Assembly: GCF_056712565.1 (NCBI RefSeq)
Contig: NZ_CM160072.1
Length of the DNA stretch: 64,000 nt
Reading direction: 5' to 3' (one strand)
In this document: positions 1-64,000 of the stretch, piece by piece
How the letters are laid out: every line of letters begins with the position of its first letter
Numbering within the stretch: position 1 is the stretch's first letter
Program-made: the position numbers and the translations under genes
The notes under the pieces: generated by a model
Seen by the model: only the letters and a program-made list of their open reading frames with translations
What the model was told of the DNA's origin: nothing
Databases searched by the model: none

Positions 1-278
1 TCTTTGCCTTTTAACTTGCAACTGGCTCGCTCGTGATTTGCATTTGCAAGCTCTCCATTTACAAGCCAATTGATATCAGCTCCCGTGTCAAGACAACACC
101 TAACTATGACATTGCCAGGTATTGCATCACGCTGAACCCAGCCGCTAACGCTGTGTTTAGCGATACCTAGCAGGTCAGCCAAATCCTTTTGCATCTTGAC
201 CCCATAGGCTGACATTAAGCGTTCCAATACGCCGTTCGTTGCACTAACACGCCACTGTACATCAAGCTCAGAACTCAT
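1..278 (-). CDS. cI: phage immunity repressor, 186 CI-like; N-terminal part only (gene runs off the window start)
   Basis: Reverse-strand ORF from ATG at 278 (MSSELDVQWRVSATNGVLERLMSAYGVKMQKDLADLLGIAK...CLDTGADINWLVNGE); resembles 186-type CI N-terminal domain from memory; divergent from early operon. Confidence 0.5.
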   Translation of the reverse strand, partial: MSSELDVQWRVSATNGVLERLMSAYGVKMQKDLADLLGIAKHSVSGWVQRDAIPGNVIVRCCLDTGADINWLVNGELANANHERASCKLKGK

Positions 279-399
279 AAAAACCCCTACAGATAATTTT
301 ATGGGTGTTTACAGAAAACTTTTTACGATCTATAGTGGCATTCATCGACCAAGATGCACACCACTGCACTACATTTCAAACAACAGGAGATAATGCGAT
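279..399. promoter_or_regulatory. divergent early promoter/operator region between repressor and early operon
   Basis: 121-bp gap between divergent cI-like and early ORFs; AGGAGA RBS 385-390 precedes ATG 400; operators not resolved. Confidence 0.3.
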
Positions 400-771
400 A
401 TGTCAGATGCAAAATCAATCTCGACGCACGACTCGCAAAACTCACAAAATCAAACTGTGCTGCTAGATCCAACACAGTTTGATGCCATCGTTACCGCCAT
501 GCTGCCAGCTCTACAGACAATGATTCGCTCCGCTATGTCAGACACGATGACTGTGAAAGACTTCGCCGCTACTCGCGGTGTTAGCGAGCGTCTGGTCTGG
601 CAATGGCTCGATGAGGGAGTTCTTCTCAAAGCTCCGACCAAAGACTTTTCCAACAAAGAGGAAGCTGCTAAACGAAGCCGAACCCTCGTAAACGTAAAAG
701 CATGGCGCGATAAGCTGACTCAACAAGCGATTGATTGTCGCTACATCGACCAGCGCACCGCTCTTAACTGA
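400..771 (+). CDS. early regulator, Apl/Cox/Cro-like (putative)
   Basis: First gene of rightward early operon, strong RBS; possible HTH TVKDFAATRGVSERLVWQWLDEG; assignment by position. Confidence 0.35.
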   Translation: MSDAKSISTHDSQNSQNQTVLLDPTQFDAIVTAMLPALQTMIRSAMSDTMTVKDFAATRGVSERLVWQWLDEGVLLKAPTKDFSNKEEAAKRSRTLVNVKAWRDKLTQQAIDCRYIDQRTALN

Positions 772-803
772 ATTTGATTATGCAAGTTAGAGGGAATTTA
801 ACC

Positions 804-1313
804 ATGTTTGATTTTCAGGTTTCCAAACATCCCCACTATGACGAAGCATGCCGCATTTTCGCACAGCGTCACAACATGGCGAAGCTGGCCGAGCGTGCAG
901 GTATGAACGTTCAAACGTTACGTAACAAGCTCAACCCGGAACAGCCTCACCAGTTCACGCCGTCTGAATTGTGGCTGCTGACTGACCTGACCGAAGACTC
1001 AACCCTCATTGATGGTTTTTTAGCGCAGATTCACTGCCTACCATGCGTGCCGGTTAATGAGTTGGCTAAAGACAAATTGCAGTCTTATGTCATGCGCGCA
1101 ATGCGTGAACTCGGCGAACTGGCGAGCGGCGCGGTATCTGATGAACGTCTGACCATTGCCCGTAAGCACAACATGATTGAAAGCGTTAACTCCGGCATTC
1201 GCATGTTGTCATTGTCGGCTCTGGCGCTGCATGCACGTCTGCAGACTAATCCAGCTATGTCGAGCGTGGTCGATACCATGAGCGGTATTGGCGCATCGTT
1301 TGGTCTGATTTGA
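804..1313 (+). CDS. cII: CII-like regulatory protein (186 CII family)
   Basis: 169 aa from ATG 804 with RBS AGAGGG 789-794; resembles 186 CII family from memory; ORF track start at 774 is a TTG extension. Confidence 0.55.
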   Translation: MFDFQVSKHPHYDEACRIFAQRHNMAKLAERAGMNVQTLRNKLNPEQPHQFTPSELWLLTDLTEDSTLIDGFLAQIHCLPCVPVNELAKDKLQSYVMRAMRELGELASGAVSDERLTIARKHNMIESVNSGIRMLSLSALALHARLQTNPAMSSVVDTMSGIGASFGLI

Positions 1314-1314
1314 G

Positions 1315-1521
1315 GTGCGTATGCTGAAAAGTGAACCGTCATTCGCATCTCTGCTCGTTAAGCAAAGCCCCGGCATGCACTACGGCCACGGCTGGATCGC
1401 AGGTAAGGACGGCAAGCGCTGGCACCCGAGCCACTCGCAGGCTGATTTACTGGCTGGCCTCTCTACTCAAAAGCGGGGGGGATCATGGCTATCGAAGCTG
1501 TTTCCGCGACTGTTCCGCTAA
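1315..1521 (+). CDS. hypothetical phage early protein
   Basis: 68-aa ORF in early operon, GC-rich codon usage like neighbours. Confidence 0.3.
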   Translation: MRMLKSEPSFASLLVKQSPGMHYGHGWIAGKDGKRWHPSHSQADLLAGLSTQKRGGSWLSKLFPRLFR

Positions 1522-1823
1522 AAGCGGGTGAACGTCTGGCCGGTCTCAATCATGTTGCCGAATTGCGCGCGAGATATTGGGGCGATAGCTGGAAAGAGGT
1601 TGAACGTTTTGTCGATGATATGCGCGATAAACGTGACCCACAATTTGAAGAAAATAATCGGGCGCTGGCCGCTATTTTCTTTCTGGCAAAAATACCGGCG
1701 GCTCGTCATGAACTCGAATTAAGTGAGCTGACTACTGACGAGAAAAAGGCGCTTATTACAGCGATGAATCATTTTCGTGCAGTAGTGAGCTTATTTCCCA
1801 AACGGCTAACCATGCCGAATTAA
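1485..1823 (+). CDS. hypothetical phage early protein
   Basis: 112-aa ORF in early operon. Confidence 0.4.
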   Translation: MAIEAVSATVPLKAGERLAGLNHVAELRARYWGDSWKEVERFVDDMRDKRDPQFEENNRALAAIFFLAKIPAARHELELSELTTDEKKALITAMNHFRAVVSLFPKRLTMPN

Positions 1824-1890
1824 TCCAAACAGAAATTTAATGGCGTAAACCCGCCGGGCATCTTATTGCCCGAAATCAGGAGAGTTAATT

Positions 1891-2118
1891 ATGCGTAATA
1901 CCGAAATCCGTAGTTTTAACACTGATAGCGATGCGCTGGCCGTATTGCTGACCGATGCAAAAAAAGAAGAGCGTAAAGACCGCGCGCTCGCTGTTTCCAT
2001 CCGCCTTGAGGCGCTGGCTATCCATATTACCAGAGAGGGAATGAGCGGCACCGAAGCTGCCGAACTGCTGCGCCGTGAAGCAACCCGCTTTGAGAATGAA
2101 TCACAGGAGCTGCACTAA
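1891..2118 (+). CDS. hypothetical phage early protein
   Basis: 75-aa ORF, stop overlaps start of next gene (ATGA 2115-2120 region). Confidence 0.4.
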   Translation: MRNTEIRSFNTDSDALAVLLTDAKKEERKDRALAVSIRLEALAIHITREGMSGTEAAELLRREATRFENESQELH

Positions 2119-2339
2119 TGGCCGACGCAATGGATTTAGCACAACTGCGCGAGCAGGAAGACCGCGAACGCCACATCAGCAACGCACGCACCCGTATCGC
2201 TGCACCTTCCCGTTTTCTTTGCGAGGAATGTGACGCACCAATCCCGGAAGCTCGCCGCATTGCGATTCCGGGCGTGGCTTTTTGCGTAACCTGCCAGCAA
2301 ATCGCAGAGCTAAAAAACAAACACTATCGGGGGGTATAA
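2118..2339 (+). CDS. TraR/DksA-family C4 zinc-finger protein
   Basis: 73 aa with CEECDAPIPEARR...FCVTCQ (CxxC-N17-CxxC) typical of phage TraR-like proteins. Confidence 0.55.
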   Translation: MADAMDLAQLREQEDRERHISNARTRIAAPSRFLCEECDAPIPEARRIAIPGVAFCVTCQQIAELKNKHYRGV

Positions 2340-2340
2340 A

Positions 2341-4563
2341 TTGGCTGTTCAATTCGCTTATCCGTGGAACGTCCCACGGTCGGCAATCTCCAGCCCATAC
2401 CTTACTTATGAGCAACAGCATCGCCGCGACCGTATGTTCGCGGCTTTGCTGCATGCAAAAAAGGTGCTTTCTCTCCAGCCCGACTGCGTGCGGTTAGATG
2501 TTTATCGCACTGCTGCGGTGCTGGAGCAAAATCAGGGTAGTCAACGAGCCAATGCATTTTTAATCAGCTTCTGCAAAAAGGCATTGCCGCGTCTTGAACT
2601 GGTCGCAAAAAAATACGAATGCGCTGGTATCAACAGCAAGGTATCAACCGCTGTTTTTGGAAGTCATTTTGATACTCAGCAAATGCAATATCTGTCGTCA
2701 CGCATGGTTAATATGGTCGCCCGATATAACCGTCTCCCGGACATGTCGCGCGCTGATGTTGACCTGTTGGCCGCTGATATTGCTAATTTCATTCGTGGTG
2801 AACTTGCCAACATTAATGACCACGGATTCGGCGAGCTTAAAACGCTGTACACCTGGTATATTCGTGCTGGCTTTATTTCCCTCCAATTCAACGTTATCCC
2901 ACCACATTGGGAGCGGGTTGAAAAAAAATATGTCGGTGCGGATGAAATCGCACCGGCTATCGCCAAAATGTTTAACGATGGGTGGTGGCGCGGTCGTTTG
3001 CGCCGTGTAGCAGCTACGTGGCGCGAACACCTGCAAATTGCAGTCGGCAACGTCAGTAAGAAAAAAAACACTTACGCGAGTAAAAACTGCGTGACTGACT
3101 GGCGTGAACAAAAGCGCCGCACTCGTGAATTTCTCAAAGGTCTGGATCTCGAAGACGAAGACGGCAACCGTATCAGCCTAATTGAAAAATATGATGGCTC
3201 AGTTGCTAACCCTGCGATTCGCCGCTGTGAGCTCATGACCCGCATTCGTGGGTTTGAAAACATCTGTAATGAGCTCGGTTATGTCGGTGAGTTTTACACT
3301 CTAACCGCGCCGTCAAAATATCACGCCACGACTAAAGCCGGTTACCGTAACAGCAAATGGAGCGGTGCCAGCCCGGCTGACACGCAAAACTATCTAACCG
3401 GTATCTGGGCGCGTATCCGTGCCAAACTACATCGGGAAGATGTCCGTATTTTCGGTATTCGTGTCGCCGAGCCCCATCACGACGGCACTCCACACTGGCA
3501 CATGCTGATGTTCATGCTGCCGGAAGATGTTGAATATGTTCGCTCCATCGTCCGTAAATACGCATGGAAAGAAGACCGCCACGAACTGAAAAGCGATAAA
3601 TCCAAAAAAGCACGTTTCCACGCGGAGTCCATTGACCCGGAGAAAGGCAGCGCAACCGGCTATGTTGCTAAATACATTTCAAAAAATATCGACGGTTATG
3701 CTCTCGATGGTGAAACCGATGATGAAAGCGGTGAGCTGCTGAAAGAGACAGCCCCCGCCGTTTCAGCATGGGCTGCGCGCTGGCACATCCGTCAGTTTCA
3801 GTTTATTGGTGGTGCGCCGGTGACGGTTTACCGTGAGTTGCGTCGCCTCGCTGATACCGAAACCGCGCACGGTCTGAGCGTTGAGTTTGCCGCCGTCCAT
3901 GATGCCGCCGACGCTGGTGACTGGGCTGGTTATGTTAATGCTCAGGGTGGGCCGTTTGTCCGTCGCGATGATTTACAGGTGCGCACACTGTATGAACCGC
4001 GTACCGAGCTTAATCAGTACGGTGAGGAAACGGTATGTATTAAGGGGGTCTACGATTCCTCCATAGGTGCAGGAAGCCCGATTTTAACCCGGCTCACTCA
4101 GTGGAAGATTGTTCCGAAGCGTGCTGTTGATTTGCCCGTTGACCTTCAGGACGGCAAAGCCGTCCCTCGGAGTTCTGTCAATAACTGTACGGGAAGCGAA
4201 AGCGATCCACCGATACTGGATTTAACAAAACCACTGAGTCGGCGTGAAAGACGAGAATTGACCAACCGACTCAGGAAGCAAAAGCCAGCAGCACGGCGAA
4301 AATTCATCCACGGAACGGATGAGCAAAACGCAGCTATAGCTAAAACTATCGATGAGATACATCTGACAACCGGCATTAATATCAGCCGGGGCGAAGCCCT
4401 GCACCTGATGGCCGGTGGTAAAAGTTGTTTTGATGGTAAATGGCTACGCGGAACGGCCAAAGGAGAAATATTTTCCGCAGCACCATCGCATGAGGCTAAA
4501 GCTCGGAAAATCCTTAATCGTGTTGCGGCGATGGCTGAAGCATTAAAACCAATACATGAGTAA
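2341..4563 (+). CDS. A: replication initiation endonuclease (P2 gpA family, rolling-circle initiator)
   Basis: 740-aa ORF (TTG start in track; true start may be downstream ATG); motifs PHWHMLMF and YVAKYISKN (active-site Tyr region) as in gpA. Confidence 0.8.
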   Translation: MAVQFAYPWNVPRSAISSPYLTYEQQHRRDRMFAALLHAKKVLSLQPDCVRLDVYRTAAVLEQNQGSQRANAFLISFCKKALPRLELVAKKYECAGINSKVSTAVFGSHFDTQQMQYLSSRMVNMVARYNRLPDMSRADVDLLAADIANFIRGELANINDHGFGELKTLYTWYIRAGFISLQFNVIPPHWERVEKKYVGADEIAPAIAKMFNDGWWRGRLRRVAATWREHLQIAVGNVSKKKNTYASKNCVTDWREQKRRTREFLKGLDLEDEDGNRISLIEKYDGSVANPAIRRCELMTRIRGFENICNELGYVGEFYTLTAPSKYHATTKAGYRNSKWSGASPADTQNYLTGIWARIRAKLHREDVRIFGIRVAEPHHDGTPHWHMLMFMLPEDVEYVRSIVRKYAWKEDRHELKSDKSKKARFHAESIDPEKGSATGYVAKYISKNIDGYALDGETDDESGELLKETAPAVSAWAARWHIRQFQFIGGAPVTVYRELRRLADTETAHGLSVEFAAVHDAADAGDWAGYVNAQGGPFVRRDDLQVRTLYEPRTELNQYGEETVCIKGVYDSSIGAGSPILTRLTQWKIVPKRAVDLPVDLQDGKAVPRSSVNNCTGSESDPPILDLTKPLSRRERRELTNRLRKQKPAARRKFIHGTDEQNAAIAKTIDEIHLTTGINISRGEALHLMAGGKSCFDGKWLRGTAKGEIFSAAPSHEAKARKILNRVAAMAEALKPIHE

Positions 4564-4637
4564 TTCATATCCATATCATGCACATACAGCAATCGCTCTA
4601 TTCGTTTTTTTTCTTCCCATCTTTTGCCAATACGTGC

Positions 4638-4657
4638 TACTGTATAAATATACAGTA
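4638..4657. promoter_or_regulatory. LexA (SOS) box overlapping sigma70 promoter for tum/dinI-like operon
   Basis: TACTGTATAAATATACAGTA = CTGT-N8-ACAG palindrome; -35 TTGCCA (4625-4630) and -10 TATAAAT inside the box; RBS GGGAGGGAT then ATG 4677. Confidence 0.6.
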
Positions 4658-4676
4658 ACCCTATGGGAGGGATTTC

Positions 4677-4859
4677 ATGGTTGGCGAACATTTCAGCCGA
4701 ACGCAGCAAAAGTGGGCTTGTGTGCAATTTATTGCCGAGGTATCTCTGATTGCAAACTGCAAGCCATCAGACTTAAAGCTCGCGCTCACTCTCATTGCAG
4801 ACCTAGCAAACAGCGAAAATAACGAAACCGAAGATGATAATTTTTATAAGGCTGATTAG
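4677..4859 (+). CDS. Tum-like N-terminal segment (putative antirepressor part), ends at in-frame TAG
   Basis: 60-aa ORF directly downstream of LexA box; TAG 4857-4859 then ATT then ATG 4863 in the same frame. Confidence 0.4.
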   Translation: MVGEHFSRTQQKWACVQFIAEVSLIANCKPSDLKLALTLIADLANSENNETEDDNFYKAD

Positions 4860-4862
4860 ATT

Positions 4863-5093
4863 ATGAGAATCAATATCACGTTGGATAAAGAGCAAAAATT
4901 AGGGCAACAGATCATTGATGCTTTTCAGAATGAAATAACACATCGAGTACAATGCGTTTTTCCTGCAACAAAAGTTAACGTTAAGAAAGGGTCAATGACT
5001 GGTGTAGAGGCTATCGGATTCGATAAAGAGGCGGACAGAGAAACATTAGGCAGCATATTACAAGAGATTTGGGAAGACGATAGCTGGCGTTAA
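4863..5093 (+). CDS. DinI-family protein (Tum C-terminal domain-like)
   Basis: 76 aa MRINITLDKEQKLGQQIIDAFQNEITHRVQCVFP...LGSILQEIWEDDSWR matches DinI pattern (MRIEVTIAK...ISEILQETWESADDW) from memory. Confidence 0.6.
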   Translation: MRINITLDKEQKLGQQIIDAFQNEITHRVQCVFPATKVNVKKGSMTGVEAIGFDKEADRETLGSILQEIWEDDSWR

Positions 5094-5126
5094 ACATAAT
5101 AACCGTGCTGGCGCAAAAACTAGCTT

Positions 5127-5163
5127 TTTGCGTCGGCGGGGTTGAGTAACGAGCCCACGAGGC
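5127..5163. repeat. copy 1 of ~32-bp imperfect direct repeat (GGCGGGGTTGAnnAACGAGCnCnCGAGGC)
   Basis: cggcggggttgagtaacgagcccacgaggc here vs tggcgggggttgaacaacgagcaccgcgaggc at 5539-5570. Confidence 0.5.
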
Positions 5164-5292
5164 TTAAGTCCTGCCTTTCAAAATTTCTCAATGTGCTATT
5201 GATGACACGCCCATGATTAATGAGGCATGACCTGAGATGGTTTTATAGTGGCGTTTTGACGGCACTGATTAAAATTCATTGAGGGTGATAAT

Positions 5293-5502
5293 ATGCATCG
5301 ACTACCAGGTGAAATACCGCAGCACAAAACTAAAAGCATCAAACTGATGGCCATCGTTCATCGTTTGCAGCAGATAATGGTCAATGAGAATTTGACACCC
5401 GCAGAGCTGGTCGGGTGTGCCGAAATAGTCAGGGATAATTACGGCAAGCTGGATAGCATCAGCAGGTCGAAACAATACGCACCACCACCACGTCGACGAT
5501 AG
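5293..5502 (+). CDS. hypothetical small protein (69 aa)
   Basis: ORF with RBS GAGGGTGATAAT before ATG; flanked by the two direct repeats. Confidence 0.4.
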   Translation: MHRLPGEIPQHKTKSIKLMAIVHRLQQIMVNENLTPAELVGCAEIVRDNYGKLDSISRSKQYAPPPRRR

Positions 5503-5530
5503 CAAACGCCGCCGGTTCTGAAACTCGCTT

Positions 5531-5573
5531 TCAGTACTGGCGGGGGTTGAACAACGAGCACCGCGAGGCGTTA
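5531..5573. repeat. copy 2 of ~32-bp imperfect direct repeat
   Basis: See copy 1; both copies preceded by a short hairpin (CGCAAAAA..TTTTTGCG at 5117-5137; CTGAAA..TTTCAG at 5519-5534). Confidence 0.5.
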
Positions 5574-5576
5574 GCA

Positions 5577-6518
5577 TTAATTTATTTTTAATGAATGGTA
5601 ATCTCGTGAGTTGACCGAAGATTTGAGATAACTGCAATCATTAACCGACAGTATTGCCGCTAATAGGCGACATACCAGTGCCTGCATTTGCAGCAATATA
5701 TCGTTACCATATTGACTGTTGTTAACACTTGAGAAACCAAGCGGTTGACCAAAAAAAATAGCCTCATGAAAATTATCATTGCGGATGCCAGAAATGTTTT
5801 TTTTACCTGACACCCATGTGGGGATTGATAACCCATAAATTTTGCACATCCACTTTAATCGCTTGTAATGATTTGGCGGTTTTTTATCAGGAGCCTTGTC
5901 ATGCTCAGCCCACGACAAAGCAAAGCACCCATCAAGTGCCATGTAAAGATACTGGAATTTTTCAAAAGAAAGGTATTGTGGGTTTTGAGATAAGAATAGT
6001 GCATGCACCACTGCCGCAATTCTTTTGGGGGAGTGCGCATCCTTATGTTTGCCATTTATATAATTAAGAGCCAGTTCTATGACTTCTTTTTCAGAGCATC
6101 CAACGAGAATAAAGTCGGTTAACTTAGTGGGCTTGATAGTGGTTGCATCTAAAAAACCAGCGTCAGTGGTTGTCAATCTTATTCCCTTGAAAAAAGAAAG
6201 GCACCACACAATAAAGTTGAGAGTTTCTAACGAGGATGTATTTTTTAATTTTAGTGTGTGCGTTTTGGGCATACTGAATACTCGGTGACTATAAGGCATT
6301 GTGGATATGCCACCATTAAGGTTATATACATCTTGGTTTCCAGGGTATATCCAACCTTTCACAACGTTTTTATCATTATTAACACGCTCCACTTTCTCAT
6401 TGAGACCAGGTAAAGTAAGCAAAGAAAATTGTTCAGTCTCAATGTTAACTTCTACTGGATAGTATCCAAACTCCGACATAATCTCATTGGGTTGCTGTTC
6501 GTCAACTTCACCTTGCAT
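5577..6518 (-). CDS. hypothetical cargo protein, 313 aa, with RNxxxH motif (possible HEPN-like)
   Basis: AT-rich ORF unlike flanking phage DNA; motif GIRNDNFHEAIFF (R-x4-H) near C-terminus; no other recognisable domain. Confidence 0.6.
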   Translation of the reverse strand: MQGEVDEQQPNEIMSEFGYYPVEVNIETEQFSLLTLPGLNEKVERVNNDKNVVKGWIYPGNQDVYNLNGGISTMPYSHRVFSMPKTHTLKLKNTSSLETLNFIVWCLSFFKGIRLTTTDAGFLDATTIKPTKLTDFILVGCSEKEVIELALNYINGKHKDAHSPKRIAAVVHALFLSQNPQYLSFEKFQYLYMALDGCFALSWAEHDKAPDKKPPNHYKRLKWMCKIYGLSIPTWVSGKKNISGIRNDNFHEAIFFGQPLGFSSVNNSQYGNDILLQMQALVCRLLAAILSVNDCSYLKSSVNSRDYHSLKIN

Positions 6519-6541
6519 ATCTTTCTCCGTTCAAAAATAGG

Positions 6542-6557
6542 CTCGATAATTATCGAG
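6542..6557. promoter_or_regulatory. perfect 16-bp palindrome upstream of the 313-aa gene (candidate operator)
   Basis: CTCGATAATTATCGAG, 24-39 bp upstream of start codon at 6518 on reverse strand. Confidence 0.35.
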
Positions 6558-6755
6558 AGGCTATCATGTTTGGAAAGAACCAATGTCCGTAATTTTTGTA
6601 AATTTAAGGTGATTTATCAATAAATAAGCTGTGCATGCAACAGGTGCATGGTTCTGCATGCGCCGGGGTTACCCGTTTTGTACGTGCGCCGCAAGAGCTG
6701 GCGGGGATCCAGAGTGGTCATGCAACTGCATTAAAACCGCCCCATAAAGCGGGCA

Positions 6756-6774
6756 GGCGTGGCGGGGAAAGCAT
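6756..6774. other. cos: cos cohesive-end sequence, 186 type
   Basis: GGCGTGGCGGGGAAAGCAT equals the 19-nt 186 cohesive end as recalled (P2 GGCGAGGCGGGGAAAGCAC); in GC-rich non-coding stretch between A-side cargo and portal gene. Confidence 0.6.
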
Positions 6775-6993
6775 TGCGCGTCAGCAGTGATGCGTAATAA
6801 TAAAAATTATCCTCTGAGCGCGTCGTGATGGCGCTGTCGTGGTCGCTGCTGGTTCGTTGGTGGTCGGGTGTGTTCGTGCGCGTGAGACGCATCTGATGCG
6901 TGATGGTGGTGTGCATGGAAAAGCCACCAGGAGCAGCGGCTTTACAGGAGTGGCAGGATTCAAACTGCTAATTATGTTTCTACTATGATTAAA

Positions 6994-7998
6994 CTAATTT
7001 ACATGTATGTAGAGTTCACCGTCGCCAGACCAATCGGGACACTCTAAAACAAGCCCAAACTGCTTGAATATTTCATCAATGATTATTGTTATCTCCCGAA
7101 AATCACCAAAACCTGTAATGTGCTGGTCATTAAACTTCCCATAAAGATTCTGAAAAGCAATGCCTAATTCTGATAATTGATATCTTATCTTTGAGTTGGA
7201 TAGTGTAAGGGATAGCTTTGGATCGTATTCTTTAATATTGATGTTTAGAGAATGGACATAACCCATCGCATAAGCATAAGAGTTGATGATTAGCCTGATA
7301 CGTTTTTTTACTTCGAGATACATGTCATTCAGAGAAATATTACCGTACTTATAACCCCAGATGAGTTTTTCAATCTCGTCAGATACTTCATTTACAACAG
7401 TGTCAAGATTCTCTAAAAATAAATCGATAGTTTCTTGAGGGGCAGACCCCGAAGACATGTAATTAGCGAGATATTCAGACCATGCACGCGTGGCTGAGAT
7501 AAGAAGCGCGCTACCATACTCGTTGACTGTAAAGTTTTGGGCTAAGCATGTTAGTAAGTTTTTTTCATGTACGTGCACTAATTCATGGTGAATGCGATGG
7601 ATGACTGCGAGGTATCCTTCTTCTTTCAGTTTTAAGAAGCTACCATCATTGAAAAGCTCAACAAAAAAATCAATCGATAGCACAAGGGTATATTCTTCAC
7701 ATAGCCCATCATTGCCAATTTTTGTTACTAACTGCCCGACGGCTGCGCCCTGTTTACTATTGGTAAATGAACTAGGGGATTTGTGTTGGTAAGAGGATGT
7801 TACCTTTTGAAGAGCTTCACTGAAGTTATAGGAAACAATCACGCATTTTAATTTGGAGATATCAAGATTGAGATTTTTTGTTAAAGCTCGGATAGCTTCT
7901 AGTGTGAAATTACCGATATTATTTGCTTCTTGCTCAGTAGCGAAACCTTCGAGGGTTATTTTAAAATCAGTTTCCAAAATATTAATCTCCGCGCCCAT
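6994..7998 (-). CDS. hypothetical cargo protein, 334 aa, HExxH...E zinc-metallopeptidase-like motif
   Basis: AT-rich ORF between cos and portal gene; HELVH with Glu 22 residues after first His (gluzincin-like spacing). Confidence 0.6.
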   Translation of the reverse strand: MGAEINILETDFKITLEGFATEQEANNIGNFTLEAIRALTKNLNLDISKLKCVIVSYNFSEALQKVTSSYQHKSPSSFTNSKQGAAVGQLVTKIGNDGLCEEYTLVLSIDFFVELFNDGSFLKLKEEGYLAVIHRIHHELVHVHEKNLLTCLAQNFTVNEYGSALLISATRAWSEYLANYMSSGSAPQETIDLFLENLDTVVNEVSDEIEKLIWGYKYGNISLNDMYLEVKKRIRLIINSYAYAMGYVHSLNINIKEYDPKLSLTLSNSKIRYQLSELGIAFQNLYGKFNDQHITGFGDFREITIIIDEIFKQFGLVLECPDWSGDGELYIHVN

Positions 7999-8016
7999 TG
8001 TTTTGATATTCGATGC

Positions 8017-8045
8017 ACTATAGCTTTCGCAGATTGCATCTTCAA
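8017..8045 (-). promoter_or_regulatory. putative sigma70 promoter for the HExxH gene
   Basis: Reverse strand TTGAAG -17 bp- TATAGT about 20 nt upstream of ATG at 7998. Confidence 0.3.
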
Positions 8046-8075
8046 TAATGAGCGCAGAGATTGTGGCGGCCTAAG

Positions 8076-9122
8076 TTATTCTGGGTTGTCGAGGGTGTAC
8101 TCTTTGAATCTGATGACCTCCATGCCGAGCCAGTCATTTACCTCCCTGAACCTGTCCTGTAGCGGCGACAGCTCGTTGCGCACAAATACCTTTGCCACCT
8201 TCTCAACATCACCGAGTGAACCGATATTCTCGGGCTTGCCGCCCATGAGCTGGAACGGTACGCGGTGCGCGTCCATCAGATCGGCGGCACTGGCCTTCTT
8301 GATGTTGAAAAAGTCATCCTTTGTGGCGACCTCGCTCAGTGGCACGATTTTGATGCCGTCCGGTTTTCCGCCGGGAGCGTAGAAAAACAGGTTCTTAAAG
8401 TTGCCGAGCCCTTTTGAGTTGCGCATCGCCTCGCGCAGCGATTCGACGTCGGTCGCGCTCTGCGCCGGGTCAGTCACATACATGATGTAACCCGCGTGCG
8501 CGCCGTTCTGATAATACTTGCGGCGGAACAGCGTCGCGGATTCATTCAGCCAGGCGGAATTTAGCGCGCTGAGATATTCGGGCAGGCCGTAAATCTCCTG
8601 ATTAATGTCGGGCTCCAGCAGGTGAAACACGGTATCAGGCGCGAACTCGTGCGGCTGGGTGAAGTTTTCCACAAACCAGAAAATCGAATCGTCGACTCCG
8701 CGTCGGGTGTATTTGGCTGGCGAGGCCAGCAGTTTGATTAACTGGCCGGTGACGCTGTGGCGCTGCTCAAGAAAGGCGTTACCGAACACCAGATAATCGA
8801 GCGCAAAGCGGCTGAAATCCTGACGGGATAACAACGGGTGCGGAATGTAGGTGCTCGCGAGCACGTTACGCTTAACATAAATTGGCGAGCTGTGATGCAC
8901 GGCAGAGCGCAGGCTCTTTGCCAGCCCTGAGAAGCTGACCGGCGGCTCGTACCATTTGCCGTTACTGATGCACTCGACGTAATCCAGAATGTCGCGCTTA
9001 TCGAGTACCGGCACCGGCTCGCCGAAGGTGAACGCTGTCGTTTTTGGCGGTGCGCTGGCGGTCAGTTGTTGTGGTTTGCTGGCCTTTTGTGCGTTGGCTT
9101 TACGGGATTTTTGTTTACCCAT
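8076..9122 (-). CDS. Q: capsid portal protein (P2 gpQ family)
   Basis: 348 aa, size/position as P2 Q, immediately downstream of terminase on reverse strand. Confidence 0.8.
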   Translation of the reverse strand: MGKQKSRKANAQKASKPQQLTASAPPKTTAFTFGEPVPVLDKRDILDYVECISNGKWYEPPVSFSGLAKSLRSAVHHSSPIYVKRNVLASTYIPHPLLSRQDFSRFALDYLVFGNAFLEQRHSVTGQLIKLLASPAKYTRRGVDDSIFWFVENFTQPHEFAPDTVFHLLEPDINQEIYGLPEYLSALNSAWLNESATLFRRKYYQNGAHAGYIMYVTDPAQSATDVESLREAMRNSKGLGNFKNLFFYAPGGKPDGIKIVPLSEVATKDDFFNIKKASAADLMDAHRVPFQLMGGKPENIGSLGDVEKVAKVFVRNELSPLQDRFREVNDWLGMEVIRFKEYTLDNPE

Positions 9123-9123
9123 T

Positions 9124-10893
9124 TTAGTTGAACTCCAGAATAGATTTAGGCTGCATGCCGCTACCGGCAGAAAGCGGTTCGTTTAACAGGGCGTGCATGG
9201 TCGCCCATGCGATATCGGCGTGGCTGGCTTCCTCGGTGCGGCTGGCCTCATAGGTGGCGCTGCGCCCGCTGCTGGTCATGGTTTTGCGGATGGACATAAA
9301 CGACTGCGTGACGTCGGTTGCTCCGGCGTCGTACTCCAGACAGCCACGGCGAATGGTGTCTTTCGCCTTGAGTACCATTGCGGTTTTCATTTCAGGTGTG
9401 TAACGGATGCCGCGTGCCGCCGGGTAAAATGAGCGCACCAGCTGGAACACGCCGAGACCGAGGCCGGTTGCGTCAATGCCGATGTATTCGACGTTGTATT
9501 TCTCGGTCAGCTTGCGGATGCCCTCTGCCTGTGCTGCAAAATCCATGCCCTTCCACTGGTGGCGCTCCAGCATGCGGAACTTGCCACCAGAGACCACCGG
9601 CGGCGCGAGCACGACGCACCCGGCACTGTCGCCGGTGTGTGACGGGTCGTAGCCAATCCAGACAGGACGAGAGCCGAACGGATGGTCGGCGAACGGGGCA
9701 AAGTCCTCCCATTCCTCCATCACATCGACCATGCAGCGCTGCAGCTCCTCGAACGGGAATACCGACGCTTTATCGTCGACAAACTCGCACATAAACAGGT
9801 TCTTAAAGTCCTCATCACTGTTTTCGCGTTTGAGCTGGTCGAGGTCGAACAGGGTGCAGCCACCCGCAAGGGCGTCCTCAATGGTGACAATCTGCCGCCA
9901 CTGGCCATCGTCGCAGAGCTGGCCACCGGCGAGCGCGCTGTGACTGATGTCGATTTCGATGCGGTCGGCAATCCGGCTGCGCCCCTTGTTGAACAGCTCG
10001 CCAGACCAGAAGGGGTAAGCGCCGTGCGCCAGCGTGGAAGGTGTCGAAAAATAGGTCGAGCGCAGGTGCTTTTGCGAGGCCATGCCCGAGGCGACTTTGC
10101 GCAGTTTCTGAAAATTCGGGATCCAGAATATTTCATCGACATACAGATCGCCGTTATGGCTCTGCGCGGTGTTGGAATTGGTACCGAGAAAAATCAGTTT
10201 TGCGCCGTTGTTACCGATGACAATCGGGTCGCCAGTCAGGTCAACGTCGACCAGTCGCGCAAACTGGATGATGTATTCGCGGAACACGTAAGCCTGCGTT
10301 TTACTGGCTGATAAAAATATCTGGTTATGGCCGGTTTTGAGTACGCGCAGCAGTGCCTCGCGGGAGAAATAGAATGTCGCGCCAATCTGGCGGGATTTGA
10401 GAATGTCACGAATACGGTGCTCCAGTCCTGCGCGGTACCACTGCAACTGGTACTCGAAAGACTGGTCGAAAAATAATTCCTCTAGTTTATCGATAGCCTC
10501 GTCGCTGAAAAAATTCTTTTTCGGCTTTTTGCGCTCCCCTTTGTTGCGGTTGGCGACGTTGGGGTTAAGGTCGGCTTCGTTGCCGGTCTGGCTGTAGCGG
10601 TTGACTCGCGCCAACCGTTCAATCTGCCGTCCGAGCAGGTCAATCTCTTTGAAATCACCCCCTGTCTTTTGCGGCTTGGCGATGAGCTGAATCAGCCTAG
10701 CCTCAAGGCTGCTTTCAACGCGGGAAATCGGCGCGATGCCGTCCCAGCCGTCGCGCTGCTTCCAGCTCTGCACGGTCGGGCGCTTGACCTGCAGCATTTC
10801 GGCAATCTGTGGCACGGAAAAACCCTGCCAGTAAAGCAGCGATGCCTGCCGTCGCGGGTCATGCAACAAGGTTGTATCGGTGGAAATGGTCAT
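9124..10893 (-). CDS. P: terminase large (ATPase) subunit (P2 gpP family)
   Basis: 589 aa, size/order as P2 P. Confidence 0.8.
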   Translation of the reverse strand: MTISTDTTLLHDPRRQASLLYWQGFSVPQIAEMLQVKRPTVQSWKQRDGWDGIAPISRVESSLEARLIQLIAKPQKTGGDFKEIDLLGRQIERLARVNRYSQTGNEADLNPNVANRNKGERKKPKKNFFSDEAIDKLEELFFDQSFEYQLQWYRAGLEHRIRDILKSRQIGATFYFSREALLRVLKTGHNQIFLSASKTQAYVFREYIIQFARLVDVDLTGDPIVIGNNGAKLIFLGTNSNTAQSHNGDLYVDEIFWIPNFQKLRKVASGMASQKHLRSTYFSTPSTLAHGAYPFWSGELFNKGRSRIADRIEIDISHSALAGGQLCDDGQWRQIVTIEDALAGGCTLFDLDQLKRENSDEDFKNLFMCEFVDDKASVFPFEELQRCMVDVMEEWEDFAPFADHPFGSRPVWIGYDPSHTGDSAGCVVLAPPVVSGGKFRMLERHQWKGMDFAAQAEGIRKLTEKYNVEYIGIDATGLGLGVFQLVRSFYPAARGIRYTPEMKTAMVLKAKDTIRRGCLEYDAGATDVTQSFMSIRKTMTSSGRSATYEASRTEEASHADIAWATMHALLNEPLSAGSGMQPKSILEFN

Positions 10894-11058
10894 TGATGCC
10901 TCGCCGTAGTGGATTCAGGGCAAGGCTACTTAATGGCCGTCAGTGATTCGCTAAGGTGCTGTTGTGTGGGCGGTTGTCCAGTCGTCATTGGTGGTCTGGC
11001 GTGTCCTGAGTCTGGAAACTGGCGGTGACCAGTAACCTCAACCTCAGGACTCCTGACA
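10894..11058. promoter_or_regulatory. divergent late promoter region (P-Q leftward, O-N-M-L rightward)
   Basis: Intergenic region between divergent late operons as in P2; individual activator sites not resolved. Confidence 0.4.
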
Positions 11059-11913
11059 ATGGCAAAAAAAGTCTCAAAATTCTTTCGCATCGGCGTCGAG
11101 GGTGACACCTGCGACGGCCGCATTATCAGCGGCAACGATATTCAGGAAATGGCCGAATCGTTTGACCCTCGCGTCTACGGTTGCCGCATTAACCTTGAGC
11201 ATATTCGCGGTCTCTTTCCTGATGGCGACTTCAAACGCTTAGGCGATGTGGTTGAACTGAAAGCTGAAATAATTGACGACGATTCTGCGCTTAACGGCAA
11301 ATGGGCGTTGTTCGCCAGAATCACCCCAACCGACGACCTGATTGCGATGAATAAAAAATTGCAGAAGGTCTACACCTCAATGGAAATTCAGCCGAATTTT
11401 GCCAATACCGGCAAATGCTACCTCGTCGGCCTTGCTGTCACCGATGACCCGGCGAGCCTCGGCACTGAATACCTCGAATTCTGCCGCAACGCGAAGCACA
11501 ACCCTCTGCAGCGCTTTAAGGCCAACCCTGAAAACGTCTTTTCCGCTGCCACGCTGGCCGAACTGGAATTTGAAGACGTTCCCGATACGGTGCTAAACAG
11601 CCTGGCAGATAAGGTTAAAGCCATTTTCAGCCGTAAGCAGGTCAGCGACGATGCGCGCCTGAATGATGTGCATGAAGCGGTGACCACCGTCAGCGAGCAT
11701 GTGCAGACCAACCTCACTGCGCAGGATAAGCGTCTTTCCGCTATGGAAGCCGCGCTTACCACCTTTAAACAGGAACTGACCGGCAAGATTGAAGAAACCA
11801 GCCAGGCATTTTCCGCCCTGAAAGCCACCCTCGACAAAACCGAAAGTTTCAGCCAGCCGCGACGCACGAAAGCCAGCGGCGGTGGTGGCGATGAGCTGCT
11901 GACCGACTGCTGA
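11059..11913 (+). CDS. O: capsid scaffolding protein (P2 gpO family)
   Basis: 284 aa, same length as P2 O; first gene of rightward capsid operon. Confidence 0.8.
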   Translation: MAKKVSKFFRIGVEGDTCDGRIISGNDIQEMAESFDPRVYGCRINLEHIRGLFPDGDFKRLGDVVELKAEIIDDDSALNGKWALFARITPTDDLIAMNKKLQKVYTSMEIQPNFANTGKCYLVGLAVTDDPASLGTEYLEFCRNAKHNPLQRFKANPENVFSAATLAELEFEDVPDTVLNSLADKVKAIFSRKQVSDDARLNDVHEAVTTVSEHVQTNLTAQDKRLSAMEAALTTFKQELTGKIEETSQAFSALKATLDKTESFSQPRRTKASGGGGDELLTDC

Positions 11914-11989
11914 TAAACCGCAGACCAGAAACCGGGCGGTAACTCCGCCCGATGCAGTGACTAACCGATAAATTCAAACAGGAAATACT

Positions 11990-13057
11990 ATGCGCCCGGA
12001 AACCCGTTTTAAGTTCAATGCCTATCTGACCCGCGTCGCTGAGCTGAACGGCATCAGCACTGATGACGTCAGTAAAAAATTCACCGTCGAGCCGTCCGTC
12101 ACGCAAACGCTGATGAACAAAGTGCAGGAGTCATCCGCGTTTCTGCAGACGATTAACATTCTGCCGGTCGCAGAAATGAAGGGTGAGAAAATCGGCGTCG
12201 CTGTGACCGGTACTATCGCCAGCACGACCGACACCTCGGGCGATGATGAGCGTAAGACCGCAGACTTCACCGCGCTTGAGTCCAACAAGTACGAGTGCGA
12301 CCAGATTAACTTTGACTTCCATCTGAAATATAAAACCCTCGACCTGTGGGCGCGTTTTCAGGACTTTCAGCGCCGCATCCGTGACGCCATTGTTAAGCGT
12401 CAGGCGCTCGATTTCATCATGGCCGGTTTTAACGGTACCACCCGCGCCGCCACCTCTGACCGCACCAAAAATCCGATGCTGCAGGATGTAGCCGTCGGCT
12501 GGCTGCAGAAATACCGCAACGAAGCCCCGACGCGTGTGATGAGCAATATCACCGATGCTGACGGTAAGGTCGTTTCGGCAGTGATTCGCGTCGGTAAAAA
12601 CGGCGACTATGAGAACCTCGACGCGCTGGTGATGGATGCTACCAACAACCTGATTGACGAGGTTTATCAGGATGACCCGAAACTCGTTGCCATCGTTGGC
12701 CGTAAGCTGCTGGCCGACAAATATTTCCCGCTGGTGAACAAGCCGCAAGAAAACAGCGAAGCGCTCGCGGCAGATATCATCATCAGCCAGAAGCGAATCG
12801 GCAACCTGCCTGCTGTGCGTGTGCCGTACTTCCCGGCGAATGCCGTGTTAGTGACAACGCTGGAAAACCTCTCTATCTATTTCATGGATGAGAGCCACCG
12901 CCGCAGCATTGATGAAAACCCGAAAAAAGACCGCGTGGAAAACTACGAGTCAATGAATATCGACTATGTGGTCGAGGCGTATGCCGCCGGGTGTCTGCTG
13001 GAAAACATCACCCTAGGCGATTTCACCGCACCTGCAGCACCGGAAAGCGGAGAGTAA
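11990..13057 (+). CDS. N: major capsid protein (P2 gpN family)
   Basis: 355 aa, order O-N-M-L. Confidence 0.8.
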   Translation: MRPETRFKFNAYLTRVAELNGISTDDVSKKFTVEPSVTQTLMNKVQESSAFLQTINILPVAEMKGEKIGVAVTGTIASTTDTSGDDERKTADFTALESNKYECDQINFDFHLKYKTLDLWARFQDFQRRIRDAIVKRQALDFIMAGFNGTTRAATSDRTKNPMLQDVAVGWLQKYRNEAPTRVMSNITDADGKVVSAVIRVGKNGDYENLDALVMDATNNLIDEVYQDDPKLVAIVGRKLLADKYFPLVNKPQENSEALAADIIISQKRIGNLPAVRVPYFPANAVLVTTLENLSIYFMDESHRRSIDENPKKDRVENYESMNIDYVVEAYAAGCLLENITLGDFTAPAAPESGE

Positions 13058-13061
13058 GCCC

Positions 13062-13811
13062 ATGACGAGCCCCGCACAGCGTCACATGATGCGGGTCTCG
13101 GCCTCTCAAGCCGCGCAGCGGGAACAAGCCCCGCTGCGCCATGCAACCGCCTACGAGCAGATGCTGGTAAAGCTGGCCGATGACCGCCGCACGTTGAAAA
13201 CCATCCGTTCAAACGAACTGAAAGCCGCGAAAAAGCGTGAGCTGCTGCCGTTCTATGCGCCGTGGGTCGCCGGTGTGCTGGCTGATGGCCGTGGTGCGCA
13301 GGATGACATTCTGATGACAGTCATGCTGTGGCGTCTCGATGCCGGTGATATCGCTGGCGCGCTGGAAATTGCGCCATACGCGCTGAAGTACGGCCTCACC
13401 TCTGACTATCGCCGCACGACACCTTACATGCTGGTTGAGGAGGTGGCGCTTGCCGCGCTGCGCCTGCGCGATGCCGGTGAGCCTGTCGACCTCGCATTAC
13501 TGCTGACCACCCTTAGCCTGACCGACGGCGCAGACGTTCCCGATATGGTGCGCGCTCGACTGCATAAGGTGACCGGTCTAACCCTGCGCGATGCCGGTCA
13601 GAGCGCCGAAGCACTGGCACAGTTTCAGCGCGCGATGCAGCTCGACCGCAATGCCGGTGTGCGCAAAGAGATTGAGCGACTGGAGCGGGCATTGAAGCCT
13701 AAGCCCGATGCCGCGCCCCGTAAAACGACTAAACCGCGCACGCGCAAACCTGCCACCAAACCGGCGGCAAAGCGCGGGCGTCCACCAAAGGCGGTAAAAA
13801 CCGCCGGTTAA
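13062..13811 (+). CDS. M: terminase small/endonuclease subunit (P2 gpM family)
   Basis: 249 aa, basic Pro/Lys-rich C-terminus. Confidence 0.75.
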   Translation: MTSPAQRHMMRVSASQAAQREQAPLRHATAYEQMLVKLADDRRTLKTIRSNELKAAKKRELLPFYAPWVAGVLADGRGAQDDILMTVMLWRLDAGDIAGALEIAPYALKYGLTSDYRRTTPYMLVEEVALAALRLRDAGEPVDLALLLTTLSLTDGADVPDMVRARLHKVTGLTLRDAGQSAEALAQFQRAMQLDRNAGVRKEIERLERALKPKPDAAPRKTTKPRTRKPATKPAAKRGRPPKAVKTAG

Positions 13812-13904
13812 CTGAACGCTCCCCGAGCCGGGCGGCACGCCGGTCAAAGCGGGTTTTGACCCTGACGGCGACCGGCGTCCACCGCCCAACCTAATGAGGT
13901 TGTC

Positions 13905-14414
13905 ATGACGACAGTAATACTGAATCAGCCCGACGAACCGCAGGACGTACCGGGCGTGGTGATTCCCGCACCGGAGACGGGCGACGCAGTGATTAAAAAC
14001 ACGTTCTTTTTCCCTGATGTGGATCCGAAGCGGGTGCGCGAGCTGATGCGCCTTGAGCAGACGGTTTCCGATGCGCGCCTGCGCAACGCCATCAAGACCG
14101 GCATGGCGGAAACCAATGCGGAGCTTTACGACTACCGGCTGCGCCAGATTGCCGCAGGGTTTAAGACACTGGCCGACGTGCCTGACGCCGAGGAAATCGA
14201 CGGCGAGAATGTGCGCATTTTCCACTACCTCAGCGCCGTGACGGCGATGGCGACCGCCACCCTGTATGAGCGTTATCGCGGGGTTGAGGCCACCGGCAAG
14301 GGTGACAAAAAAGCCGACAGCGTCGAAACCACCATTGATGACCTGTGGCGGGATATGCGCTGGTCGGTCTCGCGCCTGCAGGATAAGCCGCGCTGCATCG
14401 TGGGTCAGCTCTGA
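13905..14414 (+). CDS. L: head completion/stabilisation protein (P2 gpL family)
   Basis: 169 aa as P2 L. Confidence 0.75.
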   Translation: MTTVILNQPDEPQDVPGVVIPAPETGDAVIKNTFFFPDVDPKRVRELMRLEQTVSDARLRNAIKTGMAETNAELYDYRLRQIAAGFKTLADVPDAEEIDGENVRIFHYLSAVTAMATATLYERYRGVEATGKGDKKADSVETTIDDLWRDMRWSVSRLQDKPRCIVGQL

Positions 14415-14617
14415 TGAAAGTCTACGCGATGCAGGGCGACACCATCGACGCGCTTTGCGCCCGGTATTACGGGCGCACTGAGGGCGTGGTCGAGGCGGTG
14501 CTGCAGGCTAATCCCGGTCTGTCTGAGCTGGGCGTCATTCTGCCGCATGGCACGGCAATTGACCTGCCCGACATGGCATCGTCACCCGTAACAGAAACTA
14601 TCAACCTTTGGGAGTAA
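14414..14617 (+). CDS. X: tail protein X (P2 gpX family)
   Basis: 67 aa, overlapping stop/start with L. Confidence 0.7.
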   Translation: MKVYAMQGDTIDALCARYYGRTEGVVEAVLQANPGLSELGVILPHGTAIDLPDMASSPVTETINLWE

Positions 14618-14620
14618 ACC

Positions 14621-14917
14621 ATGACAGAAGGGGAAAAAGGCGTCCTGTCACTGTTTGTGATTGGCGTGATGATTGTTGTCGGAAAAGTGCTGGCGGGTGG
14701 TGAGCCCATTACCCCGCGCCTGTTTATCGGCCGCATGCTGCTCGGCGGTTTTGTTTCAATGGTCGCCGGTGTTGTTCTGGTGCAGTTTCCAGATATGTCA
14801 CTGCCTGCCGTTTGTGGGATTGGATCCATGCTCGGCATTGCAGGTTATCAGGTGGTGGAAATCGCCATTCAGCGCCGCTTTAAGTCACAACAGGGGGATA
14901 GCGATGCCGGTCATTAA
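14621..14917 (+). CDS. Y: holin (P2 gpY-like)
   Basis: 98 aa with hydrophobic segments, first gene of lysis cassette. Confidence 0.7.
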   Translation: MTEGEKGVLSLFVIGVMIVVGKVLAGGEPITPRLFIGRMLLGGFVSMVAGVVLVQFPDMSLPAVCGIGSMLGIAGYQVVEIAIQRRFKSQQGDSDAGH

Positions 14918-15401
14918 TACTCACCAGAATATCGCCGCGTTTCTGGACATGCTGGCCTATTCCGAAGGGACGGCGATGCATCCGCTGACGAAAAATCGTG
15001 GTTACGACGTCATTGTCACTGGCATTGATGGCAAGCCGGAAATTTTCACCGACTACACCGACCACCCTTTCGCACATGGCAGACCAGCGAAAGTGTTTAA
15101 TCAACGCGGCGAAAAATCCACGGCATCAGGGCGTTACCAGCAGCTTTATCTCTACTGGCCGCACTATCAGAAACAGCTCGCATTGCCTGATTTCAGCCCG
15201 TTGTCGCAGGACAAACTTGCGATTCAGTTAATCCGGGAGCGCGGTGCCATTGAGGATATTAAAGCGGGGCGTATTGAGCGAGCAATTTCACGTTGCCGCA
15301 ATATATGGGCGTCGCTGCCGGGTGCAGGTTACGGCCAGCGTGAGCACAGCCTCGACAAACTGGTCACTGTGTGGCGCACGGCTGGCGGGGTGATGGCATG
15401 A
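14904..15401 (+). CDS. K: endolysin (phage lysozyme, P2 gpK-like)
   Basis: ATG 14904 overlapping holin end; track ORF 14673-15401 is an upstream extension. Confidence 0.75.
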   Translation: MPVINTHQNIAAFLDMLAYSEGTAMHPLTKNRGYDVIVTGIDGKPEIFTDYTDHPFAHGRPAKVFNQRGEKSTASGRYQQLYLYWPHYQKQLALPDFSPLSQDKLAIQLIRERGAIEDIKAGRIERAISRCRNIWASLPGAGYGQREHSLDKLVTVWRTAGGVMA

Positions 15402-15811
15402 AAATCCTGATAACGCTGCTGGTGCTGGCCGTGCTCGGGCTGCTGTGGTTGCGCCATGAGAACGGCAATTTATCCCGCTCCTTTGAGACGGCAAACCGCG
15501 TCGCAAGCGAACAAAAGACGACGATTGGCATGCTGAAAAATCAGCTCAGTGTTGCCGGTCAGCTTGCCCGACGTAATGAATCCGCGCAGGTGGAACTGCG
15601 CGAACAGCTCGCAAAGGCCAGCGCAGAGGCCAGCCGCCGTGAGCAGACGATAACGAGGTTACTTAATGAAAATGAAGCCTTTCGCCGCTGGTATAACGCT
15701 GCTTTGCCTGATGTTGTGCGTCGGCTGCACACCCGCACCGCCTGCGCCAGTGCCGGTGATTGTGGTCAGCGGATGCCCGAGGGTGAGCCTTTGTCCGATG
15801 CCGGGAAGTGA
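15398..15811 (+). CDS. lysB: i-spanin (Rz-like, P2 LysB-like)
   Basis: N-terminal TM helix ILITLLVLAVLGLLWL then coiled-coil region. Confidence 0.65.
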   Translation: MKILITLLVLAVLGLLWLRHENGNLSRSFETANRVASEQKTTIGMLKNQLSVAGQLARRNESAQVELREQLAKASAEASRREQTITRLLNENEAFRRWYNAALPDVVRRLHTRTACASAGDCGQRMPEGEPLSDAGK

Positions 15812-15956
15812 CCCGAAAACCAATGGTGACCTGAGCGCAGATATCCGCCGTCTTGAGGGCGCGCTGACCGCCTGCGCGCTGCAGGTTAAAACCGTCAAAC
15901 ACTGTCAGGATGAACTCGATGCAGAAGCACAAAAGCCTGCGCAAAGCGCTGATTAA
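15666..15956 (+). CDS. lysC: o-spanin lipoprotein (Rz1-like, P2 LysC-like), overlapping lysB out of frame
   Basis: Lipobox LMLCVGC, Pro-rich; overlaps the 3' part of lysB in a different frame. Confidence 0.6.
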   Translation: MKMKPFAAGITLLCLMLCVGCTPAPPAPVPVIVVSGCPRVSLCPMPGSDPKTNGDLSADIRRLEGALTACALQVKTVKHCQDELDAEAQKPAQSAD

Positions 15957-16386
15957 CGCCGTGCCGCAGCTCCGAAATAATCCCGATATGCTGCGCCTTT
16001 TTGCCGACAACGGCCATACCGATTCCCGACTGGCGAGCTCGCTGTCGTTTGAAAAGGTGTACGTGCTTAACGTGGTGGTGACTGACTTCACCGGTGACCT
16101 TGATTTGATATTCGTGCCGGTGCAGGCGTGGCTGCGTGAACATCAGCCGGACATTATGACCACCGACGACGGGCGGGAAAAAGGATTCACCTGGATTATT
16201 GATATCAATAACGACGATTCGCTCGATATCAGTATCAGCCTGAGGCTCACCGAGCGCACACTCGTCAAAGAGGTCGACGGCGCGCTGCACGTCAGCTATG
16301 CCCCTGAGCCGCCACTGCCTGAGCCGGTGACGCGCCCGGTCGAGCTGTACGTTAACGGCGAACTGGTGAGTAAGTGGGATGAGTGA
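15910..16386 (+). CDS. R: tail completion protein (P2 gpR family)
   Basis: 158 aa, order R-S. Confidence 0.7.
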   Translation: MNSMQKHKSLRKALINAVPQLRNNPDMLRLFADNGHTDSRLASSLSFEKVYVLNVVVTDFTGDLDLIFVPVQAWLREHQPDIMTTDDGREKGFTWIIDINNDDSLDISISLRLTERTLVKEVDGALHVSYAPEPPLPEPVTRPVELYVNGELVSKWDE

Positions 16387-16825
16387 ATTAACCGCGCTGC
16401 AGGAACGCCTTGCCGGTCTGATTGCCAGCCTGTCACCGGCGGCACGTCGGCAAATGGCGGCTGAGATTGCGAAAAAGCTGCGTACCAGTCAGCAACAGCG
16501 TATCAAGCGCCAGCAGGCACCCGACGGCACCCCGTATGCGGCACGAAAGCGCCAGCCGGTGCGGAGCAAGAAAGGTCGGATTAAACGTGAAATGTTCGCC
16601 AAACTGCGCACCAGTCGCTTTATGAAAGCCAAAGGCAGCGACAGTGCGGCGGTGGTGGAGTTTACCGGCAAGGTGCAGCGCATGGCGCGGGTTCATCAGT
16701 ACGGCCTCAAAGACCGGCCAAACCGTAACAGCCGGGATGTGCAGTACGAGGCGCGCCCGTTGCTCGGTTTCAATAGTATAGATATGAGAATTATTGAGCG
16801 GTTAATAATTGGGGCTTTGGATTAA
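16379..16825 (+). CDS. S: tail completion / virion morphogenesis protein (P2 gpS family); last ~18 codons AT-rich
   Basis: 148 aa; composition switches to AT-rich at about 16770. Confidence 0.7.
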   Translation: MSELTALQERLAGLIASLSPAARRQMAAEIAKKLRTSQQQRIKRQQAPDGTPYAARKRQPVRSKKGRIKREMFAKLRTSRFMKAKGSDSAAVVEFTGKVQRMARVHQYGLKDRPNRNSRDVQYEARPLLGFNSIDMRIIERLIIGALD

Positions 16826-16853
16826 TTATGATCTAATATATTATTTTGTGATG

Positions 16854-16880
16854 AGGCTGGATAAACACCAGCCTTGATTT
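16854..16880. terminator. hairpin between convergent S and HIT-family gene (bidirectional terminator candidate)
   Basis: GGCTGG-ataaacac-CAGCC followed by T-rich run. Confidence 0.4.
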
Positions 16881-17524
16881 TATAGTTTGAAATCTGCGTA
16901 ATTATCAATAACCTCTAGAACACCGCTGATGTTGTTATCTCTGCGCCAATTCCAATTGCCATGTATCAAATTTGCATTAGAATAAAGATATCTAAGGAAC
17001 TGAGATGGTAAGAGTGGTTTGTTGCATAAAAATTCATCATAACTATTACTCATATACCACACATATCCATTTTTAATGTCAAAACTTAAATTCTCACCTT
17101 CAATTTTCTTAAAGTTAATTTCTTTATTTAGAGCATTTTCAAACTCTTGTGTATAATAAACACAGTGTATATGAGCGTGAGAAATGCACCCTCCTGAACG
17201 ATCTATATTTTCACCTGCTCCGCTTTCAAAGAAAATTAGAGATCTACCAGATTGGTGGATTATAAATTCATTAAGTTCTCGCAGAATCTCCTTGCCATTA
17301 CTCCGGGTATCTCGATCAAGAGCAGCAAAGGAGTTGATATGCCGCTTAGGAATCAGCATCACATGCGAATTATTTAGCGGGCCAATACTAGGTACAATTA
17401 GAAAATCATTTGTTTCTGCAATGATATTTTTCTTGTCATTTACGATTTCATCGTATCCTTTGATAAGGCTAATGCCATTTATTTCATCGCATATTCCACA
17501 GAACGAATTACAAGAATTATTCAC
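16880..17524 (-). CDS. HIT-family (histidine triad) protein with ~80-aa C-terminal extension; cargo gene
   Basis: CNSFCGICDE, NSHVMLIPKRHI and histidine triad HAHIHCV; AT-rich. Confidence 0.7.
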   Translation of the reverse strand: MNNSCNSFCGICDEINGISLIKGYDEIVNDKKNIIAETNDFLIVPSIGPLNNSHVMLIPKRHINSFAALDRDTRSNGKEILRELNEFIIHQSGRSLIFFESGAGENIDRSGGCISHAHIHCVYYTQEFENALNKEINFKKIEGENLSFDIKNGYVWYMSNSYDEFLCNKPLLPSQFLRYLYSNANLIHGNWNWRRDNNISGVLEVIDNYADFKL

Positions 17525-18089
17525 GTTTATTGTCTCCTGGTTTTTTAGGGAGCAATTTTTCAGCCCAAGATGCGAGTCGGCTTAGAACTAAGTCTGAAAA
17601 ATATCCTAATATAAAACAAATCGAGAATGCAATTTTGGTCTTACCATGCCCTTTAATGGAGGATACAAACGTATCCGGAGATAATATCGTATAAGAACAA
17701 AAAGCCACTAAAGCAGCTAAGAACGGAATAAAAATCCTCCAGTAGAACTTATGGGATTCCCAAGGGAAATTATACTGATTGTTTTTCCCTCTAGCAGTTA
17801 CTCTATAAAACCATTTTGCATTATACACCCACCCTCCAAAAAAACCACCAAGAATAGAAAACAAAGATATTTTATTATTATATGACAGCTCAAAAACAAA
17901 TTGAAAAAGAAAGGCGAGAATGCAACCTATTACAAAAAGAACTATTAAATAAGCAAATTCGAATTTTATTTGTTCACAATCGTTATTAAAATAAGGCACA
18001 ACCTCATCATCGCCTAAGGTTTTTTTTCTTTCAGTCATTTGCCAAACACCTTCATTTTTTACTGTGAGCCAGGGTAATTGCATATTCAA
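17517..18089 (-). CDS. small integral membrane protein (about 4 TM helices); cargo gene, overlaps HIT gene by 8 nt
   Basis: Hydrophobic stretches YLIVLFVIGCILAFLFQFVF, ISLFSILGGFFGGWVY, IFIPFLAALVAFCSYTIL, IAFSICFILGYFSDLVL; AT-rich. Confidence 0.65.
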   Translation of the reverse strand: MNMQLPWLTVKNEGVWQMTERKKTLGDDEVVPYFNNDCEQIKFEFAYLIVLFVIGCILAFLFQFVFELSYNNKISLFSILGGFFGGWVYNAKWFYRVTARGKNNQYNFPWESHKFYWRIFIPFLAALVAFCSYTILSPDTFVSSIKGHGKTKIAFSICFILGYFSDLVLSRLASWAEKLLPKKPGDNKRE

Positions 18090-18214
18090 CTTGGCTATTC
18101 TAATTAATTCTCACAAGATTTCATAGATGTTGAGTAGACCTCTCAGAAGTTGTTTCATTCCTCACAGAATCCATCTCGATTGCCACTAATCTTGCCGGGC
18201 GTCATCCTTCCCAT

Positions 18215-18850
18215 ATGAAAAATCTAAATTCTTTGCAAGAAATCGCACGCGCGATCCGAAATCTCATCCGTACCGGCATCGTTAGCGACGTAGACCTCAA
18301 GGAGGGGCTATGTCGTATCCAGACCGGGGGGATGCAAACCACTTGGCTGAACTGGCTGACCACCCGAGCCGGTCGTTCGCGGACGTGGTGGGCTCCCTCG
18401 GTCGGTGAGCAGGTTCTGCTGCTGGCAATCGGTGGCGAGCTTGATACCGCTTTCGTGCTGCCGGGTATTTTCTCCGACGATAACCCCGCCCCGTCTGCCT
18501 CGGCGGATGCGTGGCATGTGGCTTTCCCTGATGGTGCGGTCATTGAGTACGAGCCCGAAACCGGCGCGCTGACGGTCAGCGGCATAAAAACGGCCGACGT
18601 GACGGCATCGGAGTCCATCACCGCAACCGTACCGCTGGTACTGGTGAAAGCCTCGACCAGTATCACCCTCGACACCCCGGAGGTGATTTGCACCAATAAG
18701 CTAACGACGGCGACGCTTGAGGTGCAGAAAGGCGGCAAGATGAGCGGCAATCTCGAACATACCGGCGGGTCACTGTCGTCTAATGGCAAGGTACTCCACA
18801 CCCATAAACACCCGGGCGACAGCGGCGGGCAAACGGGGGCACCGTTATGA
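18215..18850 (+). CDS. V: baseplate spike/assembly protein (P2 gpV family)
   Basis: 211 aa as P2 V, first of V-W-J-I-H-G run. Confidence 0.8.
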   Translation: MKNLNSLQEIARAIRNLIRTGIVSDVDLKEGLCRIQTGGMQTTWLNWLTTRAGRSRTWWAPSVGEQVLLLAIGGELDTAFVLPGIFSDDNPAPSASADAWHVAFPDGAVIEYEPETGALTVSGIKTADVTASESITATVPLVLVKASTSITLDTPEVICTNKLTTATLEVQKGGKMSGNLEHTGGSLSSNGKVLHTHKHPGDSGGQTGAPL

Positions 18851-19194
18851 CGGCGCGCTATCAGGGGATGAACCGAAATACCGGCCTTGGCATCAGCGAT
18901 ACCGAGCATATCAGCCAGAGCATGCGCGATATTCTGCTGACGCCGGTCGGCTCGCGGGTGATGCGTCGTGAATATGGCTCGCTTCTGTCGGCGCTGATTG
19001 ATATGCCGCAAAACCCGGCGCTCAGGCTGCAAATTATGGTGGCGTGCTATTCGGCTATCCAGAAGTGGGAGCCGCGCATCAGGCTTACATCCATCAGCTT
19101 TGAGGCCGGCGACGCTGGCGAGATGTATGTCGATATTACCGGGATGCGTACCGATACCGGTGCGTCAGTTTCAACCACTGTTTCACTGAGTTAA
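18847..19194 (+). CDS. W: baseplate wedge protein (P2 gpW family)
   Basis: 115 aa as P2 W. Confidence 0.75.
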   Translation: MTARYQGMNRNTGLGISDTEHISQSMRDILLTPVGSRVMRREYGSLLSALIDMPQNPALRLQIMVACYSAIQKWEPRIRLTSISFEAGDAGEMYVDITGMRTDTGASVSTTVSLS

Positions 19195-19200
19195 ATAACT

Positions 19201-20109
19201 ATGGCAACCGTTGACCTGAGTCAGTTACCCGTTCCCGATGTGGTTGAGGAACTGGACTATGAAACCATCCTTGCGGAACGCAAAGCGACGCTGATATCGC
19301 TCTATCCAGAAGACCAGCAGGAGGCCATTGCCCGGACGCTCACACTTGAGTCAGAGCCGGTTGTTAAGCTGCTGCAGGAAAACGCCTACCGTGAAGTTAT
19401 CTGGCGTCAGCGGGTGAACGAAGCCGCGCAGGCGGTGACGCTGGCCTACTCCGCCGGTAACGACCTCGACGTCGTAGCCGGGAACAATAATACCGAACGC
19501 CTGACCATCACCCCGGCGGATGATACCACCATCCCGCCGACACCTGCCGTTATGGAATCTGATACCGACCTGCGACTGCGCACGCAACAGGCGTTTGAGG
19601 GATTGAGCGTGGCGGGTCCGGTCGGTGCATATGAGTATCACGGTCGCAGCGCCGACGGGCGGGTCGCTGACGTTTCGGTCGCCAGCCCGTCGCCAGCCTG
19701 CGTGACGATTACCGTGCTATCGCGTGAGGGTGACGGCACTGCCAGCCCTGAGCTACTGGCGATTGTTGATAAAGCGCTGAACGCCGAAGATGTGCGCCCG
19801 GTGGCTGACCGGGTGACCGTCCAGTCAGCCGAGATTGTACCGTACCAGATTGACGCGACGATCTACGTTTACCCCGGCCCCGAATCTGAACCCATCAGGC
19901 AGGCGTCAGAGCAGAAGCTGCAGAGCTACATCAGCGCGCAGCACCGCCTCGGGCGTGATATCCGTCTGTCAGCCATTTATGCGGCGCTGCATGTTGAGGG
20001 GGTGCAGCGTGTCGAGCTGACATCACCGCAGGCCGACATAGTGCTGAGTAAGTCGCAGGCGTCGAACTGTACCGAGTACCAGATAACTATCGGGGGCTCG
20101 GATGAATGA
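19201..20109 (+). CDS. J: baseplate protein J (P2 gpJ family)
   Basis: 302 aa as P2 J. Confidence 0.8.
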   Translation: MATVDLSQLPVPDVVEELDYETILAERKATLISLYPEDQQEAIARTLTLESEPVVKLLQENAYREVIWRQRVNEAAQAVTLAYSAGNDLDVVAGNNNTERLTITPADDTTIPPTPAVMESDTDLRLRTQQAFEGLSVAGPVGAYEYHGRSADGRVADVSVASPSPACVTITVLSREGDGTASPELLAIVDKALNAEDVRPVADRVTVQSAEIVPYQIDATIYVYPGPESEPIRQASEQKLQSYISAQHRLGRDIRLSAIYAALHVEGVQRVELTSPQADIVLSKSQASNCTEYQITIGGSDE

Positions 20110-20710
20110 CCGGCTATTACCCGTTGGCTCGTCGCCGCTGGAGGTCGCCGCCGCCGCTGCGTTCTCTGAGATTCAGCGCGTGCCGGTACCGCTGCGCACC
20201 CTGTGGAACTGGCGCACCTGCCCGGTAAAGCTGCTGCCGTATCTGGCGTGGGCGCTGTCGGTCGACAGGTGGGATGAGAAATGGCCGGAGGCGACAAAGC
20301 GCAGCGTCTGCGCGTCCTCGTTTTTCGTCCATCAGCACAAAGGCACCATCAGCGCATTGCGTCGGGTCGTCGAGCCGCTCGGCTTTCTGATTGAGGTGCG
20401 CGAGTGGTGGCAACTCGACGAGGAGCCAGGCACATTCCGCCTCGTTGTTGGCGTCCTCGACAGCGGCATCACTGACGAAATGTATCAGGAGCTTGAGCGC
20501 CTGATTGAAGACGCCAAACCGGCAAGTCGCCACCTGACGGGGCTGGCTATCAGCCTGAGTGCAACCGGCGAGCTGTATGTCGGCGCGGGATGCTACGCCG
20601 GCGACGCGCTGACCGTTTACCCCTACACCCCCGAGGAAATTGTCGTCGGCGGTGAATATTACCCGGCCTCGGCCATCCATTTGATTGATAACCTGAGAGT
20701 GAACGCATGA
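20102..20710 (+). CDS. I: tail/baseplate protein I (P2 gpI family)
   Basis: 202 aa, position after J. Confidence 0.7.
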   Translation: MNDRLLPVGSSPLEVAAAAAFSEIQRVPVPLRTLWNWRTCPVKLLPYLAWALSVDRWDEKWPEATKRSVCASSFFVHQHKGTISALRRVVEPLGFLIEVREWWQLDEEPGTFRLVVGVLDSGITDEMYQELERLIEDAKPASRHLTGLAISLSATGELYVGAGCYAGDALTVYPYTPEEIVVGGEYYPASAIHLIDNLRVNA

Positions 20711-21732
20711 CCGCAAAATATTTTGCCATTCTGACCAATCAGGGCGCGGCGCGGCTGGCGAACGCGGCGACACTCGGTACCAAGCTCAACCTGACGCAGA
20801 TGGCGGTCGGTGATGCGAATGGTACGCTGCCGACCCCTGACCCGACGCAGACGAAGCTCATTAACCAGAAGCGCATCGCGCCGCTGAACCTGCTGACCGT
20901 TGACCCGGCCAATACCAGCCAGATTATCGCGGAACAGATTATTCCCGAGAATGAGGGCGGTTTCTGGATCCGTGAGATTGGTCTCTATGATGATGCCGGT
21001 GTGCTTATTGCCGTGGCGAACTGCCCGGAAACCTACAAACCACAACTGCAGGAGGGAAGCGGCCGCACGCAGACCATTCGCATGATTCTGATTGTGTCGA
21101 GCACGTCGGCTATTACTCTGAAAATCGACCCGTCGGTCGTGCTGGCAACGCGCCAGTATGTCGACGATAAGGTTATTGAGGTGAAAGCCTATGCCGATAA
21201 TCTGCTGGCCGCACACCTCGCCGCCGCGAATCCTCATCCGCAGTACCTGCAAGTCGCCGACATAGCGAAATATACGCCAGTAGGTGTGCCACTTCCTTTC
21301 CCGTCAGCAACGCCGCCGACAGGCTGGCTGAAATGCAACGGCGCGGCATTTGATAAGGCGAAATATCCGGGGCTGGCTGCAGTTTTTCCGTCTGGTTATT
21401 TGCCTGATTTACGCGGTGAGTTTATTCGCTGCTGGGATGATGGGCGCGGTATTGATTCAGGCCGCATGTTACTGAGCGCGCAGACGGGAATGCTGGAAAG
21501 GCACCGACACTTCATCGTCGCGAATACTGCATATGAGGAAACCGATGAATGGGATATTGGTGTCATTTATCGTTCTACATACGTGCAGGGACGCGGGCTT
21601 GATGCATCTTCGACTGGAGGTAGCTTGATTCCTACCCCGACCCTTCACTCTAAAGGTCGTGTAGGTAATACCGGCGGAGCTGAAACACGACCGCGTAACA
21701 TCGCATTTAATTACATCGTGAGGGCGGCATAA
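20707..21732 (+). CDS. H: tail fibre protein (P2 gpH-like, short form)
   Basis: 341 aa; C-terminal receptor-binding part shares long identical stretches with the silent fibre segment at 48185-48679. Confidence 0.75.
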   Translation: MTAKYFAILTNQGAARLANAATLGTKLNLTQMAVGDANGTLPTPDPTQTKLINQKRIAPLNLLTVDPANTSQIIAEQIIPENEGGFWIREIGLYDDAGVLIAVANCPETYKPQLQEGSGRTQTIRMILIVSSTSAITLKIDPSVVLATRQYVDDKVIEVKAYADNLLAAHLAAANPHPQYLQVADIAKYTPVGVPLPFPSATPPTGWLKCNGAAFDKAKYPGLAAVFPSGYLPDLRGEFIRCWDDGRGIDSGRMLLSAQTGMLERHRHFIVANTAYEETDEWDIGVIYRSTYVQGRGLDASSTGGSLIPTPTLHSKGRVGNTGGAETRPRNIAFNYIVRAA

Positions 21733-22328
21733 TGGCGAAAGCAACATTGAATAAAATCGGTATTGCCACAAAAGCCGGTGATATGACTGTTTATAACTAC
21801 GACGGGGAAACGCGCGAGTTTCTGTCGACTTCCACCGAGTTTCTAGCGGTGGGCGTGGGGATTCCAGCCAACTCGTGTACTGATGCGCCGGTCGATGAGA
21901 AAGAAGGTTTTGCCATTTGCCGCACGGCCAGCCTTGATGGGTGGGATTATGTTGTCGACCACCGGGGCGAGACCGTGTATGACACCGAAACCGGTCAGCC
22001 TGTCGAGATTACCGGGCTTGGTGATTATCCTGATAATGTGACCACCATCGAACCGATGACGCCTTACGACCGCTGGAACGGTAGCGAATGGATTATGGAT
22101 GCGGATGCACAGAAAGGCGGTCAGGTTGCGACAGCAGAACAGAATAAAGCCTCATTGCTGGCCGAAGCGCAAAGCACAATCAGCCTGTGGCAGACTGAGC
22201 TGCAGCTCGACATCATCAGCGACGATGACAAAGCCAACCTGATTGCATGGATGAAATACATTCAGGCACTGAACGCGGTCGACACCTCAACAGCACCGGA
22301 TATCGAGTGGCCGGTAAAACCGGAATAA
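21732..22328 (+). CDS. G: tail fibre assembly protein (P2 gpG family)
   Basis: 198 aa; N-terminus ATKAGDMTVYNYDGETRE shared with the ORF at 48679-49281. Confidence 0.75.
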   Translation: MAKATLNKIGIATKAGDMTVYNYDGETREFLSTSTEFLAVGVGIPANSCTDAPVDEKEGFAICRTASLDGWDYVVDHRGETVYDTETGQPVEITGLGDYPDNVTTIEPMTPYDRWNGSEWIMDADAQKGGQVATAEQNKASLLAEAQSTISLWQTELQLDIISDDDKANLIAWMKYIQALNAVDTSTAPDIEWPVKPE

Positions 22329-22334
22329 CGCAAG

Positions 22335-22357
22335 GCGGGCTGATGCCCGTCTTTTTT
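22335..22357 (+). terminator. intrinsic terminator after G
   Basis: GCGGGC-tgat-GCCCGT followed by TTTTTT. Confidence 0.55.
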
Positions 22358-22459
22358 ATGATTTGTTTATGTGCCATCCCCTACCCATCGCCGATAAATA
22401 GCCCCTCAACAGACCAGCCAGGACAATAACACTTGCCCACTAACCACGGAGTTAACCGG

Positions 22460-23638
22460 ATGAGTGATTTTCACCACGGCGTGCAGGTGCTTGAGATTAA
22501 CGACGGCACCCGCGTCATTTCCACTGTTGCAACCGCAATCGTCGGCATGGTCTGTACAGCCAGCGATGCGGATGCGGCAACCTTTCCCCTCAACGAGCCG
22601 GTACTGATTACCAATGTGCAAAGCGCCATTGCGAAAGCCGGTAAAAAAGGCACTCTGGCCGCGTCCCTGCAGGCCATCGCCGACCAGTCAAAACCTGTCA
22701 CAGTTGTCGTGCGTGTTGCCGAAGGTACCGGAGAAGACGCCGAAGCGCAGACCATTTCCAATATCATCGGCGGCACGGATGAGAACGGTAAATATACCGG
22801 CATCAAGGCGCTATTGACTGCCGAAGCAGTCACCGGCGTTAAGCCGCGCATTCTCGGCGTGCCGGGTCTCGATACCAAAGAGGTCGCAGTCGCACTTGCT
22901 TCGGTCTGTATCAGCCTGCGCGCGTTTGGTTATGTCAGCGCATGGGGTTGTAAAACCATTTCCGAGTCGATGGCCTATCGCGAGAATTTCAGCCAGCGCG
23001 AGCTGATGGTCATCTGGCCTGATTTCCTTGCATGGGATACCACCACAAACGCCACCGCACCGGCATACGCAACTGCGCGCGCACTCGGCCTGCGTGCCTA
23101 TATCGACCAGACCGTCGGCTGGCACAAAACCCTGTCTAACGTCGGCGTGCAGGGTGTTACCGGCATCAGTGCGTCAGTGTTTTGGGATTTGCAGGCATCC
23201 GGCACCGATGCTGATCTGCTCAACGAGGCCGGGGTCACGACACTGGTGCGTAAGGATGGCTTCCGCTTTTGGGGTAACCGCACCTGCTCTGATGACCCGC
23301 TTTTCCTGTTTGAGAACTACACCCGCACCGCGCAGGTGCTGGCCGACACGATGGCCGAGGCGCACATGTGGGCGGTCGATAAGCCCATCACCGCATCACT
23401 TATCCGTGACATTGTCGACGGCATTAACGCCAAATTCCGCGAGCTGAAATCAAACGGCTACATCGTGGACGGTGAATGCTGGTTCGACGAGGAATCGAAC
23501 GATAAGGAAACCCTCAAGGCCGGGAAACTGTATATCGACTACGACTATACACCGGTTCCACCACTGGAAAGCCTAACCCTGCGCCAGCGTATCACCGATA
23601 AATATCTGGTGGATCTGGCCGAATCGGTCAACAGCTAA
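22460..23638 (+). CDS. FI: tail sheath protein (P2 gpFI family)
   Basis: ATG 22460 (MSDFHHGVQVLEI...); about 392 aa. Confidence 0.85.
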   Translation: MSDFHHGVQVLEINDGTRVISTVATAIVGMVCTASDADAATFPLNEPVLITNVQSAIAKAGKKGTLAASLQAIADQSKPVTVVVRVAEGTGEDAEAQTISNIIGGTDENGKYTGIKALLTAEAVTGVKPRILGVPGLDTKEVAVALASVCISLRAFGYVSAWGCKTISESMAYRENFSQRELMVIWPDFLAWDTTTNATAPAYATARALGLRAYIDQTVGWHKTLSNVGVQGVTGISASVFWDLQASGTDADLLNEAGVTTLVRKDGFRFWGNRTCSDDPLFLFENYTRTAQVLADTMAEAHMWAVDKPITASLIRDIVDGINAKFRELKSNGYIVDGECWFDEESNDKETLKAGKLYIDYDYTPVPPLESLTLRQRITDKYLVDLAESVNS

Positions 23639-23653
23639 GGAGCCTGAAACAAC

Positions 23654-24172
23654 ATGGCACTACCCCGCAAACTTAAATATCTGAACATGTTCAATGACGG
23701 CCTTAGCTACATGGGCGTTGTGGAATCCGTGACGCTGCCGAAGCTGACCCGCAAGCTCGAAAACTATCGCGGCGGCGGCATGAATGGCGCGGCGGCGATT
23801 GACCTTGGTCTCGACGATGATGCGCTCACCGTCGAATGGTCTGTCGGTGGCCTGCCTGATGTGGCGCTGTGGGCGCAGTACGCCGCGCCGGGTGCTGACG
23901 CTGTGCCGTTGCGTTTTGCTGGCTCTTACCAACGTGACGACACTGGCGAAATCGTGGCGGTCGAGGTGGTCATGCGTGGCCGTCATAAAGAAATCGACGG
24001 CGGCGAGAATAAGCAGGGTGAAAACACCTCGACCAAACTGTCGACCGTATGCACCTATTACCGCCTCACGATTGATGGTAGCGACGTCATCGAAATCGAC
24101 ACCGTCAACATGGTTGAGAAGGTGAACGGCGTCGACCGTCTGGAACAGCACCGCCGCGCAATCGGGCTGTAA
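23654..24172 (+). CDS. FII: tail tube protein (P2 gpFII family)
   Basis: 172 aa as P2 FII. Confidence 0.85.
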   Translation: MALPRKLKYLNMFNDGLSYMGVVESVTLPKLTRKLENYRGGGMNGAAAIDLGLDDDALTVEWSVGGLPDVALWAQYAAPGADAVPLRFAGSYQRDDTGEIVAVEVVMRGRHKEIDGGENKQGENTSTKLSTVCTYYRLTIDGSDVIEIDTVNMVEKVNGVDRLEQHRRAIGL

Positions 24173-24235
24173 TTCCCTGACCGGTCAGCACTGCTGGCCG
24201 GTTATTAATCCCCATTCAGAGCAGAGAAAAACATC

Positions 24236-24571
24236 ATGGCAAAAGCACCACGTAAAACCGCTGAATTTGTTGATATGGCTGGCAATGAAATTGACACCGT
24301 AAACCCGAACGTCGTGACCCTCGACAAGCCGATTAAGCGCGCCGGTCAGACGATTGATAAAGTCACACTGATTGAGCCGAACGCCGGTACCCTGCGCGGT
24401 GTCAGTCTGGCAGCGGTGGCGCAGTCCGAAGTCGATGCGCTGATTAAGGTATTGCCACGCATGACCTACCCCGCGCTTACGGCGCAGGAGCTTACCGCAA
24501 TGAACCTGCCCGATATGCTGTCGCTGGCCGCTAAGGTGATTGGTTTTTTGTCACCGGCTTCGGCGGAGTAG
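24236..24571 (+). CDS. E: tail assembly chaperone E
   Basis: ORF preceding tape measure; contains slippery site TTTTTTG 24544-24550. Confidence 0.7.
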   Translation: MAKAPRKTAEFVDMAGNEIDTVNPNVVTLDKPIKRAGQTIDKVTLIEPNAGTLRGVSLAAVAQSEVDALIKVLPRMTYPALTAQELTAMNLPDMLSLAAKVIGFLSPASAE

Positions 24572-24722
24572 ATTTCCCGCCCGACCTGTCGACCGATGAC
24601 CTGATGGCGGATATCGCGGTGATATTCCACTGGCCGCTATCAGATCTCTATTCCCTGAGCCTGACCGAGCTCATCACATGGCGCGAAAAGGCGCTGCAGC
24701 GTAGCGGACACCACAATGAGTA
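24236..24722 (+). CDS. E': E+E' -1 frameshift product (tail assembly chaperone extension)
   Basis: -1 frame after TTTTTTG is open to TAA 24720-24722 (FFVTGFGGVDFPPDL...ITWREKALQRSGHHNE), arrangement as in P2 E/E'. Confidence 0.6.
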
Positions 24723-27160
24723 ATAACCTGAGACTTGAGGTTTTGCTGAAAGCGGTCGACCAGGCGACCCGACCGCTTAAATCCATCCAGACCGCGAGTA
24801 AAACCCTGTCGGGCGATATTCGCGACACACAAAAAGGGCTGCGTGACCTGAACGGGCAGGCCGCGAAAATCGACGGCTTTCGCAAAACCAGCGCTCAACT
24901 GGCCGTAACCGGCCAGTCGCTGGAGAAGGCAAAGCGCGAGGCTGAAGCGCTTGCCACGCAATTCAAAAATACTGAGCGCCCGACGCGAGCGCAGGCACAG
25001 GTGCTCGAATCCGCAAAACGTGCCGCCGAGGGGCTGCAGGTTAAATACAACAGCCTCACCGAGTCGGTTAAACGCCAGCAACGCGAGCTGGGTGCCGCCG
25101 GTATCAATACCCGCAATCTGGCAAACGATGAGCGGGGGCTTAAAACACGTATCAGCGAGACGACGGCGCAGCTCAACCGGCAGCGTGAAGCATTGGCGAA
25201 GGTCAGCGCACAGCAGGCGCACCTAAACCGAGTGAAAGAGCGATATAAATCGGGTAAGGAGCTTGCCGGTAACATGGCCGCTGCAGGTGCTGCCGGGGTC
25301 GGTATTGCGACAGCGGGAACGATGGCCGGGGTTAAATTGCTGATGCCCGGTTATGACTTTGCGCAAAAAAACTCCGAGCTGCAGGCTGTGCTCGGGGTCG
25401 ATAAGCAGTCGCCAGAAATGCAGGCGTTACGCAAACAGGCGCGCCAGCTCGGTGACAATACAGCCGCTTCTGCTGATGATGCAGCCAGTGCGCAGATTAT
25501 CATTGCAAAAGGTGGTGGTGATGCGGCGGCTATAGCGGCCATGACACCTGTGACTCTCAACCTGTCGCTTGCAAACAAAAAAACAATGGAGGAAAACGCG
25601 CAACTGTTGATGGGGACAAAAGCCGCCTTTCAACTTTCTAATGACGCGGCTGCGCATATCGGTGATGTTCTTTCAACCACGATGAACAAAACCACCGCTG
25701 ATTTTCAGGGACTAAGTGACTCATTAAGTTACCTTGCCCCTGTTGCGAAAAATGCTGGGGTGAGTCTTGAACAGGCGGCGGCGATTACCGGCACACTTCA
25801 TGATAATAACATCAGGGGGTCAATGGCTGGGACTGGCGGCGCTGCTGTTATAACGAGACTACAGGCACCCACAGGCAAAGCATACGATGCTCTCAAAGAG
25901 CTGGGAGTTAAAACCTCAGACAGCAAAGGCAATACGCGCCCGCTATTTACCATCCTGAAAGAAATGCAGGCCAGTTTTAAGCGCAACAATCTTGGTACCT
26001 CACAAAAGGCCGAGTACGTGAAAACGATATTCGGCGAGGAGGCTATGAAGTCTGCAAGTGTCCTTATGGCGGCAGCGGCAAGCGGAAAACTCGATAAGCT
26101 AACTGCCACGATAAAGGATTCAGACGGTAAAACAGAGGAGCTGGTCAAGGTTATGCAGGATAACCTCGGCGGCGACTTCAAGGAGTTCCAGTCAGCATAT
26201 GAGGCGGTCGGCACTGACCTCTATGACCAGCAAGATAGCTCATTGCGTCAGCTAACTCAGACAGCAACACGGTATGTGCTAAAGCTTGATGACTGGATCA
26301 AAGACAACAAGGAGTTAGCGGAAACTATCGGCATCATCGCCGGTGGTGCGCTGGCGCTGATTGGTATCATCGGCGGCATTGGTCTCGTTGCGTGGCCGGT
26401 TGTCATGGGGATTAATGCAATTATCGCCGCTGCTGGCGTGCTGGGTACGGTCTTTACTGTCGTCGGTAGTGCCATTGCGACAGCGCTCGGTGCGATTACC
26501 TGGCCGATAGTGGCCGTCGGTGCGGCGATTGTGGCGGGGGCGCTACTCATCCGTAAATATTGGGAGCCCATCAGCGCATTTTTCTCGGGAGTGATTGAAG
26601 GCATCATGAGTGCCTTTGCCCCAGTCGGGGAAATGTTAGCTCCACTGGCTCCCATTTTTGATGGTCTCGGCGAGAAACTGCGCGGCGTCTGGCAGTGGTT
26701 TAAAGACCTGATAGCACCGGTTAAGGCCACGCAGGAAACGCTTGATAGCTGCAAAAATGTCGGCGTCATATTTGGTCAGGCACTGGCCTCTGCCTTGATG
26801 GCTCCGCTCAATGTTTTTAACAAGCTGCGCAGCGGTGTCGACTGGCTTCTCGAAAAGCTCGGCATCATCAACAAAGAGTCGGACAGCCTCGACCAGACCG
26901 CCGCCAAAACCAATGCCGCCACACAGGGTAATTCCTACATCCCGGCAACCAGCACATATGGCGGCTATCAGGCTTATCAGCCAGTTACCGCACCGGCGGG
27001 GCGCTCTTACATTGACCAGAGCAAAAGCGAATACAACATCAATCTGCCGGGAGGTGTTGCGCCGGGGCATCAGCTTGACAGACAACTACGCGACACGCTC
27101 GAACAGATTGAGCGCGATAAACGCGCCCGCCAGCGTGCCAACATGACCCACGACTATTGA
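24716..27160 (+). CDS. T: tail tape measure protein (P2 gpT family)
   Basis: 814 aa, coiled-coil N-terminal half, Gly/Ala-rich hydrophobic segment. Confidence 0.85.
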   Translation: MSNNLRLEVLLKAVDQATRPLKSIQTASKTLSGDIRDTQKGLRDLNGQAAKIDGFRKTSAQLAVTGQSLEKAKREAEALATQFKNTERPTRAQAQVLESAKRAAEGLQVKYNSLTESVKRQQRELGAAGINTRNLANDERGLKTRISETTAQLNRQREALAKVSAQQAHLNRVKERYKSGKELAGNMAAAGAAGVGIATAGTMAGVKLLMPGYDFAQKNSELQAVLGVDKQSPEMQALRKQARQLGDNTAASADDAASAQIIIAKGGGDAAAIAAMTPVTLNLSLANKKTMEENAQLLMGTKAAFQLSNDAAAHIGDVLSTTMNKTTADFQGLSDSLSYLAPVAKNAGVSLEQAAAITGTLHDNNIRGSMAGTGGAAVITRLQAPTGKAYDALKELGVKTSDSKGNTRPLFTILKEMQASFKRNNLGTSQKAEYVKTIFGEEAMKSASVLMAAAASGKLDKLTATIKDSDGKTEELVKVMQDNLGGDFKEFQSAYEAVGTDLYDQQDSSLRQLTQTATRYVLKLDDWIKDNKELAETIGIIAGGALALIGIIGGIGLVAWPVVMGINAIIAAAGVLGTVFTVVGSAIATALGAITWPIVAVGAAIVAGALLIRKYWEPISAFFSGVIEGIMSAFAPVGEMLAPLAPIFDGLGEKLRGVWQWFKDLIAPVKATQETLDSCKNVGVIFGQALASALMAPLNVFNKLRSGVDWLLEKLGIINKESDSLDQTAAKTNAATQGNSYIPATSTYGGYQAYQPVTAPAGRSYIDQSKSEYNINLPGGVAPGHQLDRQLRDTLEQIERDKRARQRANMTHDY

Positions 27161-27173
27161 GGGGGATTAAACG

Positions 27174-27659
27174 ATGATGCTTGCTCTCGGAATGTTTGTG
27201 TTTGAACTTCGCACCCTGCCTTACCAGTCGATGCAGCATTCGAAAGATTATCGCTGGGTGTCCAATGACCGGGTGGGTAAACCACCTGCCTATCAGTTTC
27301 TTGGCGAGGGGGAAACCTCTATACAGCTTGCTGGTACGCTATACCCCGCTATCACTGGCGGTTGGATCTCACTAAAGGCTGTAGAGGTGATGGCCAATGA
27401 AGGCAGAGCGTGGCCGTTGATAGAGGGAACCGGAAATATCCTCGGGATGTATATCGTCGATAAAGTATCGACTACACGCACCGAGTTTTTCAGTGATGGT
27501 GCGGCCAGAAAGATTGATTTCACGCTTTCGCTAAAACGGGTTGATGAATCGCTGACAGAGATGTTTGGTGACCTGAATAAACAGGCCAGTGAGCTTCTCG
27601 GCTCTGCCGGTAATTTGACAGATAAACTGCAGGGTATGCCCGGAGGTTTCACTGCATGA
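27174..27659 (+). CDS. U: tail protein U (P2 gpU family)
   Basis: 161 aa, order T-U-D. Confidence 0.75.
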   Translation: MMLALGMFVFELRTLPYQSMQHSKDYRWVSNDRVGKPPAYQFLGEGETSIQLAGTLYPAITGGWISLKAVEVMANEGRAWPLIEGTGNILGMYIVDKVSTTRTEFFSDGAARKIDFTLSLKRVDESLTEMFGDLNKQASELLGSAGNLTDKLQGMPGGFTA

Positions 27660-28825
27660 TAACGGGGATGGCAATTGACGCCGGTGCCAGCCTTGCACCG
27701 GCATTTATGTTGACGCTGAACAGCCAGGACATTACCAGCAATTTTAGTGACCGATTGATTTCTCTCACCATGACCGATAACCGGGGTTTTGAGGCTGACC
27801 AGCTCGATATTGAGCTTGATGATACCGACGGGAAAGTTGAGTTACCCCTGCGCGGGGCAGTGCTGACGCTGTGGCTTGGCTGGCAGGGCTCGGCGTTGCT
27901 GAATAAGGGGGATTTTACGGTCGATGAGATTGAGCACCGGGGAGCGCCTGACACCCTGACCATCCGGGCGCGCAGCGCGGACTTTCGCGGCACGCTAAAT
28001 TCCAGGCGTGAAGAGTCATGGCATGACACCACCATCGGAGAACTGGTCAGCACCATCGCAAAACGCAATAAACTGACGGCCAGTGTCGCTGATTCACTGA
28101 AAAAAATCCCGGTACCGCATATCGACCAGTCGCAGGAGTCCGACGCGGTGTTTCTGACCCGGCTAGCTGACCGAAACGGAGCTGCGGTGTCAGTGAAAGC
28201 GGGGAAATTGCTGTTTCTGAAAGCCGGTAGTGCGATGACGGCCAGCGGCAGACCCATCCCGCAAATGACGCTGACCCGTAGCAATGGTGACCGTCATCAA
28301 TTTGCTATTGCCGACCGTGGGGCTTATACCGGCGTAACGGCAAAATGGTTGCACACCAAAGACCCGAAGCCGCAAAAGCAAAAAGTGACGCTGAAACGCC
28401 AGCCAAAAGAGAAACACCTACGCGCACTGGAGCACCCGAAAGCAAAGCCTGTCAGCAAAAAGACAAAGGCCAAAAAAGAGCAGGAGGCTCGCGAGGGTGA
28501 GTATATGGCCGGTGAAGCCGATAACGTGCTGGCGCTGACAACGGTCTACGCATCAAAGGCGCAGGCGATGCGTGCCGCTCAGGCTAAGTGGGATAAACTG
28601 CAGCGAGGCGTTGCGGAGTTTTCAATCACACTGGCGCTAGGGCGAGCGGATTTATTTCCTGAGACGCCTGTACGTGTGTCGGGCTTTAAGCGCGTAATAG
28701 ACGAACAGGTATGGTTAATCAGTAAAGTAACTCACATTCTGAATAATAGTGGCTTCACGACGGGGTTAGAGCTTGAGGTTAAGCTATCTGATATAGAGTA
28801 CAGCTCAGAGGAAAGCGAAATATAA
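27656..28825 (+). CDS. D: tail protein D / late control D (P2 gpD family)
   Basis: 389 aa as P2 D. Confidence 0.8.
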   Translation: MITGMAIDAGASLAPAFMLTLNSQDITSNFSDRLISLTMTDNRGFEADQLDIELDDTDGKVELPLRGAVLTLWLGWQGSALLNKGDFTVDEIEHRGAPDTLTIRARSADFRGTLNSRREESWHDTTIGELVSTIAKRNKLTASVADSLKKIPVPHIDQSQESDAVFLTRLADRNGAAVSVKAGKLLFLKAGSAMTASGRPIPQMTLTRSNGDRHQFAIADRGAYTGVTAKWLHTKDPKPQKQKVTLKRQPKEKHLRALEHPKAKPVSKKTKAKKEQEAREGEYMAGEADNVLALTTVYASKAQAMRAAQAKWDKLQRGVAEFSITLALGRADLFPETPVRVSGFKRVIDEQVWLISKVTHILNNSGFTTGLELEVKLSDIEYSSEESEI

Positions 28826-28900
28826 AAAAGCAAATCATAACTTGCAAATGCAATTTTAGAGTTTATTATTCCCTCAAACGCGCCAGCAGGGGGAAAAATT

Positions 28901-29119
28901 ATGATGCACTGCCCGTTATGCCAAAACGCCGCACATGCTCGTACTAGCCGGTACCTTAGCACCGAAACGAAAGAACGTTATCACCAATGCCAGAACATAA
29001 ATTGCGGATGTACATTTATCACTTTTGAGACGCTATCAAGATTCATTGTGAAACCGGGCACTGTTGATCCTGCTCCGCCACATCCCATCAGAAACCAACA
29101 ACAGCAACTTTGGCTTTGA
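28901..29119 (+). CDS. ogr: late transcription activator, zinc finger (Ogr / 186 B family)
   Basis: 72 aa with CPLCQ...CQNINCGC zinc finger, last phage gene before host DNA. Confidence 0.8.
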   Translation: MMHCPLCQNAAHARTSRYLSTETKERYHQCQNINCGCTFITFETLSRFIVKPGTVDPAPPHPIRNQQQQLWL

Positions 29120-29141
29120 ACCTGCTTCGGCAGGTTTTTTT
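29119..29141 (+). terminator. intrinsic terminator after ogr
   Basis: AACCTGC-ttcg-GCAGGTT followed by TTTTT. Confidence 0.65.
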
Positions 29142-29195
29142 ATATCTGTCGCCATCGCGCCAATCTCTGCCGCCAATTTGCCGCCACCACCAATG

Positions 29196-29223
29196 AAAAA
29201 GGGGTTAGCAATTCGCTAACCCC
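29196..29223 (-). terminator. intrinsic terminator of rplS operon
   Basis: 9-bp stem GGGGTTAGC/GCTAACCCC followed by TTTTT on reverse strand. Confidence 0.65.
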
Positions 29224-29263
29224 TTGTTTCATAACACGCTTTGGATGTAGCGCGAAGACGTTA

Positions 29264-29614
<351 letters not shown>

Positions 29615-29652
29615 TTAATCTCTTATCCTGGGTAAACTGATATCTCGGGGGC

Positions 29653-30420
29653 TTACGCCATCCCATCATGTTTATGTTGCTGTTGTGCGTGTTCCGTTTT
29701 GAACTCCGCCAGCAACCTTGCTTGCTCTTCAGTCAGAGCCAGGTTTTCCAGAAGTTCAGGTCTTCTAAGCCAGGTACGGCCCAGCGACTGTTTCAAACGC
29801 CAGCGACGTATCTCGGCATGGTTACCCGACAGTAACACTGGCGGAACTTCCATCCCTTCTAACACCTCAGGCCGCGTATAGTGCGGGCAATCCAGCAATC
29901 CTTCAGCAAAGGAATCTTCCGTTGCCGAGGCTTCATGTCCCAGTACTCCCGGAATAAACCGGGAAACGGAGTCAATCAGCGTCATTGCTGGTAACTCACC
30001 ACCACTGAGAACGTAATCGCCGATTGACCATTCTTCGTCAATTTCGGTTTGGATCACGCGCTCATCTATACCTTCGTAGCGACCACACACCAGAATCAAT
30101 TTTTGATTCGTTGCCAGTTCGCTGACGCCCGCTTGATCAAGCTTGCGTCCCTGTGGTGACAGATAAATCACCTTTGCGCCTTCACCCGCCGCGGCTTTTG
30201 CTGCATGAATGGCGTCCCGCAAGGGTTGCACCATCATTAACATCCCCGGTCCGCCGCCGTAAGGACGATCGTCCACGGTACGGTGCCGGTCATGCGTGAA
30301 GTCGCGAGGACTCCAGCTCTGGATGCTCAGCAGGCCATTTTTAACTGCCCGGCCAGTTACCCCGTAATCGGTAATTGCGCGGAACATTTCAGGAAACAGG
30401 CTAATTATGCCAATCCACAT
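29653..30420 (-). CDS. trmD: tRNA (guanine37-N1)-methyltransferase
   Basis: 255 aa; conserved rimM-trmD-rplS order. Confidence 0.9.
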
Positions 30421-30450
30421 AGCGCCGTCTTTTACCGTTTATCCGGTGGT

Positions 30451-30999
30451 TTAAAAACCAGGATCCCAATCTACTTCGATTGAACGTGTAGTGAGATCGA
30501 CTTTCTTGATAACCTGCCCATCGAGGAACGGTACGAGACGTTCCTTGATACCAAACGCATCTTTCAGGTTTGCCTTAATGACGAGAACGTCATTAGATCC
30601 GGTTTCCATCATATCTACGACTTTACCGAGATCGTAGCCTTCAGTGGTTACTACCTGGCAGCCCATCAGGTCTTTCCAGTAGTAGTCCCCCTCTTCAAGC
30701 TGAGGCAACTGCGATGAATCCACGACAATTTCACAATTCGTCAGCAGGTTCGCCGCATCACGATCGTCAACGCCTTTCAGCTTGATGATCATGTCCTGAT
30801 TGTGGTGCTTCCAGCTTTCCAGCTGGACTTGCTGCCACTGACCCGCCTTCTGGATAAACCAGGGCTGATAGTCAAAAATGCTTTCGGCGTCTTCGGTGGA
30901 AGAAAACACTCTGAGCCACCCACGAATACCGTAAGACGACCCCATTTTTCCCAAAACGATGGGATCAACAGGTGCTTGCGCGGTGAGTTGTTTGCTCAT
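30451..30999 (-). CDS. rimM: ribosome maturation factor RimM
   Basis: Start taken at [11 protein letters not shown]...; track ORF extends 3 codons upstream. Confidence 0.85.
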
Positions 31000-31017
31000 C
31001 ATGACCACCGTGACAGA

Positions 31018-31344
<327 letters not shown>

Positions 31345-31402
31345 TTACTGATTTCTGGAGAAAATGCAATCAGCAGTTAATAACTCTATCGCATAAGGTC
31401 AT

Positions 31403-32764
31403 TTAGCGACCAGGAAATCCCGGCGGCATCATCCCTTTCATGCTTCTCATCATCTTCGCCATCCCGCCCTTTTTCATTTTCTTCATCATGCGCTGCATGT
31501 CGTCGAACTGTTTCAGAAGACGGTTAACGTCCTGCACCTGCATACCGCAACCGGCAGCGATACGACGCTTACGCGAACCTTTGATGATTTCTGGCTTAGC
31601 GCGCTCTTTCATCGTCATCGAGTTGATGATGGCTTCCATACGCACCAGCACTTTATCGTCCATCTGTGACTTGACGTTATCCGGGATCTGCCCCATGCCC
31701 GGCAGCTTGCCCATCAGGCTAGCCATGCCGCCCATATTTTTCATCTGGCGCAGCTGCTCAAGAAAGTCGTTGAGATCGAAGCCGTCGCCTTTTTTCAGCT
31801 TGCTGGCTAATTTCTCTGCCTGCGCGCGGTCAACCTTGCTTTCGATATCTTCGATCAGTGACAGTACGTCGCCCATGCCGAGAATACGGGAGGCAATACG
31901 GTCCGGATGGAATGGCTCCAGCGCCTCGGTTTTCTCGCCAACACCGAGGAACTTGATCGGTTTGCCAGTGATGTGACGAATAGAGAGCGCCGCACCGCCG
32001 CGGGCATCGCCGTCCACTTTGGTCAACACTACACCGGTAAGCGGTAACGCTTCATTGAATGCTTTTGCCGTATTGGCCGCATCCTGACCGGTCATGGCAT
32101 CGACCACAAACAGGGTTTCAACCGGATTAATCGACGCATGGACTTGTTTGATCTCGTCCATCATCGCTTCGTCAACGTGCAGACGACCGGCAGTATCCAC
32201 CAGCAGCACGTCGTAGAATTTCAGTTTGGCTTCTTTCAGCGCCGCGTTAACGATATCTACCGGCTTCTGACCAACATCAGAAGGGAAGAAATCAACGCCC
32301 ACCTGCTCTGCCAGCGTCTCAAGCTGTTTGATTGCCGCCGGGCGATAGACGTCGGCAGAAACCACCAGCACTTTCTTCTTGTGCTTCTCGCGCAGGAACT
32401 TACCGAGTTTACCAACGCTGGTTGTTTTACCGGCACCTTGCAGGCCCGCCATCAGCACGACCGCAGGCGGTTGCGCAGCCAGGTTCAGGGTCTGGTTCTC
32501 TTCGCCCATCGCCGCAACCAGTTCGTTACGGACAATTTTGACGAACTCCTGCCCCGGCGTCAGGCTCTTATTAACTTCATGACCAACCGCTTTCTCTTTT
32601 ACGCGATTGATAAACTCACGCACTACCGGCAGAGCGACGTCCGCCTCCAGCAGCGCCATGCGCACTTCGCGCAGCGTATCTTTTACGTTGTCTTCAGTGA
32701 GGCGTCCACGGCCACTGATATTGCGCAGCGTGCGCGACAAACGATCGGTTAAATTATCAAACAT
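31403..32764 (-). CDS. ffh: signal recognition particle protein Ffh
   Basis: 453 aa, GTPase motifs GLQGAGKTT and DTAGR, Met-rich C-terminal M-domain. Confidence 0.9.
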   Translation of the reverse strand: MFDNLTDRLSRTLRNISGRGRLTEDNVKDTLREVRMALLEADVALPVVREFINRVKEKAVGHEVNKSLTPGQEFVKIVRNELVAAMGEENQTLNLAAQPPAVVLMAGLQGAGKTTSVGKLGKFLREKHKKKVLVVSADVYRPAAIKQLETLAEQVGVDFFPSDVGQKPVDIVNAALKEAKLKFYDVLLVDTAGRLHVDEAMMDEIKQVHASINPVETLFVVDAMTGQDAANTAKAFNEALPLTGVVLTKVDGDARGGAALSIRHITGKPIKFLGVGEKTEALEPFHPDRIASRILGMGDVLSLIEDIESKVDRAQAEKLASKLKKGDGFDLNDFLEQLRQMKNMGGMASLMGKLPGMGQIPDNVKSQMDDKVLVRMEAIINSMTMKERAKPEIIKGSRKRRIAAGCGMQVQDVNRLLKQFDDMQRMMKKMKKGGMAKMMRSMKGMMPPGFPGR

Positions 32765-32930
32765 TGTCTCTCGCCTGGGGTGGAAACGGTTGGCCGCAAT
32801 CGCGACACATCATCAGTATTTTGCCGCAGTATAACATGAAGGCGTCTTTGTTGTTATGCAACGGTTGGAGCAGCGTTCACCTGACGCTATACTGCTTCTC
32901 TTTCTTATTGCTCAAACTGTCGACATTACT

Positions 32931-33722
32931 ATGCCCGTTTTTGCTCTGCTCGCGCTTGTCGCCTACTCCGTCAGTCTTGCGCTGATTGTTCCCGGTCTGC
33001 TGCAAAAAAACGGCGGCTGGCGGCGCATGGCTATTATTTCTGCGGTCATCGCGCTGGTCTGCCACGCAATCGCTCTGGAAGCCCGCATCCTGCCCGACGG
33101 TGATAGCGGACAAAACCTCAGCCTGCTGAACGTTGGTTCATTGGTCAGTTTGATGATCTGTACGGTAATGACCATTGTGGCTTCTCGCAATCGTGGCTGG
33201 TTGTTGCTACCCATTGTCTATGCCTTTGCGCTTATCAACCTGGCGCTGGCGACCTTCATGCCCAATGAATACATCACCCATCTGGAAGCAACGCCGGGGA
33301 TGCTGGTGCACATTGGCTTATCGCTTTTTTCCTATGCCACGCTAATTATCGCTGCCCTGTACGCGCTGCAACTGGCGTGGATTGATTACCAACTGAAGAA
33401 CAAGAAGCTGGCGTTTAACCAGGAAATGCCTCCATTGATGAGTATCGAGCGTAAAATGTTCCATATCACGCAGATTGGCGTGGTGCTGCTAACGCTCACT
33501 CTTTGCACTGGCCTGTTCTACATGCACAACTTATTTAGCATGGAAAATATCGACAAGGCCGTGCTCTCTATCGTGGCGTGGTTTGTCTATATTGTGCTGC
33601 TGTGGGGACATTATCATGAAGGATGGCGTGGACGCCGCGTCGTCTGGTTTAACGTTGCGGGTGCAGTCATTCTGACACTGGCCTACTTCGGCAGCCGAAT
33701 TGTCCAGCAGTTAATCAGCTAA
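32931..33722 (+). CDS. ypjD: inner membrane protein YpjD (cytochrome c assembly family)
   Basis: Multi-TM protein divergent from ffh; start taken at MPVFALLAL... Confidence 0.75.
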   Translation: MPVFALLALVAYSVSLALIVPGLLQKNGGWRRMAIISAVIALVCHAIALEARILPDGDSGQNLSLLNVGSLVSLMICTVMTIVASRNRGWLLLPIVYAFALINLALATFMPNEYITHLEATPGMLVHIGLSLFSYATLIIAALYALQLAWIDYQLKNKKLAFNQEMPPLMSIERKMFHITQIGVVLLTLTLCTGLFYMHNLFSMENIDKAVLSIVAWFVYIVLLWGHYHEGWRGRRVVWFNVAGAVILTLAYFGSRIVQQLIS

Positions 33723-33766
33723 CCCCAGAAAAGGAGTTTCCCCTGGAACACATTTCTACTACTACG

Positions 33767-35029
33767 TTGATCATTATTCTGATCATCATGGTGGTCATTT
33801 CAGCCTATTTTTCCGGTTCAGAAACTGGAATGATGACACTCAACCGCTATCGCCTGAGACACATGGCGAAGCAAGGTAATCGCTCGGCAAAACGCGTCGA
33901 AAAATTACTGCGCAAGCCAGACCGCCTGATAAGCCTGGTGTTAATCGGCAATAATCTGGTCAATATCCTTGCTTCCGCACTCGGCACTATTGTCGGGATG
34001 CGCTTGTATGGCGATGCTGGCGTGGCAATTGCGACTGGCGTGCTGACCTTCGTAGTGCTGGTTTTTGCTGAAGTATTGCCGAAAACCATTGCCGCGCTGT
34101 ACCCGGAAAAAGTCGCTTATCCGAGTAGTTTTCTACTGGCTCCGCTGCAAATTTTGATGATGCCGCTGGTCTGGTTGCTGAATGCTATTACCCGCATGTT
34201 AATGCGCATGATGGGCATCAAAACCGATATCGTGGTTAGCGGCTCTTTAAGCAAAGAAGAGTTGCGTACCATCGTGCACGAATCACGCTCACAAATTTCC
34301 CGTCGCAATCAGGATATGCTGCTGTCGGTGCTCGATCTGGAAAAGATGACCGTCGATGACATCATGGTGCCGCGCAGTGAAATTATCGGTATTGATATCA
34401 ACGATGACTGGAAATCGATTCTGCGCCAACTCTCCCACTCACCTCACGGGCGCATCGTGCTCTACCGTGATTCGCTGGACGACGCCATCAGTATGCTGCG
34501 TGTGCGTGAAGCCTGGCGACTCATGTCGGAGAAAAAAGAGTTCACCAAAGAAACCATGCTACGCGCCGCGGACGAGATCTATTTTGTCCCGGAGGGTACG
34601 CCGCTCAGCACACAGTTGGTGAAGTTTCAGCGCAACAAAAAGAAAGTCGGCCTGGTCGTCAACGAGTATGGAGACATTCAGGGACTGGTGACGGTCGAAG
34701 ATATTCTCGAAGAGATTGTCGGCGATTTCACCACGTCGATGTCGCCAACACTTGCCGAAGAGGTCACGCCGCAAAACGACGGGTCGGTGATTATCGATGG
34801 CACCGCCAACGTGCGAGAAATTAACAAAGCCTTTAACTGGCATCTACCGGAAGATGATGCTCGTACTGTTAACGGCGTCATTCTGGAAGCGCTGGAGGAG
34901 ATCCCGGTAGCAGGCACCCGCGTGCGTATAGGCGAGTACGATATCGATATTCTCGACGTACAGGACAATATGATTAAGCAGGTAAAAGTTTTTCCTGTAA
35001 AACCGCTGCGCGAGAGTGTGGCGGAGTAA
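33767..35029 (+). CDS. yfjD: CNNM/CorC-family membrane protein with CBS domains
   Basis: 420 aa, N-terminal TM domain, CBS and C-terminal transporter-associated region. Confidence 0.75.
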   Translation: MIIILIIMVVISAYFSGSETGMMTLNRYRLRHMAKQGNRSAKRVEKLLRKPDRLISLVLIGNNLVNILASALGTIVGMRLYGDAGVAIATGVLTFVVLVFAEVLPKTIAALYPEKVAYPSSFLLAPLQILMMPLVWLLNAITRMLMRMMGIKTDIVVSGSLSKEELRTIVHESRSQISRRNQDMLLSVLDLEKMTVDDIMVPRSEIIGIDINDDWKSILRQLSHSPHGRIVLYRDSLDDAISMLRVREAWRLMSEKKEFTKETMLRAADEIYFVPEGTPLSTQLVKFQRNKKKVGLVVNEYGDIQGLVTVEDILEEIVGDFTTSMSPTLAEEVTPQNDGSVIIDGTANVREINKAFNWHLPEDDARTVNGVILEALEEIPVAGTRVRIGEYDIDILDVQDNMIKQVKVFPVKPLRESVAE

Positions 35030-35083
35030 CGAAAACGGCCCGGCATTCGCATGCTGGGCCGTGATTTATTACGAAAGCAGAAA

Positions 35084-35710
<627 letters not shown>

Positions 35711-35799
35711 CTAACTTCGCTTATTATGGGGATCAGTTTCAGGGTTTCAAGGGAAGCACTCACATTGTCATCAATCTTCGCAACAAGGACCTCGGAAAA

Positions 35800-36678
35800 A
35801 TGAATAATCATTTCAAGTGTATTGGCATTGTGGGACACCCACGGCACCCCACTGCACTGACAACACATGAAATGCTCTACCGCTGGCTGTGCACAAAAGG
35901 TTACGAGGTCATCGTTGAGCAACAAATCGCTCACGAACTGCAACTGAAGAATGTGAAAACTGGCACGCTCGCGGAGATTGGGCAACAGGCTGATCTCGCG
36001 GTTGTCGTTGGCGGCGACGGTAATATGCTGGGCGCGGCGCGCACGCTCGCGCGCTATGATATTAAAGTTATTGGAATCAACCGTGGCAACCTGGGTTTCC
36101 TGACTGACCTTGATCCCGATAACGCCCAGCAACAATTAGCCGATGTGCTGGAAGGCCACTACATCAGCGAGAAACGTTTTTTGCTGGAAGCGCAAGTCTG
36201 TCAGCAAGATTGCCAGAAACGCATCAGCACGGCGATTAACGAAGTGGTACTTCACCCTGGCAAAGTGGCGCATATGATTGAGTTCGAAGTGTATATCGAC
36301 GAGATCTTTGCGTTTTCGCAGCGTTCCGATGGACTGATTATTTCGACGCCAACAGGCTCCACCGCATATTCCCTCTCTGCGGGCGGTCCTATTCTGACAC
36401 CCTCTCTGGATGCGATTACCCTGGTGCCCATGTTCCCGCATACGTTGTCAGCACGACCACTGGTCATAAACAGCAGCAGCACGATCCGTCTACGTTTTTC
36501 GCATCGCCGTAACGACCTGGAAATCAGTTGCGACAGCCAGATAGCACTGCCGATTCAGGAAGGTGAAGATGTCCTGATTCGTCGCTGTGATTACCATCTG
36601 AATCTGATTCATCCGAAAGATTACAGTTATTTCAATACATTAAGCACCAAGCTCGGCTGGTCAAAAAAATTATTCTAA
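35800..36678 (+). CDS. nadK: NAD kinase
   Basis: 292 aa with [11 protein letters not shown] motif. Confidence 0.9.
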
Positions 36679-36697
36679 TTTTACGCCAGCCTCTTTA

Positions 36698-36713
36698 CTG
36701 TATATAAAACCAG
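36698..36713. promoter_or_regulatory. LexA box 1 upstream of recN
   Basis: CTGTATATAAAACCAG (CTGT-N8-CCAG). Confidence 0.7.
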
Positions 36714-36719
36714 TTTATA

Positions 36720-36735
36720 CTGTACACAATAACAG
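36720..36735. promoter_or_regulatory. LexA box 2 upstream of recN
   Basis: CTGTACACAATAACAG (CTGT-N8-ACAG). Confidence 0.7.
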
Positions 36736-36763
36736 TAATGGTTTTTCATACAGGAAAACAACT

Positions 36764-38425
36764 ATGTTGGCACAACTGACCATCAGCAACTTTGCTATCG
36801 TTCGTGAGCTTGAGATTGATTTTCATAGCGGCATGACCGTAATAACTGGCGAGACCGGCGCGGGTAAATCTATTGCAATAGATGCCCTCGGCCTTTGTCT
36901 CGGTGGTCGCGCTGAAGCCGACATGGTGCGTACCGGCGCTGCTCGTGCCGACCTGTGCGCCCGTTTTTCTCTGAAAGATACGCCAGCGGCCCTGCGTTGG
37001 CTGGAAGAAAACCAGCTTGAAGACGGGCATGAATGTTTGCTTCGTCGCGTAATCAGCAGCGATGGTCGCTCCCGTGGTTTCATCAACGGTACAGCTGTTC
37101 CTCTGTCACAACTGCGCGAACTGGGTCAGTTGCTGATTCAGATCCATGGTCAGCACGCTCATCAGTTACTCACCAAACCCGAGCACCAAAAATTCCTGCT
37201 TGATGGCTATGCCAATGAAACCTCTCAGCTCCAGGAAATGACCGCACGTTATCAGTTGTGGCATCAAAGCTGCCGTGACCTCGCGCATCATCAGCAGTTA
37301 AGTCAGGAACGCGCCGCCCGTGCGGAGCTGCTGCAATACCAATTAAAAGAACTTAACGAATTTAATCCGCAGCCTGGAGAGTTTGAGCAAATCGACGAAG
37401 AGTACAAACGTCTGGCGAACAGCGGTCAATTGCTGACCACCAGCCAGAATGCATTGGCATTAATGGCTGACGGTGAAGACGCAAATCTGCAAAGTCAACT
37501 TTACACGGCTAAACAACTGGTGAGCGAATTGATTGGCATGGACAGCAAACTGTCCGGCGTACTTGATATGCTGGAAGAGGCTACCATCCAGATTGCTGAA
37601 GCCAGTGATGAACTACGCCACTACTGCGATCGTCTGGATCTCGATCCCAACCGACTGTTTGAACTTGAACAGCGCATCTCAAAACAGATTTCGCTGGCAC
37701 GTAAACATCACGTCAGCCCTGAGGCATTGCCACAGTATTACCAGTCGCTACTGGAAGAACAGCAGCAACTGGACGATCAGGCCGACTCACAAGAAACGCT
37801 CGCGCTGGCGGTAACGAAACATCATCAGCAGGCACTGGAAACGGCGCGCGCGTTACACCAGCAACGCCAGCATTATGCAAATGAGTTGGCACAGCTGATC
37901 ACCGATAGTATGCATGCACTCTCTATGCCACATGGGCAGTTTACGATCGATGTTAAATTTGACGAGCATCACCTGGGCGCTGACGGCGCTGATCGTATTG
38001 AGTTTCGGGTAACCACCAACCCAGGTCAGCCAATGCAGCCTATTGCCAAAGTCGCATCCGGTGGTGAGTTGTCCCGCATCGCATTGGCAATCCAGGTCAT
38101 TACCGCGCGTAAAATGGAAACCCCGGCACTGATTTTTGATGAAGTGGATGTAGGGATTAGCGGCCCAACAGCGGCAGTTGTCGGCAAACTGCTACGTCAA
38201 CTTGGCGAATCAACTCAGGTGATGTGTGTTACCCACCTGCCACAAGTCGCGGGATGTGGTCATCAACACTATTTTGTCAGCAAAGAAACCGATGGTGCGA
38301 TGACAGAAACGCATATGCAATCCCTGGATAAAAAAGCGCGGTTACAAGAGTTGGCGCGCCTGCTTGGTGGCAGTGAAGTCACACGTAACACACTGGCGAA
38401 TGCGAAAGAACTGCTTGCGGCGTAA
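36764..38425 (+). CDS. recN: DNA repair protein RecN (SMC-like ATPase)
   Basis: 553 aa, Walker A GETGAGKS, coiled-coil middle, C-terminal signature region. Confidence 0.9.
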
Positions 38426-38573
38426 ACTTTTTTCCTGCTTCACGGTCAGAGTAAACAGCAAAACGCCGTAAGACCGGAAAGCAAAAGGTTTTAAAGTGAT
38501 GAAAGGTCTATTATCATCGGCATATTACAGATGAGCCACGTACTGCTCGGGCCCGAAAAGGAATCAAATCACT

Positions 38574-38915
38574 ATGCGCTGTAAAACGCTGACTGCTGCA
38601 GCAGCAGTACTATTGATGTTGACCGCAGGCTGTTCCACTCTGGAGCGAGTGGTTTACCGTCCTGACATCAACCAGGGGAACTATCTGACCGCTAACGACG
38701 TATCCAAAATACGTGTTGGCATGACGCAACAACAAGTTGCGTACGCATTGGGTACACCGCTGATGTCCGATCCATTTGGTACAAATACCTGGTTCTATGT
38801 CTTCCGCCAGCAACCTGGTCATGAAGGTGTAACGCAGCAAACGCTGACGCTGACCTTTAACAGTAGCGGTGTGTTGACCAACATTGATAACAAACCTGCG
38901 CTGAGTGGTAACTAA
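38574..38915 (+). CDS. bamE: outer membrane protein assembly factor BamE (SmpA)
   Basis: 113 aa lipoprotein, lipobox LTAGCS. Confidence 0.85.
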
Positions 38916-38940
38916 TAATAAAGTTGCTCTCAAAGACGTT

Positions 38941-38969
38941 AAAAAAGGTGCTCAATGAGCACCTTTTTT
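38941..38969. terminator. bidirectional intrinsic terminator between bamE and ratB
   Basis: AAAAAAGGTGCTC-aat-GAGCACCTTTTTT. Confidence 0.75.
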
Positions 38970-38976
38970 CTGTCTG

Positions 38977-39267
38977 TTATTTATTCGCTGATTTTTCTGC
39001 TCGTTGCCTGCGAAGCTCTTTCGGATCGGCAATGAGAGGACGATAAATCTCCACCCGATCGCCATCATGCACAATATCGCTGAGTTTTGCCGGACGGCTG
39101 TAAATGCCGACTTTGTTTTTAGTTAAATCGATATCGGTACGCAATTCCAGCAAACCACTGGCGCGAATAGCTTCTTCAACCGTCGCGCCCTCCTGCAACG
39201 TCACGCGCTGCAGGTACTGCTTCTCAGGTAGCGCATAAGCCACCTCAACGGCAATTTTACCTGGCAC
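38977..39267 (-). CDS. ratB: RatB / YfjF (UPF0125) protein
   Basis: About 96 aa from GTG ([23 protein letters not shown]...); track ORF is an upstream extension. Confidence 0.75.
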
Positions 39268-39733
39268 TGTAGACCTCTTTTGCACGAACAGTAAAAGCCT
39301 GCACCATATTAGCTGCCAGCTCTTTAAACACACGACCAAAGGCGAGTTCAATCAACTTATTGGTAAACTCAAAGTCGAGATGAAACTCAATACGGCACGC
39401 GTCCTGGCTCAACGGCGTAAACTTCCAACCGCCGATCAATTTCTTAAACGGTCCATCAACCAGACTCATGAGAATACTTTGATTACTGGTCAACTGGTTG
39501 CGGGTTGTAAACGTTTTGCTGATCCCAGCCTTAGACACATCTACCGCAGCAGTCATCTGCCCAGGAGTGGACTCCAGAATCCGACTTCCGGTACAACCCG
39601 GCAAAAACTGAGGATAAGACTGAACGTCATTCACTAACTGATACATTTGCTCCGCGCTGTAGGGCACCAGTGCGGTCCGGCTAATCTGAGGCATAACAAT
39701 TTCCATCAACAAAAATCCAACAAATAATATCAT
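39257..39733 (-). CDS. ratA: ribosome association toxin RatA (SRPBCC/polyketide cyclase fold)
   Basis: 158 aa; conserved position between bamE and smpB. Confidence 0.8.
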
Positions 39734-39864
39734 TTATCCTGCTGTAAAAAAAACGCTATCCCGGCGCTGGGTAACATCGGGTTCATGCTAAGATAGAGCC
39801 TTGTCCCCCGCAGGATTGATATGGGGTGTTTTCGATTTCAGATTACCGATGATTCACGACGCTT

Positions 39865-40347
39865 ATGACGAAGAAAAAAGCACATAAACCTGGTTCAGCG
39901 ACCATCGCGCTTAACAAGCGCGCCCGTCACGAATACTTTATCGAAGAAGAGTTCGAAGCGGGACTTGCCCTGCAAGGCTGGGAGGTTAAATCCCTGCGCG
40001 CAGGAAAAGCCAATATCAGCGACAGCTATGTCCTTCTGCGCGACGGAGAGGCATTTCTGTTTGGCGCTAACATCACGCCAATGGCTGTGGCCTCCACGCA
40101 TGTGGTGTGCGATCCTACCCGTACCCGCAAGTTACTTCTCAACCAGCGCGAACTGGACTCATTGTACGGTCGCGTCAATCGAGAAGGCTATACCGTAGTG
40201 GCGCTCTCCCTGTACTGGAAAAATGCCTGGTGCAAAGTGAAAATCGGCGTCGCCAAAGGTAAGAAACAGCACGATAAACGTTCAGATATCAAAGAACGCG
40301 AATGGCAGGTGGATAAAGCGCGTATCATGAAAAATGCCCACCGTTAA
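39865..40347 (+). CDS. smpB: SsrA-binding protein SmpB
   Basis: 160 aa [34 protein letters not shown]... recognised as SmpB. Confidence 0.9.
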
Positions 40348-40561
40348 ACCTATATAAGCGATACTAATCAAATCCTCACCGCGCCTCCCTATCCGGTGGC
40401 GCGAATGAACATCTTATCGACTGTCAAATCTGACACAGATGTAGCCATCCCATTGCTTAATCGAAAAAAAATCATACTATGCAGGCGCTAATTCCAGGAT
40501 GATAACGCCTTTTGGGCTAGTCATGCTGCTCATAAATCTGGTATACTTACCGTTACACATT

Positions 40562-40924
40562 GGGGCTGATTCTGGATTCGACGGGATTTGCGAAACCCAA
40601 GGTGCATGCCGAGGGGCGGTTGGCCTCGTAAAAAGCCGCAAAAAATAGTCGCAAACGACGAAAACTACGCTTTAGCAGCTTAATAACCTGCTTAGAGCCC
40701 TCTCTCCCTAGCCTCCGCTCTTAGGACGGGGATCAAGAGAGGTCAAACCCAAAAGAGATCGCGTGGAAGCCCTGCCTGGGGTTGAAGCGTTAAAACTTAA
40801 TCAGGCTAGTTTGTTAGTGGCGTGTCCGTCCGCAGCTGGCAAGCGAATGTAAAGACTGACTAAGCATGTAGTACCGAGGATGTAGGAATTTCGGACGCGG
40901 GTTCAACTCCCGCCAGCTCCACCA
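40562..40924 (+). ncRNA. ssrA: tmRNA (transfer-messenger RNA)
   Basis: Starts GGGGCTGATTCTGGATTCGACGGG, contains tag ORF region (GCAAACGACGAAAACTACGCTTTAGCAGCTTAA), ends GGGTTCAACTCCCGCCAGCTCCACCA; 363 nt. Confidence 0.9.
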
Positions 40925-41052
40925 ATCATGATTGGACGGTGTAAGGACAACACCAACAAAAACAGGAAGTTAGAAGTCTCAGCAGGACACCGACCAGACG
41001 GTGAGGAGACATAAAAGGATACGCAAAGGAGCCGCGGCTCCGAAGTGAAATG

Positions 41053-41077
41053 AAAGCCCGCTGATGCGGGCTTTTTT
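41053..41077 (+). terminator. intrinsic terminator downstream of ssrA
   Basis: AGCCCGC-tgat-GCGGGCT followed by TTTTTT. Confidence 0.55.
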
Positions 41078-41356
41078 GCTTCTTCTCTTTAGCCTGATTC
41101 GACACTCTCAATGCGGCCATAAACAACAACCCACTTTTCTTATACCGTAGCCTGTCCCCCTCTTCCTGCTTTCTAACCATAACAGATGTGAGCGTTTGCT
41201 ATGAGCGATATATAGTCATTCGTACCCTCCGATACTAATCATCACAGAAATTAATATATTCATTCCTTACTGAAAAGCTATGAAGTAGATATATAGGATT
41301 GGGGCGCGTATGGCACTGGACAGTTATGCATCTCCGAATATTATTCCGGAGCTAAG

Positions 41357-41361
41357 ACAAC
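41357..41361. repeat. IS2 target-site duplication, left copy (ACAAC)
   Basis: 5 bp ACAAC immediately left of IS2 terminus; identical copy at 42693-42697. Confidence 0.7.
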
Positions 41362-41452
41362 TAGACTGGCCCCCTGAATCTCCAGACAACCAATATCACT
41401 TATTTAAGTGATAGTCTTAATACTAGTTTTTAGACTAGTCATTGGAGAGCAG

Positions 41453-41818
41453 ATGATTGATGTCTTAGGACCGGAGAAACGCAGACGGCGTACCACACAG
41501 GAAAAGATCGCAATTGTTCAGCAGAGCTTTGAACCAGGGATGACGGTCTCCCTCGTTGCCCGGCAACATGGTGTAGCAGCCAGCCAGTTATTTCTCTGGC
41601 GTAAGCAATACCAGGAAGGAAGTCTTACTGCTGTCGCCGCCGGAGAACAGGTTGTTCCTGCCTCTGAACTTGCTGCCGCCATGAAGCAGATTAAAGAACT
41701 CCAGCGCCTGCTCGGCAAGAAAACGATGGAAAATGAACTCCTCAAAGAAGCCGTTGAATATGGACGGGCAAAAAAGTGGATAGCGCACGCGCCCTTATTG
41801 CCCGGGGATGGGGAGTAA
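41453..41818 (+). CDS. insC: IS2 OrfA (InsC, HTH transposase part)
   Basis: [56 protein letters not shown]... Confidence 0.85.
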
Positions 41819-42681
41819 GCTTAGTCAGCCGTTGTCTCCGGGTGTCGCGTGCGCAGTTGCACGTCATTCTCAGACGAACCGATGACTGGATGGATGGCCG
41901 CCGCAGTCGTCACACTGATGATACGGATGTGCTTCTCCGTATACACCATGTTATCGGAGAGCTGCCCACGTATGGTTATCGTCGGGTATGGGCGCTGCTT
42001 CGCAGACAGGCAGAACTTGATGGTATGCCTGCGATCAATGCCAAACGTGTTTACCGGATCATGCGCCAGAATGCGCTGTTGCTTGAGCGAAAACCTGCTG
42101 TACCGCCATCGAAACGGGCACATACAGGCAGAGTGGCTGTGAAAGAAAGTAATCAGCGATGGTGCTCTGACGGGTTCGAGTTCCGCTGTGATAACGGAGA
42201 AAAACTGCGAGTCACGTTCGCGCTGGACTGCTGTGACCGTGAGGCACTGCACTGGGCGGTCACTACGGGCGGCTTCAACAGTGAAACAGTACAGGACGTC
42301 ATGCTGGGAGCGGTGGAACGCCGCTTCGGCAACGAGCTTCCGGCGTCTCCAGTAGAGTGGCTGACGGATAATGGTTCATGCTACCGGGCTAATGAAACAC
42401 GGCAGTTTGCCCGGATGTTGGGGCTTGAACCGAAGAGCACGGCGGTGCGGAGTCCGGAGAGTAACGGCATAGCAGAGAGCTTCGTGAAAACGATAAAGCG
42501 TGACTACATCAGTGTCATGCCCAAACCAGACGGGTTAACGGCAGCAAAGAACCTTGCAGAGGCGTTCGAGCATTATAACGAATGGCATCCGCATAGTGCA
42601 CTGGGTTATCGCTCGCCACGGGAATATCTACGGCAGCAAGCCAGTAATGGGTTAAGTGATAACAGGTGTCTGGAAATATAG
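41776..42681 (+). CDS. insD: IS2 OrfB (InsD, DDE transposase catalytic part)
   Basis: 301 aa overlapping orfA in -1 frame, typical IS3-family arrangement. Confidence 0.85.
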
Positions 42682-42692
42682 GGGCAAATCCA

Positions 42693-42697
42693 ACAAC
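42693..42697. repeat. IS2 target-site duplication, right copy (ACAAC)
   Basis: See left copy. Confidence 0.7.
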
Positions 42698-42839
42698 CGA
42701 ATGCCGCAGCAGGTAAGATCACGCTAGGGGGGCTGGACAGAATGGCTGTTACGCCCAGTGTGAAGAAAAGAAGGCTAAGTATGGTAGAATTTCCATACGC
42801 ACAGACCTTGTTATCCGACTATACAGCCTGGAAGGCACT

Positions 42840-43628
42840 ATGACAAATCTACAACTGGAAGAAAGATTTAGGGCGCTTGAGAAAGATTACGATGCGCTCA
42901 TTTCCACAAAATATACTGCGCAGAACGTTCTCACTCACACTATGGAAACCTATGTTGATTCTGGTAAATATAAAAACTGGATCGCCAGAGTGAAAAAGTT
43001 AATAGAGGACAGCTACGGAAAAGAGTCTGATTATTACAATGACTTCAATACTGTAAACAGCAGGTGGTCTTCTAATTACAATACACTGATCAAAAGTTAT
43101 AAACCGTTGTTTGATGCGGCGAGAGATGATCTTGCGCACTCTGCTGTCAGTACTAATACTCCTCAAGAAGGTTCGCCGCTGAGCCTCGTACTTAATATTC
43201 TTAACAGGTTTCCGACCTTTGTTCGCCAGTTAAAGAGGCGGTACAACGGCCGTGCGCCGCTTGAAGTTAATGATGAGTATGACGTACAGGATTTGATTTA
43301 TGCACTGCTGACGCTTCATTTTAATGATATTAGGGCGGAAGAGTATACCCCCAGCTTTGCGGGCGCGGCCTCAAGACAGGACTTTCTTTTGAAAAAAGAG
43401 AAAATTGTGATAGAGGTGAAGAAAACCCGTGAATCTCTGGGAGCGGGTAAAGTTGGTGGAGAGTTGCTTATTGATATGGCGCGCTACCGCGCTCACCAAG
43501 ACTGCGATACGTTGATCTTGTTTGTATATGACCCGGATTGCTACATAAATAATCCTTTGGGCGTGAAAACCGATCTGGAATCTAAAGACGCGGAAGGAAA
43601 AGTGAAGGTTGTTATTGCGCAGTTCTGA
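42840..43628 (+). CDS. hypothetical protein with putative PD-(D/E)xK nuclease core in C-terminal half
   Basis: 262 aa; candidate motifs E-YDVQDLIYALL, RQDFLL and IVIEVKK (D...ExK); helical N-terminal half; motif-level call only. Confidence 0.55.
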   Translation: MTNLQLEERFRALEKDYDALISTKYTAQNVLTHTMETYVDSGKYKNWIARVKKLIEDSYGKESDYYNDFNTVNSRWSSNYNTLIKSYKPLFDAARDDLAHSAVSTNTPQEGSPLSLVLNILNRFPTFVRQLKRRYNGRAPLEVNDEYDVQDLIYALLTLHFNDIRAEEYTPSFAGAASRQDFLLKKEKIVIEVKKTRESLGAGKVGGELLIDMARYRAHQDCDTLILFVYDPDCYINNPLGVKTDLESKDAEGKVKVVIAQF

Positions 43629-43715
43629 CACGCTTAAGTGTCACCTTACAGGATTAGGTTTGCGGCCGTGCCAGCAGGACGAGCATGAAAAAGGCCGCTG
43701 GCACGGCCGGATTTG

Positions 43716-44009
43716 TCATCTTTGCCAGGTCAAATCAAAATCTACGTGAAAATCCGCAGGCTTAAGCTCGCAACTGCCACCACGCCCAATTAACGACGTT
43801 ATGTTTACAACGTTTGAACCTGTTGAGATGGCAAGTTGAGTGTCATCTGTAAACGTGATGATTAGCATTTCAGTCTGATGAACCTGTACTCCAGTTTTCT
43901 GAAAACCAATCTGGACAGATTTCACCGTTTTCCCAACCATTTCACGGGCTTGATTGATAGAGTAATTAGCTTCAACTTGTAGGTCATTCCTGAACTTGGG
44001 TAGTGTCAT
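43716..44009 (-). CDS. hypothetical small protein (97 aa), downstream of GIY-YIG gene on same strand
   Basis: ORF convergent with 42840-43628; 12-bp inverted repeat GGCCGTGCCAGC/GCTGGCACGGCC at 43664-43708 between them. Confidence 0.45.
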   Translation of the reverse strand: MTLPKFRNDLQVEANYSINQAREMVGKTVKSVQIGFQKTGVQVHQTEMLIITFTDDTQLAISTGSNVVNITSLIGRGGSCELKPADFHVDFDLTWQR

Positions 44010-44219
44010 TTTACATCCTCTTTAGTGAAGTTTTCGCTATTTAAATCAGCAGCATTCCTTTTAAATCACTGGCATGTCAGCAGTGGATAGTCTGAGTGTA
44101 ACGTCCAGTGAGGGGAATAAATATTGGTCAGACTTTGCACAAAAGAGCCAACTATCGCGGGCTCTCTCTCATCATGTGCGAAAATTGACCACAATATGAA
44201 ATCCAGTTCCATTCCGAAA

Positions 44220-45044
<825 letters not shown>

Positions 45045-45140
45045 TCAATTGACAACTTATAATCCCTACTAGTTAGCATTATGATTTCCAGAGTGAGGAA
45101 TATAAAAATCTCTGTTTCTGGCACATAACAGCCCTTAAGA

Positions 45141-45200
45141 TCGTAGCTCGCCATCATGGGGTGTCGGGGGGCGGAGGTTCAAATCCTCTCGTGCCGACCA
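45141..45200 (+). other. tRNA-Pro 3' fragment (about 60 nt, anticodon-stem to CCA end), att-like remnant, not a complete tRNA
   Basis: catggggtgtcggggggcggaggttcaaatcctctcgtgccgacca matches recalled proL 3' 46 nt with one mismatch; 5' acceptor/D-arm region diverged. Confidence 0.6.
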
Positions 45201-45213
45201 AAAATCCCTTAAG

Positions 45214-45241
45214 AACCAGCCTATTATGGCTGGTTTTTTTA
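45214..45241 (+). terminator. intrinsic terminator following the tRNA-Pro fragment
   Basis: AACCAGCC-tattat-GGCTGGTT followed by TTTTTTT. Confidence 0.6.
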
Positions 45242-45441
45242 TGATTGTTTTTTATGCGGAGAAATACCGGGGAATAATTGGGGTAAAACACCTTTAGGCT
45301 ATTCACTTAGCCTACCACCATCAAAATCTTTCCGAATGTATCCATCTCTTTTTTCTTATGCAGCTAAAACGAAGTCTTGATACTGTTTATTTACACAGAT
45401 AAGAATAATACTGTCTACAAACGCAGTACAAAAGAAGTGTT

Positions 45442-45620
45442 ATGCGTATTGAGATCTCCATAGCCAAAGACAAAATGACCAAATGCCAAACGGCGCTGTG
45501 GACGCGTTAAAGGAAGAATTAACCCAACACATTGGCAAGCGTTATGACGATGTGGAGATGATCGTAAAAGCCACCAGCAACGATAGTTTTTCAGTTAGAC
45601 ATACTGCAGATAAAGATTGA
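45442..45620 (+). pseudogene. DinI-like small gene with apparent frameshift (two overlapping short frames)
   Basis: [14 protein letters not shown] (frame 1, stop 45508-45510) continues in another frame as [37 protein letters not shown]; resembles DinI N-terminus from memory. Confidence 0.35.
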
Positions 45621-46044
45621 GCTAAAACTTTCGTTCAGGAAACTCTGAATGATACCTGAGAGTCTACTGAAGAGTTGTTTGTTCACTAGTTAGCACGTAG
45701 GAAATCATTCAATACTCGCACTATCGGAAGTTCACCAGCCAGTCGTAGCACGTCCTTGCAAACGACGTGCCTACGGTTTCAATCACCTCTCACCATCAAT
45801 TCTATCAATAATAATTAAACAGCGCCTAGACAAAATAAATAACAACAAGTCAACAACCTCGACAGGATGCCGATGGGATGATGAAGAGATAAGAAAGAAT
45901 AACCAGTAAAGCCCTAAAACGTCAGCGTTCAGACGCGTTTTTTACTTAATCGGTAACAAATACGTTGTATCATAGCAAAATAAAATGATTGTTCTAAATC
46001 AGATTAACTCCTCACTTTTGTACAATGTCGCTTACAGGTATACC

Positions 46045-47934
46045 ATGAAATCCGAGACGCTAACTGTCCAACAACTTTTTCAAGACCGCCGACAATACTG
46101 TGTTCCATTCTATCAACGTGCCTATGTATGGACTCAGCAAGACCAGTGGTCAGCTCTACTGGAGGATATCCTAGAGAAAGTACAATCCCGGCTCTCGGGT
46201 ACAAAACCAACTCCCCATTTCCTTGGTGCGGTTGTACTGGAACCTCAATCAAAAAAAGGATTATTAGGTGTAGATTCCATACATATTATTGATGGTCAGC
46301 AACGATTGACCACTCTTCAATATGTTCTGGCATCCATCCGATTAGCATTACGTGCTACGGATCTTTCCAGCTTAGAGGCTCTCATTTCGCCTTGCCTGAA
46401 AAACTCAAACGAAGACACAATGCGAAATAAAGAAGTAGAACGCTTCAAACTGTGGCCAACTTTTCGGGATCAAACTCATTTTATTCAAAGTTTTAATGTT
46501 GAAAATATTGACGATCTCCGGGACGTATTCTCTGATAGTTTCACGCAGCATGGTACGTTGCGTAAGCATTTTAATCACCCGCCATCACTAGAAGCATTAT
46601 GTTTTTTTACTGAAGCCTTTATAAAATGGATTAAAATAGAAAACCACTCACCACAAGAAAATGCTGTAGCTCTAATTGAGGCTGTCTTAACAGATCTGAA
46701 ACTGGTAAGCATATTTCTCGAAGCTGAAGATGATGCCCAAATAATTTTTGAAACATTAAATGGGCGAGGGGCGGAACTTCATGCTACGGATCTTATTCGC
46801 AACTATATCTTTATGTGCGCTGAGCATGAAAATATTAATGCTATTGAATTATATGAAAATGAGTGGAAGAGCTTTGAAGATAAATACTGGTCGGAAAAAC
46901 AACGCCGTGGACGTATTAATAAACCACGCATGGAGTGGCTAGTACATGCGACATTGCAATCAGAAAGGCAACGTGAAATTGATCTGTCTCGCCTTTACAA
47001 TGAGTATCGTGATTATGTAAGTAAGGACTTGTCTTCACAACGAGCAGATCTGCAAGTAAAGCGCCTCAAACAATATGCATCACAATATAAAGAATTGGTT
47101 GATGGTTTTGGCACAACCCCCATCTCACACTTTGGATATCGCATCGCAGACTATGATGTGACGACACTTTATCCGCTTGCTTTGTTCATTTCGATAGCTA
47201 ACATCGCTGATGATGAGAAAGCAGCCATGTATAATGATCTTGTCTCCTACGTAGTACGAAGAGCCGTATGTGGCCTGACGCCAAAGAATTACAACAATGT
47301 ATTTATGAATGTATTGCGGCACTTGGCTAAAACGGAAATTTCCAGTGTTGAGTTACGTAATATCCTCAATAACTTAAATGGCGAAGCCTCACGTTGGCCT
47401 GGTGACTCAGAATTTCTCAACGCTTGCATCAATGCTCCACTTTATCCTGGCAGGCTCGACGCACCGAAAATGCGCTCAATGTTAACGGAACTTGAAAGAG
47501 AACTTTGTCGCCAAGTAAAGACAGAAAAGCCTGATGTTCCAAATCTTTCTAATCTCGATATCGATCATCTTATGCCTCAAAGTTGGTATTCCTGTTGGCC
47601 TCTCGAAAATGGTCGTATGGTGACAAATTCAGATGCTACGGTATTGAACCAAATTGTTCTGTCTGGAACCGATCTTACCCCTGAACAGCTACTGGTAAGG
47701 AAACGGCAACAAGCGATATCTACTTTGGGAAATCTAACTTTGCTTAACCTTAGCGTAAACCGTTCTGTTCAGAATGCTGTATTTCTGAAAAAACGTGATG
47801 CTCTCATCGTCCACACCAATCTACGACTGAACATTCCACTTATAGTTAAGGATAAATGGGATGAGGATGAAATCCTGGAGCGGGGTAAAAAGTTGGGGGA
47901 AATTGCATTGAAAGTATGGCCAAAACACGATTAA
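46045..47934 (+). CDS. GmrSD-family type IV (modification-dependent) restriction endonuclease-like protein (DUF262 + DUF1524/HNH)
   Basis: N-terminal YCVPFYQRAYVW and DGQQR (DUF262/ParB-like); C-terminal DIDHLMPQSW (His-Me/HNH-like); start taken at ATG 46045. Confidence 0.7.
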   Translation: MKSETLTVQQLFQDRRQYCVPFYQRAYVWTQQDQWSALLEDILEKVQSRLSGTKPTPHFLGAVVLEPQSKKGLLGVDSIHIIDGQQRLTTLQYVLASIRLALRATDLSSLEALISPCLKNSNEDTMRNKEVERFKLWPTFRDQTHFIQSFNVENIDDLRDVFSDSFTQHGTLRKHFNHPPSLEALCFFTEAFIKWIKIENHSPQENAVALIEAVLTDLKLVSIFLEAEDDAQIIFETLNGRGAELHATDLIRNYIFMCAEHENINAIELYENEWKSFEDKYWSEKQRRGRINKPRMEWLVHATLQSERQREIDLSRLYNEYRDYVSKDLSSQRADLQVKRLKQYASQYKELVDGFGTTPISHFGYRIADYDVTTLYPLALFISIANIADDEKAAMYNDLVSYVVRRAVCGLTPKNYNNVFMNVLRHLAKTEISSVELRNILNNLNGEASRWPGDSEFLNACINAPLYPGRLDAPKMRSMLTELERELCRQVKTEKPDVPNLSNLDIDHLMPQSWYSCWPLENGRMVTNSDATVLNQIVLSGTDLTPEQLLVRKRQQAISTLGNLTLLNLSVNRSVQNAVFLKKRDALIVHTNLRLNIPLIVKDKWDEDEILERGKKLGEIALKVWPKHD

Positions 47935-48029
47935 TGCAATTAATAAAATGATTATAGTGGCCTTACATTAGTAAGGCCGCTACTCACTATTAAATACTTT
48001 AATTTGCATCAAGAACAGCAGTGTCAGCC

Positions 48030-48158
48030 CTAGGTCTCGGACTTTGTACCGCTTATCTTGTCTTCAAAAATCAGCTCGCATCCTGCACAGTTCAGCGCAT
48101 TACGTTGTAGATCTGTGTTCTGGTCATTTGTTGACACACGTACATAGCCAATAAGCAT
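48030..48158 (-). pseudogene. pin: truncated serine DNA invertase gene (Pin/Gin family), N-terminal 42 codons only
   Basis: MLIGYVRVSTNDQNTDLQRNALNCAGCELIFEDKISGTKSET then TAG; matches recalled Pin/Gin N-terminus incl. catalytic Ser region; RBS GGGAGA upstream. Confidence 0.7.
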
Positions 48159-48184
48159 GGTAGATCTCCCTGACAAAAGCAGGA

Positions 48185-48679
48185 ATGATGCCATTTGCTC
48201 GTTATTTCTGCATTTTCATAAACGTTGGTTTGGGAGAAGGCTCTGCATTACCTGTTGGTGTGCCTGTTCCATGGCCTTCAGCCACACCGCCAACAGGCTG
48301 GCTGAAATGCAACGGTGCGGCTTTTTCTGCTGAAGAATACCCGGAACTGGCAAAGGCTTATCCGACAAATAAATTGCCTGATTTACGTGGTGAGTTTATT
48401 CGTGGCTGGGATGATGGGCGCGGCGTTGATTCAAGGCGTGCGGTGCTGTCAACACAAGAGCCAACTGTAGGTACTTTTTATGTGGAGCTAGCTATCATCT
48501 CGGGAACTTTGAGCGGCTCAGGTGCTAAATTTACCGATTCAGTAGGGATTGGATCAACCAGTAGTAACATTACCGTTAGCAACGGTAATGACCAGTCCGT
48601 GTCGGGTACAGTGGCCGTTAACCCCGTCGATACCCGTCCACGCAACATTGCATTTAACTATATCGTGAGAGCAGCATAA
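48185..48679 (+). CDS. silent alternative tail-fibre C-terminal (variable) segment inside invertible region
   Basis: PSATPPTGWLKCNGAAF...TRPRNIAFNYIVRAA shared with P2-family H C-terminus (21280-21730); no own N-terminal domain. Confidence 0.6.
   Translation: MMPFARYFCIFINVGLGEGSALPVGVPVPWPSATPPTGWLKCNGAAFSAEEYPELAKAYPTNKLPDLRGEFIRGWDDGRGVDSRRAVLSTQEPTVGTFYVELAIISGTLSGSGAKFTDSVGIGSTSSNITVSNGNDQSVSGTVAVNPVDTRPRNIAFNYIVRAA
48213..48238. repeat. gix-like inversion crossover site (left boundary of invertible tail-fibre segment)
   Basis: TTTTCATAAACG-TT-GGTTTGGGAGAA; 15-bp core TTGGTTTGGGAGAAG is exact inverted repeat of 50139-50153; half-site resembles Gin/Pin site TTATCCAAAACC. Confidence 0.55.
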
Positions 48680-49281
48680 TGGATAAAGCAATATTAAATA
48701 GTGGACTTGTTGCTACAAAGGCAGGGGATATTACCGTTTATAACTATGATGGTGAAACTCGGGAATATATTTCCACTTCAAGTGAATATCTTGCCGTTGG
48801 TGTTGGTATCCCGGCATATTCCTGTCTGGATGCACCAGGTATACATAAGGCGGGTTATGCTATCTGTCGTTCTGTGAATTTAAATTCATGGGAATATGTG
48901 CCAGACCATCGCGGTGAAATCGTCTATAACACCGAAACGGGAGAATCAAAACAAATCACAGCACCGGGTGATTACCCCGAAAATACAACCACTATTGCCC
49001 CATTAACGCCATACGATAAATGGGATGGTGAGAAATGGGTGACCGATACTGAGGCACAGCATAGCGCCGCAGTAGACGCGGCAGAAGCACAGCGTCAGTC
49101 ACTGATTGATGCTGCAATGGCTTCCATCGGTCTGATTCAGCTGAAATTACAGGCCGGACGGAAGCTGATGCAGGCAGAAACAACCCGGCTTAACGCTGTG
49201 CTGGATTACATTGACGCGGTGACGGCAACAAATACCAGCACAGCGCCGGATGTCATCTGGCCTGAACTGCCGGAGGCGTAG
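48679..49281 (+). CDS. tail fibre assembly protein (alternative copy, inside invertible segment)
   Basis: N-terminus ATKAGDITVYNYDGETRE near-identical to gpG-like protein at 21732. Confidence 0.65.
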   Translation: MDKAILNSGLVATKAGDITVYNYDGETREYISTSSEYLAVGVGIPAYSCLDAPGIHKAGYAICRSVNLNSWEYVPDHRGEIVYNTETGESKQITAPGDYPENTTTIAPLTPYDKWDGEKWVTDTEAQHSAAVDAAEAQRQSLIDAAMASIGLIQLKLQAGRKLMQAETTRLNAVLDYIDAVTATNTSTAPDVIWPELPEA

Positions 49282-49696
49282 GCCATTCAATATCTGGCGC
49301 ACAGGAAGTATCGACCAGTTCCAGTGCGTCCAGATAATCCAGCCACGAATTATATTGCGCCAGTTCCTCGCCTTTCAGACGACCAATAGCAGCTTTGCCA
49401 GGCCACTGATGGGTATTGATGTAGGTATTGACTTCTGAAACCAAAGATATTTTTTTCATTTCAGCCGTCAACACCTCATCCTCTTTTGAAGGGGGTGGGG
49501 AATTAATCCATACTGGCCGTCCTGAACTGTCAGCGCCAATTTCTTTCCCTTCTGGATGCAGACCAAGAAATTGCTCATATGTTTCTCTGGTAATTTCAAT
49601 AACATCATCAGGAAGCGTTCCCGCATCCTCATATTCTGGAAACAATTCTTGCAGATAAAAACTTTTACTTCCGGGTGAAAAGAATACTGAGTTCAT
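49253..49696 (-). CDS. tail fibre assembly protein (expressed orientation)
   Basis: 147 aa with C-terminal ...LDALELVDTSCAPDIEWPTPP typical Tfa ending. Confidence 0.65.
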   Translation of the reverse strand: MNSVFFSPGSKSFYLQELFPEYEDAGTLPDDVIEITRETYEQFLGLHPEGKEIGADSSGRPVWINSPPPSKEDEVLTAEMKKISLVSEVNTYINTHQWPGKAAIGRLKGEELAQYNSWLDYLDALELVDTSCAPDIEWPTPPAVQAR

Positions 49697-49698
49697 TA

Positions 49699-50442
49699 TT
49701 ACCGTCCAATGATTAACGCTGAGACGCTGGTATCTGAAGGAAAGGCTGCATTCAGTGGTTTGTCGACTTTGAACACAATCGTATTATTCCCCCTGACAGC
49801 GGCAAAAGAACAAACCGCCGTCGCGTATGAACCTGTAATATTACTGGATACACCACCATAAGCTGTTGTTGATACCAGAGGGATAACGCCCAGCACCTTA
49901 TTAGGAAATACAAAGGGCAATGTGGCTGTGGCAATATAAGACTTATTAGAACCTGTGATGGCATAAGCATTATCAGTCATTCCATTCATCGCCACTGGGC
50001 CGCTTATACTTACAGTAACCATCTGAATGATTAGCCCGTCAGGTTGACGAATCACAAAATTTCCATTGCCACCAGTAACCGTCCAGAAAGACATATCAGG
50101 GATTTGGTTTTCCCCGTTGCCCACATTCCGTTTTGCCGCTTCTCCCAAACCAAGGTTTTCGAGAGCCGTTTTCACCGTGCCGTCCGATTTGATATCGCTA
50201 AACGGATTCTTGCGGCTTAACAGCAGCGCACGAAGCGCGGTAAGCAGCTGGTCGTGCCGCGCCTTCTCCAGACTGGCACCGGATGCCTCCACCACGCTGC
50301 AGAGTTCTTCCTGCAACATGTCAAAGTAGTCATCATCCAGATCGGTGGCAGGCGTGCCTGTCTGGGGGTTACCACGGGTAAAACCGTTCTTACCCGCGCC
50401 GAACTTATCCTTCTGCGCGGTTTTCGTGTCTATACGATGCAT
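49699..50442 (-). CDS. tail fibre protein (constant N-terminal part + current variable C-terminal part)
   Basis: 247 aa; gix-like site lies inside the gene at codons around [10 protein letters not shown]. Confidence 0.65.
50140..50165. repeat. gix-like inversion crossover site (right boundary, inside tail-fibre gene)
   Basis: TTCTCCCAAACC-AA-GGTTTTCGAGAG. Confidence 0.55.
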
Positions 50443-50445
50443 GGA

Positions 50446-51030
50446 TTACTCCGGATATTTAAAAATTACGTAGGTATGCGAAGGGCAGAGTTTGTTAAGC
50501 ACACATTCGACGACGGTGTCGCCCCAGATACGCAGCGCGGAATCACAGGGATCGCCACATGTCATCCAGGTGCTGTTGGTGGCGGCTGGCATGTTGACCT
50601 GCCAGTAATACCGCCATTCCGGCGCATTCACCGCGTCAGTACAGGCCGATGAGCAGGTGAACGTGCTTTTGTCGTATCGCGTGATGGTGGCGTCTGGTCT
50701 GCCCAGGGCAGCAAGCTGTGCAAGGTAAAAATCCTCATTGATGCCGCCCGCCAGGTTAACCTTCGCATCCAGTCGTTGCTGACGCTGGCGAAGGGTCTGT
50801 GTTCCTGCGGGAATACATTCATCCGGCAGGCCGCACAGACGCTCCCAGCGATTTATCAGTTCGGTGGTGGTGCGCGGATCCAGCTCCCGCATCAGGGCAT
50901 CCGCACGCTGATGAACGCGGGTTAATGACTGTGCCGCACCGGCAATCGCCGGATCGCTGGCTGACCACGCCGGACCGGGCGGCAGCAGTGCCGACAACAG
51001 ACGGATGTAATCATCGTTTGTCACGCCCAT
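50446..51030 (-). CDS. Mu gp48-like tail protein (DUF2313-like)
   Basis: 194 aa between baseplate J and tail fibre genes. Confidence 0.55.
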
Positions 51031-61784: not shown

Positions 61785-62990
61785 TTACGCCGCTGCAATC
61801 TTCAGCAGTTTGATGGCCTGCGAATCGACCAGCATCCCGCCGGTGCGCTTGGTGGTATAAAAACCGACAAACGGTTTATTGGTGTACGGGTCACGCAGAA
61901 TGCGGGTGCCGATACGGTCAACGATGGTGTAACCCCGTTTGAAGTTACCAAATGCAATGGCTTTCGCATCAGCGGCGATATCCGGCATCTGTTCGTTTTC
62001 AGCGATACCGTAACCCGCCAGAGAGGACGGCTGCCCCAGTTCCAGCCCCGGACGCCACAGATAGTTACCCTCGCTGTCTTTAAGCAGACGGATGGCAAAC
62101 AGGCTGTTGTTGTTCATCATGAACTTCGCGCCAGTGCGGTGTGCCTTACGCAGCGTGTAAATCAGTTTGATAATGGCGTCTGCGGTCACCGCCGTCGCTT
62201 CGCCGGATACAATATGCTGAAGTTTGCCGAACGCCCGGACCTTATCGGTTTCATCAGTGGATTCATACGCCAGGAACCCTTTCGGCTTCTTGGTACCATC
62301 GCCGGTGGTAAAGGCAATTTCTTCCTGTTCGGCAAATTCGGTTGCCAGCTCGCTGTTGATCCATGCTTCCACGTTGAAAAAGGCATCATCCAGCATTTTC
62401 TGGGTGGCCTGCGGGTTACCGTAGATTTCCCCCATGAAAGGTTCAATCAGGCCCAGTTTTGAGGTGGCAGTCTGGGAGCGCGCGTCAGTCTCGCCAACCC
62501 ATCCGGAAGCCGTGCCGCCCAGATTCACCAGTTTTTTGTAGTCGGAACCACCAACGGTGATCACCGTGGCTTCCTGGCGCATCACCACTTCATCTTTCAG
62601 CAGGGTGAGAATGTTGCGATCCAGTGCTTCCGGCACGGCATAGCCGCCGTCTTCATCGGTGCCCACCTGCAATGCCTTGCGCTCCAGATCGCGCAGACCA
62701 TCTTCACGGCCTTTACGCAGGAAGCCCACAAACGCTTCTTTATGCTCGGTGGCCAGTTTATTTTGCGCACCACCTGCCGGACGTTTCAGCTCAAGCAGCT
62801 CTTTTTCAAGATCGCTTTTGAGGTTTTCCAGCTCGCTGAGTTTCCCGTTCAGGGTTTCCACCTGCCCGGCAAGTTTGCCTTTTTCCTGCTCAATCGCATC
62901 CACGCGCTTGTCGTTCTTTGCTTTGAAGTCGTCAAACTTCTGCTGCAGCTCCTGCGCGACCTGTTCGACATCTTTAATATCAACCGCCAT
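61785..62990 (-). CDS. major capsid protein (HK97 fold family)
   Basis: 401 aa, N-terminal coiled-coil delta-domain-like region; follows prohead protease. Confidence 0.8.
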   Translation of the reverse strand: MAVDIKDVEQVAQELQQKFDDFKAKNDKRVDAIEQEKGKLAGQVETLNGKLSELENLKSDLEKELLELKRPAGGAQNKLATEHKEAFVGFLRKGREDGLRDLERKALQVGTDEDGGYAVPEALDRNILTLLKDEVVMRQEATVITVGGSDYKKLVNLGGTASGWVGETDARSQTATSKLGLIEPFMGEIYGNPQATQKMLDDAFFNVEAWINSELATEFAEQEEIAFTTGDGTKKPKGFLAYESTDETDKVRAFGKLQHIVSGEATAVTADAIIKLIYTLRKAHRTGAKFMMNNNSLFAIRLLKDSEGNYLWRPGLELGQPSSLAGYGIAENEQMPDIAADAKAIAFGNFKRGYTIVDRIGTRILRDPYTNKPFVGFYTTKRTGGMLVDSQAIKLLKIAAA

Positions 62991-63004
62991 CGTATTTCTC
63001 CTGA

Positions 63005-63691
63005 TTAGAAGTTCAGATTTTTCAGTGCATTCAGTGCAGAGCCCACATCCTCAGCGTCGCGCAGGGACAGTGCGCCATAGCCCCCGGCCATGAATGCTTT
63101 GGCCTGGGTACGGGAGAGTCCGACATCACGCAGGACTCTTTCGATTTTTTTCTGTTCGGGGATTTCCCCGCGGGCCAGTGCGTTCTTGACGTCGCTGATC
63201 CGCGCCTCGTCGTTAGACGGGAACGTCACCAGGCTGACTTCCCAGAGGTCGATTTCTTTCAGCAGAAAGGCTTCTTTGCTCCGGTCGTATTCCCAGTCTT
63301 TCAGGACGTACCCAATAGAAAGGCCGGTTAACGAACCGGCCTTCATGTGTGCATGTGCGCGTTTTGCGAGGGGATCATCATCAATAAGCAACCGTCCCCT
63401 GACGTAAAGCCCGACATCGTCTTCCTTCATTTCGGTGTAAACACCGATGGGTTCATCCATGCGGTGCTGCCAGAGCAGCGCAGGTAACGCTTTTCTGTCA
63501 CTCCACGCCCGCAGGGAAGCAGCAAATGCCCCGGACATCACCACATCATCGTGGCTGTCCTTTACACCAAAGACGGAGCCATACCCTTCAAACTCACCGG
63601 AGTCACTGACAGATTTCAGACTCAGCGGTACATCAAGACGTTGTTTCGTCTGCATTGGCGTTATCCTTCTGCTTACCGGCTTTACTGCCAT
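63005..63691 (-). CDS. prohead maturation protease (HK97 family)
   Basis: 228 aa with GYGSVFGVKDSHDDVVMSGAF region typical of HK97-type prohead proteases. Confidence 0.75.
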   Translation of the reverse strand: MAVKPVSRRITPMQTKQRLDVPLSLKSVSDSGEFEGYGSVFGVKDSHDDVVMSGAFAASLRAWSDRKALPALLWQHRMDEPIGVYTEMKEDDVGLYVRGRLLIDDDPLAKRAHAHMKAGSLTGLSIGYVLKDWEYDRSKEAFLLKEIDLWEVSLVTFPSNDEARISDVKNALARGEIPEQKKIERVLRDVGLSRTQAKAFMAGGYGALSLRDAEDVGSALNALKNLNF

Positions 63692-64000
63692 CGGAGGGTT
63701 TCGTGGTCATGTTCATCGGTGTGAGATAGACATCCCCACCGGGACGGGGATTCATATCTTCCAGGTCGCGGCAGTCATTGGGAGAGTAAATTCCCCAGTT
63801 AATCCCGGTGGCGTAGGCTTCAAAACGGGACTTCATATCCCCGCGCAGTAACGCCCCGGCGTTAAATTTGGCGTAATAAACGCCCTGCTTACTTTTTCGA
63901 ACCAGTCCGGTGTTGATCCGCTGCTCGATGCGGGTCAGATACGGCACCAGTGAATAGTTGATAAATCCCAGCCCCAGCTCTTCAATATTGTTGAAGGTGG
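63633..64000 (-). CDS. portal protein, C-terminal part (gene continues beyond window end)
   Basis: Reverse-strand frame open to window edge; overlaps protease start as in HK97-type head modules. Confidence 0.6.
   Translation of the reverse strand, partial: TFNNIEELGLGFINYSLVPYLTRIEQRINTGLVRKSKQGVYYAKFNAGALLRGDMKSRFEAYATGINWGIYSPNDCRDLEDMNPRPGGDVYLTPMNMTTKPSDGSKAGKQKDNANADETTS

Follow-up and report, generated by a model that had tools for sequence, protein, structure and literature searches.

How can DNA of accessory character reach into the end of a phage tail gene, and is that gene broken by it, fortuitously extended, or exchanged together with its neighbour? The question is raised by a locus in the window, that is, the whole 64,000-nucleotide stretch of contig NZ_CM160072.1 (RefSeq assembly GCF_056712565.1) analysed here, whose DNA is found at 100% identity in E. 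coli chromosomes (e.g., APEC E18055 and SF-468). The late genes of a 186-like (Eganvirus-type) E. coli prophage make up the region, which is collinear with 186 and P2 and has the gene order R - S - V of the P2-like late region; its S-V interval is an AT-rich stretch of 1,389 bp with two overlapping minus-strand open reading frames (the TM and HIT genes described below). S is the equivalent of 186 gene O (gpO) and of P2 gene S, the tail completion/virion morphogenesis protein, and matches Pfam Phage_tail_S (PF05069; E 3.7e-35, 121.4 bits for a cut-off of 24.3) and TIGR01635 (E 1.9e-50, 170.7 bits for a cut-off of 37.65), in both cases over residues 3-147; a PDB sequence search, and Foldseek with an AlphaFold model of S, gave no meaningful structural relative. 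The left side of the locus is made of the following parts:

15910 to 16386: gpR homologue, the 5' neighbour of S in the R - S - V order.
16379 to 16825, plus strand: S, 148 amino acids.
16379 to 16768, plus strand: S core (codons 1-130), backbone sequence and left homology arm of the proposed exchange.
16769 to 16825, plus strand: cassette-borne S tail FNSIDMRIIERLIIGALD (codons 131-148) with the stop codon, a predicted alternative C-terminal helix.

An earlier note on this DNA had claimed that the last ~18 codons of S (it quoted the C-terminal sequence ...PLLGFNSIDMRIIERLIIGALD*, which is the one found here) switch from GC-rich to AT-rich, in continuity with the inserted DNA, and had suggested that the left junction lies inside S, whose end appeared rewritten by the cargo insertion. 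The switch is real: GC falls from 0.61 in codons 1-130 to 0.30 in the last 54 nt, which in comparison to 1,820 windows of 54 nt from the flanking late genes (mean 0.56, sd 0.074) gives a z of -3.6, with 0.33% of these windows equally low. The low GC then runs unbroken from the S tail into the following 1.4 kb (0.31-0.40), as the note had it. Alignment with phage 186, phage Midge and empty E. coli loci, moreover, maps the breakpoint inside S. Its DNA is ~99% identical to cargo-free relatives until base 16772 (codon 131/132), the first base of codon 132, with a single-base difference from the empty-locus consensus in the preceding 60 nt, and identity collapses from there, the left junction being 16772/16773, at most 3 nt from where the note had the altered end begin; at the protein level, similarity to 186 and relatives ends at codon 130/131. 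The tail FNSIDMRIIERLIIGALD was never found in a phage without the insert. That interpretation of S is supported by the alignments, with modest refinements, one of them being that the C-terminus was indeed replaced, apparently by allelic replacement and not by simple insertion, there being neither a remnant of the native tail nor flanking repeats.

The occupants of this position in related phages were surveyed in 89 loci from IMG/VR, phage records and E. coli genomes, whose S cores, those of cargo-bearing loci included, are 85-100% identical. Most of them (64/89) are empty, with an S-V gap of 68-69 bp, and every one of these 64 has a tail of the native type (GC 0.42-0.52) behind an S core 86-100% identical to that of the window, the tail consensus F[TS]xDDEQMIExVI..HLGK being kept even across S cores only 86% identical. 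The other 25 carry cargo from 11 unrelated families, 900-1500 bp long, with a gap GC of 0.32-0.39 against 0.56-0.61 in the late genes, and tail GC is 0.38 or lower in 23 of them. Eight cargo families have their own strongly divergent tail (GC 0.23-0.38), in which the S motif is still present, and in these eight independent families the left breakpoint falls at codon 130/131, within ~3 nt. In the surveyed loci, identical cargo always goes with identical tail; diverged members of one cargo family usually have diverged but related tails (the window and L008, L002 and L088, L063 and L066); each distinct tail is found with only one cargo family, and every strongly divergent AT-rich tail adjoins cargo.

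Such a distribution bears on the simplest view that could be taken of the tail, namely that the C-terminus of S is just fast-evolving, unconnected with the neighbouring cargo. Tail variants are many among S proteins with near-identical cores (protein clusters P0090-P0209, with cores near-identical to that of the window, have more than 50 different C-terminal tails), and between the window (16769-16822) and L008 (4391-4444) the tail shows 8.5 non-synonymous and 0.5 synonymous differences (dN/dS ~4), as opposed to dN/dS of 0.11-0.20 in the S core, HIT, TM and V head of the same two loci; coming from a single pair and nine differences, however, this ratio is only a hint of relaxed or diversifying selection. 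Against this view stand the conservation of the tail in all the empty loci, even the least similar in S core, the confinement of strongly divergent AT-rich tails to the side of cargo, with one cargo family per tail, and a divergence that begins abruptly at one codon instead of decaying gradually, and we regard it as extremely improbable.

The association of cargo with a replaced tail is not universal. Cargo stands behind a native-type tail in L075 and L076, L071 has a hybrid tail with the break mid-tail, and L029 and L038 have a moderately diverged version of the native tail with a GC of 0.28. P2 orf30 and other P2-clade cargos also lie behind native tails, and among 80 IMG/VR loci ranked by full-length identity to P2 gpS, a ranking that makes the set biased and unable to reveal tail replacement in the P2 clade, all had the native tail and were either empty or occupied by orf30 or a ~1,035-bp cargo. 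These exceptions show that the crossover point can vary. The commonest alternative allele in E. coli, seen in L002 (phage vB_EcoM-613R3), L004 and five IMG/VR loci, encodes a 278-aa protein annotated as pentapeptide repeat-containing or YjcF, behind the tail YSSSDLQKVESLIMDALCQRH, and its protein clusters are found on hundreds of contigs.

A different account of the AT-rich end would be an illegitimate insertion, in which foreign AT-rich DNA landed inside S, the last 19 codons were lost, and fortuitous read-through to the first stop codon left S with a non-homologous C-terminus. The composition, continuous from the S tail into the cargo, speaks for it, and so does the essentially complete loss of DNA similarity to the native tail. 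The encoded protein speaks against it. In alignment with the native 186 tail FTRDDEQMIEDVIISHLGK, the window tail FNSIDMRIIERLIIGALD has in common D at position 5, I at 9, E at 10, hydrophobic residues at 13 and 14, and L at 17, and so keeps the S-family pattern (D at 5, I/V at 9, E at 10, hydrophobic 13, 14 and 17). The S core with different tails attached was scored against an S-family HMM, for which 105 diverse representatives (33-71% identity to the query) were used: the window tail adds 17.5 bits, native tails add 24 to 28, and 13 other distinct tails from cargo loci with GC of 0.38 or lower behave alike, adding 16.6 to 25.3, a gain unmatched by 200 shuffled window tails (3.8 +/- 2.2 bits, maximum 13.5) or by 200 random stop-free AT-rich read-through tails (3.0 +/- 2.0 bits, maximum 9.3). 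AlphaFold2, run on a 111-sequence alignment (mean pLDDT 91.7), predicts the same terminal helix for the window tail with confidence (residues 133-147, pLDDT ~95). The tail starts directly after L128, L129 and G130, the last nearly invariant block in the S family alignment. The HMM gain, together with the confident helix, suggests that the replaced piece is the last secondary-structure element of S. By sequence and model, the new C-terminus is homologous to the S-family end, predicted as its helix, and not a read-through of foreign DNA, which makes the illegitimate insertion scarcely credible.

When compared to the C-termini of 270 S proteins (the 105 diverse representatives included), the window tail resembles only other cassette-type tails, and no low-GC donor S lineage was identified among those 270 proteins. 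Several cassette-type tails are closer to each other than to the native tail, with a pattern F/Y-x-S-S-D-L-Q-K-[IV]-E-x-L-I-[IM]…; this resemblance hints that, once a tail has been replaced, further cargo exchange may take place behind it.

Like the left junction, the right one falls within a gene, V, at ~codon 43. The first ~129 nt of this gene have a DNA identity of ~55-75% to all other relatives, after which identity is 97-100%, to empty-locus and other-cargo relatives alike. The exchanged block goes from 16773 to ~18343 (~1.6 kb), and beyond the S tail its parts and right flank are:

16852 to 16886, plus strand: terminator-like hairpin (stem-loop 16852-16876) and T-rich run, on the cassette, 3' of S.
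16880 to 17524, minus strand: cargo gene 2, HIT-like protein of 214 amino acids with the motif HAHIHC.
17517 to 18038, minus strand: cargo gene 1, hydrophobic, probably membrane (TM) protein of 173 amino acids starting with MTERKK.
18039 to 18214, plus strand: stretch before V that is specific to the cassette and presumably holds the late promoter of the V operon.
18215 to 18343, plus strand: cassette-borne V head, codons 1 to ~43 (MKNLNSLQEIARAIRNLIRTGIVSDVDLKEGLCRIQTGGMQT...), up to the right junction at ~18343.
18344 to 18850, plus strand: rest of V, baseplate spike; backbone sequence and right homology arm of the proposed exchange.

The hairpin has 9 pairs in a consensus scan, 5 of them G-C, and folds as RNA with -22.1 kcal/mol (z = -4.2). 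Its P2 counterpart, at the same position 30 nt after S, is the annotated rho-independent terminator of the O operon, and the cassette hairpin is likely the terminator of the late operon ending with S. The HIT-like protein belongs to the HIT superfamily by profile match and by its HxHxHxx-type motif: it matches Pfam CwfJ_C_1 (PF04677, 28.4 bits), DcpS_C (PF11969, 28.5 bits) and HIT (PF01230, 23.4 bits for a cut-off of 21.5) with E of 1e-6 to 1e-4, corresponds over its full length to phrog_23000, a PHROG of unknown function, and is annotated in RefSeq as HIT family protein. The TM protein has no Pfam match and matches phrog_22917, also of unknown function. A mechanical list of open reading frames extends its gene to a TTG at 18089 (17517-18089, 190 aa), but its homologues in L008, L009, L190 and L191 are 173-aa calls whose alignment with it begins at MTERK, the ATG of window position 18038. 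The 8-nt overlap of the TM and HIT genes suggests that their translation may be coupled. No defence-protein match was obtained for either cargo protein in PADLOC-DB 2.0 at E <= 0.1, nor any functional name in NCBIfam, tblastn of both against 50,697 phage records gave no match, and a search of the literature on HIT-domain defence systems found nothing relevant. To judge from its setting, the cargo presumably has an accessory function, possibly an anti-phage one.

The region upstream of V (18039-18214) could not be aligned with the S-V spacer (68 bp) of empty loci; by analogy with P2, where a pV activator site and a transcription start are annotated at the equivalent place, it is presumed to hold the late promoter of the V operon. 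V itself (18215-18850, plus strand) matches Pfam Phage_base_V, Phage_spike and Apex. The window's variant of the V head is found with HIT cargo in L008 too, and in a more diverged form in L009; in most cargo families V identity resumes at ~codon 13, as opposed to ~codon 43 in the HIT family and L072. Independently of the junction, V is mosaic in its own right, its C-terminal apex (…GNLEHTGGSLSSNGKVLHTHKHPGDSGGQTGAPL, ~18755-18850) matching P2 gpV rather than 186 orf32, with 76-80% DNA identity to P2 and 38-56% to 186 over the last 90 nt.

A breakpoint shared by eight independent cargo families to within ~3 nt could also result from site-specific insertion with restoration of the gene end, with the RPLLG codons of S as the target of a recombinase and an S end brought along by each element. 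Phage 21 and e14 do something of this sort, integrating into icd and supplying a substitute 3' end; here, too, the incoming element supplies a substitute 3' end, one that fits the family profile in every element, and the interrupted gene would stay functional. The S-V cassette differs from the icd case, however, in being without integrase, att repeats and displaced original end, and in that a second gene, V, would be restored at its 5' end. The cassettes contain only 1-2 cargo ORFs and no recombinase gene; in the window's block, specifically, the only ORFs are TM and HIT, and no recombinase gene or domain was found. A scan of the junctions gave no flanking direct or inverted repeats and no target-site duplication beyond short AT-rich chance matches, and a search of the block for a displaced native S tail found no remnant, the only similarity to the native allele being the collinear conserved V block. 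Chi sites, considered as a possible recombination hotspot, are absent within 13 kb of the locus. Since recombinase, junction repeats and displaced tail are all absent, neither transposition nor site-specific insertion is indicated. Besides, the right junction varies, from V codon ~13 to ~43, as does the left one (L071, L075, L076, P2), and the common breakpoint, located at the end of the last conserved block, is predicted by homologous recombination as well. We consider site-specific insertion quite unlikely.

The interpretation that probably holds is that the S-V interval is one allele of a swappable cassette, exchanged by homologous recombination anchored in S and V. The allele in the window would consist of the last helix of S (18 codons), the terminator, the minus-strand operon of the 173-aa TM and 214-aa HIT-like proteins, the region upstream of V and V codons 1-~43, and the 'empty' allele that it displaced would consist of the native tail FTRDDEQMIEDVII(R/S)HLGK, the 68-bp spacer and the native V head. 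P2-like (pro)phages would exchange the alleles by homologous recombination, crossing over in the highly conserved DNA to the left (the S core, as far as its nearly invariant ...RPLLG block) and to the right (V beyond its head). That the left breakpoint recurs would then reflect where the last conserved S block ends, with no recognition site involved. That the cassette ends exactly at this block supports recombination anchored in core-gene sequence. As both borrowed gene ends would encode working equivalents, cargo could change without damage to the tail genes. The breakpoints, the strict linkage of tail and cargo, the homology and predicted helical nature of the tail and the lack of insertion scars are observed; the recombination mechanism and the functionality of the variant S and V are inferred.

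Some observations weigh against this interpretation. Cassette tails are AT-rich like the cargo (GC 0.23-0.38), even next to cargo that looks anciently resident, which homologous recombination alone does not explain, and the 105 diverse S representatives included no donor S lineage for the tail. Replacement of the tail is not obligatory either, as the native-type tails of L075, L076 and P2 and the hybrid one of L071 show, and a site-specific process, too, could give many families one and the same left breakpoint.

If whole alleles are exchanged in this way, how long has the HIT cargo been travelling with its tail? Among 5,426 complete E. coli genomes, DNA for the tail FNSIDMRIIERLIIGALD is present in seven, the same seven that hold the HIT cargo, and tail and cargo are both present in the IMG/VR loci L012 and L013. 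Six protein clusters in a collection of 5.8 billion proteins carry this tail, and every one of the contigs behind two of the six continues into the cargo DNA at 99-100% identity. The seven genomes belong to isolates from humans, pigs and chickens, and the allele is further seen on several metagenome contigs. A TM+HIT pair lies between S and V in five P2-like backbones (the window, L008, L190, L009 and L191), in which HIT divergence tracks backbone divergence: identities to the window are, in this order, 100, 94, 74, 73 and 65% for the S core and 100, 90, 76, 74 and 64% for HIT. All five tails are AT-rich (GC 0.27-0.39, cores 0.53-0.61) and related in pattern. HIT cargo and related AT-rich tails in five backbones suggest that the cassette, tail included, is an old resident of the S-V locus. 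At the same time, the S core protein of the window is 99-100% identical to that of several empty loci, and to several of them fully identical, so that alleles are evidently shuffled among near-identical backbones.

A linkage that persists across S cores only 65-74% identical, for the V head as well as for the tail, could mean more than physical proximity, with the variant S tail and/or V head being selected together with the cargo. It is in favor of such functional coupling that the changes in the tail are mostly amino-acid replacements and that the TM+HIT pair is also found in prophage accessory loci typical of defence genes. Physical linkage alone, on the other hand, accounts for the association; a native-type tail is possible within one cargo family (L075 compared to L029), P2 orf30 and other P2-clade cargos do without a replaced tail, the TM+HIT pair occurs in contexts with no S gene nearby, and it lacks a PADLOC defence match. 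We see very little probability in functional coupling. In one form of it, as speculative, the TM+HIT genes would work as an exclusion system, and other S-V cargos would by extension do the same: an incoming P2-like phage would set the system off through its native S tail or V head, and the variant ends of the carrier would be its immunity allele. Improbable as it is, such a system would account for the lasting linkage of tail and cargo, for a tail evolution biased towards replacements and for each cargo keeping its own tail.

The exchange of S-V alleles through flanking core sequence, preferred here, makes the locus an ordinary, well-replicated phage mosaic joint at a known hotspot. Temperate phages, the lambdoid ones in particular, evolve modularly by recombination at conserved flanks, which leaves mosaic joints and moron cassettes in their genomes. 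The S-V locus resembles these in its abrupt change of DNA identity (~99% to ~40%), in having joints at the boundary of a protein structural element, and in its AT-rich accessory genes with their own transcription signals. It differs from them in that many independent alleles share one left joint, and in that each allele seems to bring functional alternative ends for two essential genes.

As for the hotspot, orf30 of P2, between S and V, is one of three P2 regions (with TO and Z) that commonly hold genes absent from P2 and predicted to be horizontally acquired (Lynch et al. 2010, PMC3091744), a listing that this paper credits to Nilsson et al. 2004; phage R18C has a different ORF in the orf30 region (PMC6823313). 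The window's cargo is in the same S-V position, AT-rich and on the opposite strand, as in most related loci, the DNA between S and V varies among near-identical phages in the same manner, and a terminator after S and a V promoter region after the cargo are arranged as annotated in P2. Unlike it, the cargo of P2 and of the sampled P2 clade is wholly intergenic, behind a native S tail, whereas the variable block here and in most 186-like cargo alleles extends into both genes, taking in the final helix of S and V codons 1 to 13-43. The P2-like defence hotspots gpA-Q (old/tin) and Z/fun (Rousset et al. 2022, PMC9122126; Vassallo et al. 2022, PMC9519451; Moura de Sousa et al. 2026 preprint) show a similarly rapid turnover of cargo between core genes, and a TM+HIT homologue lies on the gpA side of an old/tin-type hotspot in Pantoea-type contigs; they are, however, different loci, and the TM+HIT cargo of S-V is without PADLOC match. 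Recent hotspot papers centre on these two (PMC9122126, PMC9519451, bioRxiv 10.1101/2024.10.15.618418), and the recombination process behind P2 cargo swapping is described as still to be elucidated (bioRxiv 10.64898/2026.02.27.708500). Within a literature search of incomplete coverage, we found no published description of junctions inside S and V or of cassette-specific S tails.

What this locus adds is a view of cargo exchange at a site of P2-like phages that is known for cargo but little studied: each limit of the exchangeable unit lies within one of the flanking essential tail genes, and the unit comes with substitute ends for both. Hotspot surveys that delimit cargo by core-gene boundaries will hence misplace the junctions, and variants of the S tail and V head could be used as markers of cargo type. 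The understanding of phage biology is left unchanged by it; this is a well-documented example of mosaicism with useful mechanistic detail.

The TM+HIT pair is not confined to S-V. Pairs 46-69% identical are found at other accessory sites (L184-L186, L180, L187-L189, L182-L183): a homologue 66% identical lies ~1.5 kb downstream of a P2 gpA-like replication gene in the Pantoea-type contigs (L184-L186), others are beside umuDC-like genes near the tail-fibre genes of other prophages, and others still are beside a Zot-type filamentous prophage region in Vibrio (L182-L183). This suggests that the cargo is independently mobile, as a conserved two-gene module moving between prophage hotspots. In Enterobacter sp. 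FB (L009; JSZC01000013.1, 4744-5247), a degraded P2-like prophage has a Cox-like N-terminus fused to the C-terminal part of S, and the HIT cassette and V-W-J-I remain beside this fusion.

Follow-up and report, generated by a model that had tools for sequence, protein, structure and literature searches.

Homologous tail-fibre tips and Tfa chaperones encoded by two co-resident prophages of Escherichia coli

Results and Discussion

The Question and the Two Prophages

Does the tail fibre gene of a P2-family prophage carry the same receptor-binding module as a silent fibre segment of another prophage residing in the same chromosome, and has this module been exchanged between the two? Both were proposed in a preliminary description of the analyzed region (a 64,000-nt stretch of NZ_CM160072.1 from the assembly GCF_056712565.1, hereafter called the window), in which the two loci were additionally indicated as a potential substrate for homologous recombination. 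Our analysis makes it very probable that the two loci derive from a single old and widely distributed tail-fibre-tip module and that they represent different lineages of a conserved frame, carry unrelated insertions and retain identical segments due to selection, with no recent transfer involved.

The window is a part of an E. coli chromosome and is 99.99% identical to the corresponding region of strain SF-468 across approximately 62 kb. Prophage 1 (roughly window positions 700–29100), whose end adjoins rplS, belongs to the P2 family and shows the gene order V-W-J-I-H-G-FI, usual for phages of this type. Four cargo ORFs of this prophage were checked with PADLOC and Pfam, which gave a weak HIT-domain match and nothing else. 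Prophage 2 is located beyond ssrA, on the minus strand, and combines a head of the HK97 type with a Mu-type baseplate and a fibre region of the e14 type; the baseplate genes and the constant part of the fibre gene exhibit 95% nucleotide (nt) identity with jayE-ymfQ-stfP of e14. This prophage is defective, as its baseplate J gene is frameshifted and its invertase gene is shortened. The two fibre loci are separated by rplS, trmD, rimM, rpsP, ffh, grpE, nadK, smpB, and ssrA. At the edge of the ssrA island, direct repeats and tRNA fragments were sought, and only ssrA itself, with no repeats, was found.

The features of both fibre loci are summarized in Table 1. The H protein of prophage 1 is annotated in RefSeq as “phage tail protein” and its gene is placed after that of gpI. 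Amino acids 1–150 (PF12571) constitute the baseplate-attachment/shaft part, while the tip begins at residue 191, with the Collar domain (PF07484) at residues 193–240 (residues 25–72 in the silent tip). In both loci the start codon of the tfa gene (G in prophage 1, the gene of the 200-aa Tfa in prophage 2) overlaps the stop codon of the preceding fibre gene or segment by one base. The 247-aa fibre of prophage 2 shows a weak match to PF21882, and the part of its gene encoding the N-terminus shares 95% nt identity with stfP of e14. No further collar-type tip was detected by a tblastn scan of the window.

Table 1. Features of the two fibre loci (positions are those of the window).
Feature	Position	Strand	Characteristics
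Tail fibre gene H	20707..21732	+	341 aa; PF12571 (E 8.6e-62); Collar PF07484 (E 7.3e-13)
H tip, N-terminal part of the collar	21277..21462	+	62 codons; conserved frame, counterpart of 48251-48436
H tip, variable insertion	21463..21681	+	73 codons; H-x-H motif LERHRHF
H, last 16 codons	21682..21729	+	ETRPRNIAFNYIVRAA; returning strand of the collar domain
Assembly gene G (Tfa)	21732..22328	+	198 aa; PF02413 (E 1.2e-38); phrog_105
Pin-type serine invertase remnant	48036..48158	-	residues 1-41 of 184, then stop
Left crossover site, pix-type	48220..48239	+	AAACGTTGGTTTGGGAGAAG; encodes GLGEG motif; inverted repeat
Silent alternative fibre tip, StfE-like	48251..48679	+	within ORF 48185-48679; PF07484 (E 1e-15)
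Silent tip, collar	48251..48436	+	
Silent tip, insertion	48437..48628	+	
Silent tip, last strand	48629..48676	+	
Tfa of the silent tip, TfaE-like	48679..49281	+	200 aa; PF02413 (E 4.4e-30)
Tfa of the currently joined tip	49253..49696	-	147 aa; PF02413 (E 5.9e-28); phrog_188
Fibre gene of prophage 2	49699..50442	-	247 aa; constant part and non-collar tip (Gp53-like_C)
Right crossover site	50139..50158	-	inverted repeat, pattern search and inversion breakpoint

Similarity of the H/G Locus and the Silent Locus

At the protein level the similarity between the loci is extensive. In the BLASTP comparisons, residues 191–341 of H and 23–164 of the silent tip were identical at 74 out of 157 positions (47%; E = 1e-41), and G and the 200-aa Tfa at 109 out of 199 (55%; E = 4e-79). 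Runs of 17, 10, 6, and 15 identical amino acids are common to both loci, and every peptide string originally quoted as shared was found in both of them; the reported similarity is real. The “long identical stretches” mentioned there, though, exist in the peptides and not in the DNA, for which blastn distinguished two blocks, i.e., 77.6% identity over 183 nt (21277–21459 vs. 48251–48433) and 66.4% over 432 nt (21682–22112 vs. 48629–49059), and where the longest exact match comprises 23 nt and the next one 19 nt.

The similarity is unevenly distributed along the module. Codon alignment of the N-terminal parts of the collars revealed 46 identical residues out of 62 (74%) and 143 identical nucleotides out of 186. 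Between the middle segments of the two tips only 13 of the 58 aligned columns were identical (22%, with gaps), and the nt identity of the H middle amounts to 30–49%. The last 16 codons of the fibre again encode nearly the same peptide in both loci (15/16 residues identical, the final 15 residues of the fibre being the same in both tips), while their third positions agree at only 6 of 15. In the case of the Tfa proteins, residues 1–120 of G and of its 200-aa counterpart are 66% identical and the remainder 38%.

Anatomy of the Tips

Both tips could be aligned (phmmer) to the T4 long tail fibre protein gp37 (PDB 2XGF) through their N-terminal part and their last approximately 24 residues, with E-values of 2.3e-18 for the H tip and 3.9e-17 for the silent tip; the last strand of H is aligned with NIAFNYIVRLA at the gp37 C-terminus. 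In gp37, the collar domain D10 is built of residues 811–881 and 1010–1026, the needle domain D11 is inserted into D10, and it is this needle that bears the receptor-binding tip (PMC6957217). As both tips map in this way onto D10, the two conserved blocks are recognized as the halves of a single collar. The middle of the tips, which is not shared, then presumably corresponds to the gp37 needle, although it is considerably shorter (64–73 residues vs. 128 residues in T4). The insertion of H may be regarded as the presumed equivalent of D11 and the receptor-contacting part of the protein, and its HxH motif (LERHRHF) is aligned with KAHSH, the first iron-binding motif of gp37. Whereas H keeps one of the HxH motifs known from gp37, the 64-codon insertion of the silent tip has none of them and may fold differently. 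Another difference concerns the chaperones, which are gp38 and gp57A in T4 (PMC6957217) and proteins of the Tfa type in the loci analyzed here. It is also worth mentioning that the C-terminal strand RPRNIAFNYIVRA, together with a variable insertion, recurs in the tips of HK97, P2-like phages, EtG, e14, and L007 (a prophage related to prophage 2 but intact).

We propose that the module consists of three parts: (i) a collar homologous to gp37 D10, formed by approximately 62–70 starting residues and the last approximately 16 residues (TRPRNIAFNYIVRAA), (ii) a variable insertion between the collar halves, which, judging from the homology to gp37, would form the distal, receptor-contacting needle, and (iii) a translationally coupled Tfa, acting as a putative assembly chaperone. 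From the same homology we infer that the insertion is the receptor determinant. Since the insertions of the two resident tips are unrelated, these tips most likely recognize different receptors. The notion of a “shared receptor-binding module” is therefore not supported, because the loci have the collar frame and the type of chaperone in common and differ in the inserted segment. For the annotation of fibre genes and for phage engineering this means that peptide identity within the collar or the last strand does not reveal whether two fibres have the same receptor specificity.

Tfa Proteins and Possible Cross-Talk between the Prophages

As summarized from the work on phage Mu, the variable N-domain of TfaMu binds the fibre, while its conserved C-domain trimerises (PMC9608196). 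The Tfa proteins of the window have the same modular organization as TfaMu (gpU; PDB 5YVQ). The C-terminal 68 aa of G align to TfaMu (E = 2e-7), whereas neither the N-domain of G nor that of the 200-aa Tfa gave a sequence match to TfaMu. The search of PDB with the 200-aa Tfa yielded no match at E ≤ 0.01. The third protein, i.e., the 147-aa Tfa of the currently joined tip, is 31–38% identical to G and the 200-aa Tfa within its C-terminal 80 aa, and its N-domain is unrelated to theirs, so that only the C-domain is common to all three. The domain roles established for Mu fit this pattern of identity.

These features are of importance for another possibility, namely that each Tfa also folds the tip of the other prophage, which would result in mixed particles or tailocin-like structures. 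Such functional cross-talk is compatible with the common, ancient origin of both modules, and it could be facilitated by the 66% identity of the Tfa N-domains, i.e., the fibre-binding part in Mu (PMC9608196), and by the identity of the last 15 residues of the fibres. We nevertheless consider it unlikely, because the insertions, which are the segments needing chaperone-assisted folding, are unrelated, and because in the defective prophage 2 (frameshifted J, shortened invertase) the fibre may never be made.

Recombination between the Resident Copies

In the orientation present in the window, the two copies are direct repeats located 27 kb apart and diverged by 22–34%. The minimal efficient processing segment (MEPS) amounts to 31–34 bp for RecA and 23–27 bp for Red-beta, and Rad52-type recombinases are effective up to approximately 17% divergence (PMC3945230). 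Compared with these values, the resident copies are very unlikely to constitute a working substrate for recombination or gene conversion at an appreciable rate. The 23-nt and 19-nt exact matches lie within the 183-nt block of 78% identity, the longer of them meets the lower limit for Red-beta, and the population does contain cases of cassette replacement inside a conserved frame (see below); however, 23 nt is less than RecA requires and the observed divergence clearly exceeds that tolerated by Rad52-type enzymes. Moreover, the direct repeats flank rplS, trmD, rimM, rpsP, ffh, grpE, and nadK. A crossover between them would lead to the loss of genes on which the viability of K-12 depends.

The population data point in the same direction. 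A chimeric query composed of the N-terminus of H and the silent tip was found, at a query coverage of at least 80%, in none of the 5,426 complete E. coli genomes searched (among which the genome containing the window seems to be absent), and in genomes possessing this H the alignment of the chimera ended at the end of the collar. This H/G pair is present, at an identity of at least 99%, in seven genomes, none of which is among those listed with a 100% match to the junction of prophage 2 in the orientation observed in the window. What remains of the postulated recombination substrate is thus the 23-nt match, while its length below the RecA MEPS, the divergence of 22–34% and the lack of any H/silent-tip chimera in these genomes make the substrate a weak one. 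The two residents are too diverged for efficient partnering, and also for their recombination to be of importance for genome stability.

Age of the Relationship

To what extent the similarity is old can be judged from the synonymous sites (Nei-Gojobori method). For the N-terminal part of the collar dS was 0.63, while the last 16 codons of the fibre and codons 1–120 of tfa gave pS values of 0.76 and 0.86, respectively, which indicates saturation in both cases. With synonymous sites saturated, the identical peptides must have been kept by selection over a long divergence. They are most probably preserved by purifying selection acting on the collar fold and on the chaperone-docking surface, and do not represent a trace of recent transfer. 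The collar is less diverged than tfa and, on its own, may have been exchanged or converted long ago.

Both modules have much closer relatives elsewhere. The H/G pair exhibits 81.7% nt identity to the corresponding genes of Erwinia phage EtG (73% aa identity for H and 81% for G), and G shows only 55–56% aa identity to the Tfa proteins of e14 and HK97. For the silent tip and its Tfa, relatives at 88–91% nt identity are found in P2-like, lambdoid (HK97 and HK106) and P1-like phages. The 200-aa Tfa shares 90.5% aa identity with TfaE of e14, the same value with the Tfa of KC618326 (a P2-like phage), and 88% with the Tfa of HK97. In KC618326, the entire cassette, including an invertase gene and both tfa genes, is localized between H and the sheath gene. 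As each module has its closer relatives elsewhere, two lineages of the frame are distinguished and the residents fall into different ones: H/G groups with EtG, and the silent tip with its Tfa groups with StfE/TfaE of e14, Stf/Tfa of HK97 and the P2-like phages containing invertible cassettes.

For these reasons, a recent direct exchange between the residents, or their acquisition of the module from one recent donor, is extremely improbable. Peptides identical over up to 17 aa, the same gene order and translational coupling in both loci, and the demonstrable mobility of the module family might suggest such an event, but they are outweighed by the nt identity of only 66–78% with no exact run longer than 23 nt, the saturation of synonymous sites both in tfa and at the very end of the fibre gene (16 codons), the unrelated centres of the tips and the closer relatives in EtG (81.7% nt) and in HK97, e14 and P2-like phages (88–91% nt). 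The reading of the similarity as a “direct sign” of exchange between the two prophages is consequently not supported. Chance or low sequence complexity can be dismissed altogether, as the alignments (E = 1e-41 and 4e-79) go far beyond a short random similarity and both protein pairs fall into the same Pfam and PHROG families.

The interpretation of both loci as copies of one old module therefore retains a substantial part of the initial view, i.e., that the two gene pairs are true homologues belonging to a fibre-tip and Tfa module that moves between unrelated phages. The arrangement is the one known from gpH/gpG of P2, S/U of Mu, S/U of P1, and Stf/Tfa of lambda, in all of which, as here, a collar-type C-terminus of the fibre is followed by a Caudo_TAP gene. 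The fibre-tip modules of P2, Mu, P1, and lambda were reportedly the subject of studies by Haggard-Ljungquist et al. and Sandmeier et al., both from 1992 and both referred to in PMC3945230 and PMC9594776. Mosaicism of collar tips and Tfa being already known, our finding mainly confirms the textbook picture of phage mosaicism. Among the P2-type fibres, the H protein analyzed here (341 aa) differs in size from H of KC618326 (499 aa) and is nearer to the fibre of the Eganvirus EtG mentioned above.

Replacement of the Middle Cassette

In the nucleotide alignment of five tips, a middle segment of approximately 220 nt falls to 30–45% identity in every pair. The same is visible when the silent tip is compared with stf of HK97, as the collars share 94–98% nt and the tfa genes mostly 79–96%, and the middles are unrelated. 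At E ≤ 1e-10, a protein search with the H tip retrieved 4,283 relatives. Among the 120 best ones listed, the majority are 72–80% identical over 97% of the query, the middle included, and many of these 120 are 256-aa fibres of the e14 type or silent forms of 158–172 aa. Relatives of the H insertion at 72–80% aa identity are present in the e14-type fibres of other E. coli.

One of these relatives was L007, in which the baseplate genes are 97.5% nt identical to those of prophage 2, the J gene is intact and the invertase has 184 aa. Its collar is 100% nt identical to that of the silent tip, with an exact run of 164 nt, and its tfa is 82–100% identical to the tfa of the silent tip. Its middle, in contrast, is of the H type, with 55–72% nt identity to H and 33–57% to the silent tip. 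In L007, the middle cassette has thus been cleanly replaced while the surrounding frame is identical. A recombinant junction of the kind sought does therefore exist, but at the level of the middle cassette and not between the two residents. The H-type cassette of L007 is itself old relative to the H studied here, and prophage 1 was therefore not its donor. As the collar of L007 is fully identical to that of the silent tip and the middle differs, the middle cassette is the exchanged unit; the insertion of 64–73 codons is what differs between tips and what is replaced between otherwise identical frames. Within the population, exchange involves either the middle cassette, swapped between frames that match closely, or the whole tip with its Tfa, and we infer that the frames serve as the recombination anchors.

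The Invertible P Segment of Prophage 2

The segment 48220–50158 of prophage 2 contains two opposed sets of a tip and a Tfa, i.e., the silent tip with the 200-aa Tfa on the plus strand and, on the minus strand, the other tip with the 147-aa Tfa. The segment is bounded by two crossover sites of 20 nt, which lie in inverted orientation within the reading frame of the fibre and are 95% complementary; the pattern search gave two matches vs. 0.01 expected. Their core, TTGGTTTGGGAGAAG, is the same as that of the P-segment repeats of e14 (PMC12529663). This distinguishes prophage 2 from the H gene of prophage 1, with which no invertase and no crossover site are associated: the pattern search for pix-like sites in or near H/G returned the P-segment pair alone, and scanning of the whole window for serine invertases revealed none next to H/G.

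SF-468 carries the segment in the opposite orientation, with breakpoints exactly at the repeats, while the flanks, including the shortened invertase gene, are 99.99–100% identical. The inversion performed in silico kept the reading frame, and the resulting intact fusion of 247 aa is identical to the annotated fibre of SF-468. Because inversion fuses the collar-type tip in frame, the module that is “silent” in the window is the joined module in sister strains. The junction characteristic of the orientation present in the window was found at 100% identity in 21 listed genomes (e.g., IHE3034 and APEC O1), and that of the opposite orientation, likewise at 100%, in all 40 listed genomes (e.g., UTI89, S88, NU14, SF-468, and MS15052).

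The invertase gene adjacent to the segment is not of full length, as only codons 1–41 of 184 remain. The remnant, labelled in RefSeq as “recombinase family protein, incomplete”, matches residues 1–44 of PinE at 95% (tblastn) and was assigned to PF00239 and phrog_8275 (“DNA invertase”). It was the only invertase-like match, and no second serine invertase was found within the window. In K-12, the P segment of e14 is inverted in trans by a heterologous invertase, PinQ (PMC12529663). By analogy, inversion in trans by another invertase probably applies to the segment of prophage 2 too. In the Gin, Cin, and Hin systems the invertase gene contains a Fis-dependent enhancer within its 5′ part. In prophage 2, the retained 5′ part of this gene is 94.7% identical to that of e14.

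A more speculative scenario may be outlined, which as a whole we regard as a long shot. The P segment at ssrA in an ST95-like lineage, deprived of its own invertase, would still be flipped by one encoded elsewhere in the genome (compare PinQ acting on e14), and the flipping would alternate StfE-like and StfE2-like short ORFs next to a defence island; the recombinase might then switch a barrier to phage adsorption and not the host range of a virion, and the collar tip with its Tfa might cross-assemble with the fibre of the co-resident P2-family prophage.

The closest known system is the P segment of e14 (stfP-tfaP/tfaE-stfE, pinE). Besides the similarity of the baseplate genes and of the constant part of the fibre (95% nt), tfaE is 89% nt identical to its counterpart in prophage 2, and the stfE collar and the 5′ end of pinE are 94.7% nt identical. 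The layout is also the same, with two opposed sets of tip and Tfa by pin and a type IV restriction gene beyond. The differences concern the insertions of both tips (the StfE tip is 62% identical overall and the other tip is unmatched), the pin gene, which in prophage 2, unlike in e14, is cut to 41 codons, and the integration site, which is ssrA in the case of prophage 2 and icd in the case of e14. Prophage 2 additionally keeps head and tail genes that were lost from e14. The type IV restriction gene is mcrA in e14, whereas the one localized beyond pin in prophage 2 is of the GmrSD type. Together with PD-T4-3, the latter belongs to the defence island next to the P segment of prophage 2.

Inversion of the P-type segment

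Comparison of the window with its counterpart in strain SF-468 revealed that the invertible P-type segment of the second prophage is reversed in the latter (16059-17997 in the compared SF-468 stretch), with inversion breakpoints falling exactly at the 20-nt repeats and flanking DNA 99.99-100% identical to the window. Either orientation was also found in many ST95-like genomes, with junctions 100% identical. As both orientations occur at this level of junction identity and the segment's own invertase is cut down to 41 codons in the window, these data suggest that an invertase whose gene lies elsewhere inverts the segment in trans.

The coding sequence of the LGLGEGSALPVGVP motif spans the pix crossover site in the second prophage. 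The same motif is encoded immediately ahead of the collar, i.e., the conserved fibre-tip domain, in stf of HK97 (2021-2986 in the compared stretch) and in H of the P2-like phage KC618326 (1448-2947 in its own compared stretch), and it is absent from H of the P2-family prophage of the window. Among the annotations of the HK97 stretch around stf, there is no invertase.

State and gene content of the prophages

Baseplate gene J is broken into two ORFs in the second prophage, whereas an intact relative of this prophage (L007) carries it whole (352 aa); the SF-468 gene is flagged by RefSeq as frameshifted. On this evidence, the second prophage is likely to be defective.

In e14, mcrA occupies the place beyond pinE; the equivalent place in the window holds a defence-type island with a GmrSD-family enzyme, flanked by ssrA and the truncated pin gene. 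Downstream of ssrA, the window differs from SF-468 by a 1331-bp insertion with InsC/InsD-like ORFs of IS2 type, which, judging from its size and ORF sequence, we take to be IS2.

The P2-family prophage holds cargo ORFs, none of which had a PADLOC match; searches against Pfam gave weak HIT-family matches and nothing else.

Features of the two prophages and adjacent regions (window positions)
Feature	Position	Strand	Remarks
P-type segment	48220-50158
Baseplate J	51021-52078	-	ORFs of 79 and 279 aa
Insertion	41362-42692
Defence-type island	42840-47934
DpnII/MboI REase-domain protein	42840-43628		defence-type island
PD-T4-3 GIY-YIG protein	44220-45026	-	defence-type island
Type IV restriction enzyme (GmrSD family)	45985-47934		defence-type island; full-length match to mREase_IV in PADLOC
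P2-family cargo ORFs	~5577-7998 and ~16880-17999	-
Hypothetical proteins of 313 and 334 aa			P2-family prophage, upstream of portal gene
HIT-domain protein and 160-aa ORF			P2-family prophage, between tail-completion genes and baseplate V

Follow-up and report, generated by a model that had tools for sequence, protein, structure and literature searches.

Where a P2-family prophage meets the ribosomal-protein gene rplS in an Escherichia coli chromosome, it has to be asked at which base phage DNA gives way to host DNA, and to which of the two the transcription terminator next to rplS belongs. The locus lies within a 64,000-nucleotide stretch of DNA, the whole of which is referred to here as the window. 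Two terminator hairpins converge between the last prophage gene and rplS, leaving a gap of 54 bp (29142-29195). The initial annotation took the hairpin on the reverse strand for the resident terminator of the rplS operon, expected the att core in the spacer of ~55 bp between the hairpins, and had the prophage inserted immediately 3' of the operon without disrupting it.

The identity of the prophage was established from the window together with a public genome, SF-468, which is 100% identical to window 28880-29640. Two genes define the prophage end inside the window:

27656-28825, + strand: gpD-like tail/baseplate hub gene (PF05954 Phage_GPD, E=1e-25), the final late gene ahead of ogr
28901-29119, + strand: Ogr/Pag-type zinc-finger late activator, ogr (PF04606 Ogr_Delta, E=1.8e-20), the outermost gene at the ogr end of the prophage

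The gpD-like gene is annotated in SF-468 as 'phage late control D family protein', and ogr adjoins it at the att-proximal end of the late region, as in P2-family (Peduoviridae) prophages. Over the gpD-ogr-attR stretch (window 28600-29263), nucleotide identity to the pag-holding region of PSP3 is ~90%, and the DNA upstream shows 89-93% nucleotide identity to PSP3, SEN1, Midge, RCIP0057 and EtG across ~73% of 25 kb. In SF-468, the prophage spans rplS to yfiB and the P2-type gene order is complete from int to ogr, with int, cI, replication, capsid, tail, lysis and ogr genes all lying between an intact attL and an intact attR. The tyrosine integrase gene is adjacent to attP/attL; it lies outside the window and was read from SF-468, where it matches PF00589 and PF24624 and encodes a protein 91% identical to the Int of PSP3. 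On these comparisons we assign the prophage to the Peduoviridae (P2 family) as a PSP3-like member with a 186-type integrase. The part of the initial annotation that has the Ogr side of a P2-family prophage abutting rplS is borne out by PF04606, PF05954, the PSP3-like identity and, for rplS, PF01245.

The prophage also carries four ORFs that look like cargo. Two of these, at 5577-6518 (-) and 6994-7998 (-), encode 313 and 334 aa and occupy the interval separating the portal gene from the replication region, which in P2-like phages is a variable cargo spot; no match to either was obtained from Pfam or PADLOC. The other two, at 16880-17524 (-) and 17517-18089 (-), sit on the opposite strand amid baseplate/tail genes and have the look of a moron cassette, consisting of a weak HIT-family match (PF01230, DcpS_C, CwfJ_C_1) and a neighbour without assignment. 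PADLOC and Pfam searches on all four returned that weak HIT-family match and nothing else.

Between the end of ogr and rplS, the following features were delineated:

29118-29141, + strand: intrinsic terminator of ogr, GAACCTGC-TTCG-GCAGGTTT, with an 8-bp stem, a TTCG loop and a T7 run (from folding)
29147-29154, 29168-29175 and 29179-29186, + strand: three direct TGYCGCCA repeats, putative integrase arm-type sites of the P arm, with starts 21 and 11 bp apart
29196-29225, - strand: predicted phage-borne surrogate rplS terminator, AAGGGGTTAGC-GAATT-GCTAACCCCTT followed by TTTCATT, with 12 pairs (from folding)
29226-29263, - strand: phage-borne copy of the stop-proximal rplS 3' UTR (alignments A1, A3 and A4)
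29264-29278, unstranded: att core, T(C/T)AGTTAAGACGCTC, 15 bp, with one attP/attB mismatch, at 29265
29264-29611, - strand: rplS, encoding L19 (PF01245, E=1.3e-50)

Both of the convergent hairpins that had been reported are thus present, close to where they had been placed (29118-29141, + strand, and 29196-29225, - strand), and both fold significantly. The ogr terminator has a folding energy of -11.6 kcal/mol (z=-3.4; 0/200 shuffles as stable) and is kept in PSP3, SEN1, SW9, Midge and RCIP0057 (alignment A1). For the second hairpin, the energy is -24 kcal/mol (z=-5.0), again with none of the 200 shuffles as stable; its stem, GGGGTTAGC/GCTAACCCC, pairs 29201-29209 with 29215-29223 and is lengthened by A-U pairs, and its U run is templated by A29196-29200. 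A plain pattern scan of a 2.5-kb stretch found 5 terminator-like sites against 3.1 expected, which is no enrichment, and the significance of the hairpins therefore rests on folding energies and conservation. Rfam, searched with 28000-30000 at E<=1, returned no match, and so no known sRNA or regulatory RNA in that interval.

The crossover was mapped by comparing attP, attB, attL and attR. Since attL falls outside the window, it was taken from SF-468. The attP sequences came from phage records not deposited as prophages, namely PSP3 (L002), SEN1, SW9, SI22, Midge (originating from lake water) and RCIP0057 (from sewage); vB_EcoM-613R3 was dropped as an attP source because its record carries host flanks. 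In all of these phages, the whole stretch equivalent to window 29120-29278, second hairpin included, is found between ogr and int, and the identity of attP with rplS stops past 29278. Approached from the host side, the megablast match to the window begins at 29266 in 29/29 spread-sampled E. coli genomes that lack the junction with the prophage. The prophage-free site of one such genome, NCTC122, was read base by base (attB: ...AAAAAAGGGCCAGCCAATTGGCCAGCCCTTCTTAACAGGATGTCGCTTAAGCGAAATCTTAGTTAAGACGCTCtttgat...) and is unlike the window everywhere left of 29266; its terminator differs and its 3' UTR is 11 nt shorter than that of the window.

What the four sites have in common is AGTTAAGACGCTC, 13 bp at 29266-29278, which is identical in attP, attB, attL and attR and is the sole word of at least 13 bases shared by the attL and attR neighbourhoods of SF-468. 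A seven-way alignment of attR, attL, attB and attP places the switch of parent in each junction exactly at AGTTAAGACGCTC. In the window, attR reads ...GACGTTATCAGTTAAGACGCTCtttgat; the order at attL of SF-468 is native E. coli terminator and UTR, then TTAGTTAAGACGCTC, then the phage P' sequence CTATTAACACCCC..., then int. Because attR retains the phage TCA and attL the host TTA, the exchange must have taken place to the right of 29265. An independent attR/attL pair is available from Escherichia sp. E1V33 (L187 and L188), and a metagenomic IMG/VR contig in attP form (L052) reads GTTATCAGTTAAGACGCTCCTATTAACACCCC, which is the left part of attR joined exactly to the right part of attL. The attP excised from the window prophage would read ...GTTATCAGTTAAGACGCTCCTATTAAC....

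These alignments place the crossover at 29266-29278, an interval made up of the last four rplS codons (Glu-Arg-Leu-Asn) together with the first base of the stop, and it is these 13 bp that must contain the strand-exchange region. Comparison with prophage-free genomes, the check that had been proposed with the initial annotation, therefore moves the att core out of the ~55-bp spacer, which does not recur at attL, to AGTTAAGACGCTC: NCTC122 departs from the window left of 29266, in a species in which the yfiB-rplS junction is intact in 5297/5425 genomes.

The position of the crossover has consequences for rplS itself. The shared core takes in the last four codons along with the first stop base (29266-29278), and stop bases 2-3 (29264-29265) are phage-derived, turning the native TAA into TGA in the lysogen. 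The L19 protein is unchanged, WP_000065253.1 being annotated both in the lysogen and in a non-lysogen. The earlier statement that the insertion spares the operon thus holds for the protein; the insertion point itself is not 3' of the operon, as the exchange occurred inside the last 13 nt of the rplS frame and stop. In other words, the prophage ends inside rplS, not 70-120 bp ahead of it. The altered stop codon and UTR might, we infer, bear on L19 expression.

Just beyond the stop codon, the stretch 29226-29263 is not found in E. coli attB, and a shorter native UTR stands in its place at attL. The phage type of this stop-proximal UTR has the pattern GGATGTAGCG...TCAGTT and includes a small hairpin in which 29249-29254 pairs with 29235-29240 (by eye, alignment A3). 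A small hairpin just past the rplS stop was also seen by eye in alignment A3 in all rplS 3' UTR types, its register and sequence varying; the E. coli version is UCGC-UUAA-GCGA.

The 54-bp spacer was examined in its own right. Its repeats, all on one strand, read TGTCGCCA at 29147, TGCCGCCA at 29168 and TGCCGCCA at 29179. Across the whole 64 kb there are 13 matches to TGYCGCCA against 6.8 expected, and three of them fall inside 40 bp, on one strand, in this spacer. They agree with the published arm consensus of 186-type integrases, tgccGCCActt, which occurs as direct repeats either side of the core (PMC3448106). A second pair of arm sites, TGCCGCCA-TAT-TGTCGCCA, is located on the P' arm, inside the last codons of int at attL, where the P' arm sequence, TGCCGCCATATTGTCGCCA, likewise matches the 186-type arm consensus. 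When attL and attR of SF-468 were compared, no recurrence of the spacer sequence was found at attL. We read the spacer as P arm and not as core, with the TGYCGCCA repeats as the presumptive binding sites of Int.

Taken together, our reading is that 29119-29278 constitutes the attR junction (P arm, core and B') of a PSP3-like prophage with a 186-type integrase that recombined into the 3' end of rplS, and to this reading we give a probability of roughly 0.88.

On the same evidence, all DNA left of 29266, the 'rplS terminator' included, is phage DNA. The hairpin at 29196-29225 and the 38 bp beyond it are present in the virion attP sequences, in the ogr-int interval, and the resident E. coli rplS terminator, AAAAAAGGGCCAGCCAATTGGCCAGCCCTT, is found at attL beside yfiB, ~31 kb away. 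The phage segment nevertheless has the anatomy of an rplS 3' end. In Salmonella houtenae, the empty rplS site and the phage P arm can be aligned without interruption, starting at the A run, continuing over the hairpin and ~40 nt of UTR, and reaching the stop codon. When one genome per species was scanned across the Enterobacterales, 63 rplS loci were obtained, and every apparently prophage-free site among them follows one plan: stop codon, small hairpin, spacer, strong hairpin and U run. The phage copy agrees with the apparently prophage-free rplS sites of Enterobacter sp. R1, Cedecea and Kosakonia at 61-63/78 positions, compared with 48-50/78 for E. coli. The stem GGGGTTAGC/GCTAACCCC itself recurs beside rplS in Cedecea, Dryocola and Enterobacter sp. 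R1. In tblastn searches with ogr, gpD and int, the Cedecea and Enterobacter sp. R1 loci gave no match, and the Dryocola locus, which shows no adjoining prophage, gave only a weak and distant int match. The UTR type of the window, CATAACACGCTTTGGATGTAGCG, occurs at the rplS site of Kosakonia pseudosacchari, with no ogr or gpD within the 492 nt of upstream sequence on hand. Furthermore, the UTR type of the phage copies follows the host clade, for example in Pectobacterium and Brenneria. These relationships identify the second hairpin and its UTR (~80 bp), on sequence grounds, as a captured homologue of the enterobacterial rplS 3' UTR and terminator.

One prophage-free site is chimeric. In Salmonella enterica subsp. 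arizonae CCUG 6322T (L161, ~13445-13544), the empty rplS site combines a Salmonella-type terminator and distal UTR with a phage-type stop-proximal UTR (GGATGTAGCGTGAATACGTTATCAG) and a TGA stop; it may be the footprint of a past lysogeny or of homologous exchange.

One alternative holds that the hairpin is purely a phage element, either the int terminator or a sib-like retroregulator of the 186-type P arm, in which case its likeness to rplS would be convergence and any termination of rplS incidental. Consistent with this, every attP has the hairpin beyond the core on the downstream side of int, and in phage relatives targeting ssrA an identically flanked hairpin (AAAAAGGGG...CCCCTTGTTTTAT) stands right behind the same arm repeat, at the same distance of 9 nt (104/120 IMG/VR matches), so part of the hairpin could be a P-arm feature and not purely captured rplS. 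Convergence, however, does not readily account for a homology to empty rplS sites that is contiguous and in one register from the hairpin through ~40 nt of UTR to the stop, nor for the same stem at Cedecea, Dryocola and Enterobacter sp. R1 rplS genes that show no prophage beside them, nor for phage copies that track the UTR type of their host clade. Moreover, the roles of int terminator and rplS terminator are compatible, and capture of an rplS 3' end already has the hairpin terminating int in the free phage. We therefore consider a purely phage origin improbable.

Conservation of the captured segment was assessed across 68 aligned rplS 3' ends, apparently native and phage-borne. A hairpin with a U run in the rplS sense is present in 68/68, and the rplS sense is the more stable of the two in 54/68; the hairpins include 114 G.U pairs, which would fail on the other strand. 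Since the hairpins fall into two registers, RNAalifold applied to all 68 ends returned no more than 5 pairs, and it was replaced by per-sequence folding and a same-register subset. That subset comprises 23 distinct sequences, in which 5/11 pairs show changes on both sides and every cell is paired; the figure of '100% paired' is inflated, as membership of a single pairing register was what these sequences had been chosen for in advance. The covariation values were reached by 0-1/500 shuffles. This structural conservation supports a predicted terminator that works in the rplS sense.

The distribution of the site bears on a further alternative, that the junction is a fossil, a defective remnant fixed beside rplS whose att features no longer function. 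In favour of it, the public 'phage' record vB_EcoM-613R3, 99.7% identical, is a partial genome that includes host flanks. Against this, SF-468 has a full gene complement between intact attL and attR, and the P arm is carried by 57/5426 E. coli genomes, from varied hosts and countries and with 91.5%-100% identity, at a site that is empty in 5297 genomes. A rare P arm with that range of identity, among mostly empty sites, fits repeated recent integration and not an old fixed remnant, and we hold a fossil junction to be very improbable. The 128 E. coli genomes in which yfiB and rplS are split were rejected as a count of prophages, since at least one of them holds an IS200/IS605 element. In E. coli MSB1_3B (L199, 1898-2356), an IS200/IS605 transposase gene lies between yfiB and rplS, in the terminator region.

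The reading with which we began takes the 29196-29225 hairpin for the terminator resident at E. coli rplS, with the prophage wholly downstream and the core in the ~55-bp spacer. It has in its favour a position and orientation that suit an rplS terminator and a spacer that is the only unassigned DNA between two recognisable terminators. It is refuted, however, by the virion attP sequences, which contain the hairpin and a further 38 bp, by the terminator and UTR of prophage-free E. coli, which differ and turn up at attL, and by the spacer, which does not recur there and agrees with the Int arm consensus instead.

Across the Enterobacterales, ogr was found beside the rplS site in 15/63 loci, and gpD also in 14 of those 15. 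The prophages at L153, L180, L182 and L196 have P2-type arm repeats (tgTGGaCa) and the same rplS core as the prophages with 186-type repeats. The rplS site of Pectobacterium fontis seems to hold a tandem of distinct P2-family prophages, L196 and L197. Two loci labelled as coming from outside the group, L180 (Chryseobacterium sp.) and L192 (a 'Bacillota bacterium' MAG), have an enterobacterial rplS together with this type of prophage, their ogr genes being 80% and 100% identical, and are probably contamination or mis-binning.

For the attR junction preferred here, we propose the following course of integration. The attP of the phage consists, in order, of the ogr terminator, the three Int arm sites, the ~80-bp captured rplS terminator and 3' UTR, a 13-15-bp core equivalent to the rplS stop and last four codons, and a P' arm overlapping the 3' end of int. 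Int and host factors would assemble on the arm sites, and strand exchange would take place inside AGTTAAGACGCTC. As a result, rplS keeps its coding sequence and gains phage stop bases 2-3 (TGA), a phage 3' UTR and a phage terminator; the resident E. coli 3' UTR and terminator are moved ~31 kb to attL, where the displaced terminator would go on serving yfiB on one of its sides and, on the other, now follows the phage cI-int operon. In the lysogen, transcription of the rplS operon would run through the core into the phage UTR and end 57 bp short of the convergent ogr terminator. We infer that the phage hairpin, by terminating this heavily transcribed operon, would shield ogr and the late genes from antisense read-through. 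The cI-int operon runs toward the core and would meet the phage rplS-type terminator in the free phage, in which the hairpin at 29196-29225 is predicted to end the int transcript, and the original host terminator in the lysogen. In effect, integration would make a host operon and a phage operon trade their homologous 3' ends.

The ssrA-targeting phages share more of this arrangement. In the ssrA-targeting Peduoviridae L007-L010, L013 and L014, as well as in 104/120 IMG/VR loci (L016-L135), TTTGCCGCCA is followed after 9 nt by AAAAAGGGG..CCCCTTGTTTTAT, as in the rplS-targeting phages, and the hairpin block is then directly followed by the reverse complement of the ssrA 3' end. The window has its own tmRNA gene, ssrA, at 40562-40924 (+). 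No Fels-2-type hairpin was found in the flank downstream of it; a terminator-like AAAGCCCGCTGATGCGGGCTTTTTT is located at ~41056-41080, past ssrA.

A broader proposal, which we offer as speculation and think unlikely, is that the arm repeat and terminator block (TTTGCCGCCA, 9 nt, AAAAAGGGG...CCCCTTGTTTTAT) forms a portable P-arm module, with which a 186-type integrase could be directed to the 3' end of another very strongly transcribed gene (rplS, ssrA) if just the short segment between hairpin and P' arm were exchanged. If this were so, the hairpin would end int in the free phage, end the host gene in the lysogen and shield the late region from host read-through. In addition, recombination between phage and host UTRs would leave phage-type rplS 3' ends in prophage-free genomes, with which the TGA chimera of CCUG 6322T fits, and past lysogeny would have quietly rewritten the 3' end of a ribosomal operon.

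Of more immediate use, annotation pipelines would mislabel the phage-carried hairpin as a host terminator. If our reading is right, the junction provides a clean ribosomal-protein operon example in which an essential and heavily transcribed operon has its end rebuilt from the stop, 3' UTR and terminator that a phage brings along, and the original host 3' end would be handed to the phage cI-int operon at the other end of the prophage. The same 15-bp rplS end is used across the Enterobacterales by phages with two types of arm site. AGTTAAGACGCTC and the TGYCGCCA repeats would also give a defined attB/attP pair for prophage typing or integration vectors. Nothing in these findings overturns the known principles of phage integration.

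The site has precedents. A PsP3-like prophage of Salmonella Pullorum, phiSPU2, is tabulated at 'yfiN-rplS' (PMC6449608, Table 1); it belongs to the same phage group (PsP3, ~90% identity) and occupies the same chromosomal neighbourhood as the window prophage. That table has only the intergenic label, whereas here the crossover is mapped to the rplS stop and last four codons; the window prophage also differs from the phiSPU2 entry in its E. coli host, in having yfiB as its left neighbour, and in that both the displaced terminator and its replacement have been identified. The PsP3 entry was left blank when att sites of P2-like phages were surveyed earlier (PMC3448106), the rplS site is not described in the Eganvirus paper (PMC11126057), and the searchable literature gave us no account of its core, of the altered stop codon or of the exchange of terminators. 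Phage integration at rplS has thus been described previously, only coarsely. Streptococcal prophages, too, use the 3' end of rplS, as with GBSInt3 (PMC7487436) and a phage of S. pyogenes between gph and rplS (PMC8115907). The host gene end is the same as here, but the phages and integrases are unrelated and the cores different, and streptococcal and enterobacterial phages seem to have come to the same kind of target independently.

Further parallels are phages 186, Fels-2 and SopEPhi, which integrate at the 3' ends of tRNA or ssrA genes and carry a duplicate of the gene end in attP. They have the same integrase type and arm consensus, and they share the P-arm layout of arm repeat, 9 nt, and A run with hairpin, the 3' end of the target being restored by the phage. 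The window prophage is unlike them in that its target is a ribosomal-protein coding gene and only 13-15 bp are identical with E. coli; what is restored is mainly a stop codon, a 3' UTR and a terminator, in place of the end of a structured RNA.

For lambda, tI/sib lies downstream of int across attP. The hairpin described here may be likened to it in position, since it sits beyond the core from int and integration separates int from it. Unlike in lambda, int would face a homologous host terminator after integration, and we found no evidence of RNase III retroregulation.

A coding gene as target also has a counterpart. In Campbell's account of insertion sites, phage 21 and e14 are said to integrate into icd with a replacement 3' end. 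There, ~50 codons are replaced and amino-acid differences result. Both icd and rplS are coding genes split near the 3' end and rebuilt from homologous sequence carried by the phage; unlike at icd, only stop bases 2-3 and the non-coding tail are replaced at rplS, and the protein is unchanged. Rebuilding the 3' end of a target gene from attP is classical for tRNA genes, ssrA and icd. At rplS, the crossover falls in the 3' end of the target, attP is homologous to the segment displaced, and L19 is preserved. Integration of the window prophage is of this classical 3'-end-duplicating type and not a new mechanism.

Follow-up and report, generated by a model that had tools for sequence, protein, structure and literature searches.

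The IS3-family insertion sequences IS911, IS3 and IS150 follow, like IS2, a common plan: two open reading frames joined by -1 frameshifting, a DDE transposase, and copy-out-paste-in transposition via a minicircle with a junction promoter. IS2 differs from these elements in sequence and is set apart by the TA-5' terminus of its left inverted repeat (IRL), which is donor-inactive, and by a 5-bp target duplication. The IRL and the right inverted repeat (IRR) of IS2 are 42 and 41 bp long, respectively, and its A6G window has been described (PMC3299598). A footprint that includes the OrfA repressor site covers IS2 residues 39-48, just before the TGAT of the promoter PIRL; this TGAT belongs to an extended -10 at base pairs 48-51, and PIRL is weak (PMC3299598). 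The catalytic triad of IS2 OrfAB is formed by D240, D306 and E342 (PMC3219604). Fusion promoters of IS2 can arise when a -10 hexamer is rightly spaced from the outward -35 hexamer in IRR (review, PMC9330008). At ampC, as that review recounts it, the -35 hexamer came from IS2 and stood 17 bp away from a -10 that was already present (Jaurin and Normark 1983, cited in PMC9330008). A spacer of exactly 17 bp is required by Pjunc of IS2 (PMC3299598).

We identified a copy of IS2 between ssrA and a nuclease-like gene in the 64-kb stretch of DNA that was analysed (the window; all coordinates are positions within it). This is very probably an autonomous, intact IS2 of the IS3 family that entered non-coding island DNA by ordinary transposition, with a likely nil or slight effect on its neighbour. 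The element is already known. It is an isoform of the thoroughly characterised IS2 in a standard insertion, not a new kind of element. The features of the locus are as follows.

41357..41361, no strand: left copy of the target-site duplication, ACAAC, read from the sequence; empty alleles have a single ACAAC
41362..42692, + strand: complete IS2, isoform, 1331 bp; 97.75% identity to K-12 IS2A in a gap-free alignment
41362..41403, + strand: IRL, the 42-bp left inverted repeat with a 5'-TA start, donor-inactive end; positions 1-41 as in K-12 IS2A, position 42 A>T
41400..41409, + strand: operator protected by OrfA/transposase, IS residues 39-48; footprint from PMC3299598
41409..41417, + strand: IS2 promoter PIRL, weak, of the extended -10 type, TGATAGTCT; identical to K-12
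41453..41818, + strand: orfA (InsC/TnpA repressor), 121 aa; translation identical to K-12 InsC1
41770..41776, + strand: A6G slippery heptamer AAAAAAG, IS positions 409-415; phase X XXY YYZ (A AAA AAG) relative to orfA
41776..42681, + strand: orfB (InsD), 301 aa, with the DDE catalytic core; 8 amino acid substitutions relative to K-12 InsD1
42652..42692, + strand: IRR, the 41-bp right inverted repeat with a CA-3' end, donor end; last 26 bp as in K-12, one substitution at IS 1305
42693..42697, no strand: right copy of the target-site duplication, ACAAC, from the sequence and empty alleles
42782..42790, + strand: conserved extended -10, TGGTAGAAT, probable promoter of the gene at 42840; TG-n-TA.A.T in five loci, promoter function putative
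42840..43628, + strand: nuclease-like gene, 262 aa, REase_DpnII-MboI (PD-(D/E)xK), outside IS2; Pfam PF18742, E = 9.5e-49

The interval 41357-42697 reads, in order, ACAAC, TAGACTGGCCCCC ... GGGGCAAATCCA, ACAAC. Alignment to IS2A of K-12 MG1655 (NC_000913.3, 381260-382590) extends over 1331 bp with 0 gaps. The earlier note, written from the letters alone, had named an intact IS2 with ACAAC on both flanks and had asked whether termini and flanks would agree with an IS2 reference. The alignment begins and ends at the annotated boundaries of IS2A, and the flanks match empty alleles that hold one ACAAC; thus both the element and its duplication are borne out. A flanking 5-bp match has a chance probability of ~1/1024. 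The following defining features of IS2 were found: at least 95% identity over ~1331 bp, the termini, overlapping open reading frames with A6G, a helix-turn-helix (HTH) and a DDE core, and a 5-bp duplication.

Like K-12 IS2A, the element is 1331 bp without indels, encodes an identical OrfA, places A6G at the same position, retains D240/D306/E342 and is flanked by a 5-bp duplication. It differs by 30 substitutions (2.25%), among them AA>TT at IS 42-43 and G for A at IS 1305, and by 8 amino acids in OrfB. The copy thus represents an IS2 isoform, not the K-12 sequence; two of the 30 changes lie within the OrfA operator and one within IRR. The substitutions are unevenly spread, with 0 in IS 176-605 and 25 in IS 606-1305, a distribution that suggests a mosaic of IS2 isoforms. 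No second copy of IS2 was found in the 64-kb window, where each 20-nt IS2 terminus occurs once. A composite transposon bounded by IS2 was thus rejected, as no second copy brackets cargo within the window.

Both terminal repeats are present, as had been claimed, and the first 41 of the 42 bases of IRL and the last 26 of the 41 bases of IRR are those of K-12. The left end begins TAGACTGGCCCC... and shares its first 41 bp with the reference. At the right end, ...GGGGCAAATCCA, 26 bp are identical to the reference and G replaces A at IS 1305 (IRR position 27). The terminal ends therefore carry three changes relative to K-12, at IS 42, IS 43 and IS 1305. The operator reads TTATTTAAGT here versus TTAAATAAGT in the reference, owing to AA>TT at IS 42-43. 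These two bases are the flipped 2-nt loop of a perfect hairpin, CACTTA-NN-TAAGTG (41397-41410, IS2 positions 36-49), and the 14-mers of the isoform and of K-12 at IS2 36-49 are reverse complements of each other, as would result from a template-switch or hairpin-inversion event. The 87-nt left end with TT gave the best match in 842 records, against 5,982 that matched at 95-99% identity.

The two transposase reading frames reported earlier are likewise both open (121 aa for orfA, 301 codons for orfB). A -1 shift at A6G, which is in phase, yields OrfAB of 409 aa without a stop. In this protein D240, D306 and E342 are intact, none of the 8 OrfB substitutions falls at a DDE residue, and the mutation-sensitive residues reported in PMC3219604 are all unchanged. 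Pfam matches comprise HTH_Tnp_1 in orfA, rve and rve_3 in orfB, and HTH_21. The NCBIfam models 'IS2 repressor TnpA' (239 bits, cut-off 229), 'IS2 transposase TnpB' (709 bits, cut-off 597) and 'IS3 family transposase' (transpos_IS3; 282 bits, cut-off 160) were also matched. An identical IS2 copy in strain SCU-116 bears the RefSeq label 'programmed frameshift'.

The allele without IS2 was sought with an empty-site query of 940 nt, made from the locus minus the element and one ACAAC, which was compared by BLAST with complete E. coli genomes. Among the matches listed, 40 of 40 were identical to the query (100%) in one BLAST piece; at least 80% of the query was covered in 109 complete genomes. Genomes with the empty locus include UTI89, S88, APEC O1, IHE3034, NU14 and the type strain ATCC 11775. 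UTI89 shows 0 mismatches to the flanks, over 6,437 bp on the left side and 5,542 bp on the right. This comparison with IS2-free alleles, which had been proposed beforehand, upholds the claim of a simple transposition, as the empty alleles contain a single ACAAC and match at 100% over 940 nt.

We infer that the insertion followed the established IS2 pathway. OrfAB would be made by -1 frameshifting at A6G, would cleave at the CA-3' end of IRR and would join this end beside IRL. The product would be a figure-of-eight, which would become a minicircle with a 1-bp spacer at its junction. Attack of the abutted IS2 ends on the target, staggered by 5 bp, would be followed by repair, which would leave ACAAC duplicated. 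Identical copies of the 1331-bp element (100%) occur at many unrelated chromosomal and plasmid sites in E. coli genomes and lend this route indirect support. MS8345 and SF-468 combine an empty locus with a 100%-identical IS2 elsewhere in the genome. An insertion like the one in the window could arise from such a donor.

The insertion is strain-specific. The right IS2 junction was found in 0 of 5,426 complete E. coli genomes. In the same collection the left junction was complete in 3 records only, as two pieces over 385 bp, and a 30-nt left-junction pattern had no match in metagenome contigs. An insertion common to these three genomes was ruled out by direct sequence comparison, which revealed a different IS2 insertion 105 bp away. 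SCU-116 has an identical 1331-bp IS2 in the same orientation and the same intergenic region, 105 bp further to the right (L004, 3543-4873). Its duplication is CGCAC, equivalent to 42798-42802 of the window, rather than ACAAC; without this IS2 and one CGCAC, the sequence is again that of the common empty site. The match pattern of MS20673 and Eco_23-2678 is the same as that of SCU-116, and in Eco_23-2678 the transposase gene, as annotated, is likewise displaced by 105 bp. The IS2 of these three genomes thus shares sequence, orientation and region with the one described here, and differs in position and duplication. Absence from 5,426 complete genomes indicates that the insertion in the window is not only strain-specific but probably recent. 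The earlier suggestion of recency is strengthened by its absence from metagenome contigs as well, and by the 100% identity of the copy to copies at other loci. A private IS2 insertion in an ssrA-adjacent island is a possible lineage marker for the strain. IS2 itself teaches nothing new, and the finding matters little beyond bookkeeping.

Upstream of the insertion are SmpB and the tmRNA gene, with ssrA at 40562-40924. Homology to K-12 stops at 41076, where the native terminator of ssrA ends. The segment after ssrA (40910-41076, terminator at 41052-41075) is 93% identical to K-12 DNA right of the CP4-57 prophage. This match indicates that the 3' end of ssrA is free of a CP4-57-type element here, and that the island appears to begin after the terminator. 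No integrase gene was found next to ssrA. Strain-specific island DNA extends from ~41077, and IS2 lies ~285 bp inside it. In UTI89 the 579 bp that separate ssrA from the following gene carry 0 annotated features, and an Rfam scan of 40400-43700 returned tmRNA as its sole match, with none at the insertion site. The insertion therefore interrupts no annotated gene; it lies within 579 bp of non-coding DNA that belong to a defence-gene/prophage island.

The gene to the right, at 42840-43628, is identical in DNA sequence to the UTI89 allele. Its description as PD-(D/E)xK-like agrees with the Pfam match to REase_DpnII-MboI (E = 9.5e-49). The distance of 143 bp given for it is right for a count that starts at 42697, where the right ACAAC ends, and stops at the first base of the start codon (42840); 147 nt separate the end of IS2 from this ATG. 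Relatives of the gene from viral contigs have protein identities of 92, 87, 55 and 54%, and their upstream DNA has largely diverged. A TG-n-TA.A.T extended -10 is kept ~50 bp before the ATG in all five loci; the one in the window (42782-42790) is found 90 bp to the right of the IS2 end. A block resembling GGCTGGACAGAAT (42731-42743), ~40 bp upstream of the extended -10, is also kept in the relatives L009-L012 despite their diverged upstream DNA, and may be a regulator binding site. Both sequences are located to the right of IS2 and so were left intact by the insertion. A 32-codon upstream open reading frame (42742-42840), which overlaps the ATG of the gene by ATGA, was set aside as due to chance, as L009 has an interrupted frame and L010-L012 lack it altogether.

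We infer from these positions that the effect of the insertion on the nuclease-like gene is most likely nil or slight, given a conserved -10 that lies 90 bp downstream of IS2 and the lack of a fusion promoter. The insertion might instead lower expression, if an upstream promoter or regulatory site had been separated from the gene and transcription died inside IS2 (polarity). A sigma-70-like site, TGGACA-16-TATTAT (41317-41344, 10/12 match), does end 18 bp before the left end of IS2, and clearly inactivating IS insertions at the gene in other strains point to a loss of function that is tolerated or even favoured. Yet this site is not kept in L009, the closest relative (92%), and is thus unlikely to be a native promoter cut off by IS2, whereas the -10 at 42782-42790 is kept down to 54% protein identity. 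The promoter scan moreover returned 5 promoter-like sites where shuffles gave 2.0 +/- 1.5; a single site therefore has little weight, and we regard lowered expression as unlikely. Raised expression, through a fusion promoter that uses the outward -35 of IRR or by read-through from the IS2 promoter, is more doubtful again. It would have precedents, as IS2 fusion promoters are documented at ampC, neoR and acrEF (review, PMC9330008). IRR faces the gene, as the right end does in the ampC case, and no + strand terminator-like site was found between orfB and the gene. The outward -35 hexamer in IRR would be TGGAAA at 42671-42676, placed by the 17-bp spacer rule for Pjunc. The hexamers read by eye in the flank 16-18 bp past TGGAAA (ACAACC, CAACCG and AACCGA) match TATAAT at no more than 1/6, and the promoter scan gave no + strand site at the IRR/flank junction. 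A fusion promoter at this junction was rejected on these grounds. Unlike at ampC, no -10-like hexamer occurs at the required spacing, which for Pjunc is reported to be exactly 17 bp. PIRL is described as a weak promoter, and the junction is 147 bp from the ATG with the gene's own conserved promoter in between. Of the earlier statement that the right end points into the downstream gene, the orientation is correct, but the sequence offers no basis for a fusion promoter.

That the copy is an immobile relic, intact in looks only, is extremely improbable. The changes at IS 42 and 43 (OrfA operator, at the inner border of IRL) and at IS 1305 (IRR position 27), together with the 8 amino acid changes in OrfB, could be taken to favour a relic. 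Against this, the same 1331-bp sequence is present at many unrelated chromosomal and plasmid sites, and a second, independent insertion of it, with its own 5-bp duplication, occurred 105 bp off in another lineage. From these copies the variant evidently transposes, and the substitutions at IS 42, 43 and 1305 evidently do not cripple it. The copy in the window is complete and apparently functional.

The nearby insertion in SCU-116 is of a different kind with regard to the gene. It is located 42 bp before the ATG and 8 bp after the conserved -10 hexamer, about at the transcription start, and thus probably separates the promoter from the nuclease-like gene. A second IS3-family element lies inside the nuclease-like coding sequence in SCU-116 and Eco_23-2678, the genomes whose annotation was read, and in AH21I008 the coding sequence contains ISEc52 (L024). 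The gene is carried by 112 of the 5,426 complete E. coli genomes and is split or partial in 6 of the 112, of which 4 were examined. In total, four IS insertions were characterised at the gene or upstream of it: the IS2 described here, the IS2 and the IS3-family element of the SCU-116 lineage, and ISEc52 of AH21I008. These recurrent hits may reflect nothing more than insertion tolerance in accessory DNA. It is conceivable, though improbable, that they go beyond mere tolerance and point to selection that favours the silencing of a costly, prophage-borne defence nuclease, or to a hot spot for IS2 in this region. If the hits prove to be selected, they would be informative on the cost of carrying the nuclease-like gene. 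The IS2 in the window adds one case to this small series around a prophage-borne gene.

Genes located 3' of the nuclease-like gene encode, in order, a 97-aa protein without a match, PD-T4-3, a type IV restriction enzyme and phage tail proteins. PD-T4-3, a GIY-YIG defence protein, was identified by PADLOC (E = 8.6e-137), as was the type IV methyl-directed restriction enzyme (DUF262; 1415 bits). A defence-type cluster (42840-47934) thus forms the ssrA-proximal end of the prophage/island and comprises the REase_DpnII-MboI protein, PD-T4-3, a DinI-like pseudogene and the type IV enzyme. The REase_DpnII-MboI-domain protein appears to stand alone, as no methyltransferase was seen beside its gene.

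Further to the right, a 1.9-kb segment with tail-fibre and tail-fibre-assembly genes (48220-50158) is inverted relative to UTI89, with 99.9% identity. At each end (48220-48239 and 50139-50158) the aligned blocks share 20 bp, and the segment resembles the Mu G / e14 P-type invertible segment. The recombinase gene beside it is annotated as a 123-bp remnant only, in UTI89 and in Eco_23-2678, so the segment could invert only with an invertase provided in trans.

Follow-up and report, generated by a model that had tools for sequence, protein, structure and literature searches.

A probable former proL attachment site inside a prophage at ssrA in Escherichia coli, apparently left by a swap of integration modules

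Several things that bear on this locus are established already: tRNA 3' fragments as footprints of attachment sites, mosaicism of integrase modules, proL as an integration site, and the ssrA-integrating phage phiNP. K. Williams (NAR, 2002) reportedly described sublocation classes for tRNA-targeting integrases, among them one whose identity block begins in the anticodon loop and extends to the tRNA 3' end. In the lambda-type attP of a tRNA-targeting phage, the identity block runs from the anticodon loop through CCA, and direct repeats are found in the P' arm. On integration, the tRNA is rebuilt with a 3' part and a terminator that come from the phage. The tRNA-Pro piece described here is like such sites in all of these respects. 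Insertions at proL, the tRNA-Pro gene between yejM and yejO, are known in E. coli and Shigella, and include prophages reported in STEC O121 (PMC8767318) and a gtrIC-bearing prophage remnant described from S. flexneri 1c (PMC4924310). These share their target gene with our piece, which, however, is not at proL and borders no element. The S. flexneri element also has a CP4-57-type integrase adjoining the tRNA, which is a different integrase family in a different orientation. Phage phiNP is reported to use the 25-bp 3' end of ssrA as its integration site (PMC6456863), and E. coli phage LLS is organized like it. Orphan tRNA fragments are also seen in islands built by tandem accretion, in which a 3' fragment marks the boundary of modules of different origin. 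Our piece does likewise, but it comes from a tRNA other than the occupied one, there is no internal ssrA repeat, and what it appears to mark is a module exchange within one phage genome, not the successive insertion of two elements at a single site.

The piece lies in a window of 64,000 nucleotides, by which we mean the whole stretch of DNA analysed (contig NZ_CM160072.1 of assembly GCF_056712565.1). The window is 100% identical to the B2 E. coli strains S88, UTI89, IHE3034, UM146, NU14 and ATCC 11775; for S88, the 100% identity covers 40880–41361 and 42693–45300. Between these two segments is an IS2 on the plus strand (41362–42693; 97.7% over 1332 nt to an annotated IS2 in another of the loci compared, L002). 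It is missing from S88 and falls in the cargo zone, outside the tRNA-Pro piece, and the 5-bp overlap of its flanks implies a target duplication. Upstream of the piece are smpB (39865–40347) and, 4.2 kb away, the tmRNA gene ssrA (40562–40924, plus strand; called by ARAGORN and by Rfam at 295.8 bits). The last 25 nt of ssrA (40900–40924) are the attachment core, here the attL of the resident prophage, and are the same 25-mer as in the attP and attB of phiNP. The flank 3' of ssrA (40925–41085, plus strand, with a terminator at about 41054–41077) is homologous both to the P' side of the LLS attP and to a repeat at the far end of the prophage. The first of these matches is 90.6% over 192 nt (window 40886–41077 against the LLS 'tmRNA pseudogene/attP' region), and the second is 90.4% over 188 nt (E = 2e-70; S88 locus L004, 29471–29652, beside glaH).

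The far end of the prophage is beyond the window and was read in S88 instead. There, genes for lysis, Q, replication and the repressor come next, then yfdPQR, and after them the integrase. Beyond the integrase are three opposite-strand genes, an ssrA 3' fragment (GGGTTCAACTCCCGCCAGC, without TCCAC), about 170 nt homologous to the ssrA flank, and then glaH. The attR in S88 accordingly has 19 nt of the core, with TCCAC missing, and the 170-nt homologous flank, while the attL core is complete at 25/25. Since these ssrA-derived repeats bracket the whole stretch, it is one element, and the tRNA-Pro piece is internal to it. The resident integrase is 91% identical to the Int of Citrobacter phage phiNP and 86% identical to that of LLS. 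LLS, a free phage, has the order xis, int, one gene, a site annotated by its depositors as 'tmRNA pseudogene / attP', several genes, a DinI-like gene, the Fin invertase and tail fibres. The window prophage shares with phiNP and LLS the order xis, int, cargo, attP, cargo, DinI, invertase and tail fibres, besides the integrase, the 25-bp core and the attP flank. The LLS gene order and the attP homology mean that the 4.2 kb from ssrA to the piece is a variable cargo zone and not a separate island. Tandem elements would be marked by a copy of the ssrA repeat where the cargo zone meets the prophage, but none was found there within 3 mismatches. By sequence, then, the element bearing the piece is a phiNP/LLS-like prophage integrated at ssrA. 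An earlier note, made from the letters of this DNA alone, had set the piece in an island; that context has to be revised to a prophage that a phiNP-type integrase placed at ssrA. What phiNP and LLS do not have is the tRNA-Pro core, which is present in the window prophage and in one other ssrA-resident prophage considered below.

Besides the IS2, the cargo zone holds a PD-(D/E)XK-type nuclease on the plus strand (42840–43628; so annotated by RefSeq in S88, and matched by PADLOC to the Aga_Helical-REase nuclease domain at E = 1e-26), a small ORF, and PD-T4-3, an anti-phage defence protein of the LEM-3-like GIY-YIG nuclease type (44220–44993, minus strand; RefSeq, and PADLOC at full length with E = 7e-137). 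PD-T4-3 is immediately left of the piece. To the right, the first backbone gene is a DinI-like pseudogene (45442–45659, plus strand; RefSeq annotation and sequence), with an SOS box, CTGT-N8-ACAG, ahead of it at 45383–45398. DinI occupies the corresponding position in phages Eeyore, Flotzy, LLS and phiNP. Next come another cargo gene, a DUF262/GmrSD-type type IV methyl-directed restriction enzyme (46045–47934, plus strand; PADLOC mREase_IV, 1415 bits, full length), and the remnant of a tail-fibre DNA invertase (48036–48158, minus strand; RefSeq; 79% to the LLS Fin invertase gene). Phage tail and head genes follow as far as the window end. Defence genes are therefore found on both flanks of the piece, PD-T4-3 and the nuclease on one side and the type IV restriction enzyme on the other.

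The earlier note had described the piece as about 60 nt of the 3' part of a tRNA-Pro, with a diverged 5' region and 46/47 identity over the last 47 nt including CCA. This description stands when the proL of S88, a genome with a 100% identical relic, is used as the alignment reference (L012, 2085–2161). Window 45143–45200 (GTAGCTCGCCATCATGGGGTGTCGGGGGGCGGAGGTTCAAATCCTCTCGTGCCGACCA) agrees with E. coli proL nt 20–77 at 54/58 positions, and the tRNA-derived extent is about 58 nt. Within it, 45154–45200 corresponds to tRNA nt 31–77, from the anticodon loop to the CCA at 45198–45200. The sole mismatch in these 47 nt is T48->G in the variable loop. The adjoining 45143–45153 matches tRNA nt 20–30 at 8/11, and tRNA nt 1–19 have no significant match in the window (6/19 ungapped; local alignment p = 0.17–0.3). 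The piece lacks both things expected of a functional tRNA-Pro gene, namely a cloverleaf called by the tools and an intact acceptor 5' strand, D arm and anticodon-stem 5' strand. ARAGORN called zero tRNAs in the window, and Rfam at its gathering threshold found none either, the tmRNA being its sole match. In a permissive Rfam scan of 45050–45300, the tRNA model was outcompeted by an 11-bit match of the tmRNA clan, and no tRNA was kept. So there is no complete, foldable tRNA here, and the similarity to the real proL is clear. It is far beyond chance, because a blastn search of complete E. coli genomes matches the proL locus to window 45143–45242 in 5425/5426 of them, at 86–89% across the tRNA part and terminator.

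Other readings of these nucleotides were tried and rejected. A complete but diverged tRNA, with GGCACATAACAGCC at 45120 as acceptor and D-arm 5' strand, scores p = 0.17 against random 50-mers for the window and p = 0.014 for the homologous arm in the viral contig L013, and is at most a possible vestige. The string GGCACA occurs as well in a PD-T4-3 module that has no tRNA piece. For an sRNA or riboswitch, the permissive Rfam scan yielded only sub-threshold, terminator-driven matches.

The part of the piece that we take for the core of a former proL attP is 45154–45208 on the plus strand, consisting of tRNA-Pro nt 31–77 plus AAAATCCC. It has the T48->G allele of many phage-borne copies. This G-variant core is present in 10 IMG/VR contigs and in Gifsy-2, whose copy is a shorter relic near sseI, and it is therefore a phage allele rather than decay.

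The core is followed by the strong terminator that the earlier note had reported, which is better regarded as the phage homologue of the proL terminator than as a separate feature. Its hairpin (45211–45238) has an 11-bp stem with 5 G-C pairs and a 6-nt loop, at a dG of -17.7 kcal/mol, and a T7 run extends the intrinsic terminator to 45245 (45211–45245, plus strand). The stem reads CCAGCC/GGCTGG in the relic and CCAACC/GGTTGG at native proL, which is a compensatory change, and the stem is preserved in all alleles, although the relic and native terminators are only about 76% identical. Such a change is to be expected if the rebuilt tRNA gene depends on the phage copy for its termination. Near-identity up to CCA, then about 76% identity with a compensatory change in the terminator, is the pattern of a phage copy and not of a chromosomal duplicate. 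Having a G+C-rich hairpin, a T-run and pairing kept across homologues, this is a predicted rho-independent terminator. The 9-bp direct repeat CCCTTAAGA noticed earlier on either side of the piece is present, but at coordinates 1–2 nt away from those first given (45132–45140 and 45206–45214). The 64-kb window has 54 repeats of >=9 nt within 100 nt, a density of about 0.1 per 100 nt. We rejected this one as a target duplication or microhomology since its frequency is at chance level and it cannot be extended; its second copy is 8/9 in the closest relative, and it is uninformative.

The nearest counterparts of the piece are sites that appear to be in working order. The free phages Eeyore and Flotzy have a block CATGGGG...CCGACCAAAA with the CCAGCC/GGCTGG terminator, exactly 137 nt 3' of the integrase stop. 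After this tRNA-Pro block come UmuD-like, DinI, invertase and tail-fibre genes, and the relic likewise stands ahead of DinI, invertase and tail-fibre genes. The integrase of Eeyore and Flotzy is 77% identical to that of a prophage resident at proL in strain VTB97022v. From the attP identity and this integrase relationship, we infer that the block is a working attP and that these phages integrate at proL. A literature search for Eeyore and Flotzy returned nothing. In VTB97022v itself, an intact proL, as the attL, is followed by DNA 98.6–98.9% identical to window 45143–48239, including the DinI pseudogene, the restriction enzyme and the invertase remnant. For the 140 nt 3' of CCA, the window is 99% identical to the VTB attL versus about 60% to the native proL flank. 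The VTB97022v element ends at a second tRNA-Pro-like site, the attR, beside yejO, with the integrase two genes away. A sibling prophage is found at proL in VTB97022v and >100 other genomes. As a side observation, RefSeq labels the attR pseudo-tRNA of the sibling prophage as a tRNA-Pro gene.

Downstream of the terminator, the window has the repeats GGAGAA, GGGGAA and GGGGTA (45258–45285, plus strand; starts at 45258, 45269 and 45280) at 11-nt spacing, the first copy being degenerate. The array GGGG(A/T/G)A at +102, +113 and +124 is conserved in seven other alleles, including Eeyore, Flotzy, the VTB attL, Gifsy-2, and the viral contigs L013 and L018. These P' repeats are probably arm-type binding sites of the integrase, to judge by their spacing and conservation. 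A further arm-type motif is at -132 of the P arm in Eeyore, Flotzy and the VTB attR, and is missing from the left arm in the window. The functional sites have one P-arm motif and three P'-arm motifs, and the window has the P' set only.

With these sites as the standard, the relic has the identity block from the crossover region in the anticodon loop to the tRNA 3' end, and a P' arm with repeats. The left edge of the identity block is the same in the relic, Eeyore, Flotzy and the VTB attR. Unlike a working attP, however, the relic has no adjacent cognate integrase, its left neighbour being PD-T4-3. It has no P arm (about 140 nt) with the -132 arm-type motif, its first P' repeat is degenerate, and its prophage is at ssrA. 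The earlier note had advised looking for an integrase and a partner att copy. The only integrase of the same prophage, as read in S88, is phiNP-type and unrelated to the Eeyore/VTB type (E = 0.057; E = 0.027). As to a partner, no second proL core exists in the window or at the far end of the S88 prophage. The tRNA-Pro piece thus has no partner direct repeat at the element's other end, as an attL or attR boundary should. The proL locus of S88 (yejM, proL, yejO pseudogene, narP) is intact and unoccupied. Taking the fragment for the footprint of an insertion was therefore right as far as its derivation from an attP goes, but it is not the attL or attR of an insertion at this place.

We consider it quite probable that window 45143–45285 is a fossil attP for proL, comprising the core, the phage-borne terminator and the P' arm, that stayed behind at the right-hand breakpoint when integration modules were swapped. 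Both breakpoints can be located by comparing siblings. The prophages of the S88/window type and the VTB type share 97.8% identity across yfdP, yfdQ and yfdR, and their similarity stops at the yfdR end. From window 45143 rightward, identity is back to 98.6–98.9%. Between the breakpoints, the VTB phage has a hypothetical gene, a possible xis, the proL integrase, two cargo genes and the P arm. The S88/window phage has a hypothetical gene, xis, the ssrA integrase, three cargo genes, the ssrA attP, cargo and a short left arm. The backbone common to the siblings includes a Mu-like contractile tail, an HK97-type head, yfdPQR, DinI, an invertase and tail-fibre genes. On our reading, these would be two forms of one phage that differ only in the integration module, located between yfdR and dinI. 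The first form would have the Eeyore/VTB-type integrase and the proL attP. The second, in the window, would have xis, the phiNP-type integrase, cargo, the ssrA attP and more cargo, and would for that reason sit at ssrA. The swap would have removed the former integrase and P arm, while the former core and P' arm stayed at the right-hand breakpoint. It may have come about by illegitimate replacement, or by integration at a secondary site followed by homologous deletion. The suggestion of the earlier note that the piece marks a module junction or a former att site of a proL-targeting element is thereby borne out: the core and P' arm are as in Eeyore, Flotzy and VTB97022v, and they stand at the right-hand breakpoint of the swap.

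Since there is neither an integrase nor a P arm, the relic is unable to assemble a normal integrative complex, and it is presumably now inert as an attP. It may still act as a terminator and as a passive, conserved right-hand border of the variable zone of defence genes. Core and terminator are undecayed, but the relic is the same in all of the about 112 genomes that carry it, and as these are close relatives, this says little on selection.

The left arm of the relic (45108–45152, plus strand) is a short unit without arm-type repeats that is common to the IMG/VR contigs L013, L017 and L015 (copy 1), with a different left-hand gene in each. It may be a decayed tRNA 5' half, as suggested by local alignment of the L013 arm (p = 0.014), although the value for the window alone (p = 0.17) is not significant. 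It is unrelated to the P arms of Eeyore, Flotzy and VTB, and that the left arm of the relic matches the P arm of no functional proL attP found is a point against reading the relic as a fossil attP. Contig L018 is a second, independent ssrA-resident prophage, with the tmRNA, one AbiTii cargo gene, a proL-type core and P' arm, DinI, and a fragment of an ssrA-type integrase; a tblastn search of this locus for a proL-type integrase found none. The L018 relic is closest to the Eeyore/Flotzy allele (75% to Eeyore), the window relic is 99% identical to VTB, and the two are 69% identical to each other. In both of these independent lineages the junction is exactly at the core edge. In the contigs L015, L016 and L019, the core, terminator and P' repeats are present twice, in direct orientation, on either side of one cargo ORF. 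The core-edge junctions and the tandem copies as in L015 hint that site-specific, not only illegitimate, recombination shaped the junctions.

These same observations are what commends a different reading, namely that the relic is still active as an attB- or attL-like landing pad in the ssrA-type phages, at which proL-type integrases of co-infecting relatives or mini-elements would time and again renew the DNA on its right or capture defence-gene cassettes and other cargo on its left. Nothing is missing from the core, which has the sequence of a widespread phage allele. The two ssrA prophages with a core-edge junction are each nearest to a different functional attP allele, the tandem copies bracket a single cargo ORF, and defence genes cluster on either side of the relic. 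However, an intact P-core-P' site, which would be the intermediate here and is likewise expected of secondary-site integration, is found in 0/5426 complete E. coli genomes. Essentially every genome that has the left arm also has the junction unbroken (113 vs 112). At the proL of S88, the relic-bearing genome inspected for this, there is no integrase of the proL type. Homologous recombination through the conserved flanks would account equally well for the turnover of cargo. We regard an active landing pad as unlikely.

More doubtful still is that the relic is an attL-type scar, formed when a whole proL-type phage integrated at a secondary site in an ssrA prophage and homologous recombination between the two co-linear genomes afterwards removed one genome-equivalent, with which the proL integrase and the attR-type junction were lost. 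Such a course of events would account for the breakpoint being at the crossover region and would explain the missing integrase and partner site, and sibling backbones that are 98–99% identical would make the deletion easy. Moreover, the 10 nt left of the breakpoint are tRNA-like, as a pseudo-attB half-site should be: window 45143–45152 matches tRNA nt 20–29 at 8/10, whereas the P arms of Eeyore and the VTB attR, counted by eye, reach 5–6/10. On the other hand, the empty site was not found. In the PD-T4-3 module of contig L006, homology to the window stops at 45126, and no core-like sequence is there. The exact junction of the left arm with the core has no match in IMG/VR or in the GTDB representative genomes, and no tandem intermediate was found among the 5426 E. 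coli genomes. Members of the left-arm family are also seen in other settings, as one would sooner expect of an inherited unit. We would give this account little credence.

Finally, a decaying duplicate of proL, that is, a tRNA pseudogene, or a rearranged attR-type 3' end of proL would share the high identity to proL and a downstream terminator homologous to the native one, but it is hardly credible when the flank after CCA is 99% identical to the phage side (attL) and only about 60–76% to the native proL flank, T48->G is common to phage-borne copies, P'-arm repeats and phage genes follow with phage or cargo DNA as both neighbours, and the element sits between ssrA and glaH as an insertion in place should, while proL is intact.

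A fossil attP left by a module swap, the reading we prefer, makes the piece a hitherto unannotated example of an established type of feature, an ordinary scar of module swapping between related phages, and these findings leave current understanding unchallenged. Such scars can mislead predictors of att sites and island boundaries, as well as tRNA annotation. If the site were in truth still recombinogenic, it would be a route for the exchange of cargo between phages. The locus serves as a worked example of temperate phages changing their chromosomal address: the siblings are 98–99% identical, one module is different, both breakpoints are mapped, and the scar has been kept. That scar marks the edge of a variable zone with anti-phage defence genes, and the main value of the finding is this well-resolved swap and its link to a hotspot of defence genes.

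A proline tRNA attachment-site sequence like the relic at window 45143-45285 also occurs in another prophage integrated at ssrA, the tmRNA gene. An independent ssrA-resident prophage on an IMG/VR contig (IMGVR_UViG_2888676325_000003; L018, 573-2525) has, in order, the tmRNA gene, a single AbiTii gene, a proL-type core that begins right at the AbiTii stop codon, a terminator, three GGGGAA repeats of the P' arm kind and DinI. A fragment of an ssrA-type integrase lies at 11818-12198 of the contig. E. coli S88, a close relative sharing the relic, has an extra P2-like prophage at ssrA ahead of the relic-bearing one (L001 1-10254, compared with the window at 40925), with cI, an integrase, a gpA pseudogene and a DinI-like gene of its own, so that the ssrA-targeting prophages there form a tandem pair. 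By this comparison with S88, the P2-like prophage is absent from ssrA in the window's strain.

The far-end attR of the relic-bearing prophage, which lies outside the window, was read in S88 (L004 29480-29505). Its ssrA core is without TCCAC, leaving 19 nt of the 25-bp core of phage phiNP, and this truncation might impair excision. In phiNP itself (L023 1-240), the ssrA-type attP flank closes with a terminator (CCAGCC...GGGCTGG and a T7 run), and the DinI gene follows immediately. That terminator is closer to the proL-type P' terminator than to the ssrA-type terminator of the window and phage LLS, and it may be a vestige of ancestry shared with the proL-type site, or a coincidence.

A shorter tRNA-Pro relic is present in the Salmonella prophage Gifsy-2 (L011 1507-1585; NC_010393.1 44256-44334), between sseI and the prophage's right end. 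Like the window relic, it has the T-to-G allele, the terminator and the GGGGAA repeats, but TGTCGGG is missing. Gifsy-2 is not known to use proL. In contigs L014 and L021 the near-identical site (93%) has a complete core. On IMG/VR contig L015 (oriented, 3290-4620), the site is present in two direct copies 1172 nt apart, each with the tRNA-Pro core, the terminator and part of the P' arm, and between them lies just one ORF of 261 aa. The left arm of the first copy is of the window type, and its acceptor 3' strand shows a C-to-T change. This looks like a cargo cassette with att copies at both flanks. Two direct tRNA-Pro copies also surround one ORF in contigs L016 and L019.

In strain VTB97022v, where a sibling prophage resides at proL, the attR (L005 30092-30169) is a hybrid of the phage P arm and the 3' part of proL. 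The RefSeq (PGAP) annotation of many genomes gives this hybrid as a 78-nt tRNA-Pro gene, while ARAGORN makes no tRNA call on it; it is probably a pseudo-tRNA entered as a second proL gene.

Downstream of the relic, a DinI-like gene (45442-45659) with a frameshift and an internal stop is preceded by an SOS box (CTGT-N8-ACAG, 45383-45398) that overlaps a promoter-like site. The same pseudogene is found in the proL-resident sibling, so the DinI defect is older than the exchange of integration modules between the siblings.

The cargo zone downstream of ssrA contains an IS2 copy (41362-42693; 97.7% to annotated IS2) with no counterpart in S88. Its flanks overlap by 5 bp, implying a target duplication, and the ORFs at 41408-41818 and 41776-42681 are IS2 transposase genes, not island genes.

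Anti-phage defence genes lie on both sides of the relic. To the left (42840-44993) are a GIY-YIG protein, PD-T4-3 (E = 7e-137), and a PD-(D/E)XK nuclease; to the right (46045-47934), a type IV methyl-directed restriction enzyme is matched over its full length (1415 bits). Strain CFSAN061769 has a PD-T4-3 homologue (L006 6889-7825; 89% DNA identity) whose setting differs: its context is lambdoid, with replication genes on one side and Q on the other. The homology ends at window position 45126, inside the relic's left arm (45108-45152), so a few bases of the arm travel along with the PD-T4-3 cassette. AbiTii in L018 occupies the position equivalent to the window's defence genes, and the part of this phage backbone next to the att site behaves as a hotspot for defence genes.

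Follow-up and report, generated by a model that had tools for sequence, protein, structure and literature searches.

Between 45442 and 45689 on the plus strand, the analysed window (the whole stretch of DNA, 64,000 nt long) carries what is, with high confidence, the remnant of a LexA-regulated dinI-like gene of a prophage, without function and kept by linkage. The pseudogene is real, ordinary and already annotated in RefSeq. It has an intact counterpart in lambdoid phages and recurs, dead, in many E. coli chromosomes, and it lies within a prophage end that is flanked by defence genes.

45442-45689, plus strand: DinI-like pseudogene, the counterpart of an 82-codon gene in intact lambdoid phages.

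The reading begins with ATG CGT ATT GAG at 45442. Translation of 45442-45690 gave 22 codons in frame 1, the ORF ending at 45510, and a 66-letter DinI-like translation in the frame from 45444. In tblastn, the DinI protein of phage cdtI matched 45480-45686 (E=2.4e-32), and its N-terminal 14 residues matched 45442-45483 in the other frame. The conceptual repaired translation matched the Pfam DinI profile (PF06183) with 37.8 bits and E=2.5e-9 (gathering cutoff 24.2) and the structure of E. coli DinI (PDB code: 1ghh) with E=1.1e-5; a 45-aa fragment of the pseudogene scored 31.9 bits against PF06183 by itself. Profile, structural and tblastn comparisons place 45442-45689 unambiguously among DinI-family sequences. 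An uninterrupted ORF of about 80 codons, as a full DinI domain takes, is absent from this interval, which is a pseudogene of the DinI-like family and not a functional member of it.

The lesions were defined by DNA alignment to six chromosomal alleles and to an intact dinI, that of phage cdtI (NC_009514 gp30, 82 aa), with which identity is about 83% over promoter and gene.

45481-45483, plus strand: frameshift site, a run of three A against four in intact copies (ACT AAA ATG became ACC AAA TG), placed by alignment.
45618-45620, plus strand: in-frame TGA, which is TCA (Ser60) in intact copies; it closes the 45-aa ORF 45483-45620.
45657-45659, plus strand: second in-frame TGA, which is TGG (Trp73) in intact copies, in the C-terminal helix motif TWES.
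45675-45677, plus strand: TTG (Leu) for TGG (Trp79), by which the C-terminal helix loses its second conserved Trp as well.

Past the deletion, the downstream frame reopens at the former Met15 codon (45483-45485), ahead of which no Shine-Dalgarno sequence was found. The 45-aa ORF that follows extends from Met15 to Asp59 and is devoid of β-strand 1 and of the entire C-terminal helix, the latter being cut off from the remainder of the DinI-like sequence by the stop at codon 60. Where the acidic helix has the motif TWES(A)D(E/D)W, the pseudogene reads T, stop, ESTEEL. The ribosome-binding site is also weaker, AAGAAG versus GAGGGA in phage cdtI. DinI is a small SOS-induced protein that attaches to RecA filaments through its acidic C-terminal helix (Voloshin 2001; Lusetti 2004; both cited in PMC3121763). 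Because of its lesions, binding to RecA filaments would not be expected of the pseudogene and, we infer, it cannot act on them as DinI does.

An earlier, sequence-only reading had described a short N-terminal segment continued in a second frame, DinI-like, with one 1-nt indel at about 45480 and an end at 45620. The translations from 45442 and 45444 agree with this two-frame arrangement, the alignment to the DinI family that it proposed as a check is significant by PF06183, 1ghh and tblastn, and the alignment with cdtI dinI puts the lost A within 45481-45483, close to the predicted position. Its family assignment and its indel hold, but the single lesion does not, three inactivating ones being present, and the homology in fact continues past 45620 to the TAG at 45687-45689. 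The base call, which it had marked for checking, is sound: the deletion is genuine and the same sequence is found across many complete genomes.

The population data are extensive. A 341-nt region with the pseudogene is found at an identity of at least 99% in 172 complete E. coli genomes, and it is 100% identical in many of them, including ATCC 11775, UTI89, NU14, S88, APEC O1 and IHE3034. The deletion was surveyed with a 67-nt query, in which the missing A was restored, against 5,426 complete E. coli genomes. Matches were obtained in 242 genomes, all in the 95-99% identity band and none exact, and each of the 25 matches listed spans 66 nt. Because no match to the restored query was exact, the 1-nt deletion is universal for this 5' allele (242/242 genomes), and the prophage family with the frameshifted allele occurs in about 4.5% of the complete genomes of the species. 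The deleted form is also present in 4/4 IMG/VR contigs, and a repaired copy of this 5' allele was found in none of the collections searched. When 5.8 billion protein clusters were searched, the full-length relatives retrieved all had the N-terminus MR(I/V)EICIAKEK(M/I)TKM, and the pseudogene-type N-terminus is absent from them. Among GTDB representatives, a scan for the intact and the deleted form yielded a single locus, with an intact allele of the cdtI type, and says little on the distribution beyond E. coli. Within that species, the pseudogene is fixed across the population, with no doubtful base call.

Existing annotation is in line with these results. RefSeq entries B0908_RS26390 (E. coli NU14) and QMY53_RS19155 (TW14425) are 100% identical to the window copy and are the same pseudogene. 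In NU14, TW14425 and 50EVA, PGAP has independently assigned the label "DinI-like family protein; frameshifted; internal stop", and in NU14 the extent that it gives is equivalent to 45442-45659 of the window. A literature search for this specific pseudogene found no paper. The frameshift may be usable as a lineage marker for the prophage family that occupies tRNA-Pro (beside yejM) or a site downstream of ssrA. A protein of 84 aa from an ENA metagenome (P0004) corresponds to the pseudogene translated with TGA as Trp; it looks like an artefact that arises when genes of an E. coli contig are called under genetic code 4 or 25.

Upstream of the dead reading frame lies a predicted SOS promoter.

45377-45406, plus strand: sigma-70-like promoter (TTGATA, 18 nt, AAGAAT), a homologue of which is annotated ahead of the dinI gene of phage mEp460.
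45381-45400, plus strand: LexA (SOS) box 1, TACTGTTTATTTACACAGAT, between -35 and -10.
45409-45428, plus strand: LexA (SOS) box 2, TACTGTCTACAAACGCAGTA, directly downstream of -10.

Both predicted LexA boxes (TACTGTTTATTTACACAG at 45381 and TACTGTCTACAAACGCAG at 45409) have the form CTG-N10-CAG and are kept in the intact phage genes. The pattern TACTGT-N9-CAG has seven matches in the 64-kb window versus 0.27 expected by chance; further LexA-box matches lie upstream of recN (36696 and 36718) and in the tum-like region of a P2-like prophage (4638). The two boxes at 36696-36737 precede recN (36764-38425) and provide a positive control within the window. The seven sampled chromosomal alleles (7/7) do not differ in the promoter or in either LexA box. 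The SOS promoter thus looks intact though the gene is dead, and the relic may be taken as an example of a prophage-end gene that decays while its SOS promoter persists.

The neighbourhood of the relic is composed of mobile and defence-type elements, as follows.

40562-40924: ssrA, the only hit from ARAGORN and Rfam.
About 41362-42692: IS2 (orfA 41408-41818, orfB 41776-42681), inserted just downstream of ssrA.
42840-43628: gene with a DpnII/MboI-like REase domain.
44220-44993, minus strand: PD-T4-3 / LEM-3-like GIY-YIG defence gene (PADLOC E=8.6e-137), upstream of the tRNA-Pro fragment.
45143-45200, plus strand: 3' fragment of tRNA-Pro, 58 nt, ending in CCA, with strong identity from 45154, found by BLAST to genomes; it forms the att-derived left arm of the prophage.
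45211-45238, plus strand: strong intrinsic terminator after the tRNA-Pro fragment (-16.9 kcal/mol, z=-5.6).
46045-47934, plus strand: GmrSD-family type IV restriction enzyme (PADLOC mREase_IV, E=0), 355 nt downstream of the pseudogene.

Defence-type genes cluster at 42840-47934, around the relic. The NU14 locus is the same apart from the IS2 copy, which it lacks, its gap being 1,336 bp shorter; between the dinI relic and gmrSD, TW14425 has IS2 and 50EVA an IS3-family element. The composite element is closed by a 92%-identical repeat of the 3' end of ssrA, which is located beyond the window (NU14 L009:37512-37604), and a direct-repeat search found no second ssrA 3' end in 40400-45500. A T-loop-like sequence at 45163-45200 was considered as a duplicated ssrA end and ruled out by sequence comparison; ARAGORN called no tRNA at 45143-45200. 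The placement "inside the island" proposed by the sequence-only reading is acceptable, the pseudogene being within the ssrA-bounded composite element and at the left end of its own prophage. In NU14, that prophage measures about 37 kb from the relic and contains an invertible tail-fibre region, genes for a contractile tail, the head and lysis, ymfK and an integrase. In the window, a truncated recombinase (invertase) remnant at 48036-48158 (minus strand) adjoins oppositely oriented tail-fibre and tail-fibre-assembly genes, which suggests that 48036-49700 was once an invertible host-range segment, the invertase of which would now be dead.

The relic shares with the tRNA-Pro fragment, the terminator and the SOS promoter a conserved arm of 0.55 kb. 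In TW14425, 50EVA, CFS3313 and 2020N21, this arm completes an intact tRNA-Pro beside yejM, and the dinI pseudogene after it is the window allele in TW14425 and 50EVA and a sister allele in the other strains; in HS, S6aCHROMc and the window, it sits downstream of ssrA. Because the copies in other strains complete an intact tRNA-Pro next to yejM, the arm is the end nearest to att in a prophage family that occupies tRNA-Pro or a site downstream of ssrA. One prophage family thus occurs at two attachment loci and carries the relic along. Cargo differs on either side. Downstream of the relic lies GmrSD in the window, TW14425, 50EVA and metagenome contigs, DUF4236 and DUF2971 genes in CFS3313, and unrelated hypothetical genes in HS, 2020N21 and S6aCHROMc. 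The upstream slot has PD-T4-3 in the window, AbiTii in metagenome contigs L017 and L018, and hypothetical genes elsewhere. Conserved flanks with differing cargo at one position, the arrangement of a variable cargo slot at a prophage end, are thus found here. Since sister prophages hold other cargo on either side, the arm separates two variable, defence-carrying slots, and it may serve as a landmark in the mining of prophage defence hotspots.

The chromosomal alleles that we sampled are from about 90% to 100% identical to the window copy, and the deletion is common to all of them. Their 5' arm is nearly identical and their 3' halves are mosaic. Alleles of the window lineage have nonsense codons at Ser60 and Trp73; the HS and 2020N21 alleles have a stop at Trp79, and the 50EVA allele has one more 1-nt deletion. 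The alleles of S6aCHROMc and CFS3313 have no additional stops, and in them the 68-codon frame from Met15 is open. A truncated product might be made in these two strains; the open frames can also be explained by recombination, the 3' halves being nearly identical to intact phage genes. Metagenome contigs supplied two variant relic alleles.

L017:1391-1576 and L020:621-800: two variant relic alleles on metagenome contigs.

In one metagenome variant, a tandem duplication of 7 nt (AAATGCC) brings the frame back, with both TGA stops kept; the other is a recombinant of an intact cdtI-type 5' half and a window-type 3' half with both stops. In each of them gmrSD follows. The two variants indicate that the lesions come apart by recombination. 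Among the sampled alleles, the breakpoints fall inside dinI, and a window-type 3' half is always accompanied by GmrSD.

Constraint on the coding sequence was assessed from substitution patterns. Intact phage dinI copies have pairwise dN/dS values of 0.03-0.08 and are thus under strong purifying selection. The private substitutions of the window copy comprise eight nonsynonymous (two of them nonsense) and four synonymous changes, against two and ten, respectively, among the intact phage trio (Fisher p=0.036). The neutrality test on the window copy rests on just these 12 private substitutions, which fit relaxed constraint.

We propose that the ancestral 82-aa protein would have modulated the SOS response, as is presumed by homology to E. 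coli DinI. The single-base deletion in the A-run would have come first and would have ended translation after 22 codons. Neutral decay and recombination may then have brought the two nonsense codons into the window allele, removed both Trp residues and weakened the ribosome-binding site, and sister alleles would have acquired other lesions independently. The loss of function, this order of events and the persistence by hitch-hiking are what we infer. Because it lies in a conserved 0.55-kb arm between two variable defence-cargo slots, the relic is probably kept by linkage, perhaps also by offering homology at which cargo can be exchanged, and would not persist for the sake of any product.

The perfect conservation of the promoter and its LexA boxes could instead mean that a cis-regulatory use, and not hitch-hiking, has been retained. 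In such a case, the dead coding sequence would be kept because its LexA promoter makes GmrSD SOS-inducible, or because it is a homology arm for the exchange of defence cargo, or both. We consider this unlikely. The identity of the promoter and of both boxes in all seven chromosomal alleles agrees with it, but the whole 5' arm is conserved, parts without obvious function included, and the conservation of the boxes is to that extent unspecific. Downstream cargo is on the same strand in every strain sampled. Between 45689 and 46045 no convincing intrinsic terminator was found, and RNA folding of 45680-45830 and 45905-45955 was no better than that of shuffled controls. About 550 nt of untranslated RNA, however, would invite Rho-dependent termination. 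The location of the breakpoints inside dinI and the constant association of the window-type 3' half with GmrSD are also on the side of a cis function. A precedent exists in the Gifsy prophages, where dinI leads a LexA-regulated operon (PMC3121763). In phages cdtI, mEp460 and CP-1639, by contrast, dinI faces a convergent gene on its downstream side and hence does not generally lead an operon in those phages. That the LexA promoter reads into gmrSD in a cis-regulatory role is possible but unsupported, and quite unlikely. The fuller proposal, in which the tandem-LexA-box promoter has been co-opted for SOS-inducible gmrSD (and for other cargo in sister prophages) and the relic acts in addition as a phage crossover arm, is similarly doubtful.

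An active truncated peptide, either from the 45-aa ORF 45483-45620 or from the 22-aa leader ORF 45442-45510, is very improbable. The 45-aa ORF retains its DinI score, and gene callers predict it, as well as a 68-aa version in sister alleles (P0107, P0014 and P0020). Such a peptide would nevertheless be without β-strand 1 and without the acidic C-terminal helix by which DinI binds RecA (Voloshin et al. 2001, cited in PMC3121763). Its start at 45483 is not preceded by a Shine-Dalgarno sequence, and ribosomes on the 22-aa ORF pass over it.

Recoding would require ribosomes to slip by -1 at ACC AAA T (leading to ...MTKMPNG...) and to read through TGA. A -1 slip after AAA would give back the exact ancestral protein sequence, and the deletion is shared by alleles whose identity over the region is only about 90-94%. 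TGA is, moreover, the leakiest stop codon in E. coli. Programmed frameshifting combines a slippery heptamer, a stimulatory element and an open downstream frame, and this combination is not found: the shift site, GAC CAA ATG CC, offers no X XXY YYZ heptamer, no stimulatory structure is predicted (in 45680-45830, folding was no better than in shuffled controls), and read-through would be needed at two more stops in the downstream frame. Ser60 and Trp73 were changed by ordinary point mutations, Trp79 was lost and the Shine-Dalgarno sequence was weakened; sister lineages have differing random lesions, and constraint is relaxed. Because of the missing heptamer, the two extra stops and the relaxed constraint, recoding is so very unlikely as to be nearly negligible. 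That the gene is actually intact, the frameshift being a homopolymer sequencing or assembly error, is refuted by the population data and keeps next to no probability: the indel does fall within a short A-run, where errors are commonest, but this run is just three bases long, many laboratories have obtained the identical sequence on many platforms, in the 172 complete genomes, the deletion is in all 242 genomes that have the allele, and two nonsense codons and W79L follow downstream in any case.

The pseudogene can be compared with several known systems. The dinI genes of phage cdtI (gp30, YP_001272543), mEp460 (mEp460_021) and CP-1639 share about 82-83% nucleotide identity with the window over the promoter, the LexA boxes and the coding region, and lambdoid phage DinI shares 78% amino acid identity with the pseudogene over residues 14-82. 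A location of dinI near the attachment site is likewise seen in CP-1639, in which an intact dinI comes directly after ssrA, and in mEp460. The lambdoid phage copies are intact and encode 82 aa, whereas the window copy combines a frameshift and two nonsense codons with the loss of the two Trp residues near the C-terminus and a weaker ribosome-binding site. The chromosomal DinI of E. coli (PDB codes: 1ghh and 7ywa) belongs to the same Pfam family (PF06183) and length class and is under a LexA-controlled promoter. It has in common with the ancestral sequence of the pseudogene the N-terminus MRIE...IAK and the C-terminal helix motif ...ETWES..W.., but it is only about 33% identical to the relic, which is an untranslatable prophage paralogue with two LexA boxes.

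A prophage dinI homologue behind a LexA box is also a feature of the Gifsy dinI operons of Salmonella and of the Tum module of 186, Fels-2 and PSP3. Unlike in the Tum modules, the stretch after the pseudogene, 45690-46044, contains no antirepressor-like ORF. The prophage that hosts the pseudogene encodes a LexA/S24-family (CI-like) repressor, ymfK, and because of this repressor type an antirepressor would not be expected beside it. The sequence-only reading had also stated that both prophage regions of the window carry dinI-like sequences, which is correct, the second one being intact.

4863-5093, plus strand: intact DinI-like gene, 76 aa (PF06183 E=1.7e-17), in the P2/186-like prophage.

Upstream of this gene are a near-consensus palindromic LexA box, TACTGTATAAATATACAGTA (4638-4657), a Shine-Dalgarno sequence and a small ORF (4678-4822). 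The succession of LexA box, small ORF and DinI gene at 4638-5093 is the split-tum layout (antirepressor and DinI) of Fels-2 and PSP3.
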